64,000 bases of DNA, taken from the NCBI GenBank assembly GCA_038496445.1, contig JALMLS010000538.1:62001-126000 (forward strand), written 5' to 3'. The notes under the pieces are model-generated. The model did no database searches, was not told the DNA's origin, and saw nothing but the letters and a program-made list of their open reading frames with translations. Numbering within the stretch: the stretch's first letter is position 1; every line of letters begins with the position of its first letter. Of the stretch, positions 1 to 64,000 are shown piece by piece. The stretch comes from Trichosphaerium sp. ATCC 40318. Taxonomy: Eukaryota; Protista; Tubulinea. The translations under genes and the position numbers were made by a program.

Positions 1-702
1 TTTTAATAACAGTTACAGGTAATGCTTGTCATAGAGTGTCTACGAAAGTAGACACAGGCAAAGTCCATTGGCTAGTTAAAGGTAAATGCATTTTTGCATG
101 TTTAGTTTTAACTTGTCCATAGGTTGTGACCTTAACCACCCGCTATCGTGTAGTATCCTGTCTAATATGTACAGGTGAGATATATTTTTATAAGGCACTG
201 TGCTGAGAAGACGCTAGGCTTGGATCACCTGGGGCATCACAAAATGAAAATTTGGCAGTAGAATTTGGTGTTAAGGCTACACGTGAGTTAGGTGATTGTG
301 GAGATGATTTCGATTTGAATTATTGGGTGTACCACAGGAAGATGTATGGCAGACGAGTATGTCAAAACACAACAGCATTTCACATCAAGTTTAAGTGACT
401 TGTTTAGAGTGTGGCTGATGGTGATCTTCGTGAGTACCTTCTGAGATCTTGTCAATGTGGATATCCATTAGGATGTAGAAAGACGGCAGATATTTATACA
501 GAAAGCGCACTAGGTGGTGTAGATATGGAAAACGCCATGACATTGTATAAAGCAGGTAACACTTTGTTTTTTGATTCGTTTGTTTTCTATTTCTATTTTT
601 AACAAGTCATGAAATGAAGGATGTGGACTTGGAGATATAGAATCTTGTCGTATGTTGTATGAATTGGAAGGTCAAGAAGAATTAGGGTTACTCAGGGATT
701 GA
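1..702 (+). CDS. 3' part of a gene with Sel1-like/helical repeats (partial, runs off the left edge)
   Basis: Spliced reading gives LGSPGASQNENLAVEFGVKA..., YPLGCRKTADIYTESALGGVDMENAMTLYKAG and ESCRMLYELEG, which resemble SEL1 repeats. There is a GT..AG intron at about 556-606. Confidence 0.35.
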
Positions 703-851
703 TTCAACTATGCACATCTCGAGAAGTAGGATGAGTGTTAAGCTGCACGCATAAATAAAATGTAAATTTGTTGACTTTTTAATCACGGTGGCCGTTTGAT
801 TGCCACAGTTATTTATTAAAAATACAAGAAAAAGGCTCTCCTTCCACGTGT

Positions 852-1731
852 CTACAAAATTGTAGGATCAATGAGTGTAGCACGTTTATCTTTGAACCAG
901 CGCTTGTGCATGCTACGTATTACTCCAAAAGGTACCTGTGCAATAAACCGTCAATAGGGAAACCAAACGTGGTATGAGACAAAAAAATCAACAAGGAAGT
1001 TTAAAAATTCACAAACAATAATCCGTACATCATGCACATTGCGATTTGCAAATGCTTGAACTGCTCTATCATCAGGACATTTTATTTCAGCAATCTTAAC
1101 TCTATAGCCATGCATGACAGCTTGGGATGAAGTAAGACTTTAAACATTGATAGATGTTATGTACCAATGGTGATATAATTCGCGTATTCCCACTCTTGTG
1201 AATGAGTGTTGTCAACTACAATTTGAGGTGCACCTTGTCACAACTGTTAGGATACGATAGAAAGTAATGGTTGAACCTTTGCGGATGGCTGAAAGGAAGT
1301 TGGCCATACAAAACGAATGTGCTTCTCCTATTTGACTTCTATCGAACCTATTTATCGGTTTAGCGTCGTGAAGCAACGAAATGGCCGATATTCTGACTGT
1401 ATTGTACAGAAGGCTGTGGCATGTCTGGGTCGTACCTGTAGAAGCCATTACGGCTAAAAAACAGATCTGCGCTACACACTGTAGCTTTTGGAAATTTATT
1501 TGATACAAACGTTGATTTACCGCTACCAGGCATACCCCTCAGATGAATTTGAGCGAACACAGACTAAAATTATGCCGTACCTCATAATCACAACGAGTTT
1601 CTTTTTCTGGCTCCCAGAAGCTTCTAGAATACGTCAGAAGTCTAGAAAGTGACACTGACGCTTTATTATATTTGTTTCGTACTGCTGGTGCTTTGTTCAG
1701 CGTTTGGTGCTGTTTTATCACTGTTCTCCAT
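852..1731 (-). CDS. N4BP2-like / AAA_33 P-loop nucleotide kinase
   Basis: Walker A LRGMPGSGKST, then VCSADLFF, AHSFC, VVDNTH, WEYANY and NRNVH..VP motifs typical of the N4BP2/N4BP2L family. ATG at 1731, TAG at 852-854, several short introns. Confidence 0.8.
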
Positions 1732-1920
1732 AGTGACTTATTTTTTAAACGTATTGTAGTAAAGTGCTTTGTGTCTTTGAGAGAAATAAACAGTTTGTCT
1801 AGAAAGTAGAAATTTCGATTTTTTTAAATTCAGTGCCAATTCGGATTTTATTAACGTTTCACGTATAGACAGTTGATTATCTTACTATTACAATAACAGA
1901 TTTGTATGCAGTATATTCCT

Positions 1921-2436
1921 TTAATATTGGCGCGTATATCTCCATACTCGTTGAATTCCAGGTCGTTTTGAAACAAGAAGTTTTTTTTTTGGTAAATTAA
2001 AATATTCATCAAAGAAGTAGCATGTCTTGATCGCCATCTGTTATGCCGAAATGTATCTCTGCTTCGTTTATACGCTTTGTATTTATAAAAGGTTCTGTAC
2101 GCCATGTTATGATGTATTTTGGTAAAGCTTCTGTGCATGACATACTTAAAACAGACTCAATAATAAGTTCCTTTTTTTGTGTCAGTTTAGTTTAATTAAT
2201 CGACATTGTTTTGTTTTTTCCTACCTTCACCAAGAGTTCGTTTGTGTACATTTCAACAAGTTCATTAACATAGCTGTTATACTCATCCTCTCGTGAAGGT
2301 ATATTGCCTTTTTCCTACAATGAAATGAACAAAAAGAAAGGCAGGTGGCGTTCAATTTGATACGTACTGATAATACTGCTTGTCCTAATTTTTCTGATTT
2401 TTCTAGCATTTGTTTGTGAAGGGAATGAACTGACAT
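1921..2436 (-). CDS. small hypothetical multi-exon protein
   Basis: MSVHSLHKQMLEKSEKLGQAVLS, then a GTACGT..TAG intron, then EKGNIPSREDEYNSYVNELVEMYTNELLVK. Later exons are uncertain and no family was recognised. Confidence 0.3.
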
Positions 2437-2565
2437 GTGTCAGTAAAAAAAGTAATCAATTATGCTGTAGGACTGCCCATTATTACATTGGTAGGTATGC
2501 TGATAACGTACATTGTCTTAATACTGTTTGTAGGGTTTTAATGCTCTTGCTTACTAGTAGATGCG

Positions 2566-3394
2566 TTAGCGTTGTAGTATGTCGTTTTTACCTGAAGATA
2601 GAGTCGGATCTATTGCACAGTCTTTTTTAGATGGTACACCTAATGGAAAATCGTGTATTGACGATGAAAAGCGGTTTTCTGTGCTTGTATCAATTGGTTT
2701 TACATTATCAAGTGAATCGATACTATTTTCGTTTATAGACGCCCAATCCTTTGTCCTTGCGCGTATTAGAATACGAAACCGTTGGCTGACGAGCGAATTA
2801 ATCGTACAAACGAAGAAATTCGTAAAACAGCTTCTCTCCTTTTGATTTTGTTGGTGTATACGGTTGTGGCACGCTTGACGCCATTCCAACCTGTTTCTAC
2901 ATTCACAATTAAAGAACTGATTTTGACCGTCAAAATCTACTAGCAAAAAAGAAGCTTGATGAGACGTAGTCTAAAGTCTTAGCATTGAGGTTCCTATATC
3001 CATTCTCCCTTCTCTCTAATACACTCTTTCGTAAGGCTTTGAAGAGTGAAGCTCACTTGACTTGTATCCAAGAGTGTAGTTATTTAGTAGTAGGCACAGC
3101 CTAAATACCAGTCTTTTTGATGAAGTAAAATAAATACCAAGGCTCAGTTGATTGTAGCCTATTACAATGAAAAAATCAAATGTCACGTGAGCCTAAAGTG
3201 GCATGGTAAAAGAAACTGTTAGCGGAGCTTTTAAAAACTGGGTTCGTTTCGGTAGATTGTTTGTCTTTACGTTTGTCAAGTTTTGGTTGGTTGTCCCGGA
3301 TTTTACGAAACATTCCGGTACGTTGTCGAATTAAAACAACAATACTAAGAAGTGGATTGAAGGGCATACATAGCCCTCTGTTTGGAATACGCAA
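2566..3394 (-). CDS. hypothetical multi-exon protein
   Basis: ORF-track segments 3176-3394 and 2566-2946 lie on the same strand with internal GTACG..AG introns. No domain recognised; start uncertain. Confidence 0.3.
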
Positions 3395-3780
3395 ATCTTA
3401 ATTCTTTGCTGCGGTTTCATCGACTCAACTTTATTGAACCTTTAAAATAATCTGTAGAACATGTTTTAGTGGACGGAACGTTGATTCTTGTATAAGAGGT
3501 GTCCGATCACTTTGTTTGTTGTTTCACGGTTTGTGGATGATGGTGGTAGTAACTGTTTTTCAATTACTAAGCAATTGCGTTTTATTTTAAGCAAGTCACA
3601 GAAGATCTGGACAACAAGGCAACGGCTGGCTCTCTCTGCACAAAACAGTACGGATACACCCTGAACATATAGTATGGTTGTGTTAACAGTGTCTGCGGAC
3701 CAAAGAGTCGTTATAACAATCTACAACCCATCTTTTGCATAGAAACCGTCGTTACACATGTGTTATTGACTGTTGTAGAT

Positions 3781-4290
3781 ATGGAATCGCCCAGAGCAGA
3801 CAACATCGAAAAATTGAAATACATTCTGAAGAATCACTCTTCTGGTATCCTAGTTGTACATAACCGTTGCTTATTTTTCAGCAGAGATATACGTCACGCC
3901 AAACCAAGTAGCTCGTGCAAGGCGTTTGTATGAAAAGCGCGATAAAATGGCTCTAGGCTTTGAGACTAGCGTACCGAACGTTGTCTTCTATTTGAAGGCC
4001 GGAAGGTGCGTTTCGTACCTTATGCGAAAACTTTTGTACTGATCCATTCCCTAAAGCCTACAGAAAGTGCGTAAAATGTGGGAGAACTCCAAAGAGGGTA
4101 AAGTGCTTTTGGAGCCCGATTACTCAATTGAGCTTCAAAGTGGTTGGATTGGCACGCAAGTACGTTTTTACGATTCGTTCGTAAGAGATCATCGTCACAA
4201 CTCGTCTGAAAACACAAAAACGTGGCACTGACAAGCTCGCTTCATCATAACCGTTAGCGCTCATCTTGACATGCAAAATCAGACTGTGAA
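3781..4290 (+). CDS. hypothetical protein (possibly the 5' part of the downstream Ubl-domain gene)
   Basis: Exons join in frame: MESPRADNIEKLKYILKNHSS / EIYVTPNQVARARRLYEKRDKMALGFETSVPNVVFYLKAG / LQKVRKMWENSKEGKVLLEPDYSIELQSGWIGTQ. Confidence 0.3.
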
Positions 4291-4436
4291 GCACTGACCA
4301 ACTTTGTTGTGATTTTTATTTTGATCTACTCGCGTACACCGCATCCAAGCGGACTTTTTGGCAATAGTTTTTTTTAGCTATGAATTCATTGTTTTTGGGC
4401 TTGTAGATCTTTCATCATTTATTTTTTTCCTTGTAG

Positions 4437-6413
4437 TACGGTGGATGTTATTTGAAGTTTATAAAGGCTGAGAATAAGTCTTATAATGCAAGGAGAACTT
4501 TAATTACTTTTAACGATGAAGCTCTTAATGACGCAGTACGTTTGTATTTTCAAACTTTTTTTTTTCGTTTCTTACCTGATTTGTATTATTTTTTTGCCGA
4601 AAGTTTTAATAATTTTTATAGAATATGCAAGAAGACGACTACGATATGGGTGATGACATGGGCGAGTTTGAAGCACGTGCAGCTGGACTTGATCCATCTG
4701 CTGTAAACGGTCAAGGAAATGTAAAGTACGTTTTTTTTGTAGAATACTAAAAACTACAACAGTTCATCTTTATGACTCACTAGGTATCTACTAACCACGA
4801 ACTGTCTTTATTTTAATTGTTTGTTTGGTCAAAGCCTTTGAAATTTGTTACTAACGTTTATACAGCGAGTCTAATGACATGGAAATTGATTCGAAGATAC
4901 ATGAGCCAAAAGAAGAGCCAATGTCAAGCACAAACTCTCAAGGTGTAACAATGCATAGAATAGCTAGACGCTATAAGCATACTCCTTCATCATTACCAAA
5001 GCTATTGACGTTTTATTATACCGAACTAGACATTTCAGAGGAAGTAAGTAGTAGGCTTACATCTACGCACACTTGGGCGATATTTTTATTGAAAAACAAT
5101 TTTATTATCAGCCAAATTACTAGGTCTTCTGTTTTCCTTGTACTATCTACGCGCTTACTCTTAAAAAGTACTGGGGCAACTGGTGGACTAAAATTAATGT
5201 GGAAGATAGCGAACGCTCTCTTCTTATATTTGGCGTACCTACAAAGTACGAAGACAAAATTGGCAAACTTCAAACGTACGCAACGCTTTCTTCCTCCCAT
5301 AAGAACGAAACCAACGACAAACAACATGAAATAACTCAAGTATAGCCAACTCTACAAAAAATTGGGTATAATGCCAAGCAATCTACAACCACTACCAAGT
5401 CCAAGTGTAAACCTATCAATATGGCTATTTGAAACTGAAAAGGCAGAAGATGTCGAACAAATAGATTGTCAGACTTGCTTCATCGAAGGTCCTTACTCTG
5501 GTCGTGTCCAAAACCAAGTTGTACTTCACAGGCATGCAACATAACACTATTTTCATGCGCTTTCCTTTCTATGAAAATCAAATTCCCATAAATCCGACTT
5601 TTCTCACCTTCTGTTACCTTTAGAGTACCTATTACAAATAAGAGAAACAGATCAGGAGATGGCCAGGGTGGTGAGTCAAGCGAGCCTCATCCAAAGCGTA
5701 GACGTAAGCATTAAAGCCAGTACTCCTGTTTCAACCTCTAAAATGGGGATTAGGTGTTCGTAAAGCCACAATAGCAAACAGGCGATTGGCTATGGAAGTT
5801 CAAGAGCCAGATGGTGGCGATTATGTTCCGCCAACTGAGAAACCTGCTTATAAACGTACGTTTTATGACTTGTCTTTGTTTGTGGTATTTGACTTGGGAT
5901 TTTAGCAGCTCCAGCTCGTCCAACAGTACACAGACAAACTCAAGTGAAAGCTGTAGAGAGACAATTAGATAGATCACGTGGAACAACCACATCCAGACCT
6001 GCATATACGCCTCAACATCTGACAATCACAGTTGTATTTAACGAAGAACGTGCTGTTTTTAGACAGTTTCCAGGTAAGCACAAAGAGCTATTACTCTCTC
6101 CCTTGGTCTTTGTTACTTTCTTTAAGACTTTTCTAGATTGCCTTGCAGCAAATATTCTTGATCAGTTGGCACGATACAAGTTCATTAAGGGTATTGAAGA
6201 CTACGGAAGATGTTTCTTGACTGACAAGGTACGTTTTGCTACTTTTCTTTGTTTGTAAAAGTTTTTACGGCATCAATGGCTACGACTGTGTTTTCTGCTG
6301 TTCGCTGTCTTATATGATTATAGGCTGGAAGTATTATTATGGATACCACACCTATTGATACATTGGCATTCCAAGGTGAACCTGTATTGTTTTTAAAGCT
6401 CATTGATGCTTAA
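4437..6413 (+). CDS. protein with divergent ubiquitin-like domains, acidic linker and NLS-like motif (5' end uncertain)
   Basis: Phase-consistent exon chain. Ubl-like segments: LLIFGVPTKYEDKIGKLQTQLYKKLGIMPSNLQ and LTITVVFNEERAVFRQFP..AANILDQLARYKFIKG..GSIIMDTTPIDTLAFQGEPVLFLKL. Basic HPKRR motif. TAA at 6411-6413. Confidence 0.45.
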
Positions 6414-7089
6414 AAAAAAAATCAGGAAAAAAATAAGAAAATAATATTATTTTTATTCATGTACAGTAAAACTCAGTTTTTTTCAAAACCGCTTGTCGTT
6501 TGGTTAAGCATATACACAAGAGGTAAATGAGTCAACTCATACGGAAGTATAGCTTACAGCTACGCCAAAAAGCGGTCAAGACCACATCCTTACAAATAAG
6601 TTGGCAACAGTTTTAACTTTGGACTCGTTAGCGTTGATTGCTTGTCAATGCACAAAATAATCAAGGGCTACAGGTACATACTACAACTCACTTAGTAAAG
6701 TACTCAAGTGCCACTCTATCGAACGTTAACACTGGTTTAAGAGGTTACGGTATAACGACATGGAATAGGTGGCGAATCATTGTTTCAAACGTTAAAACAA
6801 ACGTCAACATACACTATGTTTCGTGCTTTTGTACAACTAAGCCAGACTTGTCTCCTCGGGATACTTTCCAAATTAAATAAGTTGTCCGCGGAAGCGTTTG
6901 ACGTGATTGTTCGTTATGACTTCACTCAACTTTAACTGTGTTGAAAATCGCTACAGCTGCTAGCATAGGTTAAATTAAGTACCTACAACAAACGATTACG
7001 TTTACAATAGGTTTTCATTGAAGAGATTGTGTCAACGAACGAATTCGTCAGATTTAGTAAAAATTACTAAATAGTCAAAATTACAAATA

Positions 7090-8146
7090 ATGGCACAAGG
7101 TGGCAACAAATAGTTTTTCTGTTTACTAACTTTGTTTGAATAGACGGCAAAGTAGAGTTGGGTTACTGGGCTATAAGGGGCCTCAGACAACCGTGTGTTT
7201 ACTTGTTGGAGTACCTCGGGTGGACTTACACTGTACGTAGCCTTCATTCGATATGTATTAGAGTAATCTCGTGTTTCAGGAAAAACTCTACCATGAAGGC
7301 CCTAAACCTGAAGCATCACCAAAAGAGTGGACAGACGTCAAGGAAACATTAGGTTTAACTTTACCGAACCTTCCTTATCTTATTTGCGGTAATGCAGATA
7401 AAGTATTAATACAATCGCTAACAACGAAATAGAGAATGGACCAAACATTACTCAATCCAATGCTATACTTAGGTACTTGGGTAAGTGCGCTGGCATTGCC
7501 GGTTCGAACCCTAAGGAAGCTGCAACTATTGACATGTTGGGCGATTTTGTGCGTCACGTGATGTGATTTTCGGTCTAACTTTGTTATTGCTATTTCAGGT
7601 CAAGGATGTAAGAAATATGGCTATAAAACACTATTATAGTACTAAGGAAACTCCTGAATCCATTGCTGAATTTAAATCTAAGACATTAAGACGTACGTAT
7701 ACCTTTTTTATTACTTGGCGAGAATCACATGCTGGTGCATGTTATGTTCAACATTTGTTACATTTTGGTTTTTTTCAAACTGTTGACTCATTACAAATAG
7801 CAAAGCTCGACCAAATAGCTTGTCTTCTAAAAGATCATAAATTTTTAAATGGAGATAGCATTACCTGGCCTGATTTTTATTTGGCTGAAATTTTGGATCA
7901 ATTCCGTTTGTTTGCACCTGAGCTCTTGGAAAAACAAGGTAAGTACATAACGATCACAATGTCCCTGTTTCTGAGAATCTGTATTTAGATGTGTTGATGG
8001 CATACATTAAGCGATTTCAGTCTTTACCAAAGATAGCAGCCTATCTCAAATCTGGTCGCTTCCAAGCCTGGCCTGTAAATGGTGTGAATGCTTACTGGGG
8101 AGGAAGTAGTTCTAGTCCTCCTAAAAATCTCATCCTTCAAAACTGA
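7090..8146 (+). CDS. glutathione S-transferase, Mu-like class
   Basis: LGYWAIRGLRQP, mu-loop-like EGPKPEASPKEWTDVKETLGLTLPNLPYLI, QSNAILRYLG, ITWPDFYLAEILD and F.SLPKIAAYLKS motifs. Confidence 0.92.
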
Positions 8147-8486
8147 AGTCACGTGATATCGCGCTAAATCATATTAACAATAAAGTAGCTCCAAGTTCTA
8201 ACATTCTATTGTTTTAAGCGCTAGGCTCAAGCCAAAGCGTTGTTTCTTTCCAAAAAACCAATCAGCAAGGTTCATACACGTTTGGAAAACATGAAGGAAT
8301 GCATACATTTTGAAAATTTTATTTAACAATTGCACATTGTTTTTGTTTTTTTTTGAAGTGTTTTTCTTATTTTCCAACTTTTTTCCAAATAAATAGAAGT
8401 ACAAATTAAGTATGGGGGGTTTTTTTGGTTTTGAATGTTTCTGAGTTTGTGTGGTCTAGTATTGTTCTTTCTTTTCTCTTTCTGTT

Positions 8487-10945
8487 TTAGAAGACAAAAT
8501 GAATAGAATGGTCTCTTATCTTTTCAACTAGTTGTTCTATCGTTACAAATGTGCATAATAAACTTGATACTATGCCAAAAACAATAATCAATACATCTTT
8601 AAAAAAATTAAATGACATTTTGTTCTTCCCACTGAACAGGCTTATATGTATAGCACAAGGCAAAATAAACGCCAACATTGGTGAAAAAACACTTCCAACC
8701 TACATATGCGATCATTAGAATTACATAAACAAGGATGGTCGGTACACATAAAGCGTTTTGATTAAAATAAATGTGATTTTTTTCAAGTCAAACATTTTTC
8801 CGTTCTGTGATTTTACACGTGTAATATCACGTGGAAGAATGGTTTTTGTTTAAACAAAAACGTACCAATTGAGTGCACAGTTCAAATGATGGTATAACTA
8901 ATGCAACAGCAAGACTACAAGCTACCAAAACAGCTCTTGAAAAAAAATAAGTAAAAAAACTCTCGCAAGGAAAAACAATACCTGATAAGATTCTTCCGTG
9001 ACTCTATCCACCACCATGACATAGAGCAACACTTAACTTCGTCAACTTTGCTATAATCTTTATAGCTATTAATAGAGCTATCTTCTATTGTTTTAGTAGC
9101 ATTAGCACTCTGAATGAATCCTTCTACTTCTTCTTCTGTTTTTACGTCTTTTGATTTATTTTTGTTGTTCTTTATTAACATTACTTCAACACGTTCAATG
9201 ACAGGCCACATCATAAGAGGATATGTCAAGCTATGATAGAATCACGTGTTAGTCAAATGATTAGAAATATGTTCACTTACACAGCTGCAATAACGTTACC
9301 ACCTGTTGCCAATTTACGCCTAAACAACCTTTTTTAGTTGAAGGTTTTTGAAGAAAAGTTGTGTACCAAATGTTGTCTGGAACATTTTCTATTGATACTG
9401 GCAAAGTGTCTTTACCAAACGATATATATCCGAATACACCAAATCCACAGTACAAAAATACAACAATACTGACACCAAGTAAGAATACAGTAATGACTAG
9501 ACGAATAAAAGTAAGCAACGTGCAAAAAACCAAAAAACCCAAGAACATGTTGTCATTTTCTACGTTTAGAGTACAATGTCATAATAAGAACGTATCTAAA
9601 ACATAAATATTCAAAATACTTTATCAATTTTATCACGTGATTATTGAAAAGACAAAAGCGCTAGAAGAACTTTCCAAAAGAAAAAAATCGAGAAGAAAAA
9701 ACTTACATCCTTTCTTTGACTTTGCTGCTGCTTCAACAGGAAGGACCTATATCCTAGTAAGCCAACCACATATATAGAATTTTTTATGTTGCTATACCAG
9801 TCCTATGCCTTCGAAACCATACAACGCGAGGGCGAAGAATGCCGGAACTTCCATTATTTTTTTTGGCCATATCTGTACATCATTTTTAATAAATGTTTTT
9901 GATCTGGCACCGTAATAAATGATAAGACCAAATCCGCATAAATACAAGAATATAGACAAAGCACTGAAAGGAGCAAGCATCTTTAAGTTCCTATAAAAGG
10001 ATCATTAACAAAAGAAGAACCAAGCCAAGAAGAAAGCAAAAGTGTTTTTTTTTCAAAAAAGAAATCTCAAAAGTGGCGATTCTCAGACAAATAATTCAGT
10101 TGCTGTCGACGGAATAAATACGCTACAGTCATGGCTTTTAGGAGGCATTATTCTTTTTCGATTTGTTCGTATTTGTGTTGAGCTGTTTTCCAAAAAGTCA
10201 AAAAAACCTGTTTTGTACCTTATCCAACACATTAAAATCAAAGGAGCCAAGAAAATAAACATCCATGCTACTATGCCAATGTGTCCGTACAGTAGATGCA
10301 AGTTTTTACCGATATACAAAAAATACGCAACGCAAAACCCGAATTGAGACGTTAAAAGCGTAACATCTACGGCGAATTTACCTATAACGTGAGATTAAGC
10401 GTCTTCCGTTAAGCAATCGAAAAAATCAAGTTTTTGAAGCTGATTGTTATTTGACGTTTCTCGTACCAATACTACCGAGGGATACATAGCCAATGTGAGT
10501 ATATGTGATAACTGGTGGGCGATTTGGCATTTCATCAATGTATCTCTTGCATTTAACCAATAATAACATACAATGAACTGCTACGACGCCAACCAGTACA
10601 TAACCCATAAGGGAAACCTGAATCGGAATTAAATAACAAATAAAAAGGGTAACGGTTGTACGTACAGCAACGCCACCTTGTAAAAACGCGTAAGGTATTG
10701 TTATAATACCACCTCCGCAATAAGACTACGATTTACAGTGTCAGAATTAACAAAAACATCTTCAAAATGGTTCAAACTATTGTACTAACCTTCAGTACAT
10801 TGACAAAGGTTCGTAAATTACTAAAAACAGTCAATTCGTCAACAAATTGTGATATTAGAGAATAATCCCTATTAATTTTGGTGTATACATACCTGCTCTT
10901 TTGTTTGTGCTCGCTTTGAACACCTGATCCACCAGTGAATCCCAT
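8487..10945 (-). CDS. amino acid transporter (Aa_trans / AAAP, SLC36/AVT3-like)
   Basis: TFVNVLK-SYCGGGIITIPYAFLQGG, SQFGFCVAYFLYIG, ALYGFEGIGLV, FGVFGYISFG, LTYPLMMWPV and VGSVFSPMLAFILPC; about 11 hydrophobic helices. Confidence 0.9.
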
Positions 10946-11556
10946 TCTCGCAAATGAAAATTCCGAGGACTTTGCTAGCAAAAACACGTTTTTGTCGATC
11001 CAAAGGCAATCTACAAAAACATTTTGAAGAAATGTTAAGTTGGTCGATGTGACAAACTGTTGTTGTTCACTGGATGTCTTCCAATTGAATTTAACGGAAT
11101 AGGTAAGACCTCTTAGATATTAAATCTACCATCTTACTATTGTATGTGCGCCAATCTGCCTTGACATGTTCGTCTGTTACTGCAGTGTAAGAAGGCAGAA
11201 TGACAGTGTGTACACCCACCAAAGCTTCATCAGCTGCATGTTTAGCTCCAAAATCAATCGAATATACACCTGCCAATGCCTTTATGGCATCAGCTGTACA
11301 GCCAAGTTTTTATTGAGTTAGTCTAAAACGTTGTATTAGTTGTTGCTGCTATTATTGTCATAGCTGTGTGGTACTATCGTTCAAGAAAAACCAAGCATAC
11401 AAAGGAGTAGCTTGAGCTACCCCTTGAATAAAAAAGCAATTAAGAAACTTGTACAACGTTAAATAGCAAAGCATCATTTATTTGTGATACAGAAAAGTCA
11501 ACTATTTTTGTTTTTTGTTTTTGTTGTTCTATTCCTATTTTACTTGTTGTAATTAT

Positions 11557-12033
11557 TTATTTACCAAAGCATTCAGTTACTAAATCAATCTCCCACTGAG
11601 ACATTTTCATTAGTTTGGTGTTTTTCGTCTGCTTAAAATTGATTGACTTCGATGAATACCTCCATACATCTCCTTTACTACTTTTATCAATGGACCATCC
11701 GCCAACTTGCCAACTTTCTATACGCTTTGATACCCATTTCTCTTTCTTGGCAAGATCCAAGAGACCATGATGTGCATAGGTAGTAATCCTTCCCAATAAT
11801 TTTTTGGATGTTATAACAAATGTAGTCCTGTTATGTTCGTAAATAGTCAGGCAAAGGTATCCTTGTTTTCCTTGAGATTTTGGTTTTTCCTTCTTGCTTG
11901 TTTCTTTACCATCAATAATTATCTTAAACTTGTGTGATATTGTACAGTCTTTAGGGTCTATTTTAGAGTCCGGTTTGTTCTTACATTGTTGTTTGTACAA
12001 CTTTTTTTCGAGCATGTTTTGGCTTTTTCCCAT
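11557..12033 (-). CDS. intronless Lys-rich hypothetical protein (158 aa)
   Basis: Uninterrupted 477-bp ORF with ATG and stop in AT-rich DNA. No motif recognised. Confidence 0.5.
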   Translation of the reverse strand: MGKSQNMLEKKLYKQQCKNKPDSKIDPKDCTISHKFKIIIDGKETSKKEKPKSQGKQGYLCLTIYEHNRTTFVITSKKLLGRITTYAHHGLLDLAKKEKWVSKRIESWQVGGWSIDKSSKGDVWRYSSKSINFKQTKNTKLMKMSQWEIDLVTECFGK

Positions 12034-12724
12034 GTTGATTGTAGGTGTTTTTCTTGGATTGGGTTGATTGATTGTAGCAAGAGATAGGTATCTACTTGTT
12101 TGTGATAGTTAGATTATGAATTAAGATGTAAGATGCTAAGTTTGGATCACGTGAAATATCAAAACACACGTGATTTTCACATGAACTTGTGAATTAACTC
12201 TGTTTTCGCTTTCGCTTGATAGCGCATGCTAAGTACAAGATAATAATTGGCAGAATACTTTAATGATGTCGCAACGCGGGAAAATACGTGATTATGTGCA
12301 CCGCGTCTCCTCATTTTCCCGCTATTGCGTCACTTTGATTATTAGATCACCATAAACAGTACGTTTTAGCGTCCAACCACCTTGGGTACACAGATAATTA
12401 GTGTGTTCAGTTAAACTACCATTACGTGTAAAGAATAACTGGGTTTCAGAAGCAGCTAGCGCCGAAGGTTTGAATAGCGAACGAAAAATTGCGAGTCTAT
12501 TTTTTTTTGTATTACTTTTCATTATGCTTCTTTACAATTTCACTTAAATTAGTAAAATCCATGCTTATTGTACGGGTATGTCCCAATCTCTTCTTAGTAA
12601 GTTGTATTAACGAGATTTCTGACCTTGAGCGACGTTCTAAAAGATTCGAATATTTAATTTCTTGTTTTTTTGTAAAGTGAAACTCTTTATACCGTACGTC
12701 TTGGATTACCAACTATCCTGACCT

Positions 12725-13145
12725 GGTCACCAAGCGTTAAATAGCGTTAACGCTCAACAAGTAATTGGCGAAAGCAAGCATACAGTAATGAGCTCACCCG
12801 CACTTGAGTACCAGTAGCGCAAAAATGAATTTGGTAGGTGAAATATTGTAGCTTTTTTTCTTATTTTTTACTTATATTTCTTCGCTCCGTAGATGAATTA
12901 ATAGATGGTATCTATACAAATCATACAACTGAAACTGATGTCCAATGTGCTGGTGTACATCCTATTACAGGTTAAATAGTATTGGGAGTCCAGAAGGGTG
13001 ACGTTAGAATATTCATGATTCAGGCATTGACAGATGGCAGTTTCCTTTTCTTTATGATGGTGTTGGATGTGGTATTGCATTACTTTGTCTCCTCGTATTA
13101 GTTGTAATGTTAGCATACAGAGCCAGGAAATACAAATAATCCAGT
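12725..13145 (+). pseudogene. inverted, internally deleted relic copy of the 18810-21416 surface-protein gene
   Basis: Three collinear blocks match the reverse complement of about 21408-21520, 19908-20089 and 19250-19365. In-frame TAA at 12973-12975 replaces the parent's CAA. Confidence 0.85.
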
Positions 13146-13218
13146 AATAAATATCCGAGAAAATAAGTAAATCCACTTTCAGTTTTTTTCTTCTTTTTTT
13201 TTTGTACAGCAATTTCAT

Positions 13219-14842
13219 TTATTTTACAAGATAACGTAATGCGTTCTCAACGTTTTTGTTTTCTTCCATCCAGTCTTTGATTTTCTTTACATCTTTTCGA
13301 AGTAGAGGAACATTGTTATAATCAAGCTGAAGGCTTACACCCATTGGTGGATCCCATCGAACATATTTAAACTTTAATTGGGCAGAAAGTACTTCTAAAA
13401 ATTTACTAGTGTGATTAACGTCTGAAATCACTGCTGGCATCCTTAAAAGCCATTTCCAACCAGCATTAACTTTTGTTTGCGGTCCAGCATTGTAAGTTCC
13501 TGTACCAACAGAAAGTACAATATCAACGCATCTATTAGGGTGCATCAGGCTGACCTCTGTTACTGCTAAATCAGAAGGATTGTTAGCGCGTAAAGCACCG
13601 TCTACAAATCGTCTGCCTATCTACGTGTTAATCATTTTTCTTTTTTACTCTCCCATTCACTTGATAACGTACGTTTTACACCCTCTGGTGTAGTTTGTTC
13701 GTATTCCAAAGGTGGGAAAAATGTAGGTGCCGCAGAAGTCGCTCTAAGAGCGTCTACAAGTGGCATACCTTCAATATCAGAGAATGGTGACTCTTCAGGT
13801 TTATCATAACTTCTCAAAAGTACAACTTCCTAAAACGCGAGTAAAGAAATTGCATCTACATTATTTTTTGTAGGGTACGTCTGTTTCATCATCAACTGTA
13901 GTTACAAACACTAAAGGTGTCCTAGGTTTCTCTCCAAGTCGTTTAAGTGTCACTAAAGCCAAGAAAAAGTAAATAAAACAGCTTTCTCGAAAATGAGCGA
14001 AAAAAAAAGAACAAACGCGTGCCTCTGTCTCTCTTATAGTTATTAATACGCTCTGTTAAGAAGTTCTCCTCTAAATATTCTACTAGAGGCTCTGGTTTGT
14101 ACAAAGAGACTTTGAATAGCTGTTTGAAAGTCTTGTAACTTTTTGTTGGAAACATCACTGGAATTAAATTATAAAACAACTCTTGCGCTTCCCTTGCGCG
14201 TAATTTTAACAAGCCAATAAATATTGCGATACATCCACCAATAGATGTGCCAGCTATCATATCGAATGCTTGCCAGAGCTAAAAGCGCGTAAGAATCTAT
14301 GTTGCGGTATTTACAAGAGTCCCACGGATTGATGAACAAAAGATAGAAATCACATCAAATAAAATGTACCTCCAAACCATCGGCTAGGAGCTTGTCTTCC
14401 AAAGCAATCAAACATTCTAAAGCAATGACACCTCTACTTCCACCTCCATCAATACAAAGCACTTTGAGCCCCTTTTCTTTTGGATCAGGCTTTGTAATGC
14501 GACGTTTCTGTGACACTGTGAGCCAGAATGAACTGCGTGGAATTAAGTACCTTCATAATGCTAACGGAGGCGCGCATGACTCGTCTTTCGCGTTTGCTAT
14601 GCGTTAGCGCATTTCTGGGGGGGTCTGATAGCCTCTAAACGAATAAGTAAAAAAGTTACCGAGAATTACTAAAAACGACCTAAACGTACTCGACGGTGGT
14701 TTTTGTTATCTTCTTGTACTGTGGGAAGTACACTCTCTGTGTTAGAGTGTGGCATACCCATTTGCGGTAACTCTTGCTTTGATATCGCGTGTACACTATT
14801 CAATTCATGTTCACCTGTATCCTCTTCTTCTTTAGGCTCCAT
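13219..14842 (-). CDS. patatin-like phospholipase (iPLA2-gamma/PNPLA8-like)
   Basis: VLCIDGGGSRG glycine loop, FDMIAGTSIGG nucleophile motif, LRATSAAPTFF, FVDGALRANNPS and VLSVGTG. Confidence 0.9.
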
Positions 14843-14967
14843 TTTGAGTGAGTTAGCGAGCTATGACACGATTGTTAAGGACTTTCGAATTTATCTGAAC
14901 GAACACTTAACGTGGCTTAGGTATGCCGGTTTTATTCCTCTTCTCACTAATTTAGGACTACAATAAT

Positions 14968-15707
14968 CTAAACGGCGTCTTTACTACGAAGCTGTGCAAA
15001 CAAGTCTCTTCGCTGGGCAGCAATTGGCGGTTTAGATTCTTTTTTACTTGTAACAACGTTTCCTTCCTTATTCTCTCGCTCTAAAGACATCACTTTAAGT
15101 ACCATTGCGTTCAACATGTCGTTTTCTACTATCTTTGATAAATGGTGGTCATCGTCCAATTCCTCCAAGTGTACAAGCCCAGTGGTTCCCAACTCAACAT
15201 CTAATCGCACTCGTTCAATTATATTTGTTGTGTCGCGTACACCGTGACAAACAACGATTGGAATACCCTTCTTTATAAGACGTGACGTCTAGAAGTATGT
15301 CATGCAAAAAAACGTGAAGAGATGCTAATTGTACCGCCAGCGCTGAGATACATAATATACAACCGCTCCATATGTTTCGTTCTACCAATTCTGCAGCGTA
15401 ACGGCCTCCACGGCTGCTTGCTATGATGACGTTTGGTTTAAATGTGTCAACTAAGCCGTTTTAACAAGGATTTAGATTGTAGTGGCAGTGTACTTGCTGT
15501 TTGGAGCGCTTTTACGCCTTCTTCAACTGTTTTACGCATGGTTGGTTCTGGGACTATTTAATTGATATTAATGGAAAGAATATGCGTAGTAGGATTACCC
15601 AGTGCCATTTGGAGCTCGAAATTACCCCTCTGAAGACATTTGTATTTTGGGCCTGTTTTACCTCCTCCAAAACCTTTGTTTATTATCAATATACGCGGTG
15701 TGGCCAT
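14968..15707 (-). CDS. small alpha/beta hydrolase (possibly spliced to the patatin gene)
   Basis: Nucleophile elbow PNVIIASSRGG, acid residue in VCHGVRD, histidine in LDDDHHL; multi-exon. Confidence 0.75.
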
Positions 15708-15906
15708 TTCGGAGTAGTTGTAGTTTCTACAAGTTTTTAAAACCAAAATTCAACGAATTTCACAAAACGTGCTTTGAACCAACTTCAATATGTTGCAAGT
15801 TATTTCTTTGCATGAAAGAGAAAAAATATATGTGAATGTCAAGACTGTCAATTGATAACCTGTCGAGTTAAAGTCACGGTTTAATGAACTTTTTTTCTTT
15901 TATTTA

Positions 15907-16777
15907 TTAACTATCTTCTTCTTCCTCTTCTGATTGATTTAAACCACTGGTGCTCGATCGTGGAGTATTCACTTCCAAAAACTTCTCTCCTCCACTTACT
16001 TCTACTAAAACTGCCTCTATGGCATTACAAAAATCTTCTTTAGCGTCACAATGGTAACCTGATTGTTGGTTTAAGAAAAATTTATGGAATGATTTCAATG
16101 TGTCAAACCTGCAGACAAGTATCGAAGAGCATAAATGCGAGAAGGTGTAGATATTCCGAAATAAATATACTATTGGTAAGTAAGTTATATAGCGCGTAAA
16201 TTGGTTGAGATCAATTAATTTGTACTTGTGTAGCAAAAGAATCATTTAGGGCTGTTCTGTGATTTTGTTTTTTTGAGGCTTTCATCTCCGGCACATAATC
16301 TCGTAGAAGCTTGCATTTGTCCGTCAATTGAATAACCCCTTTCAATCTCTCACACTTATTTTAACACTAACATTAGTACAAAGTGAACAAACCACAAAGA
16401 ATAGCTATAACAAAGCGTAGGTACCAAAAAAAAGCAAATAAGAATATGCACGTGATTCTCAAAAAAAAAAAAGAAAGAGAACTATCTTACCCGTTTATCT
16501 TCAGCGTAGAAAATCATATCACCATTCATTACAAAATATCTAAAGATAATATGTCAAGCTACAGGTTCTAGAAAGCGTTTTTATGGTTTTTTCCATAAAC
16601 TAACCTTTTCTTCCAGTTTTTTACATTCCACCCTTGTTTTGTCGCCCATCCAGAGTATCTGTTTGGTTGAGAAAGAGATTTAACATAAAGCGCTTCTAAA
16701 TCTTCTTCTTCAATGTCGTCCGTAAGGGCTGTTTTGGTATCTTTTTCCTTTTCCTCTGTTCCCAAGCAATCACCCAT
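15907..16777 (-). CDS. PH-domain protein with N-terminal myristoylation/palmitoylation-like motif
   Basis: MGDC N-terminus; YSGWATKQGWNVKNWKKR-YFVM..MIFYAEDK..LKGVIQL is a classic PH beta1-beta4 pattern; terminal helix KEDFCNAIEAVL. Confidence 0.85.
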
Positions 16778-17084
16778 AATCCCTCTGTAAAAACACTCAC
16801 TGGTTTGTAATGGACTTGTCTTGACTACGTTTCTATTGTTTGCGCTCTTCCTTGCCTATACAGGTGGTGTGCAAACTGTGTATTTCATCAAGCACCAAGT
16901 TATGTCATTCCACGTGAAGTTTTAGTACAGTACGTGTATATGGGCCAATATAAAACTGCTATAGTGTACTACGCTGTGCGAGCATTAAATCACGTGATAA
17001 AAATACTTGAAGGAAAATAAATGTGTCACTGATCACATTCTTTAAGTCTTAATACTTCTCCTGAACCATTGAAGTACGCACCTC

Positions 17085-18692
17085 ATGGATCGCCGGGTAA
17101 TATTACTCGCATGTACGCCGCTGTTTCCAAAAACGCTATAACACAACTCAGTACTTACCACATCTAGTGTTAATATCTCAAGTGGCGTCTGTAGCCAATA
17201 TTCTAGACTTTGGAGCTATCCCCTCAACAAATACTAACGAAGCAGCGGAAGCAAATACTATTGCCCTTCAAAAGGCGTTCTATGCCGCTAATACAAGCCC
17301 TACAAACGATAGAATCGTTCTGATTCCAGCTTCGCATGAATTTTACATTTTCTCCGCTGAAGTTTTCAATGTTCATGATATTACCATTCAACTTGATGGG
17401 CACGTGTTTTAAGGATTTTCTTGCGAAAATTTTCCATGCTGTGTATTTAATTAACTTCGGCCGTAGTCTCTTGGTGATTTCAAACAACATTACAGCTTAC
17501 CCACAACCATCCCAGTTTAATCATACACTCGCTGGTTTGTATATTGGTGACAGCTCAAATATCCATTTGACTGGATACGGAAAGTTCGATGGACAAGGCT
17601 ATGACTGGTGGTGGCATGTTATTCTTCTTGCTAAGGATCATAGACCTCATATGGTTCTTATGGAACGTGTTGAAGGAATAGTTATTGATAATTTGTATTT
17701 TTCAAATTCTCCTCAGTATCACCTTCTTCTTAAAGATATCAAGGACGTACATGTTAAAAATGTAACAATTTATGTTGATACAGAGAGTCAAAAAGCTATG
17801 TTTCAAAAGGCAGGGTATTGGCACGAGGAGAAAGGTGTACCGACTTTTCCATTAAACGTACATAACTTTTTCGAAAAGTTTTTTTTTGAGATTTTTTTTC
17901 TTTCTTTTTCTTGCGCTTAACGGTTTTTTTAGACGGATGGTATTGACCCAAGTGGTATCAACGTTCTAATTGAAGATGTCAGTATAGAGAATTTTGATGA
18001 CGCTGTAGCAGTCAAACCTTGTATGAAGACATAATTGAAAAAACGGCAAGAACTAATCCCACTTCTTAGGCAGCGGTAATTGTAAATTGTCGACTTGTAC
18101 AGAAAATATAGTGGTTAAAAATTCTCTAGTGACTTATGGTGTTGGTATGACGATAGGTATGTTTCGATAACACATAAATCAATTCGCTCAGTCAAGTTTA
18201 GGATCTGTACCACCTAATCCAGGGGTAAATTGTATCAAAAATGTTACCTTCGATAACATTGTTTTCAAAACTCCAATCAAAGCTATATATGTCAAGACAA
18301 ACCCTGGTACTGATGGTACTGGAATAATAGATAATATTACATACAAAAATATCGTTGGTGATGGTTCTCTATGGTACCCAATATGGATAGGTCCGCAACA
18401 ACAAGAACAACCGGGAACGAAAGGAACTGGATGTTCTTTTTTTTATCCGATAGATGATGAGTGTCCGACTCAACCACGTGTTCCTGTTACAAATATCCAC
18501 TTGAGTAATATCACATTTACAAATGGTCTTGAACTTCCTGGTGTATTGCTTTGTGATCCTGAAAAGCTTTGTACTGGTTTTACCTTCGACCAAGTTTCGA
18601 ATGAAGGAGAGTTTGGAATACAAAAAGATTACGTTTGTAAAAATGTGAAGGGTACTTCAACAAAGTCGTTCCCTACTCCATCATGTTTTTAA
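17085..18692 (+). CDS. secreted glycoside hydrolase family 28 (polygalacturonase-like)
   Basis: Signal peptide MDRRVILLA..VLISQVAS, then NILDFGAIP, NTIALQKAF, G.FDGQGYDWW, NSPQYH, NTDGIDP, DDAVAVK and MTIGSV. Confidence 0.9.
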
Positions 18693-18809
18693 AATAAAAC
18701 TTTTGACACAACGGATTATTTGTAAGCAAAGGCAGTCTTTTACCATGACTTTCTCATCTAGCATTTTCGTGTGCCTAAGAGATGTACACATCTTTTCTCT
18801 GAGCACCAA

Positions 18810-21416
18810 TTAACAAACTAGATATCTTAAACTTAACAGTGCAGAATCTACAGGTCTCTGGTGTTTATCTTCCTCTGAAAACGCCTTCATTCCTAACAGT
18901 ATACTAAACTTATCTAGATTATGCTTGGATGCCACTGTCAACACTGGTAAAAAAATTCTGGTAGCTGCGTACAGCATCCTATGAACGTCTAAGTGTCAGA
19001 TTTTGCGCTTGCTATAGTTAGCAAAGAGAAAAGAACGTCTAGTTGCAAACGAGTTCTTTCAAGTTCTGTACCACCGGGTTTGTTTGCAAAACTGTCCATG
19101 TAAGACCCAGCTGGTTTAATCTCAACGCCGTATCGCATTAATGAATTTCTGTGAAGCTCACTCAATCTTGTTAAGTATATTTCTTTATCAGTAACTGCGT
19201 CTATCTTTCTCGGAAGAGGCAGATTATAGTCAATAGTAGTTTATTTAGTACCAGAATTTTTTGTATTTCTGGTATCTGTATGCTAACGTTACAACTACTA
19301 CAATGAGACAAAGTAATGCAATACCACATCCAACACCAACATAAAGAAAAGGAAAACTTTCATCTTCACAGCCACTTGAATAGTGACTAAGAAGAAGCAT
19401 TTGGTCCTTTGTCTCTACACTCAAGTTTTTGCATTCGTTCGTTTCGACTCTCTCCTCAACTTCTTCTCTTGAAAGACAACCTGCAGGTAATGTAATAGCT
19501 GCAATACCTTCAATTTGGATAGTAACATCTACAAAACAACTTGTTGTTAGAATGTAGAATTAAGCCAGTAACTACTCAAAGAGCAACATTCAACTTACTC
19601 TTTGGACATTTCAAAAAAGTTACATTTGATCCAGATTCTAAGATAATAGTATTTGCAGGAATATCACCTAATTAACACGTAAGAATACAAAGAAATGTTT
19701 GGCGTTTGTTGTACCATCAACAGTCACAATTCCTTCGAGTGTAATAGTAGGTGCTAGTGTAGAATTAATGGTAAAAATCCATACTCCACCAATACACACA
19801 GCTGAAGGTACAAACCCTTTGCAAGGTATTGAAGGTGATATAGGTAGAGGTGAAGACACAGGTGGAGGTGAAGGCACAGGTGCAGCTGGGTTAAATGGAG
19901 GGTAGACGAATATTTTAACGTCACCCTTCTGGGCTCCCAATACTATTTGGCCTGTAACAGGATGTACAGCAGCACATTGAACATCAGTTTCATTTGTATG
20001 ATTTGTATAGATACCATCTATTAATTCACCTAAAGCAGCAAACAAAATGTAAGAAAATAATAAGAAAAAAAAGTTACAATATTGTCACCTTCAAGAGTTG
20101 TTAGCGCTATCAATGTATTTCGTAATGTAAGCATGATATTGCCATTAAAATATCTCTTCACTGATGTAAACAAGTCCGATGCAGCAAACAACTCTTGATC
20201 CAAGGTATTTTGGGTTGTTGGAGATGAGTCATTAAATGAATAGTGCAAAAGTCGGAGATTTCCAGCCACGATTAGAGAGCTGTTGTAAAATAGTACGCTC
20301 TAGTTTCCAAAGTCACAATAAAAATCACTATAACACTTCAAAATATATCTTACTTGCGCATTCTCAACATCTGTTACAGAAACTCTTTGTCCTACAGGTA
20401 TACGTTAAGTTATTTGAACAATACTAGTGTGGACCAAAATTCTTAGAACTATACCTGTCAAAGTAGAATGAATCTCTACCTTACCGTTTACATATGCCAC
20501 TGCAAGAAAACGTTCGTCTGGGGAGAGTGATAGCTGGCGTATTCTAAAACTCGCGGTACTATCTGTAAAACACAAAAGTTATTGTTTCAAGATCACATTC
20601 ACAAACAACATTGGCAGAAGAAACTCGCTAATACTATAGCTGAGTACAGAACTTGAGTTCTGTCAACAGTGAACACCCCTTAATATACCAGGTATTGTTG
20701 CAAACAAGTATAGAGGTAAACCGTCTTGATTTCTAAACGGTTTTTTTGCGTACCACTAGCTGCAATCGAACTTGCATAGGTTCCATTAGGATACAACTCC
20801 ACAATATCATTACCAACTGATTCCACAGCACCAATGTAAAAATTTCCATTGGCCCGTAAAGCTATTCCTTGAGGTTGTTCGGAGTGAAACGTCAAGGTAC
20901 CAAACGGACTTGGAATACTTGTATACGACTTTACAAGTGTATCTAGAAACAACTTAAAACCCACATGACGGAGAGTTTGTTTGAACAACACTTGTCTTGT
21001 TGCACTATTGCAAACCTTGCCTCAGTTTTTTAAAGCTATTGAAACGTACAGTTATTTGAGTGTAATATCTTTATAGCTCCATCGTTTAAATTATAGCGAC
21101 CACTATCTGCTACAATAAGATACTGTCCATCGTGTGAGAATATCATCTCTTGAGGTGTTACAAGACCTAAAGCGGAAATCACCAAAAAAGTAAATCTTAT
21201 GGTAATGTGTTTATACCTGTACTAGTTGCGTTGTAAATGGCATCATGGTCACCCTCTCCTATTACAACGTCATACAACAGATATACATGAGAAAAGAGTA
21301 CTAGAGCATTGTATGTATCGTACCAAGCCATAATGGAACATCTTGAGCGTAACAAAAGGTAACACAGCCAAAAAAAGCCAAAAGAACCAAAACAAGCCGA
21401 ACAGGTCCAAATTCAT
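18810..21416 (-). CDS. type I membrane surface protein: beta-propeller-like ectodomain, Pro-rich linker, Cys-containing stalk, TM helix (apparent 1-nt frameshift in first exon)
   Basis: Propeller-like blades PQEMIFSHDGQYLIVAD, PQGIALRANGNFYI, RQLSLSPDERFLAV and CAAVHPVTGQIVLG; linker PAAPVPSPPPVSSP; TM FLYVGVGCGIALLCLIVVVVTLAY. Confidence 0.7.
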
Positions 21417-22164
21417 TGTTTTGCGCTACTGGTACTCAAGTATGTGTCAGTTCATCACTGTGTATTTGCTTTCGCCAAATACTTGTTTTGACTTAACGCT
21501 AATTAAGGTTTGGCTAACCTTCAACGAACTGCCTTTTATGAACAAGTTGGCTTTTCTGGACAAGTTCGCGAAAATTCCCCAGGTAGTTAGTGCTAACTGT
21601 AGACACTATAACAGTGGTATTGAGGTTTCGTCAGCATCCTTAGTCTTCGGCCATGATTTGAACAAGCCTTTTTCGAATAGAAGGTTGGATATCATACGTA
21701 CGGGACTTTGTCTAGAGTTCCAATATACCCGTAGCGTTCTTTGTCATGACAATCATTTAGAAGAAAAAATCAAGAAAGCGTACACTTGTACGAATTACTT
21801 TGTTGTGATTTCTATTCCGTCTACGGTGAATATGAGGTACATAGTTACGCGTTTATGTAGTTGAAAACTTGCGAGAACATCACCAAAAGACTCTACAAAA
21901 ACAATCACGTGTTGCTTTTTTTTCCGAATGCTTTGTTACAAGTGGTAATCGCTTTGTATTGGTGCTATACTGACACTTACATAATCGCACTAACAAAACA
22001 ATCTATGTCAGAACAAAATCACAGAACACTATAGAGTATCGCTTTAGTGAAATCAATTTAAACAACACGTGGTGTAATATAAAAATCGTTGGAAAAACTG
22101 TTTACAGATTCTTAATTTTTTTTCATTTGTCTTTACGTTCAGAAGCCTCTACAACAGTTTCTAC

Positions 22165-23320
22165 TTATTCTTCTAGGGTTTCTTCTTGCGTTTCTTCTTG
22201 AACTTTCTTTTTAGCAGGCCGTGGAGAGAACTGCCCACGGTGTACAGTTACTACCTTAAAACGTTTTTTACGTTTTACTCTTGCTTCTTTCTGTGATATA
22301 TGTTGTATAACTTGCACTGGCTTCTTGCGAGGTTTTCGCGGTTTTGTCTGTTGTGACGTCTGTGTTTGTTGTGGCGTCTGTGTTTGTTTTTGTAGTTGGC
22401 TTTGTGGTGGGCTTTGTGGTGGGTTTTGTTTCTGTTCTTGTGGTTGTGGTACACTAAGGTTGTTCTGCTTTAAAATATTTTTTAACTTGGTCATTTCTCT
22501 CTCCAAACGATTGATTCTACTCTCCATGCCAAGCGCTTTCTTATGCACTTCGACATTGCATGGCGTAATATCAATATTATGGTGCACAATACGCTCAGAT
22601 ATGCTTGGGACAAGATTATCTGCCGTAGATTCCAAGTTGAACAACTTTGCAAGCGTACGGTGTTCTTTAAGCGAGAAATTGTTTTCTACCCAATCTTCTA
22701 CGTTTGAAGTACTAATAAGATTTTCTGTCAAGCGTACAACACTTTGGGCACCGGAATCTGGGGCGTTTTGCTGATAGTGTTGTGGGATATTCTGTTGAAT
22801 GTCATCTATGAGTGTATTTGGCGCTTGCGAAACATTTTGTACGCCTGCGTCAGGGCCTACGAAATTAATAAGCGCTTGTAGAGGCGTATAAAGCGTTTTT
22901 CGTCCATACTAAAGTATTGTGCGTCTATCCAGCCCATCTGGCCACCATTAGCATCTGTGCATTGATAGCGCACTATTCCGCGCCCTGTTCTGACATTTAC
23001 TTTCTTGTTTGTTCTGGTGCGTTTATTTGATTTCACAACATGCGAATATTGCCTCTGAAGTAAGTTTGAGCTAAACTAGTAGAAGCTTGAGTTCACGCAC
23101 GCAAGAATTGTACAATCGAACCTTCAACATGGTAGTAGCTTGGTGAAGTGATTTCTTATGTTTTTTGACTGAATCGGACTGAAACTACAGAGGAAGCAGT
23201 TTGAAATAGCTTTGGCGGGACATATTATTACAATTTCTTGCATCAGAACCTTTGTACAACATAGCAAGCATAACTGAGGTTTTGAGCAAAAATGTCTCGT
23301 GAGTTCTTTTTGGCGCATGA
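22165..23320 (-). CDS. probable nuclear protein: chromo-like segment, coiled coil, Q/T/P-rich and basic tail (start uncertain)
   Basis: Large last exon 22165-about 22830 with coiled coil ESRINRLEREMTKLKNIL, Q-rich tract and KRKKRFK. The upstream exon reads YSHVVKSNKRTRTNKK..VRYQCTDANGGQMGWIDAQYF. Confidence 0.5.
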
Positions 23321-23384
23321 CTGAAGTCACAGAATTGCATGACAACTAAGAGAATAACGTAACTGTATAATGTGAATATCAGAT

Positions 23385-25981
23385 ATGGTTAAATTCTTAC
23401 AGCTGCGTCAGTTTTGGTTACACTTTCGCAAACGTGCTGACAGGAGCTATAAGACAAGCCACCGTACGGGTTGTATTACTGTGTGACAGAATTAATAGAG
23501 CTAGGCGGCGGTAATGGATCAAATGGACAGTTTATATCAAATGTAAAAAGTATCCTTCGCTTTGTAGCTGGGTAGGCGTCAAAGAGCCTCTTATATCCGA
23601 AATGATAACAATCGCGTAGGTCAGTGGCTGTTGCGACACTTTTAGTTGTGCCTTCGTTTCTTGGCAATAAAGCACTCACAAACAACTACAAGAACGGAGT
23701 AGACAAGAATTTCTGCCAGTACAAATCGTTAACTCCTGTTTTACCAAAAGACCATCCTTTCGACCTTGAAGCCATCGATAAGTACTCAAATGAAATCGGT
23801 GATAAGCCCTCAAGCGACTGGGCAGTATCTACATGCACAGGTGAGGTTCATTTTGAAGAAACTTTTGCGCTTAAACTGAGAATCGCTTAGCCATCGCACT
23901 TGGACTTAACTGGCTCACTTTCAGCATGTGGCAAATACCTTCTATAAAAACCATTCTATTAACAAGTTCACGTACAATATCAAGAGTAGTTGGAAGAGTT
24001 GGTCATAATATACTACCACTTTTATGCGCTCCATTATCTGGACCGCGATTGGGTCATTTTTGTGTCAACATGGCATTATTAGTGTACTTAAGCAATTCTT
24101 TGATGCAGCAAGTGAGGTACAGTAAATTATCATCTTCTTGTTTACGTTAAGTGTTGCTAACGTTAGCGTTATAGTGTTGCAGAGTTTTGCAGTCTGTACT
24201 TAACAGGCGCAGCAGCTGGAACTCTTGGAAGTCTTGTTTTTCTTCGTGGAGCTGGGTAAGTTGTTATTTTCTGGATTTGTTGTAGTTTGTTTGTTGAGTA
24301 TACTCTTAGAACTCTTGCAGCTGGTCCCGAAGCTAGTATTGTAGCTTTAGCAATGGCTAATATAGTATTTAAATATAGTGAGCCTGTAATAGGAAAACGA
24401 ACGGACTTGTTTATGTTTGAGGTAAATTCTCACATTCTTCTAGTTTGAAAAATTTCTAAACATTTGTTTGTAGCATTGGATACTTGGCGTATCCATTATG
24501 GCCCTTGCAGGAATAGGATTGCGTAGGCGCTGGAGTCATTTTGACTATGCAAAGATTTTTTTCGGTGGTCAAGGTGGACGTAAGAAAACAAACAGTCTTT
24601 TTCGTACTAATTTGTATTTTTTTCAAAATAGTACTATGGGCATATACGTTTGGACTGCTAATAGGTTCAGGAGATATTACTCGTAGAATATCTCCAAAAC
24701 AAGTTTATCACGGTGAGGCGAGCTTTTTTCAGCCTCATGGTTACGGTACTGTACGTTAGCCAGAAAACATACAAAGCGATAACTAATTTTTTTAGCTCTG
24801 GAACTTGGATTCAACACATGCCATCAAAGGTGAATTCTTAGCAGGTGCTGCACATGGAAATTGTCACGTGATTCTACCCGGTATTGGGCGCGGTACGTAG
24901 GACTATAACCTTGTTATTGTATGAGGATGAGCTAGCTAACTTTGTAAATTTTTTTAGAAGACGCATTTGTGACTTGTTGTGATTATCGTCTTGGTGAACC
25001 TGCTGGAAGTGTATCCTATAAGTTTAAGACGCTAAAAGGTCAATTTCATGAGGGTAAGGCAACTGTACTTAACGAGCACATGGAAGGAAGAGGTAATTTT
25101 GGTTTTTTAAAATATCCAATGTGTAGATGCTTATAATACTATTTAGCAACATGGGCTTGTAGCAATGGCATTTTCTATGGTACTATTGACGTTTTTGACT
25201 AATTTTTACGAAATGTCATGTCATATGTGACATTCTCATTTTTTTCTTAATATAGGCAATGTCAAAGATGGTAAAAAACAGGTGCGACTTTAAAAGTAAA
25301 AGTTTAAATAAGTGATTTTATTATAAAGGGTGGTTTAATGTACAGCTCAGAAACTGAAATTGTGATTAAAAACCTTGAACATGGTAACATGCGTGTTAAG
25401 TTGAAGAGACCATATTATTTTTACGAAGGTATATCAACTTTTACTTTTAAAAGCTGAGCTTCTAACTCGGTATGTTAAGGTGTCACAGACTCAAAATATA
25501 GATACCATGGCGATGGGAAGCTTGTATTCTATAAAGAAGCTTCGCATGCTCCATTCGTACCAGGGCACTTGCAACAACAGTACCCGTCATTGCCAGAGAA
25601 ATTACCTTGGCTAGAGGTCGAAGGTATTTTTAGTTGGTTTTTTTTCGAGACTGAAACTGACGTACGCTTGAAGGTACCTGGAATGGTGGAAAATTTCTGA
25701 GAGGAACTCTTAAGCTTATATCAAAAAATGAAATTTGTCACGTGGAAAAAACAGATAATGGATTGGAAATAAGTGAGAAAGAAGAAGAAAAATTAAAAGC
25801 AAGAAACGAAATAGATTTAGAAGAAAAATCTAGTGTGGAGTATACCTTGGAAGATTTTTTCTTATTACGTCAAAAAGCACAACCTCAACGCTTGTGGCAT
25901 ATATTAAGTTGTGGTTATATACCTGACAGTGCTTTATTCAATACCTATGGTGATATCGTTGAGCCACAAGCAATTTTGTGA
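23385..25981 (+). CDS. rhomboid-like pseudoprotease with C-terminal MORN repeats and predicted mitochondrial presequence
   Basis: Arg-rich N-terminus MVKFLQLRQFWLHFRKR. Rhomboid-like TM motifs LGHFCVNMALL, FCSLYLTGAAAGTLGS, AGPEASIVAL and SHFDYAKIFFG. MORN-like YHGEASFFQPHGYG, GEFLAGAAHG, FYGNVKDGKKQG and YEG..RYHGDGKL. Confidence 0.7.
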
Positions 25982-26087
25982 AATAAAAACGTTTTTGTAC
26001 AAAACAGCTGCTTTATATTGAAATTACTGCCTCGAGCACTGTTGAGAATTGATTAAAAGTGCACAATGCTGGTTTGTTTATATTCAT

Positions 26088-27614
26088 TTATTTATTACTC
26101 GTTGTAAAAGTTTGAAAGTTTGTTACTATTGAAGATAATGACGGTGGTTGGAATAAACCAAAATTCTTTAAAATTAAAAGTGCATATTTTCTAATCATTT
26201 CGTCCTTGTGCCACTGTAAACAAATGATATTATCTTTAATATTTTCATCATCCATAAGCATTCTATGATAATCTAGAAAGAGTAAATGAGGCATGTAATA
26301 AAATACAAACAAATGCAGGGTGAAACCAAAAAGTGCATGTGATGATGCTTGTGCCATAAAAAAACGTGTACCAAAGAAACTGAGAGTAGCGAGTGAAAAA
26401 GCGCCCAATCTAACTATATCTATATACTTCGACTTTACAAGGTGATAATAAGGCTCAATAAAATTAAATTTTATCCCTTTCAGACGCTCAACAATCCTAA
26501 ACAATCTTAGCTTTAATGAAAAAAATTGAGCGTTCTGACATTAATAGTGCATTTCGTACAAAATGTAAAACATACCTAATCTTATGTGGCGTTTGTTTTT
26601 TTAAAAATGATTGTATGATAGATAACATTTTGTTTCTAGGCACATTTAAAGCGTCTAAAAACAAAATCAAAAAACTACTATCTTATTGAAAATATCTACT
26701 TACCATCATCTACAAGCCTAGCACATAGCACAGCTAAATTATAGCTAATGAGAGCTTCAAGCCTCGATGGAGCCGAGTTGGCAAGTTTTATAAGTACATC
26801 TAGACCTATTTGAGCAATTCTTGGTCTCGGTGCATCTAGAGAAAGATTGTAAGAAAAAAACAATACAAAGATGGCAGCCATACCATATCTTGAAAGGCAT
26901 TCTAGGCTTCCTATAATACTATGTATACTCATCTCCATGCTTATTTTTGGAGATTTAATTATTTTAAAGAGTCCTTCAGTTATTTTTGGACCAAGAGGAC
27001 CTTCTCTAATATCCTCTATTGTTATCCAAGAATTAATAAAAACGAAAATATAAAACAATGCTTGCTGTACTCAAGATAACCCCACAGAGCTCCAACACCA
27101 ACACCTGCCAGAGTTGATCCATATAACATATCTGTGTATATATTGAGAATACCTGCTTTCACCATATGCTCCTTCAATGTCTCTTTTGTTGAAAGTTAAG
27201 TCACAAGCTGTAACTCCAAAAAACAAAAATAAACTCTTACTATTTTCGGCATAATTCCAACACGCAGCTGCAGCTAATCCAGATATTGATTCATCCTTTA
27301 CAGTCTCTGTTATATGAACTAGAGCATCAACACCACCAATAGTGTACCAGTAGTTTTTGTTGGCAACTGTCAAACGAATAAGTTAAAAAAACGCCTAAAC
27401 AAGCTCTCTTATGTATTGTACCTATTTGTGGCCTTAGCCAAGGTAGAAATATACTGTACGCCAGATCACCAAGTACTTTAACTTGTTCAGCTTCACTACC
27501 ATGTTGTATTTTATGTAATAAGCCTTCTAGAATCTCTTTCTCTGGTTTTACGTTATTTTTTGCCTTTTGGAAGGTACTGTATGCGTCATCACGTAGAAAA
27601 AGCATACGCGCCAT
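26088..27614 (-). CDS. armadillo-repeat protein, ZER1/ZYG-11-like ARM region
   Basis: GGVDALVHI..AAAACWNYAEN, ISYNLAVLCARLVDDG and IKFNFIEPYYHLVKS..RLGAFSLATLS resemble, from recall, the ZER1 C-terminal ARM motifs. Confidence 0.6.
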
Positions 27615-27731
27615 AAATAACGCACGTATGGGTGGAATACGGCGCTTCAAGAAAAAAAGGGTTAAGTTGGTGTTGCCTGCTTAAAACAGCTTGGCGTGTG
27701 ACGTTTACAGCGTCTGGTGTATGTCCATTAT

Positions 27732-30470
27732 ATGGCGAACCTTGCAAAGTTTATATGGCGTAGACGAAGAAGATGCGTACTGGCGAAAACAGGCATGTTA
27801 CTTTATGATTAACGAGTTTTAAACTGAAATTGCAGTCAAACGTACCCGCTACGCCACAGAATTGGTCTCAACCAACTGTTGAACGCAAACAGCCTCAAAC
27901 GCCGACACAGACATACACAGTGCCCAAACCACCTGCAATACCATATAAACCACCCGTATGATTGTCTTACGCTATATTAATGTAACACCTGTAAGGAGCC
28001 ACCTCGAAATTACACAGACTGGTCGCTAGTACTCCGTTTCATCAAGAAACGCGATTTTCAGGAAGCTGAGAAGGAAATGAAGCGAGAAGAAAAATACAAA
28101 CAAAAGCTTGAAGTAAACCGCTTAAAAATCATCACAAAATAATATAAATAGGCTCAAGAAGGAATATATGGTGACGTTCAACTAAGGATAGTTTCTGTCA
28201 TTAAGATGAGGTTTTTCGAGCTCATAAAAGATCAACAACACGAAGAGGCTAACAAGTACGTACTCATACCAGCAAATAGAAAAATCAGGTGTCACAGTCG
28301 GAGATAAATACTTTTTACGAACAAAAAATCAGTTGAAAAACTTTTTGTACTAGGCTTGGCATTCTGTACAAAGAATGTGGTGGAAAGACTACAGAAGTAC
28401 TAGAATATATGTGTAATATATCCAAGACTGTCTTACAACGACAGCACGAGGAAACACATGTACATTTACTTGAAACTTTGGGTACGAAACGAAAAAAGTA
28501 CTTTCCGCCCAAAGATCCTTTGTGACACGTGTTTTTAGGCCTCAGACCTGTTAGTGGTGTGAAACAGACAATGTCTTGTCCTGATGCTATTGCTACTATA
28601 TTAAGTGGCGCAATTACTGCCATACATAATCATAGATATATTGCTGAAGTGTTCGATACACCTTCTTTTTTATTTTATATTGCATCACTTCAACAAATAA
28701 TTCAATTATCTGCGAAGAAATACCTTGATATTTTCAATAAACACTACTCCATAGAATCAACTGTGCGTATTATTAAATGACGCAGTATAGTTAAAATAAA
28801 CTTAGGCAGCTGCTATTAACGAAGGAACAGCTCAAATAGATGATCCAGCCAAGCTTATTGACAGATTAAACAAAATTGTACAAATCACAGAGTTTATTCA
28901 TCGATTCAGGCAGCGTATGCGCAAACAAATTGAGGTATGTTGATTGTACACTAGACATATGTTAATCTCTGTGTTAACACTAATTTAAAGCACCTGGTAA
29001 AAGAAGCAAAACGAAAGGGATACTACTTTTACGCCAAGCGTAACCCACCTCCAAAGGATGCTCCTAAAGAAAAATGTCTTGACATTGCTGTGTATATTAG
29101 TGAACCTACAGTAGTTTATAATGATACAAAAGATCTGTTACAAAACTATAAAGTAGTGGAAGGATTCTTTTTGCTTCAAAGTGTCAAAAAGGTGAGTGTA
29201 GTTTTTTTTTCTTGAAACTTGGGATGTACTTGTTTATTTTTTTTCTCATTTATTTCTTAGTTACTGCGGGCAAAGAATCACCTTGGAGAAGATGACAAAA
29301 CTTCACCTGCTATTGATAATATATTTTTAATACTTCTATCTTGTGGTCAAAGATCATTCAAGAGTTTTGATGTTGAAGTCGCTAAGCACATGCTTAAAAT
29401 GTTAATACACTTTACAGGAAACAGTTTTAGACAAGTAAGATTTTTTACGCCTTAAACCATTACCGTCACTTAATACTCCTCTTAAGGCACTAGAAAAAAG
29501 ATGCATTGAAAACATTCCATCAACTTTTAAGACTAAAACTAATCAGAACGAATATGCTGTACGTTTTCAGGGTAGTTAGAGTGTAACTCTAAAGCTTATT
29601 GTAGATTTATTTTAACAATGCTGAAAAGTGTGCAAATCACCTTACTAAGCTACAAGCCAAGTTCGAAAAGGACATAAAGACCAATAAAGTATACTCAGCC
29701 AAAGAAAAGCAAGAAATTCTGGATGTAGCTGCTGGCTTTGCAAAGTCTGCAGCATCCGTAAAATCATCTCTAAAGGTACAAAACACTCATATAAGCTGCC
29801 TTCAGCTAATTTTGATTGAATCCTTAGAATGCAATTGCAAAGCTTACTGAAACTATTGTGCCTTACTTACAAGAACATTTGAAAGCGTTTGCACATGCTA
29901 ACTACGTCATTGATGACCAACAGTTTATGATGTACGAATTAAACGATCCGTTTGCCTTGGCACTTAAGAGAAAACTGCAAGTACTCTTAGGACCTTGTAA
30001 GGTAAAAAAACCGAACCACAAGCTTTATCTTATCACGCGTAGACACTAACCATCTACATTTTTGTTTAGAAATATTTTTTACATGAAACACTCCACGAGA
30101 TTTTATGCTCTATCGTGGTTTATATTACCAAAAGACTTGAAGCTATAATGTACCGTAAAAAGTTTTCTCTCTATGGCGCTATTCAGTTCGATAAGGACCT
30201 TAATATTCTAAGACACTTCTTTTCTATGTATGAAAGAGGATTTGGAGAACAATTCGCTCGCGTAGTACAGATTTGTACAATTTTAGGAGTATCAAGCGTA
30301 CGGAGTAATATGATTCTAACAGTAACCGCTTATACTGTTCTTAGATTATAGAAGTAAAACAACTGCTTTCACAAGGCGTCGCTAGGTGGCAATTGACACC
30401 AACTGAAATGAAAAGAATTCTATTGTGCCGTAACGAGTTTACTAACGCTATGGTACAAGCTTTAAAGTAG
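27732..30470 (+). CDS. COG4: COG4-like CATCHR tethering protein with Pro-rich N-terminus
   Basis: C-terminal KKFSLYGAIQFDKDLNILRHFF..EQFARVVQICTILG..WQLTPTEMKRILLCRNEF, plus YVIDDQQFMMYELNDPF, match the COG4 C-terminal domain. The N-terminal half is divergent. Confidence 0.75.
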
Positions 30471-30588
30471 TTCTTTGTATGACTGATGACACGTACACAA
30501 ACTTGTAAAATAATAAAAGAAGACTCGAAAAGACTTTTCGCTCACCGTGTTTTTTTTTTATTTTTGTTGAAACGATAGTCAGACATCG

Positions 30589-33500
30589 ATGAGTAGCGTC
30601 AAATCCTCTAGTACGGGACCTAATAAGTCCCGTAGAAAGAGCCAGCTGCTCACAAAAAGGAAACAGTTTAAAGATAAAGATGATGGGTCGTCCCAGATGG
30701 AACGAGATTACGAAGTACGCGCTTAGAGCCTTTTGCGTGACGTTTTTATCTCCAGATAACGCTAGCCATTGTTGACGCTTGTATAGGACTTACGGCAGAA
30801 GTATATGGACCTTATGGAAGAGAAAGGGCAATTGGAAGCGAAACTAAAAAAATCAAAGCATTACGCGAACAAATATCGCAAACAGCTTAAAGAACAAGGT
30901 TCATCCGCTACAGCGGCTGTAGATTTGCATGTACAGCAACATGAACTCGAAACAAAAGTAGAAGAGTTGCAATACGAGCTAGAGAAGGAATCTGCTGCAC
31001 ACAGGGTAGAATTGGAGAAACAGACAAAGGAAGTGGAAGAACTTACAAAAAAAATATCGAAACTATCTGAAACGGTAAGAAAACACATCAAAAGTATCTA
31101 TAAATACGCTACAGTTTTATTTGGTAACGTTAACGCTTTTTTTAAACAAAAAACATAAAAATACGCCAGTACACAATTATTTTATATTTCCATACGCCAT
31201 CAAACGCTATTTCCAATACTCAGATGAAAGAAAAAACAACCAAAAAATTTGTGCAAAAAAAAAAAAGGACTGACGTCGTTTCAACTTTGTAGGAAGCTCA
31301 ACTTGCCTCAGTGAATGATAAACTTGAATCTTTTAATAAACGTGTTACTACAAAGGATCAAGAGATTGGTAGGCTACAAGCTGAGTTAAAGGTACGCTTG
31401 ACAAAATAAAAAAAAGCAAAAAGCAAAAATGTTTTTTGCACATGTTTGATCAGAGAATTACACTTTTACTGCAGAGTTCTTACGTTCTTCTATAGACTGA
31501 AAAGACAAAAATTGATGAACATAGAAGAGAGGTTGAACGTTTAAATACAGAGATAGAAGAGAAATCACAGGAAGTGCGCAAATGGAAACGACGTAAGTTT
31601 ATTTCTTTGAAACTTTTTTTTTTGTTTCGTGTGCACACTCCTGTTGATACATTTTCATAGAGGCTGATAAGTCTGCATCACAAACAAACTTGAGATCTAG
31701 TCAACTAAGTAGTGAAAAGGAAAAACTAGATCAACAAATTGCAGAGCACCAAAAGACAATAGGAAACCTACAAGCTCGACTTGATGCTACTCAAAAAGAA
31801 CTCAAAGAGGTAAACACTCTTAAAAAGCGATAGCTTTTCGTTGAACCCGCTGTGATAACACTGTGCTTTTTTAGGTTGTCAGAGACAAAGAAGAGGACTT
31901 AAAGGAAGTAGCTGCCAGAGCAAAGAGCTTAGAAGGAAATATAAATGAACTTAAAGAAAAATTACGTAAAGCTGAAGACCAAGTAAAAGACAAAGGCACG
32001 TGATACCTTTACTTTTGCTTGTATCATTTAACAACGTCCATCGTATTGTTATTACCACGAACTGCAACTTTTTTTGTGCCTGGTCCTGGACTATAGTTCG
32101 TAGCTCATGCAGTGTTACTTCGATGATTTGTTAACAAAGTTTTTTTTAGATTCAAAATTGGCTGTTTTTAAAGTCGAAAAAGAAGTCCTTCAGGAAAAGA
32201 TTAAGCATAATGAAACACAAGTTACAGTAAAGGCAGATGGTCTTAAACAAGCAAAAGAAAAAATAGAATTACTAAAGGCCTCAATAAAAGCAAAGGATGA
32301 AGAGGCCTTAAAGAAGCAAGAATCTGTAACTAAGACATTAGAGAATATAAAGGTTAAAATGGGAAAAGCACTTGAAGTTCACCAAGAAGAGAAGAAAAAA
32401 CTGGAAGCACAGTTAAAAACAAGCGAAGCTAATTATCAACAATTATCCGCTAGGTTATCAGCAAGAGATGAACAGAAACAATCCCTAGTTGAGGCAGAAA
32501 GGTAGTGGAGAAAACGACCAGTTTTTTTTTTTCTCTTGTTTTTTTGACACTTCATTTAGCGCTGCAGTTGATGCCAAAGCTGAGTTGGAAGTTATGAAAT
32601 CGAAGCTACAAGATACAAATGTTAAGTTATCAACACTTGAAGCTGAGATTAAACAAGTCAAAGAAGAAAATGAGATATTAGTTAAAGAAAAAGATGAACT
32701 CTCTAAAGGTCATAAAGCCAATATTGAAACTGTTCAACAAAAGTTAATAGAGCACTCTGATAGTGTAACGTACGCTATATAAATCCACTCAATTCCTTAT
32801 CTTCTTACAACCATGCTAGAAAAATGTCAGAACACGTGCGATCAAAAGACAGCATCATAAAACAGCACGAAGTTACTATTGCGTACGGGGAATAAGCTCT
32901 TCTGTTTTTTATCATTTCTTTTGATGTGACCGTGTTGACTTCATTATAGAGACTTGCGCGCAAGTGTCATGGTTTCAAAGAAGCATGAATCTGACGCAAA
33001 GAAGTATAAGCAAGAACTGGAGATATTAACGAAGGAATTACCGAAAATGCAGAGCGAGTGGACAACCGTTAAAGAACAGCTTGAACAAGAAGCTCAAACT
33101 GCTAAGACTGCTTTATCAGACGCCCAAAAAAGCTTTAACGAGGAACGGGATACTCTTATAGAAGAGAAAGAGAAAGTAAAAGCTGCTCTTGATGAAGCAT
33201 CAAAAGCTCATGAAGAAGAACTTAAAGTCCGTAGCAATCAGTTACAGGAGTTCGTGATTCAAAGCAAGAGCGCTCTAGCAGCAGCTGTTGAAGTACATAA
33301 AGCTGAGGCTGAGGGATTGAGCAAACAACTAGAAGAAGCAGAGAGCAAGAACAAAAAGCTGAGCGAAACTGCCGATGAAGCTACAGCTGTGAACAAAGAA
33401 CTCGAAGCAAAAGAACTCGAGATAAAGGCTTTAGAAGAAAAACTTGCAGAGGTGGAGTCCAAAAACAGTGAAGAGCTAGCAGAAGCTCATAGCAAGAATA

Positions 33501-36500
33501 AAGAGCTTACTGAGACCATTGATAAGACTGTTGCTACAAGCAAGGAAGAGCTCGAAGCTAAACAGCTTGAGATCAAGACTCTTCATGAAAAACTTGTTGA
33601 GGCTGAGATTAAGAGCCGTGAAGAGCTTGATAGAGTTAAAGCTTCTCATTTAGAAGAGTTGAGTCAAAAAGGAGAAGAAGGGACGCTGTGGGCCTCAAAG
33701 ATTACAGAGAAGGATGATGAGATTAAAGAACTTAGACAGAAGTTAGAATCTGATATAAAACGTAAGGAAGAAGAGATTTTATCGATGAAAGAAGAACATG
33801 AGAATGTCTTGGGTGAAACACAAAGAGAAAAGGAAGAATTTGAACGTAAAGTTGCTGAGAAGCATGCAGAGGTTGAAGCCTTGAGTAATACGTTTGAAGA
33901 GCATAAAAAGAAGAACGAGGAAGAGATTTCTCGTATACAGAGTGAACATGAAGTCGCTCTTGGTGGTAAGGAAACTGAAGGTGCTTCTTGGAAACAAAAA
34001 CTTGATGAAGTTGAAGAAGAGCTTCGCGCTCTAAAGGATGGTCATGGAGAGGCTTCAATTATCCTAGAATCAAAGGATAAAAAGATAAGAGAGCTTAATG
34101 AAATCCTAGAGAAAGAAAGAGCGGAACAATCAGCTCATGTATCTAGTATTATTGGTGACTTAGAGAAGTTGAGAGAACTTCATTCAAAGGAGAAATCTGC
34201 TCTTGAAGATAAGTGCAAGCTTAGAGATGATAAGATAGCTACACTTACAGCAGCTGTGGCTGCTTTGGAGCTTGCCGAGGTTACTAATGGTGAAGACAAT
34301 GAAAAGTATAATAGTGCTGTTAAGGTAGCTTAGCCTCATTTAAGTCGTTTTTATCAATTTGTTTATTCTTCTTTTAGGAATCTGATCGCTTGGCTGAGGC
34401 TTTGGAAGATGCAAAGACGAAGCACGCAAATATACTTGCAGCTAAGAATGAACATATTACTGCCCTTGATACCGAGATTTCTAAGAAGCAACAAGAGTAT
34501 GAAGAGCTTCAAATTGAATTTGAAGAAAGTCAGGCATCTGAAGCAGAAAAAACAAAACAAATAACTGATTCTGCATATGCCCAGAGCGTAGAGCTTAATG
34601 AGCGTTATGATGTTGTACGTTTTTTGATTATTTACTGTCACAGTGTCGTGTTCTTCAACGAACTCCTTATATGTGTTCGTTCTAATTTTTTCTTTTTTTG
34701 CAGTTGAAGGACGAGTTCGAGGCTTATAAGGAGAAGATGGAAACTACTAGTGCAGAAGAGATTGAGAATCTTCGTAAAGAGTTACAAGATAAAGAAGAAA
34801 TATTACAAGAACGTGATAGTGAATTAACTTTATTGAGATTTGAGGTAGTTTTTTTTTCCTGTTTTTATTTGCGCCGTTGTTGCTAATTGTTATGTACCAA
34901 GGTTTCTAAGAATGCCGAAAATAGTAATGCAAATAACCTTGAGAAGGAGGTAGAAAACAGAGATGCCGTTACAAGACTTGTATATGGTATAAAACCAGTA
35001 GATGGTACGGACAAGTTTTTCCACAGAAAAGTTGTGCTCTGTGAAAACAAAAAAGAATGCGACAACTTCTTTATTCTTGTTTTTTTCGTTTCTCTTACTC
35101 CCTTTCTTAGGTGGAAAAGAATTAGCTATATTTTTGGATAAAACATTTATTGCAGGAGATCCTTCATCAAGCTCTCTTCTAGCGCTCGTATTGATAGCTA
35201 TTGAGACATCTTACAAGGTAAACTTTTGTTTTCTTTTTTTTGATCCGGAAAAGGGGTTTTGTTGACAACGTCCCTTTGTTTAGAGAGAACAAGATAATTT
35301 ACAGAATTTGGCTTGGTGGTTTTCTTGGGGTTCACAATTATATGATAGACTATATGATTTGAATAGTGCTCATGGTAACCTCTTTTTTTTGTTTTGATTT
35401 CTTCCCTATTTAAGCCTTATTTTCTTTTAAGATGATATTGGTGATGTACCACCAAAAATTAAGAATAGTGGTCTCCAGTGTGGCGTTGAAACAATACCAG
35501 ACTTGCACCTTGAAGATTCGTACGTATAAATGTTAGGGGTGTTGAGAAAATCTTCCGCTTCTTTCTTGATGAAATCCAAAAAAAAAAAGAACATGCCATG
35601 AACCCTCAATTGATTTCTATTTAGATGGCCAACACATTCTGAACAAGCGTTTCAGTTCATGGCAGACCTTCATATGCACGTTTTGTGTATGTTTGCACAT
35701 ATTGTAGATTGTATAGGAGGTGTACGTAACTCTATAATTAAATTCTTACATTTATATTAATAACTTTTTTAGATGCTCTCTGATGCCAAGATTACAGAGG
35801 CAATACTAGGAGCTAATAGTTCTGTTATAACTACAAAAGATAGAAAACGTAAAACAAAAGCGTAAGTCTTCAAGCACCTCTGTTGTTTGAAATTTTTTTC
35901 GCTTAATGCATGTTTTTTAGGACATCTGAACCAGGAGTCAGAGACTCCCTTGCAGTATTGAATAAAGTCCTAAAGATATTAGACTCTACGAATATGCCAA
36001 GAACTGCTAGGAATCAAATTATATTCCAATCACTATATAGAATAGATGTTGACTTATTCACACAACTATACAAGGTAACAAACACAAAAACAAAAAAAAA
36101 AAAATTACTTGACTTCTGATGACCTTCTTTTTCTTCTTGTAGAGACCTAAACTTGTTAAACCTGGAACTGGATTTGCCATAAAGATGGCAATGTCACAAT
36201 TAGAGGCTTGGGGATCTACCCGGATTAAGGAACAGAAACACATTATAAGGCATGAATTTTTGGTTTTTTCTGGTGTTAATTTTTTTTTTAAGGGATGTGT
36301 TTTTGTATGGTCCTGAAGCCGCTAATGCTTTAGTTATTGCAAAAAGCATGTTTTTAGATAGACAGTTTATACAAGATGCGTTCAAGACGCTTAATAGCTC
36401 TCATATTTATGAGCTGTTGAAGGTGAGAGTTTGTTGATAAAAAATGTGTTGTTTTCGTGGGGTTTTTTTTGATTTTTTTTAGTACTTTTCTCCAGATGAG

Positions 36501-36629
36501 TATAGCCCAGAGAAGATAAGTAAGGATATATTGAACGTATTAAAATTGAGTGAAGTAAAAGATAAGAGTAAATTCTCATTACCAAACGCACAAAAGTTGA
36601 TGCTACTGTACAAAGATACACAAATATAA
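30589..36629 (+). CDS. long coiled-coil protein with C-terminal DIL (dilute) domain and no motor head
   Basis: About 1000 aa of E/K-rich heptads, then QIIFQSLYRIDVDLFTQL..GFAIKMAMSQLEAW..EAANALVI..LNSSHIYELLK.FSPDEY, the DIL consensus. Confidence 0.8.
33331..33630 (+). repeat. diverged ~150-bp coding tandem duplication (2 copies)
   Basis: EAESKNKKLSETADEATAVNKELEAKELEIKALEEKLAEVESKNSEEL versus EAHSKNKELTETIDKTVATSKEELEAKQLEIKTLHEKLVEAEIKSREEL. Confidence 0.7.
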
Positions 36630-36745
36630 AAATCACCTCAAAAAAAAAAAAAAAAAACTGTAAATAAAAAAAGAGAAAACAAACTCACTTGCAAATGCAA
36701 TTACACAAAACAAAGATCACGTGAAAGACAACAAAAGGGATTACT

Positions 36746-37625
36746 TTATTTAAAGTTTGCTGGATGAAAGGGAAAATGTTTAACGCCACACTGTTCTTCA
36801 AGATATTGACGTGTTTGAAAACTACAAAAGAGGTGAGAATATGTACAGTAAAAAATTGTGCCTACCTTTCATCTTGAAAATACTTATCAAAAACCTAAAG
36901 GTAATCATTTCATCAGTTACCAACAACCTCTTACGGGGATCAAAAAATAAAAACTTGCCTTATGCGACTCTGTATCACCTTTAAGAGAGCATCCCATCTT
37001 ACGAAAGAGCATCAATTGCTTTACAAATGACGTTATAAGCACGTGACCAAAAACAAAAAAAAAACCTCGTTTCATAAAAAAAAGGTTGATGTACATGGGC
37101 GAATCCTTTGTTCGGTTTTATCAAAGACCTCTTTGATCGCACGTGCATTACTGCTTTTTTTACAGGCCAATCATGCTTATAAACCATAAAGGCTATGACA
37201 GCTGTTGCACTTCGACTCTTTCCAGAATTGCTTTGACTTTAGTTTAGAGGTTACTATTTTACACTAATCGTACCAGTGAACGAATACATTACCAGTCTCT
37301 AGTTGTTTATCAATAAATTCGATGCATTTAGGTAAAAGTGTAATGATATCAGCTGTCATAACATCTGGAATGCTTATCTTCATCTGTACAAACTCTGTGG
37401 GTAATGTAGGAGCGTCTGGCGTAATTGACAGCACAGATTTGATGTTTTTCTACAAACAAAATCAAAAACTCGCGTTACACCTCATTTAAGCCTAAAGAAG
37501 GGCTTTATGTTGAATAGAGCACGTACTGAACGTAAAATATCAGATTCATAGGCTACTACAAGATCTCCTAAGTACAAGTCATGCTTGTAGTGTTCAATAA
37601 GGTCAATCCCTTCAATACTAGCCAT
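36746..37625 (-). CDS. atypical dual-specificity protein phosphatase
   Basis: LYLGD, IKSVLSI, IPDVMTADII, catalytic VFVHCNSGKSRSATAVIAF (Cys codon split by an intron), and VRSKRSLIKPNKGF. Confidence 0.9.
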
Positions 37626-37800
37626 ACCGGTTCGCTTTTTGTTTTTTTGGCGCTACTTGCAAAAACGGCTCACATTAAGCCTTGACGATTAAGTTTCCAT
37701 TGCAACACGTGTTCTTCTTTGATGTTTCAGCGAAGAATCTCAATTAAGTCTTCCAATATCGTTTGTTTCAAGGGTGTAAAAGTGCCTAGTAGAATCGAGT

Positions 37801-39888
37801 ATGGCTAAAGAGCTTTCTAGTGAGGTAATTTGTGCTTGGTTTTCTTACTTTTACTACAAATTACAGCATTGGGTGGTGTTTCTTGTTGTTGAAGTGCCTT
37901 TTGATAGAATTAAACGAGAACTTTTTATTTCCTTTTGTTTTAGGACAAAGAGGACCCAACTCAAGCGAAAACCAGCCTAATAATTAAAACCAACAATACC
38001 AGAGCGTTGGACAAAATGGATGAGACCGCCGACAAGAAAGGTAAGGTTTTTTGTAACGGTTTTTTTGTAATGTCCATCTAAAAGTATCTTATCGAAGCAA
38101 CTTATGGGTACTCTTTTATGCGTAATATTACGCCTGCAAAAGATAGATCATTGGTTTCTCCTCCAGTATCTAGAAAGACTGATGGTGATAATAAAGGTGT
38201 GCTACAGGCATCAACTACGCTTGACACAATGTCGATGTTTGCAAGATTTTCATCAACGAATAAAAATGTTGGTCCCAAACTATTATCCGACAGAGATATG
38301 GCATCTGCTACAATGTCACAGTTAACAATTGAGGATCAAGATAGAGCAAAACTTACCTATGATCTGAATGACTTATCTTCAAATGATGAGGATCAACGCG
38401 TTTACCGTTACTACCAGTGGTGGGTAAGTAATATGAAAATCAAGCAAAGTACATTTATGTTTAACACTTCTTTTATTAAGGTTGATGGTATTGAAGAGTT
38501 TATGTATATTCATACAATCCAAGATTGGCAACGTGTACAGAAATACAAGCTTACAGTTTACTCTTTCGAGGTGCCAAGATTATGTACTGACTGGTTTTTT
38601 TTCCTGCTTTTGTGTAAACACTCATGTATGTTTCTGTTTAGCATTGAATTTTGAAGAGATTTCTCCTTCTACGCGGTTAGCTGAAGGAGCACTTGTCACT
38701 AAATTATCCAAATCCTCATCCATCATAAAAGAGAAAGAACGTGTAGGTATGTTAAAAACCTATCAACAAAAAAGCTCAAGAGCACGTGCTTATCTTTTTT
38801 TTTTCTTCAAAAAGATGTCCGTGTCAAAAAAGAAAGTGCAAGTAGAAATAATGTTGTTGTGGTTGAAGGACTGTGTAACTATTTTGTTGGCGAGAATGGA
38901 TTAGTCTATATGGTCCCACACAATCGTTCTAGACTACCAAAAAGGATACCCAACCTTAAACGTATAATTAAGATTGATGCAGAAGAATATCATGCTCTTG
39001 CTTTGAGCATAGATGGACGAGTATTTGAATGGGGAGACCACTCCCTCTTTAAGTCTAAGGCTCCTATTAAACTAGGTATTGGTTATTTCATTGTATCTAT
39101 AGCGGCAGGGTTAAACTATTCAATGGCGTTAACCAACAAAGGATTTGTTTTATCATGGGGTGAAAACTCATTCGGTCAACTTGGCCACTCTTTGGATAAA
39201 CAAACAGGAGTAACTACAATTATACCTAACCTAACAAACGTCGCTCAAATAAGTGGTGGAAGAGAAGATTCCGTTGCATTAATTTCGGACGGGTCACTTT
39301 ATGTGATGGGGAGAGTTACTGCTAAAAAGGTATCTTATAGTTGTCAACAAATTTATCAAGTTAAACGCCAAGCTCCGTCGGTTCCTCCTCTCAAAAGTGT
39401 TTTGTTTGTATTCTAGTATGACCTCACTTTTACGAAAGGAACTGACTGCGCTATGGTGATGGTTAATTTGAAGAAAAACAGTTGAGAACCATATAATCTG
39501 CTCACTTTTTTTGTTGTAGAATGCAAAAGGACGAACCTATTACAACACTTTGGATGGTGATGAGGTAACACTGTTAAAGCATAATTTGGCTCTCACATCA
39601 TCTGGAAAAGTATATGAACTCACAACATCAAAGAAAAAACTCATCAGCGGTGATCTAAATGTAGTAGACATTTGTGGAAGACAAAGTCCGTATTTTTTGG
39701 ACAAACGTGGTGACATTTATCAAAAACAACAAAAAAAGATCAAAAAAATCTCGTCAGCTTCTGATAGACGTGTACTCTATCACTCATGCTCAACAGCGTT
39801 TGCTATCGATTCTCGGACATTGGCTTTGAATGCACAGACAGGGAGAGCTAGATGGATTGCACATTCTGTTAAATATAACGCAGTATAA
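37801..39888 (+). CDS. RCC1-repeat protein
   Basis: HALALSIDGRVFEWG, IAAGLNYSMALTNKGFVLSWGENSFGQLGH and ISGGREDSVALISDGSLYVMG. Confidence 0.85.
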
Positions 39889-40254
39889 TTGAGACCTGGC
39901 TAATTGTTACAATAAAATAGAATTGTTTGTTATTATTGTATTGTTTGGATAATGTGAGGATGTAAATACTGAAGTTGAATGACAATACAAATATCTTAAT
40001 AACCTGGCTCGAGAATTGCAAGGTTTGCAAAGACAGTATGTTGTAACCTTAGAGTTAACTTTATCTGGCCTGTTCACGTGTTTATCCAACTGCCAGAATT
40101 TTAATGAGTTGAAAGTTCCAAAAGGTCACAGTAGTTTGGTAGTTAATCCAAAAGGTCATACGATACAACCGTAACAAATTCAAAGCATTGTCATTTTTCG
40201 TTGTGTATTACGTATTAGAAAGGATACGCTATATCATGACGTCTAAAGAACAAT

Positions 40255-40538
40255 AAACAATAATAACAAAAAATGGACAGCTTGATTTATGTAGCATGTT
40301 TGCTGATGGTAAACATAATGGCGAACATAAAGAGTGGTATGAAAATGGACAACTAAAGTTACAAAGCATGTGGGTTGATGATAAACACCATGGTGAAATG
40401 AAAGAGTGGTATGATACTGTACAACTTAAATCGCAAAGCATGTGGGTTGTTATAAATGCGTACAAACAAAAAATACTTGATTTGTTGATTTCAGCAGCCA
40501 AAGGTTTGACATACAAGGGCAGGTGCTATCTTTCTTGA
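40255..40538 (+). pseudogene. intronless MORN-variant (YwqK/MORN_2-like) repeat fragment
   Basis: Three ~24-aa units: NKNGQLDLCSMFADGKHNGEHKEW / YENGQLKLQSMWVDDKHHGEMKEW / YDTVQLKSQSMWV. No clear start, and the repeats end abruptly. Confidence 0.6.
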
Positions 40539-40756
40539 AGTGTACAATTTATTATTTATATTTTTTTTGAAAACAACTCTACAATAAATAAGCTTTTTTT
40601 TCCTCAACAGCAGTACTTCTTTCGTTCCATTTTCTTTTTTTTTTTGGACGTTTTTTATACATACAGGTTTGTCATTCCTTTTTTTTTCCTTTTTTTTTTC
40701 AAGAATATGGTTTACAACAGACATGTGATGTTGCTTGTTTTTTAGTTTTTGTCTTT

Positions 40757-42948
40757 TTAAACAATCAAAGCAACGTTTGCTGACTCTTCTTCATGCGGAT
40801 CATCAACTTCTAGATCTAACGACATTTCATCATCACTACGAGTAAAGTTAGATACACATAACCTAACACGTCATAAAACGTACACAGCAGCAGGCATTGT
40901 ATTTACTGAGTCATTTGGACCCAAAATAACATCAATGCGGTCTCGCCAAGTAATACTACGCAAAAACGTAAACAACAAGTCACGTAGAAACCCTTTACAA
41001 TAACGTACGTTATTGTACTAGGAGCTTGAAGCCATGGTTCTCCATCCATTTGTACCACCTGACGCTTGATTATACGCAACTTTATTTTTTTGCCTACGCG
41101 ACAACTGTTAGGCAAAAAAACGATAATGGAGTCACTCCTAACTTACCTTGGGCAATTCTATGTGCATGTGACAGTTTGGTTCGTGTTTTCATCATATGAA
41201 CAACACTCTCGGTTCCTACAACCTCTAGTAGACCATCATTCAAAGCTGGGCTCTTATAATCCTGTAATTCACCTACACTACGCGTAAATATGCTGTAAAC
41301 GAAAGAACACCACTGATTACTACCACCAAGTAGCGCTTAAACGCTTTACGCACCAGGTACACTTTTTTGTCCAGTGCCGAAAAAATCAACTCCATCAGCA
41401 GAAGAATGTATATTAAATACTTGTAGAGTTCTTATATTAGGTGGTATTTGTACAAGTTCTCCATCTACAGTTAACTCTACAGATGTTGCAAGTTTTTCTC
41501 CAGGTGCAAACATTTCTTTGACGCCTGTACAATAAAAAAAAAGCGTTAGAGGAAGTCACAAAGTCTACATGTCTCTTCAATGATTTTTTCTTTTCTTTTT
41601 TTTTTTTTGAATTTTTATGAAATTTCTGAATTTTGATGATTGTGTTAAACTTTTTTTGACTTACCATAGAATGTGTACCACATTTTATTACGTTGTACGC
41701 TATTACAACGATTTGGATAAGATGTACGCATTTTATGAAACTTGTGAGTGATATCTGCGTCGAAACCTGCAAAAAACAAAAAAATCAGAAAATTGGTAAA
41801 AAAATTCTTTGCGAACAGAAAAAAAACCTATCAATAGGTATGGATTGTTGAATCATGCTTGCTACGCACGATTTTGATAGTTTGAAGGTAAAAAAAAAAC
41901 ATGAACGTTGGTTCTATGCGTGCCTACTGAAAAGAAACAGTACATTGTCTTATGCATGCGATACACTTCGTCTAGAGATGTAGCTGATAGATGCTTTGTT
42001 GCAATATCATTATCGGCCTTGTTTTTGATTTTAAGGCACCATCTGTCTAATTTTGCTAGTTTTCCTTTGCTAACTTGAAAGCAGTGTTTTAATACCCTAT
42101 CTAAAGCGACTTTGTCAGTTTTAGGCAAAAAAAAACGCCGAAATCTGATGTTTCTTAAAAAAGTAACGTACCACCTCTGATACTAACAGGTGGCAATGCC
42201 TTTGGCCATCCAAGTACTCTGGATAGTTCATTACCAGTACCTAAGTTGCACAATTAGGATTTCTTGCCCAAAAAAGAAAAAGTAGTCAACGGTGTAATTG
42301 AAAAGTACTCTATAGTCATATCAAAGATAAACGAGAGCGGTTTGTGGTATTGGGAGAAAAAGGGAGATCATTTTCAGTTAAAAAAAAATGAAAACGGCTC
42401 CTTGCTGGTAGTTTATTTCGCACCTAGAGGTAAGGGACCGAATGGTGGTAATTTATCTTCGGGATCCTTTACACGCTCCATCAAACTATAACCCCAACTC
42501 ATACTACCATCTCCCCCAGCAATTACGACGCTATGTTAAGCGTTTAGAAAGCGTAGAATTCTGAATGGACGGAAAACTCCACCCGATTTTTGAAATCGCT
42601 TTTTTTCCGATGGAAATAGGCGTAAATTGTATACTAGCGTACGTACCGTACGTTGTCAACTTCTTGAAGGATACGTTTTAATTTATCTTGCTGAGCGCTT
42701 TCAGTTTCAAGCTTCTGCATACTGAACAGTATCATCATAGCGTCTTTATTATGCCTAAGCCGATCTAAAATACGCTGCCCTTTACCAGACCCACTTTTTG
42801 TGTTCACCAGGATGCAAAGCGGGCATCGTGACTTATTTTGTATTGGTTCGAACCCAGAATCATCAATACAGCACAATTTATTCATTGGCTTGTCTTGTAA
42901 TTCAAATTTTTGTAACTCAAGTTCATGATTTTCATTGACTGGCGTCAT
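40757..42948 (-). CDS. diacylglycerol kinase (catalytic + accessory domains)
   Basis: ILVNTKSGSGKG, VVIAGGDGSMSWV, LGTGNELSRVLGW, FDDGLLEVV and QMDGEPWLQ. Confidence 0.92.
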
Positions 42949-43323
42949 TCCTTTTGTTTTGTTTATCTTTCTTGACTCGCCTGTGACATATAAATGGCTT
43001 AAACGCCGGGTGAATCAAAGTAACACATTCCGACATTTATTGACAAAAACTTAACAACACTGAAAACATCAAAATAAGAAAAAACATAACAGAACCAACT
43101 AGTTAACAGCACGTATGAAAAAAACCAACAGCATCTAAAAAATATTTTGGGGTTTTTTTGTCATTAATAATCTACATTCTACATTTTTGTTTGGGCAAAC
43201 TAATAAATTAATAGCAGCACCAATAAAGTTTTCGATGAAGGATGAAAGATGAGAAATTTTTACTTCTCGCATCGTCTAATACCATCCATCCCTCACCACA
43301 TAAGCAAAAGATGAAGATAAAAA

Positions 43324-45978
<2,655 letters not shown>

Positions 45979-46487
45979 TCTTAGCCTTACACAAAGCTAC
46001 GGAGCGATAGGCAAACGCTTTGAAGCAACTTGGTTATTTGTACGGGTCAAAAGGCTGCAGTACGCCCAAGCTGAAAAGAATATTGTATTTATTATTTCAA
46101 CTAGTTTCTTTAAATCTTTTTTACTGCAGTCGAAATCAATTAACAACGTCTCACATCACATATTGTCAATAAGTTCTTGCTCGCAATAAGTTTACGGCAA
46201 CTGTCGCTTTTTTGCGTAGTTGGTAATCTAGCCCGTTTTGTGATAAATGTGTACAGCGAGCTTTTATTGACATAGTACAGTATTATTGTACCGAAACGGA
46301 GTGACATCGTATTTTTAGTTTAATTCAAAACAGGCATTACACTAGACATTCAAATCTGGACGAAATGCGCAATAGGTGTTGAACGGTAATAACTATATTG
46401 CGCACTAGCTCCTTGTTGGAGTTAAGTATTAGTACAAACTTAGGAAATGACTCAGCAGCGCTGTGATGGTTGTTTAATGTATTTTTA

Positions 46488-48266
46488 ATGTCACGCAAAG
46501 CTTTGTTGTATTTCTTGGCGTGCTTGCTTATCATCTGCTCATTACCATTCTTAAAATTTGCATTGACACCTATACCACATACACCTCATCTAAAGCGTGA
46601 TATTGCGCCATCTAAACCAACTAAAACGCCAATGGCACAAAACATTGTTGAACCCCCTCAAAGTGCTGTTCCTTCAGCCAAATTAAGCACAGGAACTTAC
46701 AAAACAGATTTTGAGCGTGTTCATGTATTTTACTACCCGTGGTACGCAACACCAAAACATGACAAGGTGTGGAGCCATTGGAACCATAATATACTCCCTC
46801 ATTGGTACGTAAATCGTATTACAGTAACGTCACATTAATTGTACAAATAGGAACGATGAGATAAAGAAGAAATACCCGCACGACATAGCCTACCCAGCAA
46901 AGGATGATATAGGTACGCGGTTTCATGGTTTAACGGTGTAACGGTTCGTGTAAGGTTCCGTCTATTACCCAGCGTCAGGCCTGTACTCTAGTAGAGATCC
47001 AGAAACAATCAATTCTCATATGGAACAGCTAAAGCATTACGTTGTGGTTATATCATGGTGGGGTGCGTGAATCCAGTACCTCCAACCCTCTTGGCCTTAC
47101 GGTGTTCCAGGTCCAAAAAACAACCCTGCAGCAAAGGATGGAGAAGGTTTCACTACGGATGAGATTGTACCTTACATCCTAAGAGGCGCCGAAAGGGCTG
47201 GTGCTAAAATTGCTTTTCACTTTGAACCCTATGAGGGTAAGGCACTTTAAACTGTTTTTTTACGATTCTTATCTGAGATTAACAAATAACAAAGGTCGCA
47301 CCGCTAAAAGCACGAGAGACGATATAAAGTACATCATAGACAACTATGGGGACTCTCCCGCTTTTTACAGAGACAATAAAACAAACAAGCCTGTATGTTG
47401 GTGTATGAGGCGGAGATTGAGTGCTAACTTGAGGTGTTTTAGGTTATATACTTGTATGACCCTTACCATGTAAAGTCTGACCAATGGGCTGCTGTTTTTA
47501 ATCCAGGATCAAGCCTTACTATTCGCGGTACAAAATATGATGTTATTGCTCTTGCATTGTATCGTTCTCTTAAAGGTACATACTAGTGGTTTTTTTATTA
47601 TCTTATATACGTAGAGGACGGTAATTTGATACTGTCAGGTGGGTTTGATGGGTTTTATACGTACTTTGTAGCAGAAGTACGGTTTCTTTTTTGACTGATT
47701 TTTTTTGATAAAATTAATAAGCTTTTGTTAGGGATTCACACAAGGTTCCTCAATGGGTAAATGGGAAACTATAACGCGTTGGGCACAGTCACATAATAAA
47801 CTTATAAGTATAAGTGTTGGTCCAGGTTATGATGATACACGTATCCGCCCTTGGAATGCTAAAAATACCAAATCAAGAGAAAATGGTAAAGTCTTTTTTT
47901 CTCCTTTTTTTCTTTTTACGTTCTTACTTTTTCCTGCTAATTACTTCGGTTTAGGTAATTATTATAAAGTACGCTGGGATAAAATGAATGAGTTAAAACC
48001 AGATTTTGTATCTGTAACTTCTTTTAATGAGTGGATGGAAGGTAACTCACAAGAATTTCTTTTTGACTTTTAAAAAATACTGCATTCTTCCCAATCTAAC
48101 CTTGCTTCCCAAAGGTACTCAAATAGAATCTGTTGTTCCCAAAACTATAGAAAAGACTATATACAATGGCAAGAAGTATACATACCAAAATTACGGAAGC
48201 TTACCTATTGACTATTATATGAAAAAGACATATGAGTATGCACAAGCATTCTCGAGTAAAAAATAA
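46488..48266 (+). CDS. MANEA: GH99 glycoprotein endo-alpha-1,2-mannosidase (type II membrane)
   Basis: N-terminal TM anchor; VHVFYYPWY, HWNH.ILPHW, DIGSVYYP..GLYSSRDP, FHFEPY, GFDGFYTYF, SVGPGYDDTRIRPWN, and catalytic TSFNEWMEGTQIE. Confidence 0.93.
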
Positions 48267-48532
48267 TGATATTACAACACTGTCTCAATAATCATATCTA
48301 CTAATGCTCCACATCAATTTTAGTAACAATACCACTGACGGAGTGAAACAGAGTGAAACGGAACTTTAAACCAAACAAAAAAAAAAAGGACCAATTACTG
48401 AACAGTATTTCTATCACAGAAAACTTCGGAGGTTGGTCTTTTTTAGGTAAAAATGTATGAAAGCTCTATTGTACTGGTTTATTCGTATTTTACATCGTTT
48501 TGATCTAAATTTACAGGTGTACCATGACGCTA

Positions 48533-49270
48533 TTAGGTATTTACGATAAATTCTAGAGTCATACGCTCACAAGGGCTGCTTGGTCTATAGTCGGTCACAT
48601 CTCTGTATTGTGGGAAGGTTGATCCGTTTTGGTATTTGTTGTTATAGTTTCGAGCTAGAAAGTGGCTGGAGTGTGAAGACGCTCTTGTGCGTCGATACTG
48701 AGAGCGTGTTTTAATTGGTAGACAAACTGTAGTTATTGCAGTCCTATCATCATCTGACAAGCTTTCCTTTTGTACTCTTCCGTTGGGGTTACCGGATAGA
48801 GACAGGTTAGGCTCTAAGGACTTGAAATCTTTATACATTTCTAAAAACGCATCAAGTTCTGTTAGAGGATCTAAAGGTACTTTAGCTAACGATGGCGCGT
48901 GTTTCTTTGTTCGGGTAAAGAAAGAGCTCGATATTTATTCCGCAATTCTAAAAAATACAGACTGCGCTGCTGTGTTTGCCCGATACCAACAACGCCGTAA
49001 AAGAAGGCTAGACAGAAAAACCCAATCTTCTGGACTACATACCATTTCTCTCGTTGTTGATCCATACAGATGCAATAGGTACGTTGTCAACCTTAGGATA
49101 CCATGACGTGTTTTTTACCTGTCAATTGGCGTTAGAGTGTAAACAAAGTGAGCACTGAGTACATACGTTTGGGTTAAGCTTAAAGTGAAATACTCCTATG
49201 TGCATAGACTTACGCCTAGCCTTTATATATCTTGTATTTCTTCTCGCAGTCATTTGTTGCTTTGATGTCT
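48533..49270 (-). CDS. hypothetical multi-exon protein with low-complexity tail
   Basis: Last exon is ORF 48533-48838, ending RMTLEFIVNT. Upstream GT..AG-bounded exons are present but their frame is unresolved. Confidence 0.3.
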
Positions 49271-49875
49271 ACAATTTAGGCAAAAAGGGATATTACAGAA
49301 TTTTCCGGACTTGTAGCAACTTCTTAAACGGGATTCCAGTTTTTAAATAAATTCTCGCAGTAACTACTGCGAGGATTAGCGCTGTTATGAAGAAACTTTT
49401 CTATTAATTCTTAGACGTATCCAAGGCGATAACGCAAACCGCTGACATCATCAATTTTTTTAAATTTATGTGTTCTGCCAAAACAAGTTATTGATCAGAC
49501 AAACCCGGGATTGTAGGGAATGATAGTAAGGAAGCGTATAGCTTTAAGTACTGACTTTCGATAATTCTCATTTTGTCGAAGTTTTTTGTAGTTATGAATG
49601 TTCACGCTATATTTAACGCCAAAACTAAGCTGTGAGGCGTATAGTTGATATGAATTGAAAGATGTGTATGGTACAATCCTGATAGTGGACTTGCAAGTAT
49701 AATCGTTGTAACCATGGCGCATAAACCATGGCTTTTAGGCAATAATAAACCAATAAAGTGTCACAGTACTTGAATAGGCAATATTGCAGTATTCTCCTAA
49801 TGTCAAACTACTGTTTACAATATCAATACGTGATTACTCTCAACACGTCGTGATGTGGTGAGAAAAGGCGTTGTA

Positions 49876-52800
49876 ATGCAATACTTGCGTAACATTGTTA
49901 TAAACAGGCACAGATTGAGCGTATTGCTGTCTGTAGCGACTGGAGTAATGAATATGCGTTTACTACGATACTGACTACAGTAGCTTTTCTTGTTTGTCTT
50001 ATGTATTACTTATTACCACCTTGATACAATTACGGTGCACGACAGCGATATTGCGAGTGTTTGTGTTGTACCACATAGCCACGTTGATCACGGATGGTTA
50101 AACACGATCGACGTGCGTCAAAAATATGGATCTAGACGTCATTTGGCGTTATGTTAACTCTGAACCATTATTGATTAAAACCCGTATTTTGTTACTAAAT
50201 TGCTATAGAAATACTACGAGACGCGTGTACAACAGATTCTATCTAAAGTCATACATCACCTGTACAAGAATCCAAAAAAGACGTTTGTATGGGGTAAATG
50301 CATCGTAGCGCGTGTGTACACCACTAACGTCTCGCATAGCCGAAGTATACTATTTTCGCAGGTGGTACACTGATAACAAGGACGTGGAGCTTGCTTGTAC
50401 GTCAATGCCTTATGCTGAACGCTAAACTAGTGATAATAGCTCAAATGACATACGGTGATTGTATTCATCAATTAATAAGCGAAAAGAGGTTCGAATTCGT
50501 TGGCGGCGGGTGGATACAGCACGATGAGGTACGATTTAGCTCTATTTGACAAAAAGAATAACGGTTTTGTGAAAGGCTTTAACGCCAGTACGCGCACAAC
50601 TTCTACAGATGAAAAAGGGTCTAGATTACTTAAAACAGGTACGTATTGTTTTATTAAATAATTACAAACGGAGAATTTTTGTTAACACGTTTTTTTTTAT
50701 CAAGACATTTGATGTTGATGTTAAGATTGCGTGCCAACATGACACTTTTGGTCATTCTGCTGTTACACCATGGGTATTCAAGCACCTCGGATTCGATTCA
50801 ATTGTAAGGGAGATAGTATTTATTTGGTTGTATCTGTTTAACGCATTAAGCTTTAGATACTTAACCGTATTGATTATAACTTAAAAAAGAAATTTGGTGA
50901 TATGAAGAGCAAAGAGTTCATGTGGATGGCAAATGACACTCACGGCATATTTGCTCATCTACTCAATGCTCATTATAATGTACCTGGATTAGATCTGGGT
51001 TATCCAAGTGCATCTGTCTGTAAGTAATGTAGAGCTATTACAAGTAGCTTTTGATGACAAGTATTTTTTTTTATCTGACTTTTTTTTCAAAAAGCTCTCG
51101 AAAGACTTAAAAAATACGCTGGGTTCATGGAAGCAGCTATCAAAGAGCGTATTGCAAATTATCCTACAAATAATGTATTGTTGTTTTGGTACGTGATAAA
51201 TAGCCGGCAAAAAATTAATTCGTTAAGTAAACAAATAGGGGTGATGATTTCCGCTTTACCAATCCTGATGCAAGTTTCAAAGAAATGGATGTTATCATGG
51301 ACTATGTCAATGAAAACACAAAATATAATGTTGAGTATTGCACTCTATCTACATACTTGGACAGAGTGAAGAAAGATAAACCCTTAGAAACCATGTATAA
51401 ATACTACGGTTCGTTGAATTCCATCTATTTTTTTTGCTAACTTTTTGTGTTGGAGGTGATTTTATGCCGTACACATCTGGGTTTAAAGATTTCTGGACAG
51501 GGTTTTATTCTCTTTATCCTACATTAAAAAAGAATATCATAGAGGTGTTTGACCTACTCGAAACAACCATGACTTTTAATGCTATCGTAACACTTCAGTC
51601 GAACGCCAACAATGATGATGAACTAGCCACAAATTTGGAGAAAGGTATTAAGAAAAAAATGAGAAAACCCAAGCCTTACGGTCCTCTGTGTTAATGTGTT
51701 TTTCTTTAGTCAAAGGCAATGTATTAGTTCTTTTTCATCATGATACCATTACAGGGACTTCAAGATATGTTGCAATAAGGGACTACTTTAAGCGCATTGA
51801 GAGTGCGAAATCAATTTTGAAAAACACTTTTGTGTCAATCACAGAGTCTCTTGCTGAGACTAAAAATACTGATTTTGTTCGTCAAACAAATGGATCATTT
51901 GTTTTAACAGACAGTACAGTGAGGGAACCTAAAACAGTCATTTTTTACAACTCATTGGCTCAAATTCGTTCCGAAGTTGTTACTATTGATATTGAAGGAT
52001 TTGATGGCTATATCAAGGTGTCCACAAGTGGAAACAATATTGATTGCGTTATACAAGATAGTATCATACACAAGGGAAATCGCGAAGTGTCTTTTTCAGT
52101 CAGCATTGGACCAATCGGGTGCGTACTTTTTGCATTTGGAATTTTTAATCTGACTATCTTTCACCACTAGTTATACAAGCTACACCCTTACTTTTTCTTC
52201 AAAAAAAGTTTCTGGTCAATGTAAAGAGGCTTTAGTGAGTATAAACGATAAGGGAATTAATAACGCTGTTTATACAGTTGACTACTCCGCAAATAGTTTT
52301 AGTCTAAAAACGGACAAGGTAAACCTGGTTTTTTTTATTTTTCAGTCCGTCTGCCTTACCAATGTGAAAATTCTAGGTCCCCATTGCTTCTCAGAGTATA
52401 AGGAAATATAATTGTGCCACAAACAATCCATGGTTTTGCTCTGGACCTTATTTATTCCGAACAAACTTTCCATTGTTTGTTTGGCAATATTTTTATTTTG
52501 GTGATCTCATTGGATTTATTGTTTCTCTTATTGTCCTTTATAAGTATAGCCTATTTCCAAAAAGGTCCATCACTTCTTCTAGCTTATTGGCACTTATATT
52601 GGCTATTTTAATGTCAGTGATTATGTTCAACACTGAAATAAGCAATGACAACCCAACAGTAAGAACCTTCTATTATTAGCACCTTAATTGGTCTTTTTTT
52701 TCTTGTTGCGGAATCATCGCTCCCTGTTTTTAAACGTACTTATGGTATAATGCATACTCACAAGTGTGTGATATTCCGTTCAATACTGTCCGTTTTATAT

Positions 52801-54140
52801 TTGAACTTAATGTCCTTTAAAGATTAACTTTTTTTTTAGAATATTGGTGTTGGCTATGGTTTTGTGTTTGGTGTCATTATAACTTTAATATTGGGACCTT
52901 TCGGTTGGTTATTTGGTTCTATTGGTGTAGCACCTTTATTTGTACTGTTATATTTATTCTCACCTTCTCAAATTGCTTCACAACTGAATCCTACACAGTA
53001 CGAAACAAGAGTGATTTTAACTATAAAAATCACCTCTACCTTTGTTTTGATGAGAACTCACATGACTTCCTAGTACACAAACAATAAAAACAAATCTATA
53101 CCAGGATATATACACATTCTATAGCTCTCCAGATATCATACAACGAGTCAGAGTGCTTAAAGGTAAGATCAAAATAGAACACTTTTTCTTAGACTTACAA
53201 AAGTTAACAAAGGAAATGAACGGTTTGTTCAAGTTGACACTTGGCTTCATAATACAAAACCAGGAGAATTAGTTTCAAGATGGAGTATAAAAGACTCTTC
53301 TTTAAGTAATGGTAACACATTTAATCACAATGGCTTGTTTGAGGTGAGAATAGAGAGGAAGCATAGACTATAATATTTTCCTAACTATTTTACAAAGAAA
53401 CTTATCCCGCCTTACCAATACCTCAAGTTTGTACCAGGTAACTACCACCCACTGGTTTCTTATGTGAAGGTAATACCAATATTAATTGTGATACATGTCA
53501 CTATTATATTAACTTTATTTAGCTTGCTGGCTCTAGAGGCCACTTGGCGATAGTTGTTGATCAACCTATGGGAATGGGTTAGTTGGTTTTTTTTTGAAAT
53601 CAACAGTTATCTCCTTTAGATGATGTTGAGTTTATGCTTATATTATTACGTTTAGGTACACTTCCAAGAGGTGATATAGAGTTAATGATAGACCGTAATG
53701 TTACTTGTGATGATGAGAAAGGTATGGGCACAAAATGGCGTGAACAGGGACACTCAAGTGATAGTGAGCAAAACGATAGAGTTCATTTAAGATACTTTGT
53801 ATCCTGGATCCCTGAGCCTGCTGATAAAGATGTAATTCTACAGAAATCTATGCAAGCTCGTCATAGATTACACGCAACAAGTCTAAGCGGGCCGCCACTT
53901 GTAACAACAAGGTTTCAAGGTCTCAAAAAGTCATTTCCGCTCGGACGTGAAGTCAGTTTTTCAGTTGATAAAGAAGCAGATTCCGTTTCTCTTCAGTGTA
54001 TTAATGGTCACTATAATAATACCTTACAAGGGTGCGGTATTGACCAAAGTTATTTGAAATATAACGATAATGTAATAAAGAAAAAAAAAGGATATGGATG
54101 GGATAGCAGGATAGAAACGTACTTTGTAAAAAGAAAATAA
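49876..54140 (+). CDS. GH38 alpha-mannosidase (type II anchor) with internal multi-pass TM insertion
   Basis: VVPHSHVDHGWL, FEFVGGGWIQHDE, QHDTFGHS, GDFMPY..FWTGFYS..P, HHDTITGTS, FYNSLAQ.R, SGPYLFR, GNYHP and IELMIDR..DDEKGMG. Confidence 0.92.
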
Positions 54141-54411
54141 AAAAAAAGAGGAAAGTTCTAAAAGTAAAAAGTATTTTGAAATGTCAACAACATTCCATGA
54201 CAATAAAGACTAGCTCGACATGTCCACTTTCAAAGCTCCATTTTGCTATTGTAGTGGTTCTAGCACTTGAAGCTTTTTGTTTGGTACTTGTGGCCTACGT
54301 AAGCTTTTACAATAAAGAAGAAGTTTTAGTCATTGCACAAAAAGCCAAACCGGCATTAACTGTCAAATAGTAATGGATGTTTGTTTTTATTGTTTTGTGG
54401 ATTGTATGCTA

Positions 54412-56767
54412 TCATAGTGTCATATGACTTGATTTAAGCGTTAATACAAGCGTTGAAATTATTAATATCCAAGTATATGTAGTGAGTAGTAATGAAGATC
54501 CACAAGTCTCATCAGATTTTCTTTGAAACATGAATAAAGTTGTATATCTTGCAAACTCAATTTTCTCAGTCCTTGTCACTTCTGTGCATGCAGGAGCATC
54601 TGTAGAGAATGCTACTTCATCACATGCATCGTCAAGTAGAATTTTAACACTTGAAGACTATAATAAACAATAAGTGGATCAGCCGGGATCTAAACGTGAA
54701 AATCACGTGTTTTCAACAAAATTCAGCAAAATCTGTTTCCAAAAAAAAAAAGAATTTTTTTCAAAACTTACGTTTTGTGCAAGCTTTAACACAACATCAG
54801 TTCCATTAATACAACCTCCAATATCAAGGATTGAATCACCACTTCCCACTTTAATACTATTATCAGCAGTATCTACATTCAAATCGCCTGAACAAAAGGA
54901 ATAAATAAAAAAGAAAAAAAAAGAAAAAGAAAAGGCTATGTTCGTGTTAGTGTTCAAGTAACGGTAACTACGGAGAAATACAAAGAACAAGCGTAACATA
55001 CCTTCCACTCTGTTACTTCCCTGTAAGGTAAAAGTACCATCGATCGTGTTTGTCACTAAGGTGACACTCGTAGGGGTATTTGGTTGTGGTGTAGGATTAT
55101 TTGTTGTTGGAGTAGGCGTTGGTGGGGGAGCTAGTGTTGCTGGAGTCAACGTTGTTGGAGGAAGGGTCGTTGGAGGAACAGAAGTTGGGATGGCAGTTGG
55201 ATTAGATGGTGTTGGAATTTCAAACTCACAAAAAGTAGAAAAATTTCCAGAATTAACTCCTGATGAAGCACAATTATAGTCCGACCACTTACCGCTAGTA
55301 GACCTATTCCATAACATTAAGCGTTTGAACAAATTCGAGAACAAGGAAAAAAAGCAAGAGTCCTTGCACTGGTTTTTTCAAACTTCTTTTTTGATTCTGC
55401 ATACCTTAACATTGTACATCGTTCATTTACGTTTGAAGGTTCATTAGTATTCCAAGGCTCAGCTCCCATAGTTAGGTTACTACCAAACACAAAGGGTTCG
55501 TTGTCTGGGCTTGTTCTCTATTGGTCGTAATGTAAGCAAGTAAGTTTTGTTGATAGCATGATTGTATTCAAAAAAAACCACACAGTGTTAGTCCATAATG
55601 TCAGTTTTAATTTAAAAGAAATGCTTAGTTACTATGCATTTCTCTGATGTTGGAAGCAAACGCTTAAAATGTTCACATTAAAACGAGAAAAAAGTGCTCT
55701 TGGTTGAAAAAACCGGAAAAATATGAGATAAGCTGTTCAAGTCCATGTGATAAATCTATTTTGAAACAAAATCAAGAAATAATATTGTACGTACCCAGTT
55801 GAATTCAGCAGTTGGTTCAAACTGTGTTAGGCCAATAACAAGCCAATCACCAAAACCATCAGTGGTAATATTGACTATAGCAGCATTCTCTTCAGCAGAT
55901 GTTATAACAGCAACATATCCTCCTCGACGACGACACTCTAGCTCTGATCTGACTAACCCAGGCTCTTCAACAACAAAAGTAGAGTAACAATGACCTATAC
56001 GAAAATACTAAGAAACACTCAAACAGAGCAGAAACAGAAACAGAAACAAGGAAAAAAACCAAAAATATGCCATACCATTGTAAACTCCTGTTGTATCAGC
56101 ACCTCCTGTACAGTTATAAGAAGTTTGAATACACGAATCTAAAACAGTTGCGTCTGTGCTCGACTCACAAACAAAGTGAGTGACGTTTGTACAGTCATTG
56201 TCGAAGATACGCTACAAAGATAAATTTAGCAAACAAAAAAAAAAGGTACAAAACCCAAAGACTCCAATAAGCAAAAACATCAAACTGAGGTATTAACGTA
56301 CACCGTTACGGTATTCCGCACATGGAAATTCAGGAAGTTCCCATTCCTTGTAGAGTGAATCAAGAATGGGCGATTGGTCATACCACAATGTAGCATTGAA
56401 CAAGGACATGCGTATAGGCTGAAAGTCACTTAATAATCGAAACAACTAAAATAGGGGTTCGTCTATCTTAAAAAAACGTACAGGAAAGCTTGCCATTGCT
56501 ATAGCTTCTTCAAAGTCAAGTATTCTCAAGTGTTCGTAACCTTTTAATGCAAGTTTCAGTATAAACAGCGACAATTTGTTTTAAGCAATGATTACCTCCT
56601 GTACAAGCGTTTTCCCAGCCTTGTGGGTATTCTACAGTTGAGTTTGCGTTGTCATGCAATTGATAGTTTACATTGTTGTAGCTACACGTTGATACTATAC
56701 CTCCAAGCACATTATTACTTACGTACAGCACAAATAGTATTTTAAATGCAACTATTTTAGAAAACAT
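54412..56767 (-). CDS. cell-surface C-type-lectin-domain protein with Pro/Thr stalk and C-terminal hydrophobic (GPI/TM-like) end
   Basis: Signal peptide; CTLD GHCY..ECRRRGGYVAVITSAEEN..WLVIGL..WNTNEPS..ERC..GKWSDYNC..FCE; a preceding degenerate CTLD (DNDCTNVTHFVCE); PT-rich linker; terminal hydrophobic stretch. Confidence 0.8.
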
Positions 56768-57027
56768 TTGCTCCAGAGGTGTTATACGCAATAATACAGT
56801 AAGAGGTTCTTAAAACAAGGTAGGGTACTGTTTTAGACACGCTTTTATCCTTATTTGTACAACAAGGCGAACTTAGATAAATTTCAGCGAAAAAGGGTTC
56901 AATTACCATAGACCACCTTTAATTATGACGTTACCCTTTTGTTGGATTTTTTTGGGAAGAGCTGACTTCCCAAAAGAAAAAAAAGAAGTTCAAGATCTTT
57001 AGGCGGTTATTAATATGTACTGGTACT

Positions 57028-59209
57028 TTATAGAGCTATTCCTCCGGTTACTTTAAAGGTCCAAGCGTCTTTACAAGGTAATACGTCAATAGTCAATTGA
57101 GGTACATCAATAACCTAACAAATCGAATTATAAGATGATAGAGAATGTTGTGCAACAACTAAAACCGCGTCTCAAACGTTCGAAAAAACTATTAAGTTCT
57201 TGTCAAAAATTAAGAAGTTCCCGAAAACTATTTCGGAACTTTCATTTTTACATGCTAAGTCTCGGTACGTCCTTAACAAAACATGGAAAAAAAAAGTTGA
57301 GAACGTAGCACAACGATTTTTTAACAAGACTCTAACCCGTGATAGTTTTTTAAAGTGCAACAACTTCGCGCAAAATACATTTTGAAAAAAAACTTTTCGA
57401 AATTTGAAAAAAAAAAAGAAAGTGAACGTACGAGTACTCCAGCAGGCGCTGATACGCTTACTTTTCCGTTGTAACCCAACATCTCAACAACTACAGATGA
57501 AATATCTTTCACTTTAATACCAGAGAGAATAAGTGTCTTTCCAGGCCATACAGTAGTCAAAGCGTAAACTGTAGATCCATTTTGAGTATAGTAAAGAGAA
57601 CCTTTAAGAATAGGGTCATCAGGGAATTGCCAAACTGTACTATCATAAATGGCTTCGCCATTAACATCTAACCAAGCACCCATTTCTTTAAGAATATGTT
57701 TTTGCATGTCATCAATACGTCTAAACAATTTTTTCCTTGTTAAGTTTTTTCGAAATATCGATCGTTTTATATTTCTAAATTATTCCTTCGTACCCGTCAT
57801 GTGTAGGACCAACATTGAGCTGTAAATGACCTCCATGAGAAACAGAATCAATTAATAGATGAATGAACACAGAAGGATCCGAGTATTCGTCAACTCTGGT
57901 TTGTTGTTAGAAGTAGTAATCCAAGAAAGGAAGAAAAAAAAAGGTACCTGTCATAGCCGAATGATCCACCCATACCGCGATGAGCTGTCCATGGATGCTT
58001 TGTAGAACCACCGGGTGGACATCCCTGGAATGCTGAATACTCACAAACATAGAATCCACCATGCTTCCCACGTGTCTCGTTTCCCCTTTATCTCATTAAA
58101 AAAAATCCTAAAGGAACAAAAAAACTCCGACAAAACCAACTACAAACATTGCTTACCAGCGATCATTTATAGCTACATAATCCTTAACAGGACTTTCATT
58201 AAACAGCCAAGCCAAGAAAGGCTAAAATAAACAATTAAAAAAAAAATCAAAAAAAAGAAAAATTGATGTGAGCAAAAACAAGCTTACCTTTGTACGCCAG
58301 AATTCACTACTACGCATCCATTCACCATCTGTATACAATACATCAGGTTTATAAGTTGATACAAGATCCTTTAGCTGAGGTAGCATCACTTCAGTAACGT
58401 ATGAGCTTGGATCTGGACCAATAAAGAGAGGATTGAACCACTCGAATAAACTGATAAACAATGTTACCTTTCAAGCCAATAAAAAAGATCACGTGTCATT
58501 TTACCTGTAGTAATAGCCCATGCGTAATCCTGCCTTCCTTACAGCCTTTGTAAGATCACCAAGAAGGTCTCTATGAGGACCAGTCTCCACTGCGTTCCAG
58601 TTCCATGATTGTGCGCTCTCCCACATGGTGTAGCCTTCGTGATGCTTTGAAGTCATTACTACAGCTTTAGCGCCGCTTTGTTTGAATAATGCTGCCCATT
58701 CTTAAGGATTTGGGTTAGAAAATGACACGCGTAATACAATAAAAGGTAAATAGAAAGCGACTGGGTACCATCAGGATCGAATAGTTCTGCTTTGAACATG
58801 TCGGCGAAATCTTGATATTTAAAATCAGCTCCATATGTACGTCTATGGAATGGTGCAACGTTGGAGTTGTTTGTTGTAAGGTAATTCCAGTACCTAACGT
58901 ATTTTGTTAATTTTGTAAACGTTAACCGCTTTTATTTGTATAATACCGCGTACCATTCAGCGTAGCATATGTGTTCACTTGATGCTGGACTACAATAACT
59001 TGGTACAGAATAAAGTCCCCCTGGAGAGTATTTAACCTTAAATTGCGCGTATTCAACGTACAATGCATAAAAATAGAGAACTTTGACTTATTCCACCATT
59101 CTGGGTTTGGCCTAGAGTCTAGAGACGGCCATGTCGGTTGGTACTGTGACAACACAACGCAAACGGCTGCTAAACATATGACAGCAATTAACGTGGCTTT
59201 AAACGCCAT
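57028..59209 (-). CDS. GH29 alpha-L-fucosidase (FUCA1-like, secreted/lysosomal)
   Basis: [78 protein letters not shown] and [13 protein letters not shown]. Confidence 0.95.
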
Positions 59210-59298
59210 TGTGGCTATTTTATACGTTCAAACTTATTCAACGGCTTGAACGTTACGCAGTGTATTTTCACTACATCACGCTGCAAACAGGTTTGACT

Positions 59299-60942
59299 TT
59301 ACTTAGATACAACTTCTGAGTTTGGCGTTTTGGCAGTTGATTCGTCTTTTGTGGCTTCTTCCACCTTTTCTTTGGCTTTAGTATCGTCTGTTGCTCCAGC
59401 GTCTGTGGCTTTCGTGTCTGTAGTGTCTTTTGTATCTGCACTGCTTTCTGTGGCACCGTCTTTAACTTCCTCAGACGCCTCTTGGCCATCAGTTAAAAGT
59501 TTGTCTTGACTCCACCTAGCTGTATTCTTCTTCCAATAAAATTCAGCAACCAACTCGTAGTGATCTGAAGGATGCTTCATATTTGGAATAGAGCGTGAAT
59601 TGTGAAGGGAGTGAGGAAGACTGTAGAATCTAATGATGTACGTAAGACCCTCACGTGATGTGAAGCGAAGGGACATACCGTTTAACTTCAAGATGTTTTG
59701 TACTATACCAAATATAGTCAAGAGTGCTTGCCACTGAAGCTGTATTGTATGTAGGCGCTTCAGATCCTGGTTTTCCATCTGCGTACACACTAGTAAGATC
59801 ATATTCATGTCTATACTTTGGTATATACTTCACAGACGCGTTGGTGCTTCAAGAAATATTAGTCAAACTTCAACCAATAAAAAAGGTTGAAGAAAAAAAA
59901 CGTACGAATACATCTTGTACAGTGGAGTATCTGTACCAGAATTAAAATCGCCACAAATAACAACAGGATCTTCTTTTGTTGCACCAGCATCTTTTAAATG
60001 GTTCAGTAGTACTGCAGCTTGCCGTGTTCGTATGTTATCAAAATGTCCATCACAGTTCGATTTCAAATGAGTTGCAGCAACATAAACGTTCGGTTTATGA
60101 GGTTCTATCACGTGATGTTAAAAATAAAACGTGAAATTATTTACAATCACATTGCGTAAACATAATACTAACGTACCATCATCATCAAAGGTAACTGATT
60201 CAAGCTGAAGTATCAAAACCATCTGAGGCCACCATTTTTTTTTCATGTCAAACCCTTCAAGTCTACCACTGCTCTCTGATACTAAACGGAATCTACAGAT
60301 ATTAAATAAGCTTATAATGTGTCTATGTGTATTGTTCTACGTGCTTGTCTCGTTTCCAGAAGATTGCTGTGCCGTCTCTCTTTGGTTTGCCTCTTTTCTT
60401 CCAACGTCCATTGTAGCCAAGTTTATCTTTGTTCGCAATTTAGTATTCAAAATATGAGAGTATCCACGCAGGTGTTGCGATACGTACTGAGGTGTTTCTT
60501 AAAGAAATCGTATTTATCAACTTCTTGAAGCGTAATTATGTCTGCTTTATGCCTTTTGAGCAACTTTATGATACGTGGGCCTCTGTTTGCGCGTCAGATA
60601 ACGTAATAAAGCACTACCTTCTCACCTAGTTCCCCAATGAATATTTTGCTACTAAAAGTTAGTCTCAAGCGTATTTTAGAGTGTTACATTGCTTGTCCAA
60701 TAGAATTGATGTGGTCTGGCAAAACAAACTGCCAGAGCATTTAATTGGCACACTTTAAATGATCCTTCGGTGTCTTCATACGTTTTTACAGGTGTTAAAC
60801 GCCTAGGACCTCCTTGCTTACGAACTGGAGCTGTGTCTGCGTTACGCTCAAGTACAACCACACGAGGTTGTGGTGCATCCTTACTATCGTCATTAGGATC
60901 TGTTATTTCTATTTCCTCTACAAATGGCTCTGAATCCTCCAT
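59299..60942 (-). CDS. EEP-superfamily phosphoesterase (CCR4/nocturnin/angel-like)
   Basis: VCQLNALA, ADIITLQEVD, VAATHLKS, VVICGDFNS, TLDYIWY and HPSDHYEL; acidic tail. Confidence 0.9.
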
Positions 60943-61216
60943 TATCACCAAAAAAAAATTTGAATGAAAAAACAATTGACAGCCAAAGTCTCACTACTCT
61001 TTACTCTCAATGATAAATCCTGTCGTCATAGGCACTACCGGGAGCTCTACTATTAACATACAACGACAGGCAGCATCATTTTTGACATGTTGATTGTGTA
61101 CACGCTCAAATCTGAAACGTTTCTTCCAAAGAAACCAAAAAAAGTTTTTACAACGAAAGTGAGCTAGAGGCAAAGTTTATGCACTAAAATACATGGCTAT
61201 ACGTTTTTAAGGCTGC

Positions 61217-61631
61217 TTAGTTCTTGTTTTCAGTTTTTGAATCAGGTACGTGAATAACGGCTGGACCTACATTGTCGCCTAGCGAAGTATAAGCTTGCAT
61301 ACCACACGGATTGATCAAACAATGTTTTTTGTTGTTTTTGTGCTCAAATTAGGCTGTATATGCGCGTTGTACCTGTGTCTTTGTTTACATTTGTATGGGA
61401 GCCATCACAGAGAGGAAACCTCTCAGATTTCCAACACCTACTGAATTCAGCACGATAAGAGCTTCAATAAGCTTACCTGCAAATAGCTACGATCTTGCCA
61501 GGTTTTAATTCCAGCTTCGCTCTACTTGGCCTCTGGTCCTTGTTTATAAGCGTACGGGTTGTTGTGCGCACTCTGACGCTTCTAGAGTGTGTGACAGGGC
61601 GAACAGCACGGCTGAAACGTAGTAGTGACAT
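61217..61631 (-). CDS. CISD: NEET / CDGSH [2Fe-2S] protein with mitochondrial presequence (3 exons; missed by ORF track)
   Basis: Spliced translation: [93 protein letters not shown]. Confidence 0.93.
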
Positions 61632-61695
61632 GGTTGTTTTCTTTCAACTTTGACGTGACTTTGACCACGCCAATTTACACTCTAGCAGATTCAAA
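61632..61695. promoter_or_regulatory. 64-bp bidirectional promoter between the NEET and eIF3k start codons
   Basis: Head-to-head ATGs at 61631 (-) and 61696 (+); contains TGACGTGAC. Confidence 0.55.
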
Positions 61696-62722
61696 ATGGC
61701 ATTAAACGGCGCCCAAGAGAAAGTTTTAGCTACACTCAACAAGAGTAGATACAGCCCAGAAATTATTGGCGACTTGGAGGCTCACATACAGCAACAAGCA
61801 GCTGAACAGTTTTACACATTTGAGGCAAACCATGCCCTCCTAAAATTGTACCAAATGTTTCCTGCTAAAGCGAACGCATCTACAATTGCCGTTATCCTCA
61901 CAAAAGCGCTAATGAACCTTCCCAACACTGATTTTATGCTTGGACTTTACATTATCTCCGATAAACTCGTATCCTGAACGTTTTGCGACGATTAATGAGA
62001 AAAAATCTTTATAATTTATCCTTAACGCTACAGCAAACCGATAGCAACATAGCTGCGCTCATCGATTTACACAACCTTCTAGAAAGTGCCAATTTCAAAG
62101 AGTTTTGGGCTAAACGCGCGTCAACTGAAGCCAGTGGTGTGATTGATGGTGTTAAAGGGTTTGATGACGCAATTAGAAGCTGTACGATTTTGTAATTTTA
62201 ATTTTTCACAAAATCTAACTACTGTCAGTTATTGTAAACGTACTCGCACGTACATACAAAACAGTACCTGTCCAAGCTATTTTAGATCAAACAAGTCTCC
62301 AGGTACATTAAATTACTAAACAACTCGTAAATACTCTCTGTCACTCATCTTGTGTTGTCAAAATGAGATTAGATGTCATCATGTTGACACTGAGCGTTTT
62401 AATAATTTTTGATTTACTATTTTTCTTTTTTTGACACTTTGACGCTTACTCTTTCTCTTAGAGAGATGCTCTTGAAGCTATGGCAAAAACAAATAGCTGG
62501 CAAATTGAAAGAGATGTTATTACATTCCCACAAGAAGTTACTGAACAAAACAAAGCGCCAGTCATCCCTCCTTTCGAGAGTACGTTTTATTCACTTTTAT
62601 TATTTTTCGAAATTTAACAATTGACTTGCATTCGTTTTCTTTGCTTTTTTGAACGTAGAAATATGGCAGTAGACCTCCAATATATTATTTTGGACTATAC
62701 TAGTCGTTATTCCTCCTTGTAA
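61696..62722 (+). CDS. EIF3K: eukaryotic translation initiation factor 3 subunit K
   Basis: RYSPEIIGDLEAHIQQQ..YTFEANHALLKLYQMFP..ILTKALMNLPNTDF, LLESANFKEFW and GFDDAIR..IVNVLARTY. Confidence 0.93.
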
Positions 62723-63030
62723 CGTCGAAAATAACCGAGAAAAATAATATATTCAAAAAATGATGAAATTACACGCTTACGTACAACCTTAGGCCTCGCT
62801 AAATTATTGGATATCCGTTAAAACAATATTAAAAGATCTCTTATGCAGCTTGTATCGCTTTTAAAAAAAGTTAACATTGTAAATTTTTTGATCGATACTC
62901 GTTGTGTCAAAACACTTGTGAATAAAGTGCTACTACGTAATATGAAGTGCCTTTTTAAACTGCCCTCTTTGATTACGAGGTCAGGTGGTTTTTAACCATT
63001 TTTGGAACCTATTCCTTAACTTCGCTCACA

Positions 63031-64000
63031 ATGCAACGAAAGATGAGTGTGACAAGCTTCCTAGTTGTGTTGATTCTAGTCGGAGCTGTTACAGCGTTAG
63101 ATAATGGTGTTGGTCGGTTACCGCCAATGGGTACGTTTTTTTTGAATTAACGACACCGCTTGTGTTGGTTAATGCATTAACGCGTAGCGTAATAGTTTTG
63201 TGAGTGCTAAGTTTGGTTTAGGTTGGAATACTTGGTACGCACGCTGTACTCAGCGAAGGAACGCTGTAAACGCGTTTCGTGGCGTTTTGACCGAAAAGTA
63301 AACTAGGCCTTTAACGTCCAACATTATAGGTGTACTGACGGTCCATGCTTTCGGGACTACTGTAATGACGCTGAGATTCGCTCAATTGCTGATACAATGG
63401 CTTCAAACGGGATGAAAGAACTGGGTTACGAATACGTAAACTTGGACGATTGTACGTCCCTTTCATGGTGTTAAAACCTTGGCTATTAATCTGATAAACA
63501 ATCTTAGGTTGGGCGCTGTAAGTTGCACAGTTTTTTCCAACAACCTCGTAAAGGTTGCTTTTGTTTGTTGCTCACAGCAATAAATAGTGAACGTGATGTC
63601 AAAGGAAATATTGTCGCTGATCCAGATCGTTTTCCACATGGCATGAAAGCAGTAGCTTCGTATGTACACTCCAAGGTACAAATATTTTTCTTCTTTAATT
63701 GTCACAAGCACGTGTACCTTTCTGTACCAACAGTTGTGCCACTTTTTTTTTCTTTTGCATCAATGTGGATACTTATTCTTTTCTTAACTTATCTTTACAG
63801 GGATTGAAGTTTGGTTTGTATACATGCGCTGGTCACTATACTTGTAGTTCAGGAGGTAGGCCACATCAAATTCCGGGAAGTTATGGTCACTACGCTGTAA
63901 GTATCAGAAATGTTTTGTGGTTTTTTTTGTTGTTTCCTCTGAACGCATTATACTAACTCTGCTCCTTTAGCAAGATGCTGAGAGTTATGCTAGTTGGGGT
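63031..64000 (+). CDS. GH27 alpha-galactosidase / alpha-N-acetylgalactosaminidase (5' part; runs off right edge)
   Basis: Signal peptide, then [54 protein letters not shown] and DAESYASWG. Confidence 0.95.

Follow-up and report, generated by a model that had tools for sequence, protein, structure and literature searches.

Two kinds of GH38 alpha-mannosidase are closest to the enzyme reported here. To our knowledge, the known members of the lysosomal (acid) or MAN2B1 type, among them the bovine (1O7D), jack bean (6B9P) and Dictyostelium (ManA) enzymes, are soluble lumenal or vacuolar proteins. Golgi alpha-mannosidase II is a type II membrane protein with a lumenal catalytic domain, and is held in place by a single N-terminal signal anchor and stem.

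We analysed a 64,000 nucleotide stretch of DNA (the window) from Trichosphaerium sp. ATCC 40318, a marine, phagotrophic amoeba. It contains a GH38 gene that reads from ATG to TAA in a model of 20 exons, with GT-AG borders at every intron. A frame check of this model, insert included, gave 1003 codons and no internal stop. The features of the locus are collected in Table 1. We suggest, with a probability of roughly 60%, that the mRNA encodes a lysosomal-type mannosidase of about 1003 residues that is tethered to a membrane by four helices, the stretch 52461-52997 being coding apart from a 181 nt intron. In brief, a normally soluble mannosidase is likely membrane-tethered through an insert of about 114 residues within its C-terminal domain. 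The support computed directly consists of the open in-phase exon path, the quality of the splice signals, the periodicity of exon X2', catalytic motifs that are all intact, and the hydropathy; how the gene is spliced in vivo, and the topology, cellular location and benefit of the insert, we infer.

Table 1. Features of the GH38 alpha-mannosidase locus; position 1 is the first letter of the window
Feature	Position	Strand	Basis or remark
GH38 (lysosomal-type) alpha-mannosidase gene	49876..54140	+	Exon reading, frame check, Pfam PF01074, PDB matches
Probable N-terminal signal peptide or signal anchor: basic start, then about 23 hydrophobic residues	49876..50016	+	Translation
HSHVDHGW, GH38 metal-binding His/Asp motif	50074..50097	+	Inside PF01074 match, profile 2-19
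QHDTFGHS, counterpart of the nucleophile-Asp motif (I/H)DPFGHS	50735..50758	+	Inside PF01074 match, profile 109-140
HHDTITGTS, conserved HHD(A)xxGT metal-ligand motif	51736..51762	+	Aligned to HHDAVSGTS of bovine 1o7d_C
Exon X1: 28 GH38 residues up to and including SGPYLFR, followed by 66 residues of the insert, namely helix 1, the basic loop, helix 2 and the first part of the acidic loop; phase 0	52377..52658	+	
SGPYLFR motif	52440..52460	+	
Local RNA hairpin, 52457-52466 pairing with 52475-52484; covers the only donors able to remove the whole insert	52454..52487	+	Inverted repeat I10
Hydrophobic segment 1: 22 residues, rich in aromatics and with a single Asp; borderline membrane helix	52476..52541	+	Kyte-Doolittle 1.59
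Loop between helices 1 and 2: K, K, R, no acidic residue; predicted cytosolic	52542..52583	+	
Hydrophobic segment 2, strongest of the four	52584..52628	+	Kyte-Doolittle 2.35
Intron of 181 nt, GTAAGA...TTTTTTTTTAG, phase 0; stops in all three frames (3, 3, 5)	52659..52839	+	
Exon X2', 158 nt: glycine-rich helices 3 and 4, linked through GPFG and followed by a polar tail of 12 residues	52840..52997	+	
Hydrophobic segment 3	52843..52893	+	Kyte-Doolittle 2.09
Hydrophobic segment 4	52906..52959	+	Kyte-Doolittle 1.91
Intron of 76 nt, GTACGA...CCTAG	52998..53073	+	Donor hexamer also at the undisputed intron starting at 50529
Exon X3: GH38 C-terminal sequence again (TQTIKTNLYQDIYTFYSSPDIIQRVRVLK)	53074..53162	+	
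Remaining C-terminal exons 53213-53343, 53398-53469, 53523-53577 and 53656-54140; carry GNYHP and ELMIDR	53213..54140	+	

The gene belongs to GH38 both by its N-terminal catalytic domain (PF01074, Glyco_hydro_38N) and by its metal-binding and catalytic residues, the motifs HxHxD, xDxFGHS and HHD being all intact. In this family, HSHVDHGW and HHDTITGTS correspond to metal-ligand motifs and QHDTFGHS to the motif of the nucleophile Asp. The PF01074 profile matched five exons in colinear order (profile positions 2-19, 66-87, 109-140, 154-181 and 216-257 of 270), with scores of 19.7, 19.9, 22.7, 15.2 and 14.1 bits that each lie below the 25 bit cut-off and simply sum to 91.6 bits. The middle helical domain (PF09261, profile 52-88 of 96) scored 17.1 bits (E = 0.0059), where the cut-off is 31.1. 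Exon 51710-52118 matched the bovine lysosomal enzyme (PDB 1o7d_C, E = 0.0049 over 137 residues) and the jack bean enzyme (6b9p); the PDB matches are to the lysosomal and plant type and not to Golgi alpha-mannosidase II. At exon level, neither PF07748 (the C-terminal beta-domain) nor a PDB GH38 structure matched 52377-52658, 53075-53164, 53215-53343 or 53634-54140. Of the C-terminal domain, only the motifs SGPYLFR, GNYHP and ELMIDR are seen, in the expected order; they are family signatures of GH38, SG(A/P)Y(I/L)FR being that of the C-terminal domain.

The gene thus has in common with the MAN2B1 type the catalytic domain, the motifs HxHxD, (H/I)D(P/T)FGHS and HHD, a middle region that aligns to chain C of 1o7d, a signal-type N-terminus directly before the catalytic domain and the C-terminal motifs SG(A/P)Y(I/L)FR, GNY(Y/H)P and ELM(V/I)(H/D)R. 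A 39 nt intron (49945-49983) appears to split the N-terminal signal segment. The amoeba gene departs from this type in two ways: in the four-helix model, the SGPYLFR strand is separated from the one after it by about 114 residues with four hydrophobic helices, and the C-terminal exons have diverged too far to match Pfam or the PDB exon by exon. Like Golgi alpha-mannosidase II it would be a membrane-bound GH38 enzyme with the catalytic domain in the lumen, but its helices lie inside the fold.

The initial annotation had placed SGPYLFR at 52440-52460, where it is indeed encoded, and had described four hydrophobic segments directly behind it in the same open frame, after which normal GH38 sequence resumes. 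The resumption was borne out as well: GH38-like C-terminal sequence comes back at 53075 (TQTIKTNLYQDIYTFYSS) and is followed by GNYHP at 53437-53451 and ELMIDR at 53679-53696. All four hydrophobic segments are found where they had been described, but the single open frame holds for helices 1 and 2 only. This frame closes at a TAG (52677-52679), and helices 3 and 4 are read in the +1 frame, which is reached by a splice from 52658 to 52840; the GH38 frame is regained by the second intron, 52998-53073. Since a TGA at 53062-53064 lies in the frame of exon X3, 53074 is the sole acceptor that retains the conserved LYQ. By comparison with mammalian lysosomal mannosidase, the insertion site would be a loop that lies between the SGPYLFR and LYQDIY strands in the C-terminal beta-domain.

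Hydropathy values in Table 1 are peaks of a 19-residue Kyte-Doolittle window, and segment 2 has an approximate summed insertion energy of -1.6 kcal/mol. It should be noted that the hydrophobic look of the stretch is in itself no evidence for coding, because T makes up 41-45% of the insert exons and also of the 181 nt intron between them, and because frames other than the coding ones translate as hydrophobic too. This T content equals that of other T-rich introns of the gene, so base composition does not discriminate between exon and intron, and a T-rich intron would also read hydrophobic. The helices could accordingly be a by-product of T-richness, with 52475-53073 (or 52479-53104) being a single unusually long T-rich intron and the product a soluble, signal-peptide-bearing GH38 enzyme of about 889 residues. 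We consider this explanation unlikely, yet it is the most serious of the alternatives. The model that skips the insert is in frame and stop-free over 889 codons, the uniform T content and the hydrophobic other frames are what such an intron would give, and the searches described below gave no homologue with the insert.

The length of the intron speaks against skipping: it would need to be 599 nt, as compared with 34-96 nt in the 17 undisputed introns of the gene and a published mean of 75.4 bp for Trichosphaerium (PMC10521059). The donors are also poor. Scores of 1.5 for GTTTGT at 52475 and 0.4 for GTTTGG at 52479 lie at or below the bottom of the range of real donors, although two undisputed donors have T at +3 (GTTCGT and GTTAGT), so that GTTTGT is not impossible. 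Both skip donors are paired in the hairpin of Table 1; a fold of 52410-52492 reaches -20 kcal/mol, with z = -3.1, and among 200 shuffles 1 was as stable. By comparison, the donors used by the four-helix model, GTACGA at 52998 (5.2) and GTAAGA at 52659 (4.8), rank first and third among the 41 GT sites of the stretch, and neither falls outside the leave-one-out range that the 17 undisputed donors span (their median being 5.9). The acceptor at 52840 scored 5.7, and that at 53074 scored a poor -0.7. Skipping would furthermore leave only 12 residues between FR and LYQ. The corresponding distance in mammalian lysosomal mannosidase is about 20 residues, and the skipped form would lose the PLFV strand.

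An open path of this kind is rarely produced by chance. When 52461-53073 was shuffled with dinucleotides preserved, 6 of 3000 shuffles offered a path that stayed in frame, met no stop and kept as much sequence as observed (356 nt) or more, with at most two introns per path and permissive splice rules. This corresponds to a chance rate of about 0.2%, to be read with the fact that the case was picked from a whole-genome scan, in which a chance of 0.002 per long intron still makes a few such cases possible. Three-base periodicity gave a divided picture of the insert. Exon X2' is exon-like (chi-square p = 0.017, compared with 0.008-0.027 for true exon pieces of this gene), and 8 of its 10 GG dinucleotides are at codon positions 1-2, which argues against the long intron. 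The 181 nt intron showed no three-base periodicity (p = 0.83). Nor was any significant periodicity found in the first half of the insert, 52461-52658 (p = 0.35), as the long intron would have it. Log-odds of codon usage and synonymous codons, for which 37 long ORFs in the window served as the training set, were dropped as they barely separate the true exons of the gene from its introns.

The difference between the two halves also bears on partial use or alternative splicing of the insert. The mRNA might hold helices 1 and 2 only (52659 to 53105) or helices 3 and 4 only (52479 to 52840), or tethered and soluble isoforms might be mixed. Several in-frame, stop-free paths of this kind exist, for example a single 446 nt intron from the good donor at 52659 to an acceptor at 53105, and a two-helix form would likewise leave the two halves of the enzyme on a common side of the membrane. 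The weakness of helix 1 fits such a form, and the periodicity favours the second insert exon over the first. Compared with the four-helix path, however, the sites of these paths are weaker or their introns longer, and the one from 52659 to 53105 loses LYQ. With introns very short genome-wide, the nearest good donor-acceptor pairs, giving introns of 181 and 76 nt, would be the expected choice. We regard partial use as improbable, more so than skipping of the whole insert.

For the four-helix reading, the number of predicted helices that separate SGPYLFR from the conserved strand after it is even, which would place the two halves of the enzyme on one face of the membrane. The loop joining helices 1 and 2 has a charge of +3 and that joining helices 2 and 3 a charge of -2, which follows the positive-inside rule for a topology with both halves lumenal. 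The proposal of the initial annotation that an even helix count keeps the two halves lumenal is consistent with this, as the best splice model gives four helices and the charges agree; it draws on sequence statistics, though, with helix 1 borderline and a stop-free model that lacks the insert. None of the analyses here supported the further proposal of an action on GPI- or dolichol-linked glycans.

We suggest the following mechanism. The N-terminal signal or anchor would bring the catalytic domain into the ER lumen. The insert residues, which exon 52377-52658 supplies with its 3' two-thirds together with exon 52840-52997, would form two helical hairpins. Helix 1 would act as a stop-transfer sequence, with the K/K/R loop remaining cytosolic, and helix 2 would resume translocation, leaving the short acidic loop in the lumen. 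Helices 3 and 4 would form a tight glycine-rich hairpin, after which the last approximately 280 residues would be translocated and fold against the remainder of the enzyme. The outcome would be an active acid mannosidase that, instead of moving freely in the lumen, lies flat on a membrane, at its lumenal or outer face. For a phagotrophic amoeba, it may thereby be retained on the phagolysosomal or surface membrane.

Searches for relatives covered both insert exons. GH38 homologues carrying the same insert, the check proposed by the initial annotation, were not found in them. Word searches with 52377-52658 and 52840-53067 gave no relative, a phmmer search with 52377-52658 against 1.84 billion representative proteins gave only a spurious repeat protein (P0001), and two metagenome scans and the ESM Atlas gave no relative either. 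A control search with the last exon of the gene gave no match either. This indicates that the protein collections lack this gene, and the blank results for the insert thus say nothing about its expression.

Should the mRNA contain the insert, we know of no earlier case, in the literature searched either, of a GH38 mannosidase whose anchoring helices lie within the fold and not at the N-terminus. It would then also be a natural test of how far a beta-sandwich tolerates a four-helix membrane insert, would give new membrane helices a simple origin in T-rich intron sequence recruited as exon, and might point to a repeatable route by which soluble lysosomal hydrolases become membrane enzymes. If the stretch is merely an intron, the gene encodes an ordinary lysosomal-type mannosidase of no further interest. 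More tentatively, we speculate that this amoeba lineage turns soluble lumenal glycosidases into polytopic membrane enzymes through inserts with an even number of helices in beta-hairpin loops, for which exonised T-rich intron sequence may be the source. We hold this to be possible but doubtful; if true, it would mean recurrent, lineage-specific membrane tethering and natural membrane hairpins nested within a folded soluble domain.

Other origins for the stretch were considered. A nested or antisense gene was rejected, the minus strand having no sizeable ORF in 52440-53090. A mobile element was rejected too: the window holds no second copy of the insert, and there are no convincing terminal repeats.

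The gene might also be a silent or decaying paralogue, in which case the insert would have no function whether spliced in or not. The occurrence of further GH38 genes in the genome would fit this, as would the strong divergence of the C-terminal exons, which lack Pfam or PDB GH38 matches at exon level. A search for RNA runs over 50000-54200 gave none, which does not in itself show that the gene is silent. Against it, all 20 exons are open, every intron is GT-AG and the catalytic motifs are intact, and we find decay very improbable. Among the mannosidases given in the portion of the supplementary tables of the Trichosphaerium genome paper available to us, GH47 is the only family (PMC10521059).

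The window holds a many-exon, eukaryotic GH38 alpha-mannosidase gene at 49876-54140 on the plus strand. An exon-level search gave colinear matches to the Pfam N-terminal GH38 domain in five exons (91.6 bits in total, each singly below the cut-off). The large exon 51710-52118 aligns with bovine lysosomal alpha-mannosidase (1o7d chain C, E = 0.0049) and also with jack bean mannosidase, and the metal-binding and catalytic motifs HSHVDHGW, QHDTFGHS, GDDFRF and HHDTITGTS are all intact. From the DNA and its translations in three frames we assembled a model of 20 exons, all introns being GT-AG; a script check gave 1003 codons from ATG to TAA with zero internal stops. Searches with the spliced model were run exon by exon, and exons were joined for the frame check and the hydropathy windows. 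At its N-terminus, immediately upstream of the catalytic domain, the model has a predicted signal peptide or signal anchor: a basic segment and then about 23 hydrophobic residues. Other GH38 genes are present in the same genome. The GC content of the window and the short introns of the gene agree with the values published for the Trichosphaerium genome (37.7% GC, mean intron length 75.4 bp; PMC10521059).

The initial annotation proposed four membrane helices inside the C-terminal beta-domain, in the same open frame as SGPYLFR. The motif and the four hydrophobic segments (helices 1-4) are present, and GH38 sequence resumes after them as claimed. The single frame holds only for segments 1 and 2; segments 3 and 4 are read in the +1 frame. 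In brief, the SGPYLFR exon stays open for 66 further codons up to its donor at 52659, and the frame closes six codons past this donor. The intron before segments 3 and 4 is 181 nt long and ends in a T9 tract and an AG at 52839. A 76-nt intron opening at 52998 then restores the GH38 frame (TQTIKTNLYQDIYTFYSS...) at 53074. Phase compatibility holds at all three junctions.

Motif, hydrophobic segments and splice sites of the disputed stretch, with weight-matrix scores
Feature	Position	Strand	Sequence	Score	Remark
SGPYLFR	52440-52460	+			
Hydrophobic segment 1	52476-52541	+			
Hydrophobic segment 2	52584-52628	+			
Hydrophobic segment 3	52843-52893	+			
Hydrophobic segment 4	52906-52959	+			
Donor	52659		GTAAGA	4.8	3rd among 41 GT sites
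Acceptor	52840			5.7	
Donor	52998		GTACGA	5.2	1st among 41 GT sites
Donor	52475		GTTTGT	1.5	candidate for whole-insert removal
Donor	52479		GTTTGG	0.4	candidate for whole-insert removal
Acceptor	53074		CCTAG	-0.7	weak
Real donors	17 undisputed introns			5.9	leave-one-out median

Removal of 52475-53073 as one intron would give a gene free of the insert. This model is likewise stop-free (889 codons), and several paths retaining part of the insert are also in frame. It requires a 599-nt intron; the 17 introns outside the disputed stretch, on which the weight matrix was trained, measure 34-96 nt (median 53). Due to a stop at 53062-53064, the acceptor at 53074 is the only one that keeps the conserved LYQ, and it is therefore obligatory in every LYQ-keeping model. 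We consider it somewhat probable, at about 0.6, that the mature mRNA contains the four-helix insert.

A stable local RNA hairpin is found in coding sequence at 52454-52487, just 3' of SGPYLFR (stem 52457-52466/52475-52484, 8-nt loop). It covers both weak donors; 199 of 200 shuffles fold worse, and the z-score of the fold over 52410-52492 is -3.1. An inverted repeat of 14 nt (52467-52480 and 53077-53090, 12 of 14 positions complementary) links one end of the disputed stretch to the other and could bring a weak donor close to acceptor 53074. Just outside these ends is an exact 10-nt direct repeat, CACAAACAAT, at 52418-52427 and 53076-53085. Both repeats could be chance in AT-rich DNA.

The region 52461-53073 was shuffled 3000 times with its T-rich dinucleotide content preserved, allowing in-frame, stop-free paths from the upstream exon to 53074 with at most two introns, whose donor could be any GTA or GTG and whose acceptor any AG. 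The observed retained length of 356 nt was equalled or exceeded in 6 shuffles. It should be noted that the locus was picked from a whole-genome scan; at 0.002 per long intron, chance could still produce a few cases of this kind across the genome. Three-base periodicity gave chi-square p = 0.017 for exon 52840-52997, 0.008-0.027 for 198-nt pieces cut from the gene's true exons, 0.83 for the 181-nt intron and 0.35 for the first insert half, 52461-52658. Eight of the ten GG dinucleotides in exon 52840-52997 fall at codon positions 1-2. Synonymous-codon scoring barely separated true exons from introns here. The T content of the insert exons is 41% and 45%, that of the intron between them 44%, and the other introns of the gene are alike. 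Hydrophobicity alone is no evidence, because other frames of the same DNA also give hydrophobic peptides.

Kyte-Doolittle values are 1.59 for helix 1, which is borderline and contains an Asp, and 2.35, 2.09 and 1.91 for helices 2, 3 and 4. Glycine is abundant in helices 3 and 4, with GxxxG-type spacings, and their linker GPFG would make a tight hairpin. The helix 1-2 loop holds K, K and R and the helix 2-3 loop holds E and D, charges that fit the expectation for a predicted topology with the chain back in the lumen. The N-terminal signal and the four helices together would return the chain there. The insert lies between the SGPYLFR and LYQDIY strands, which we take to be about 20 residues apart in mammalian lysosomal mannosidase and adjacent in its C-terminal beta-domain. 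Exon-level alignment at the insertion site gave no match placing the strands, the exons being too short and too divergent. The product would be an active acid mannosidase whose back domain holds the enzyme against the membrane, which may retain it on a phagolysosomal or surface membrane. The earlier idea of lipid-linked substrates found no support.

Known GH38 enzymes are either soluble proteins of the lysosome, vacuole or cytosol or have a single N-terminal helix as membrane anchor. The latter is the case for Golgi mannosidase II, whereas the Trichosphaerium enzyme would have four helices within its back domain. Full-text literature searches found no description of internal membrane helices in a GH38; if real, the insert would add such a variant to a known kind of enzyme. 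Neither insert exon had relatives in the word-indexed collection, the JGI metagenomes or the Atlas, nor had exon 52377-52658 among 1.84 billion representative proteins, which suggests that the insert is lineage-specific. The last exon, searched as a control, likewise gave no match; the collections thus lack this gene, and the blanks for the insert are uninformative on expression.

Two introns of the gene have a second AG 9 nt 3' of the chosen acceptor (50430/50439 and 52170/52179), and either choice preserves the frame; each pair may be alternative acceptors three codons apart. Reading on past donor 53344 (GTGAGA) gives EVRIERKHR and then TAA (53344-53376), with no later GT donor. This resembles the E(I/L)xERRRxYR stretch at the same place in lysosomal mannosidases and may be what is left of a longer ancestral exon. 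A plus-strand ORF of 64 codons with one clear hydrophobic helix (54176-54370) starts 36 nt past the mannosidase stop; it is a small gene of its own or a chance ORF. Directly 3' of the mannosidase gene, at 54703-55344, is a minus-strand ORF of 213 codons that includes a mucin-like run rich in Thr and Pro; GC is locally raised here (0.42), with strong GC skew.
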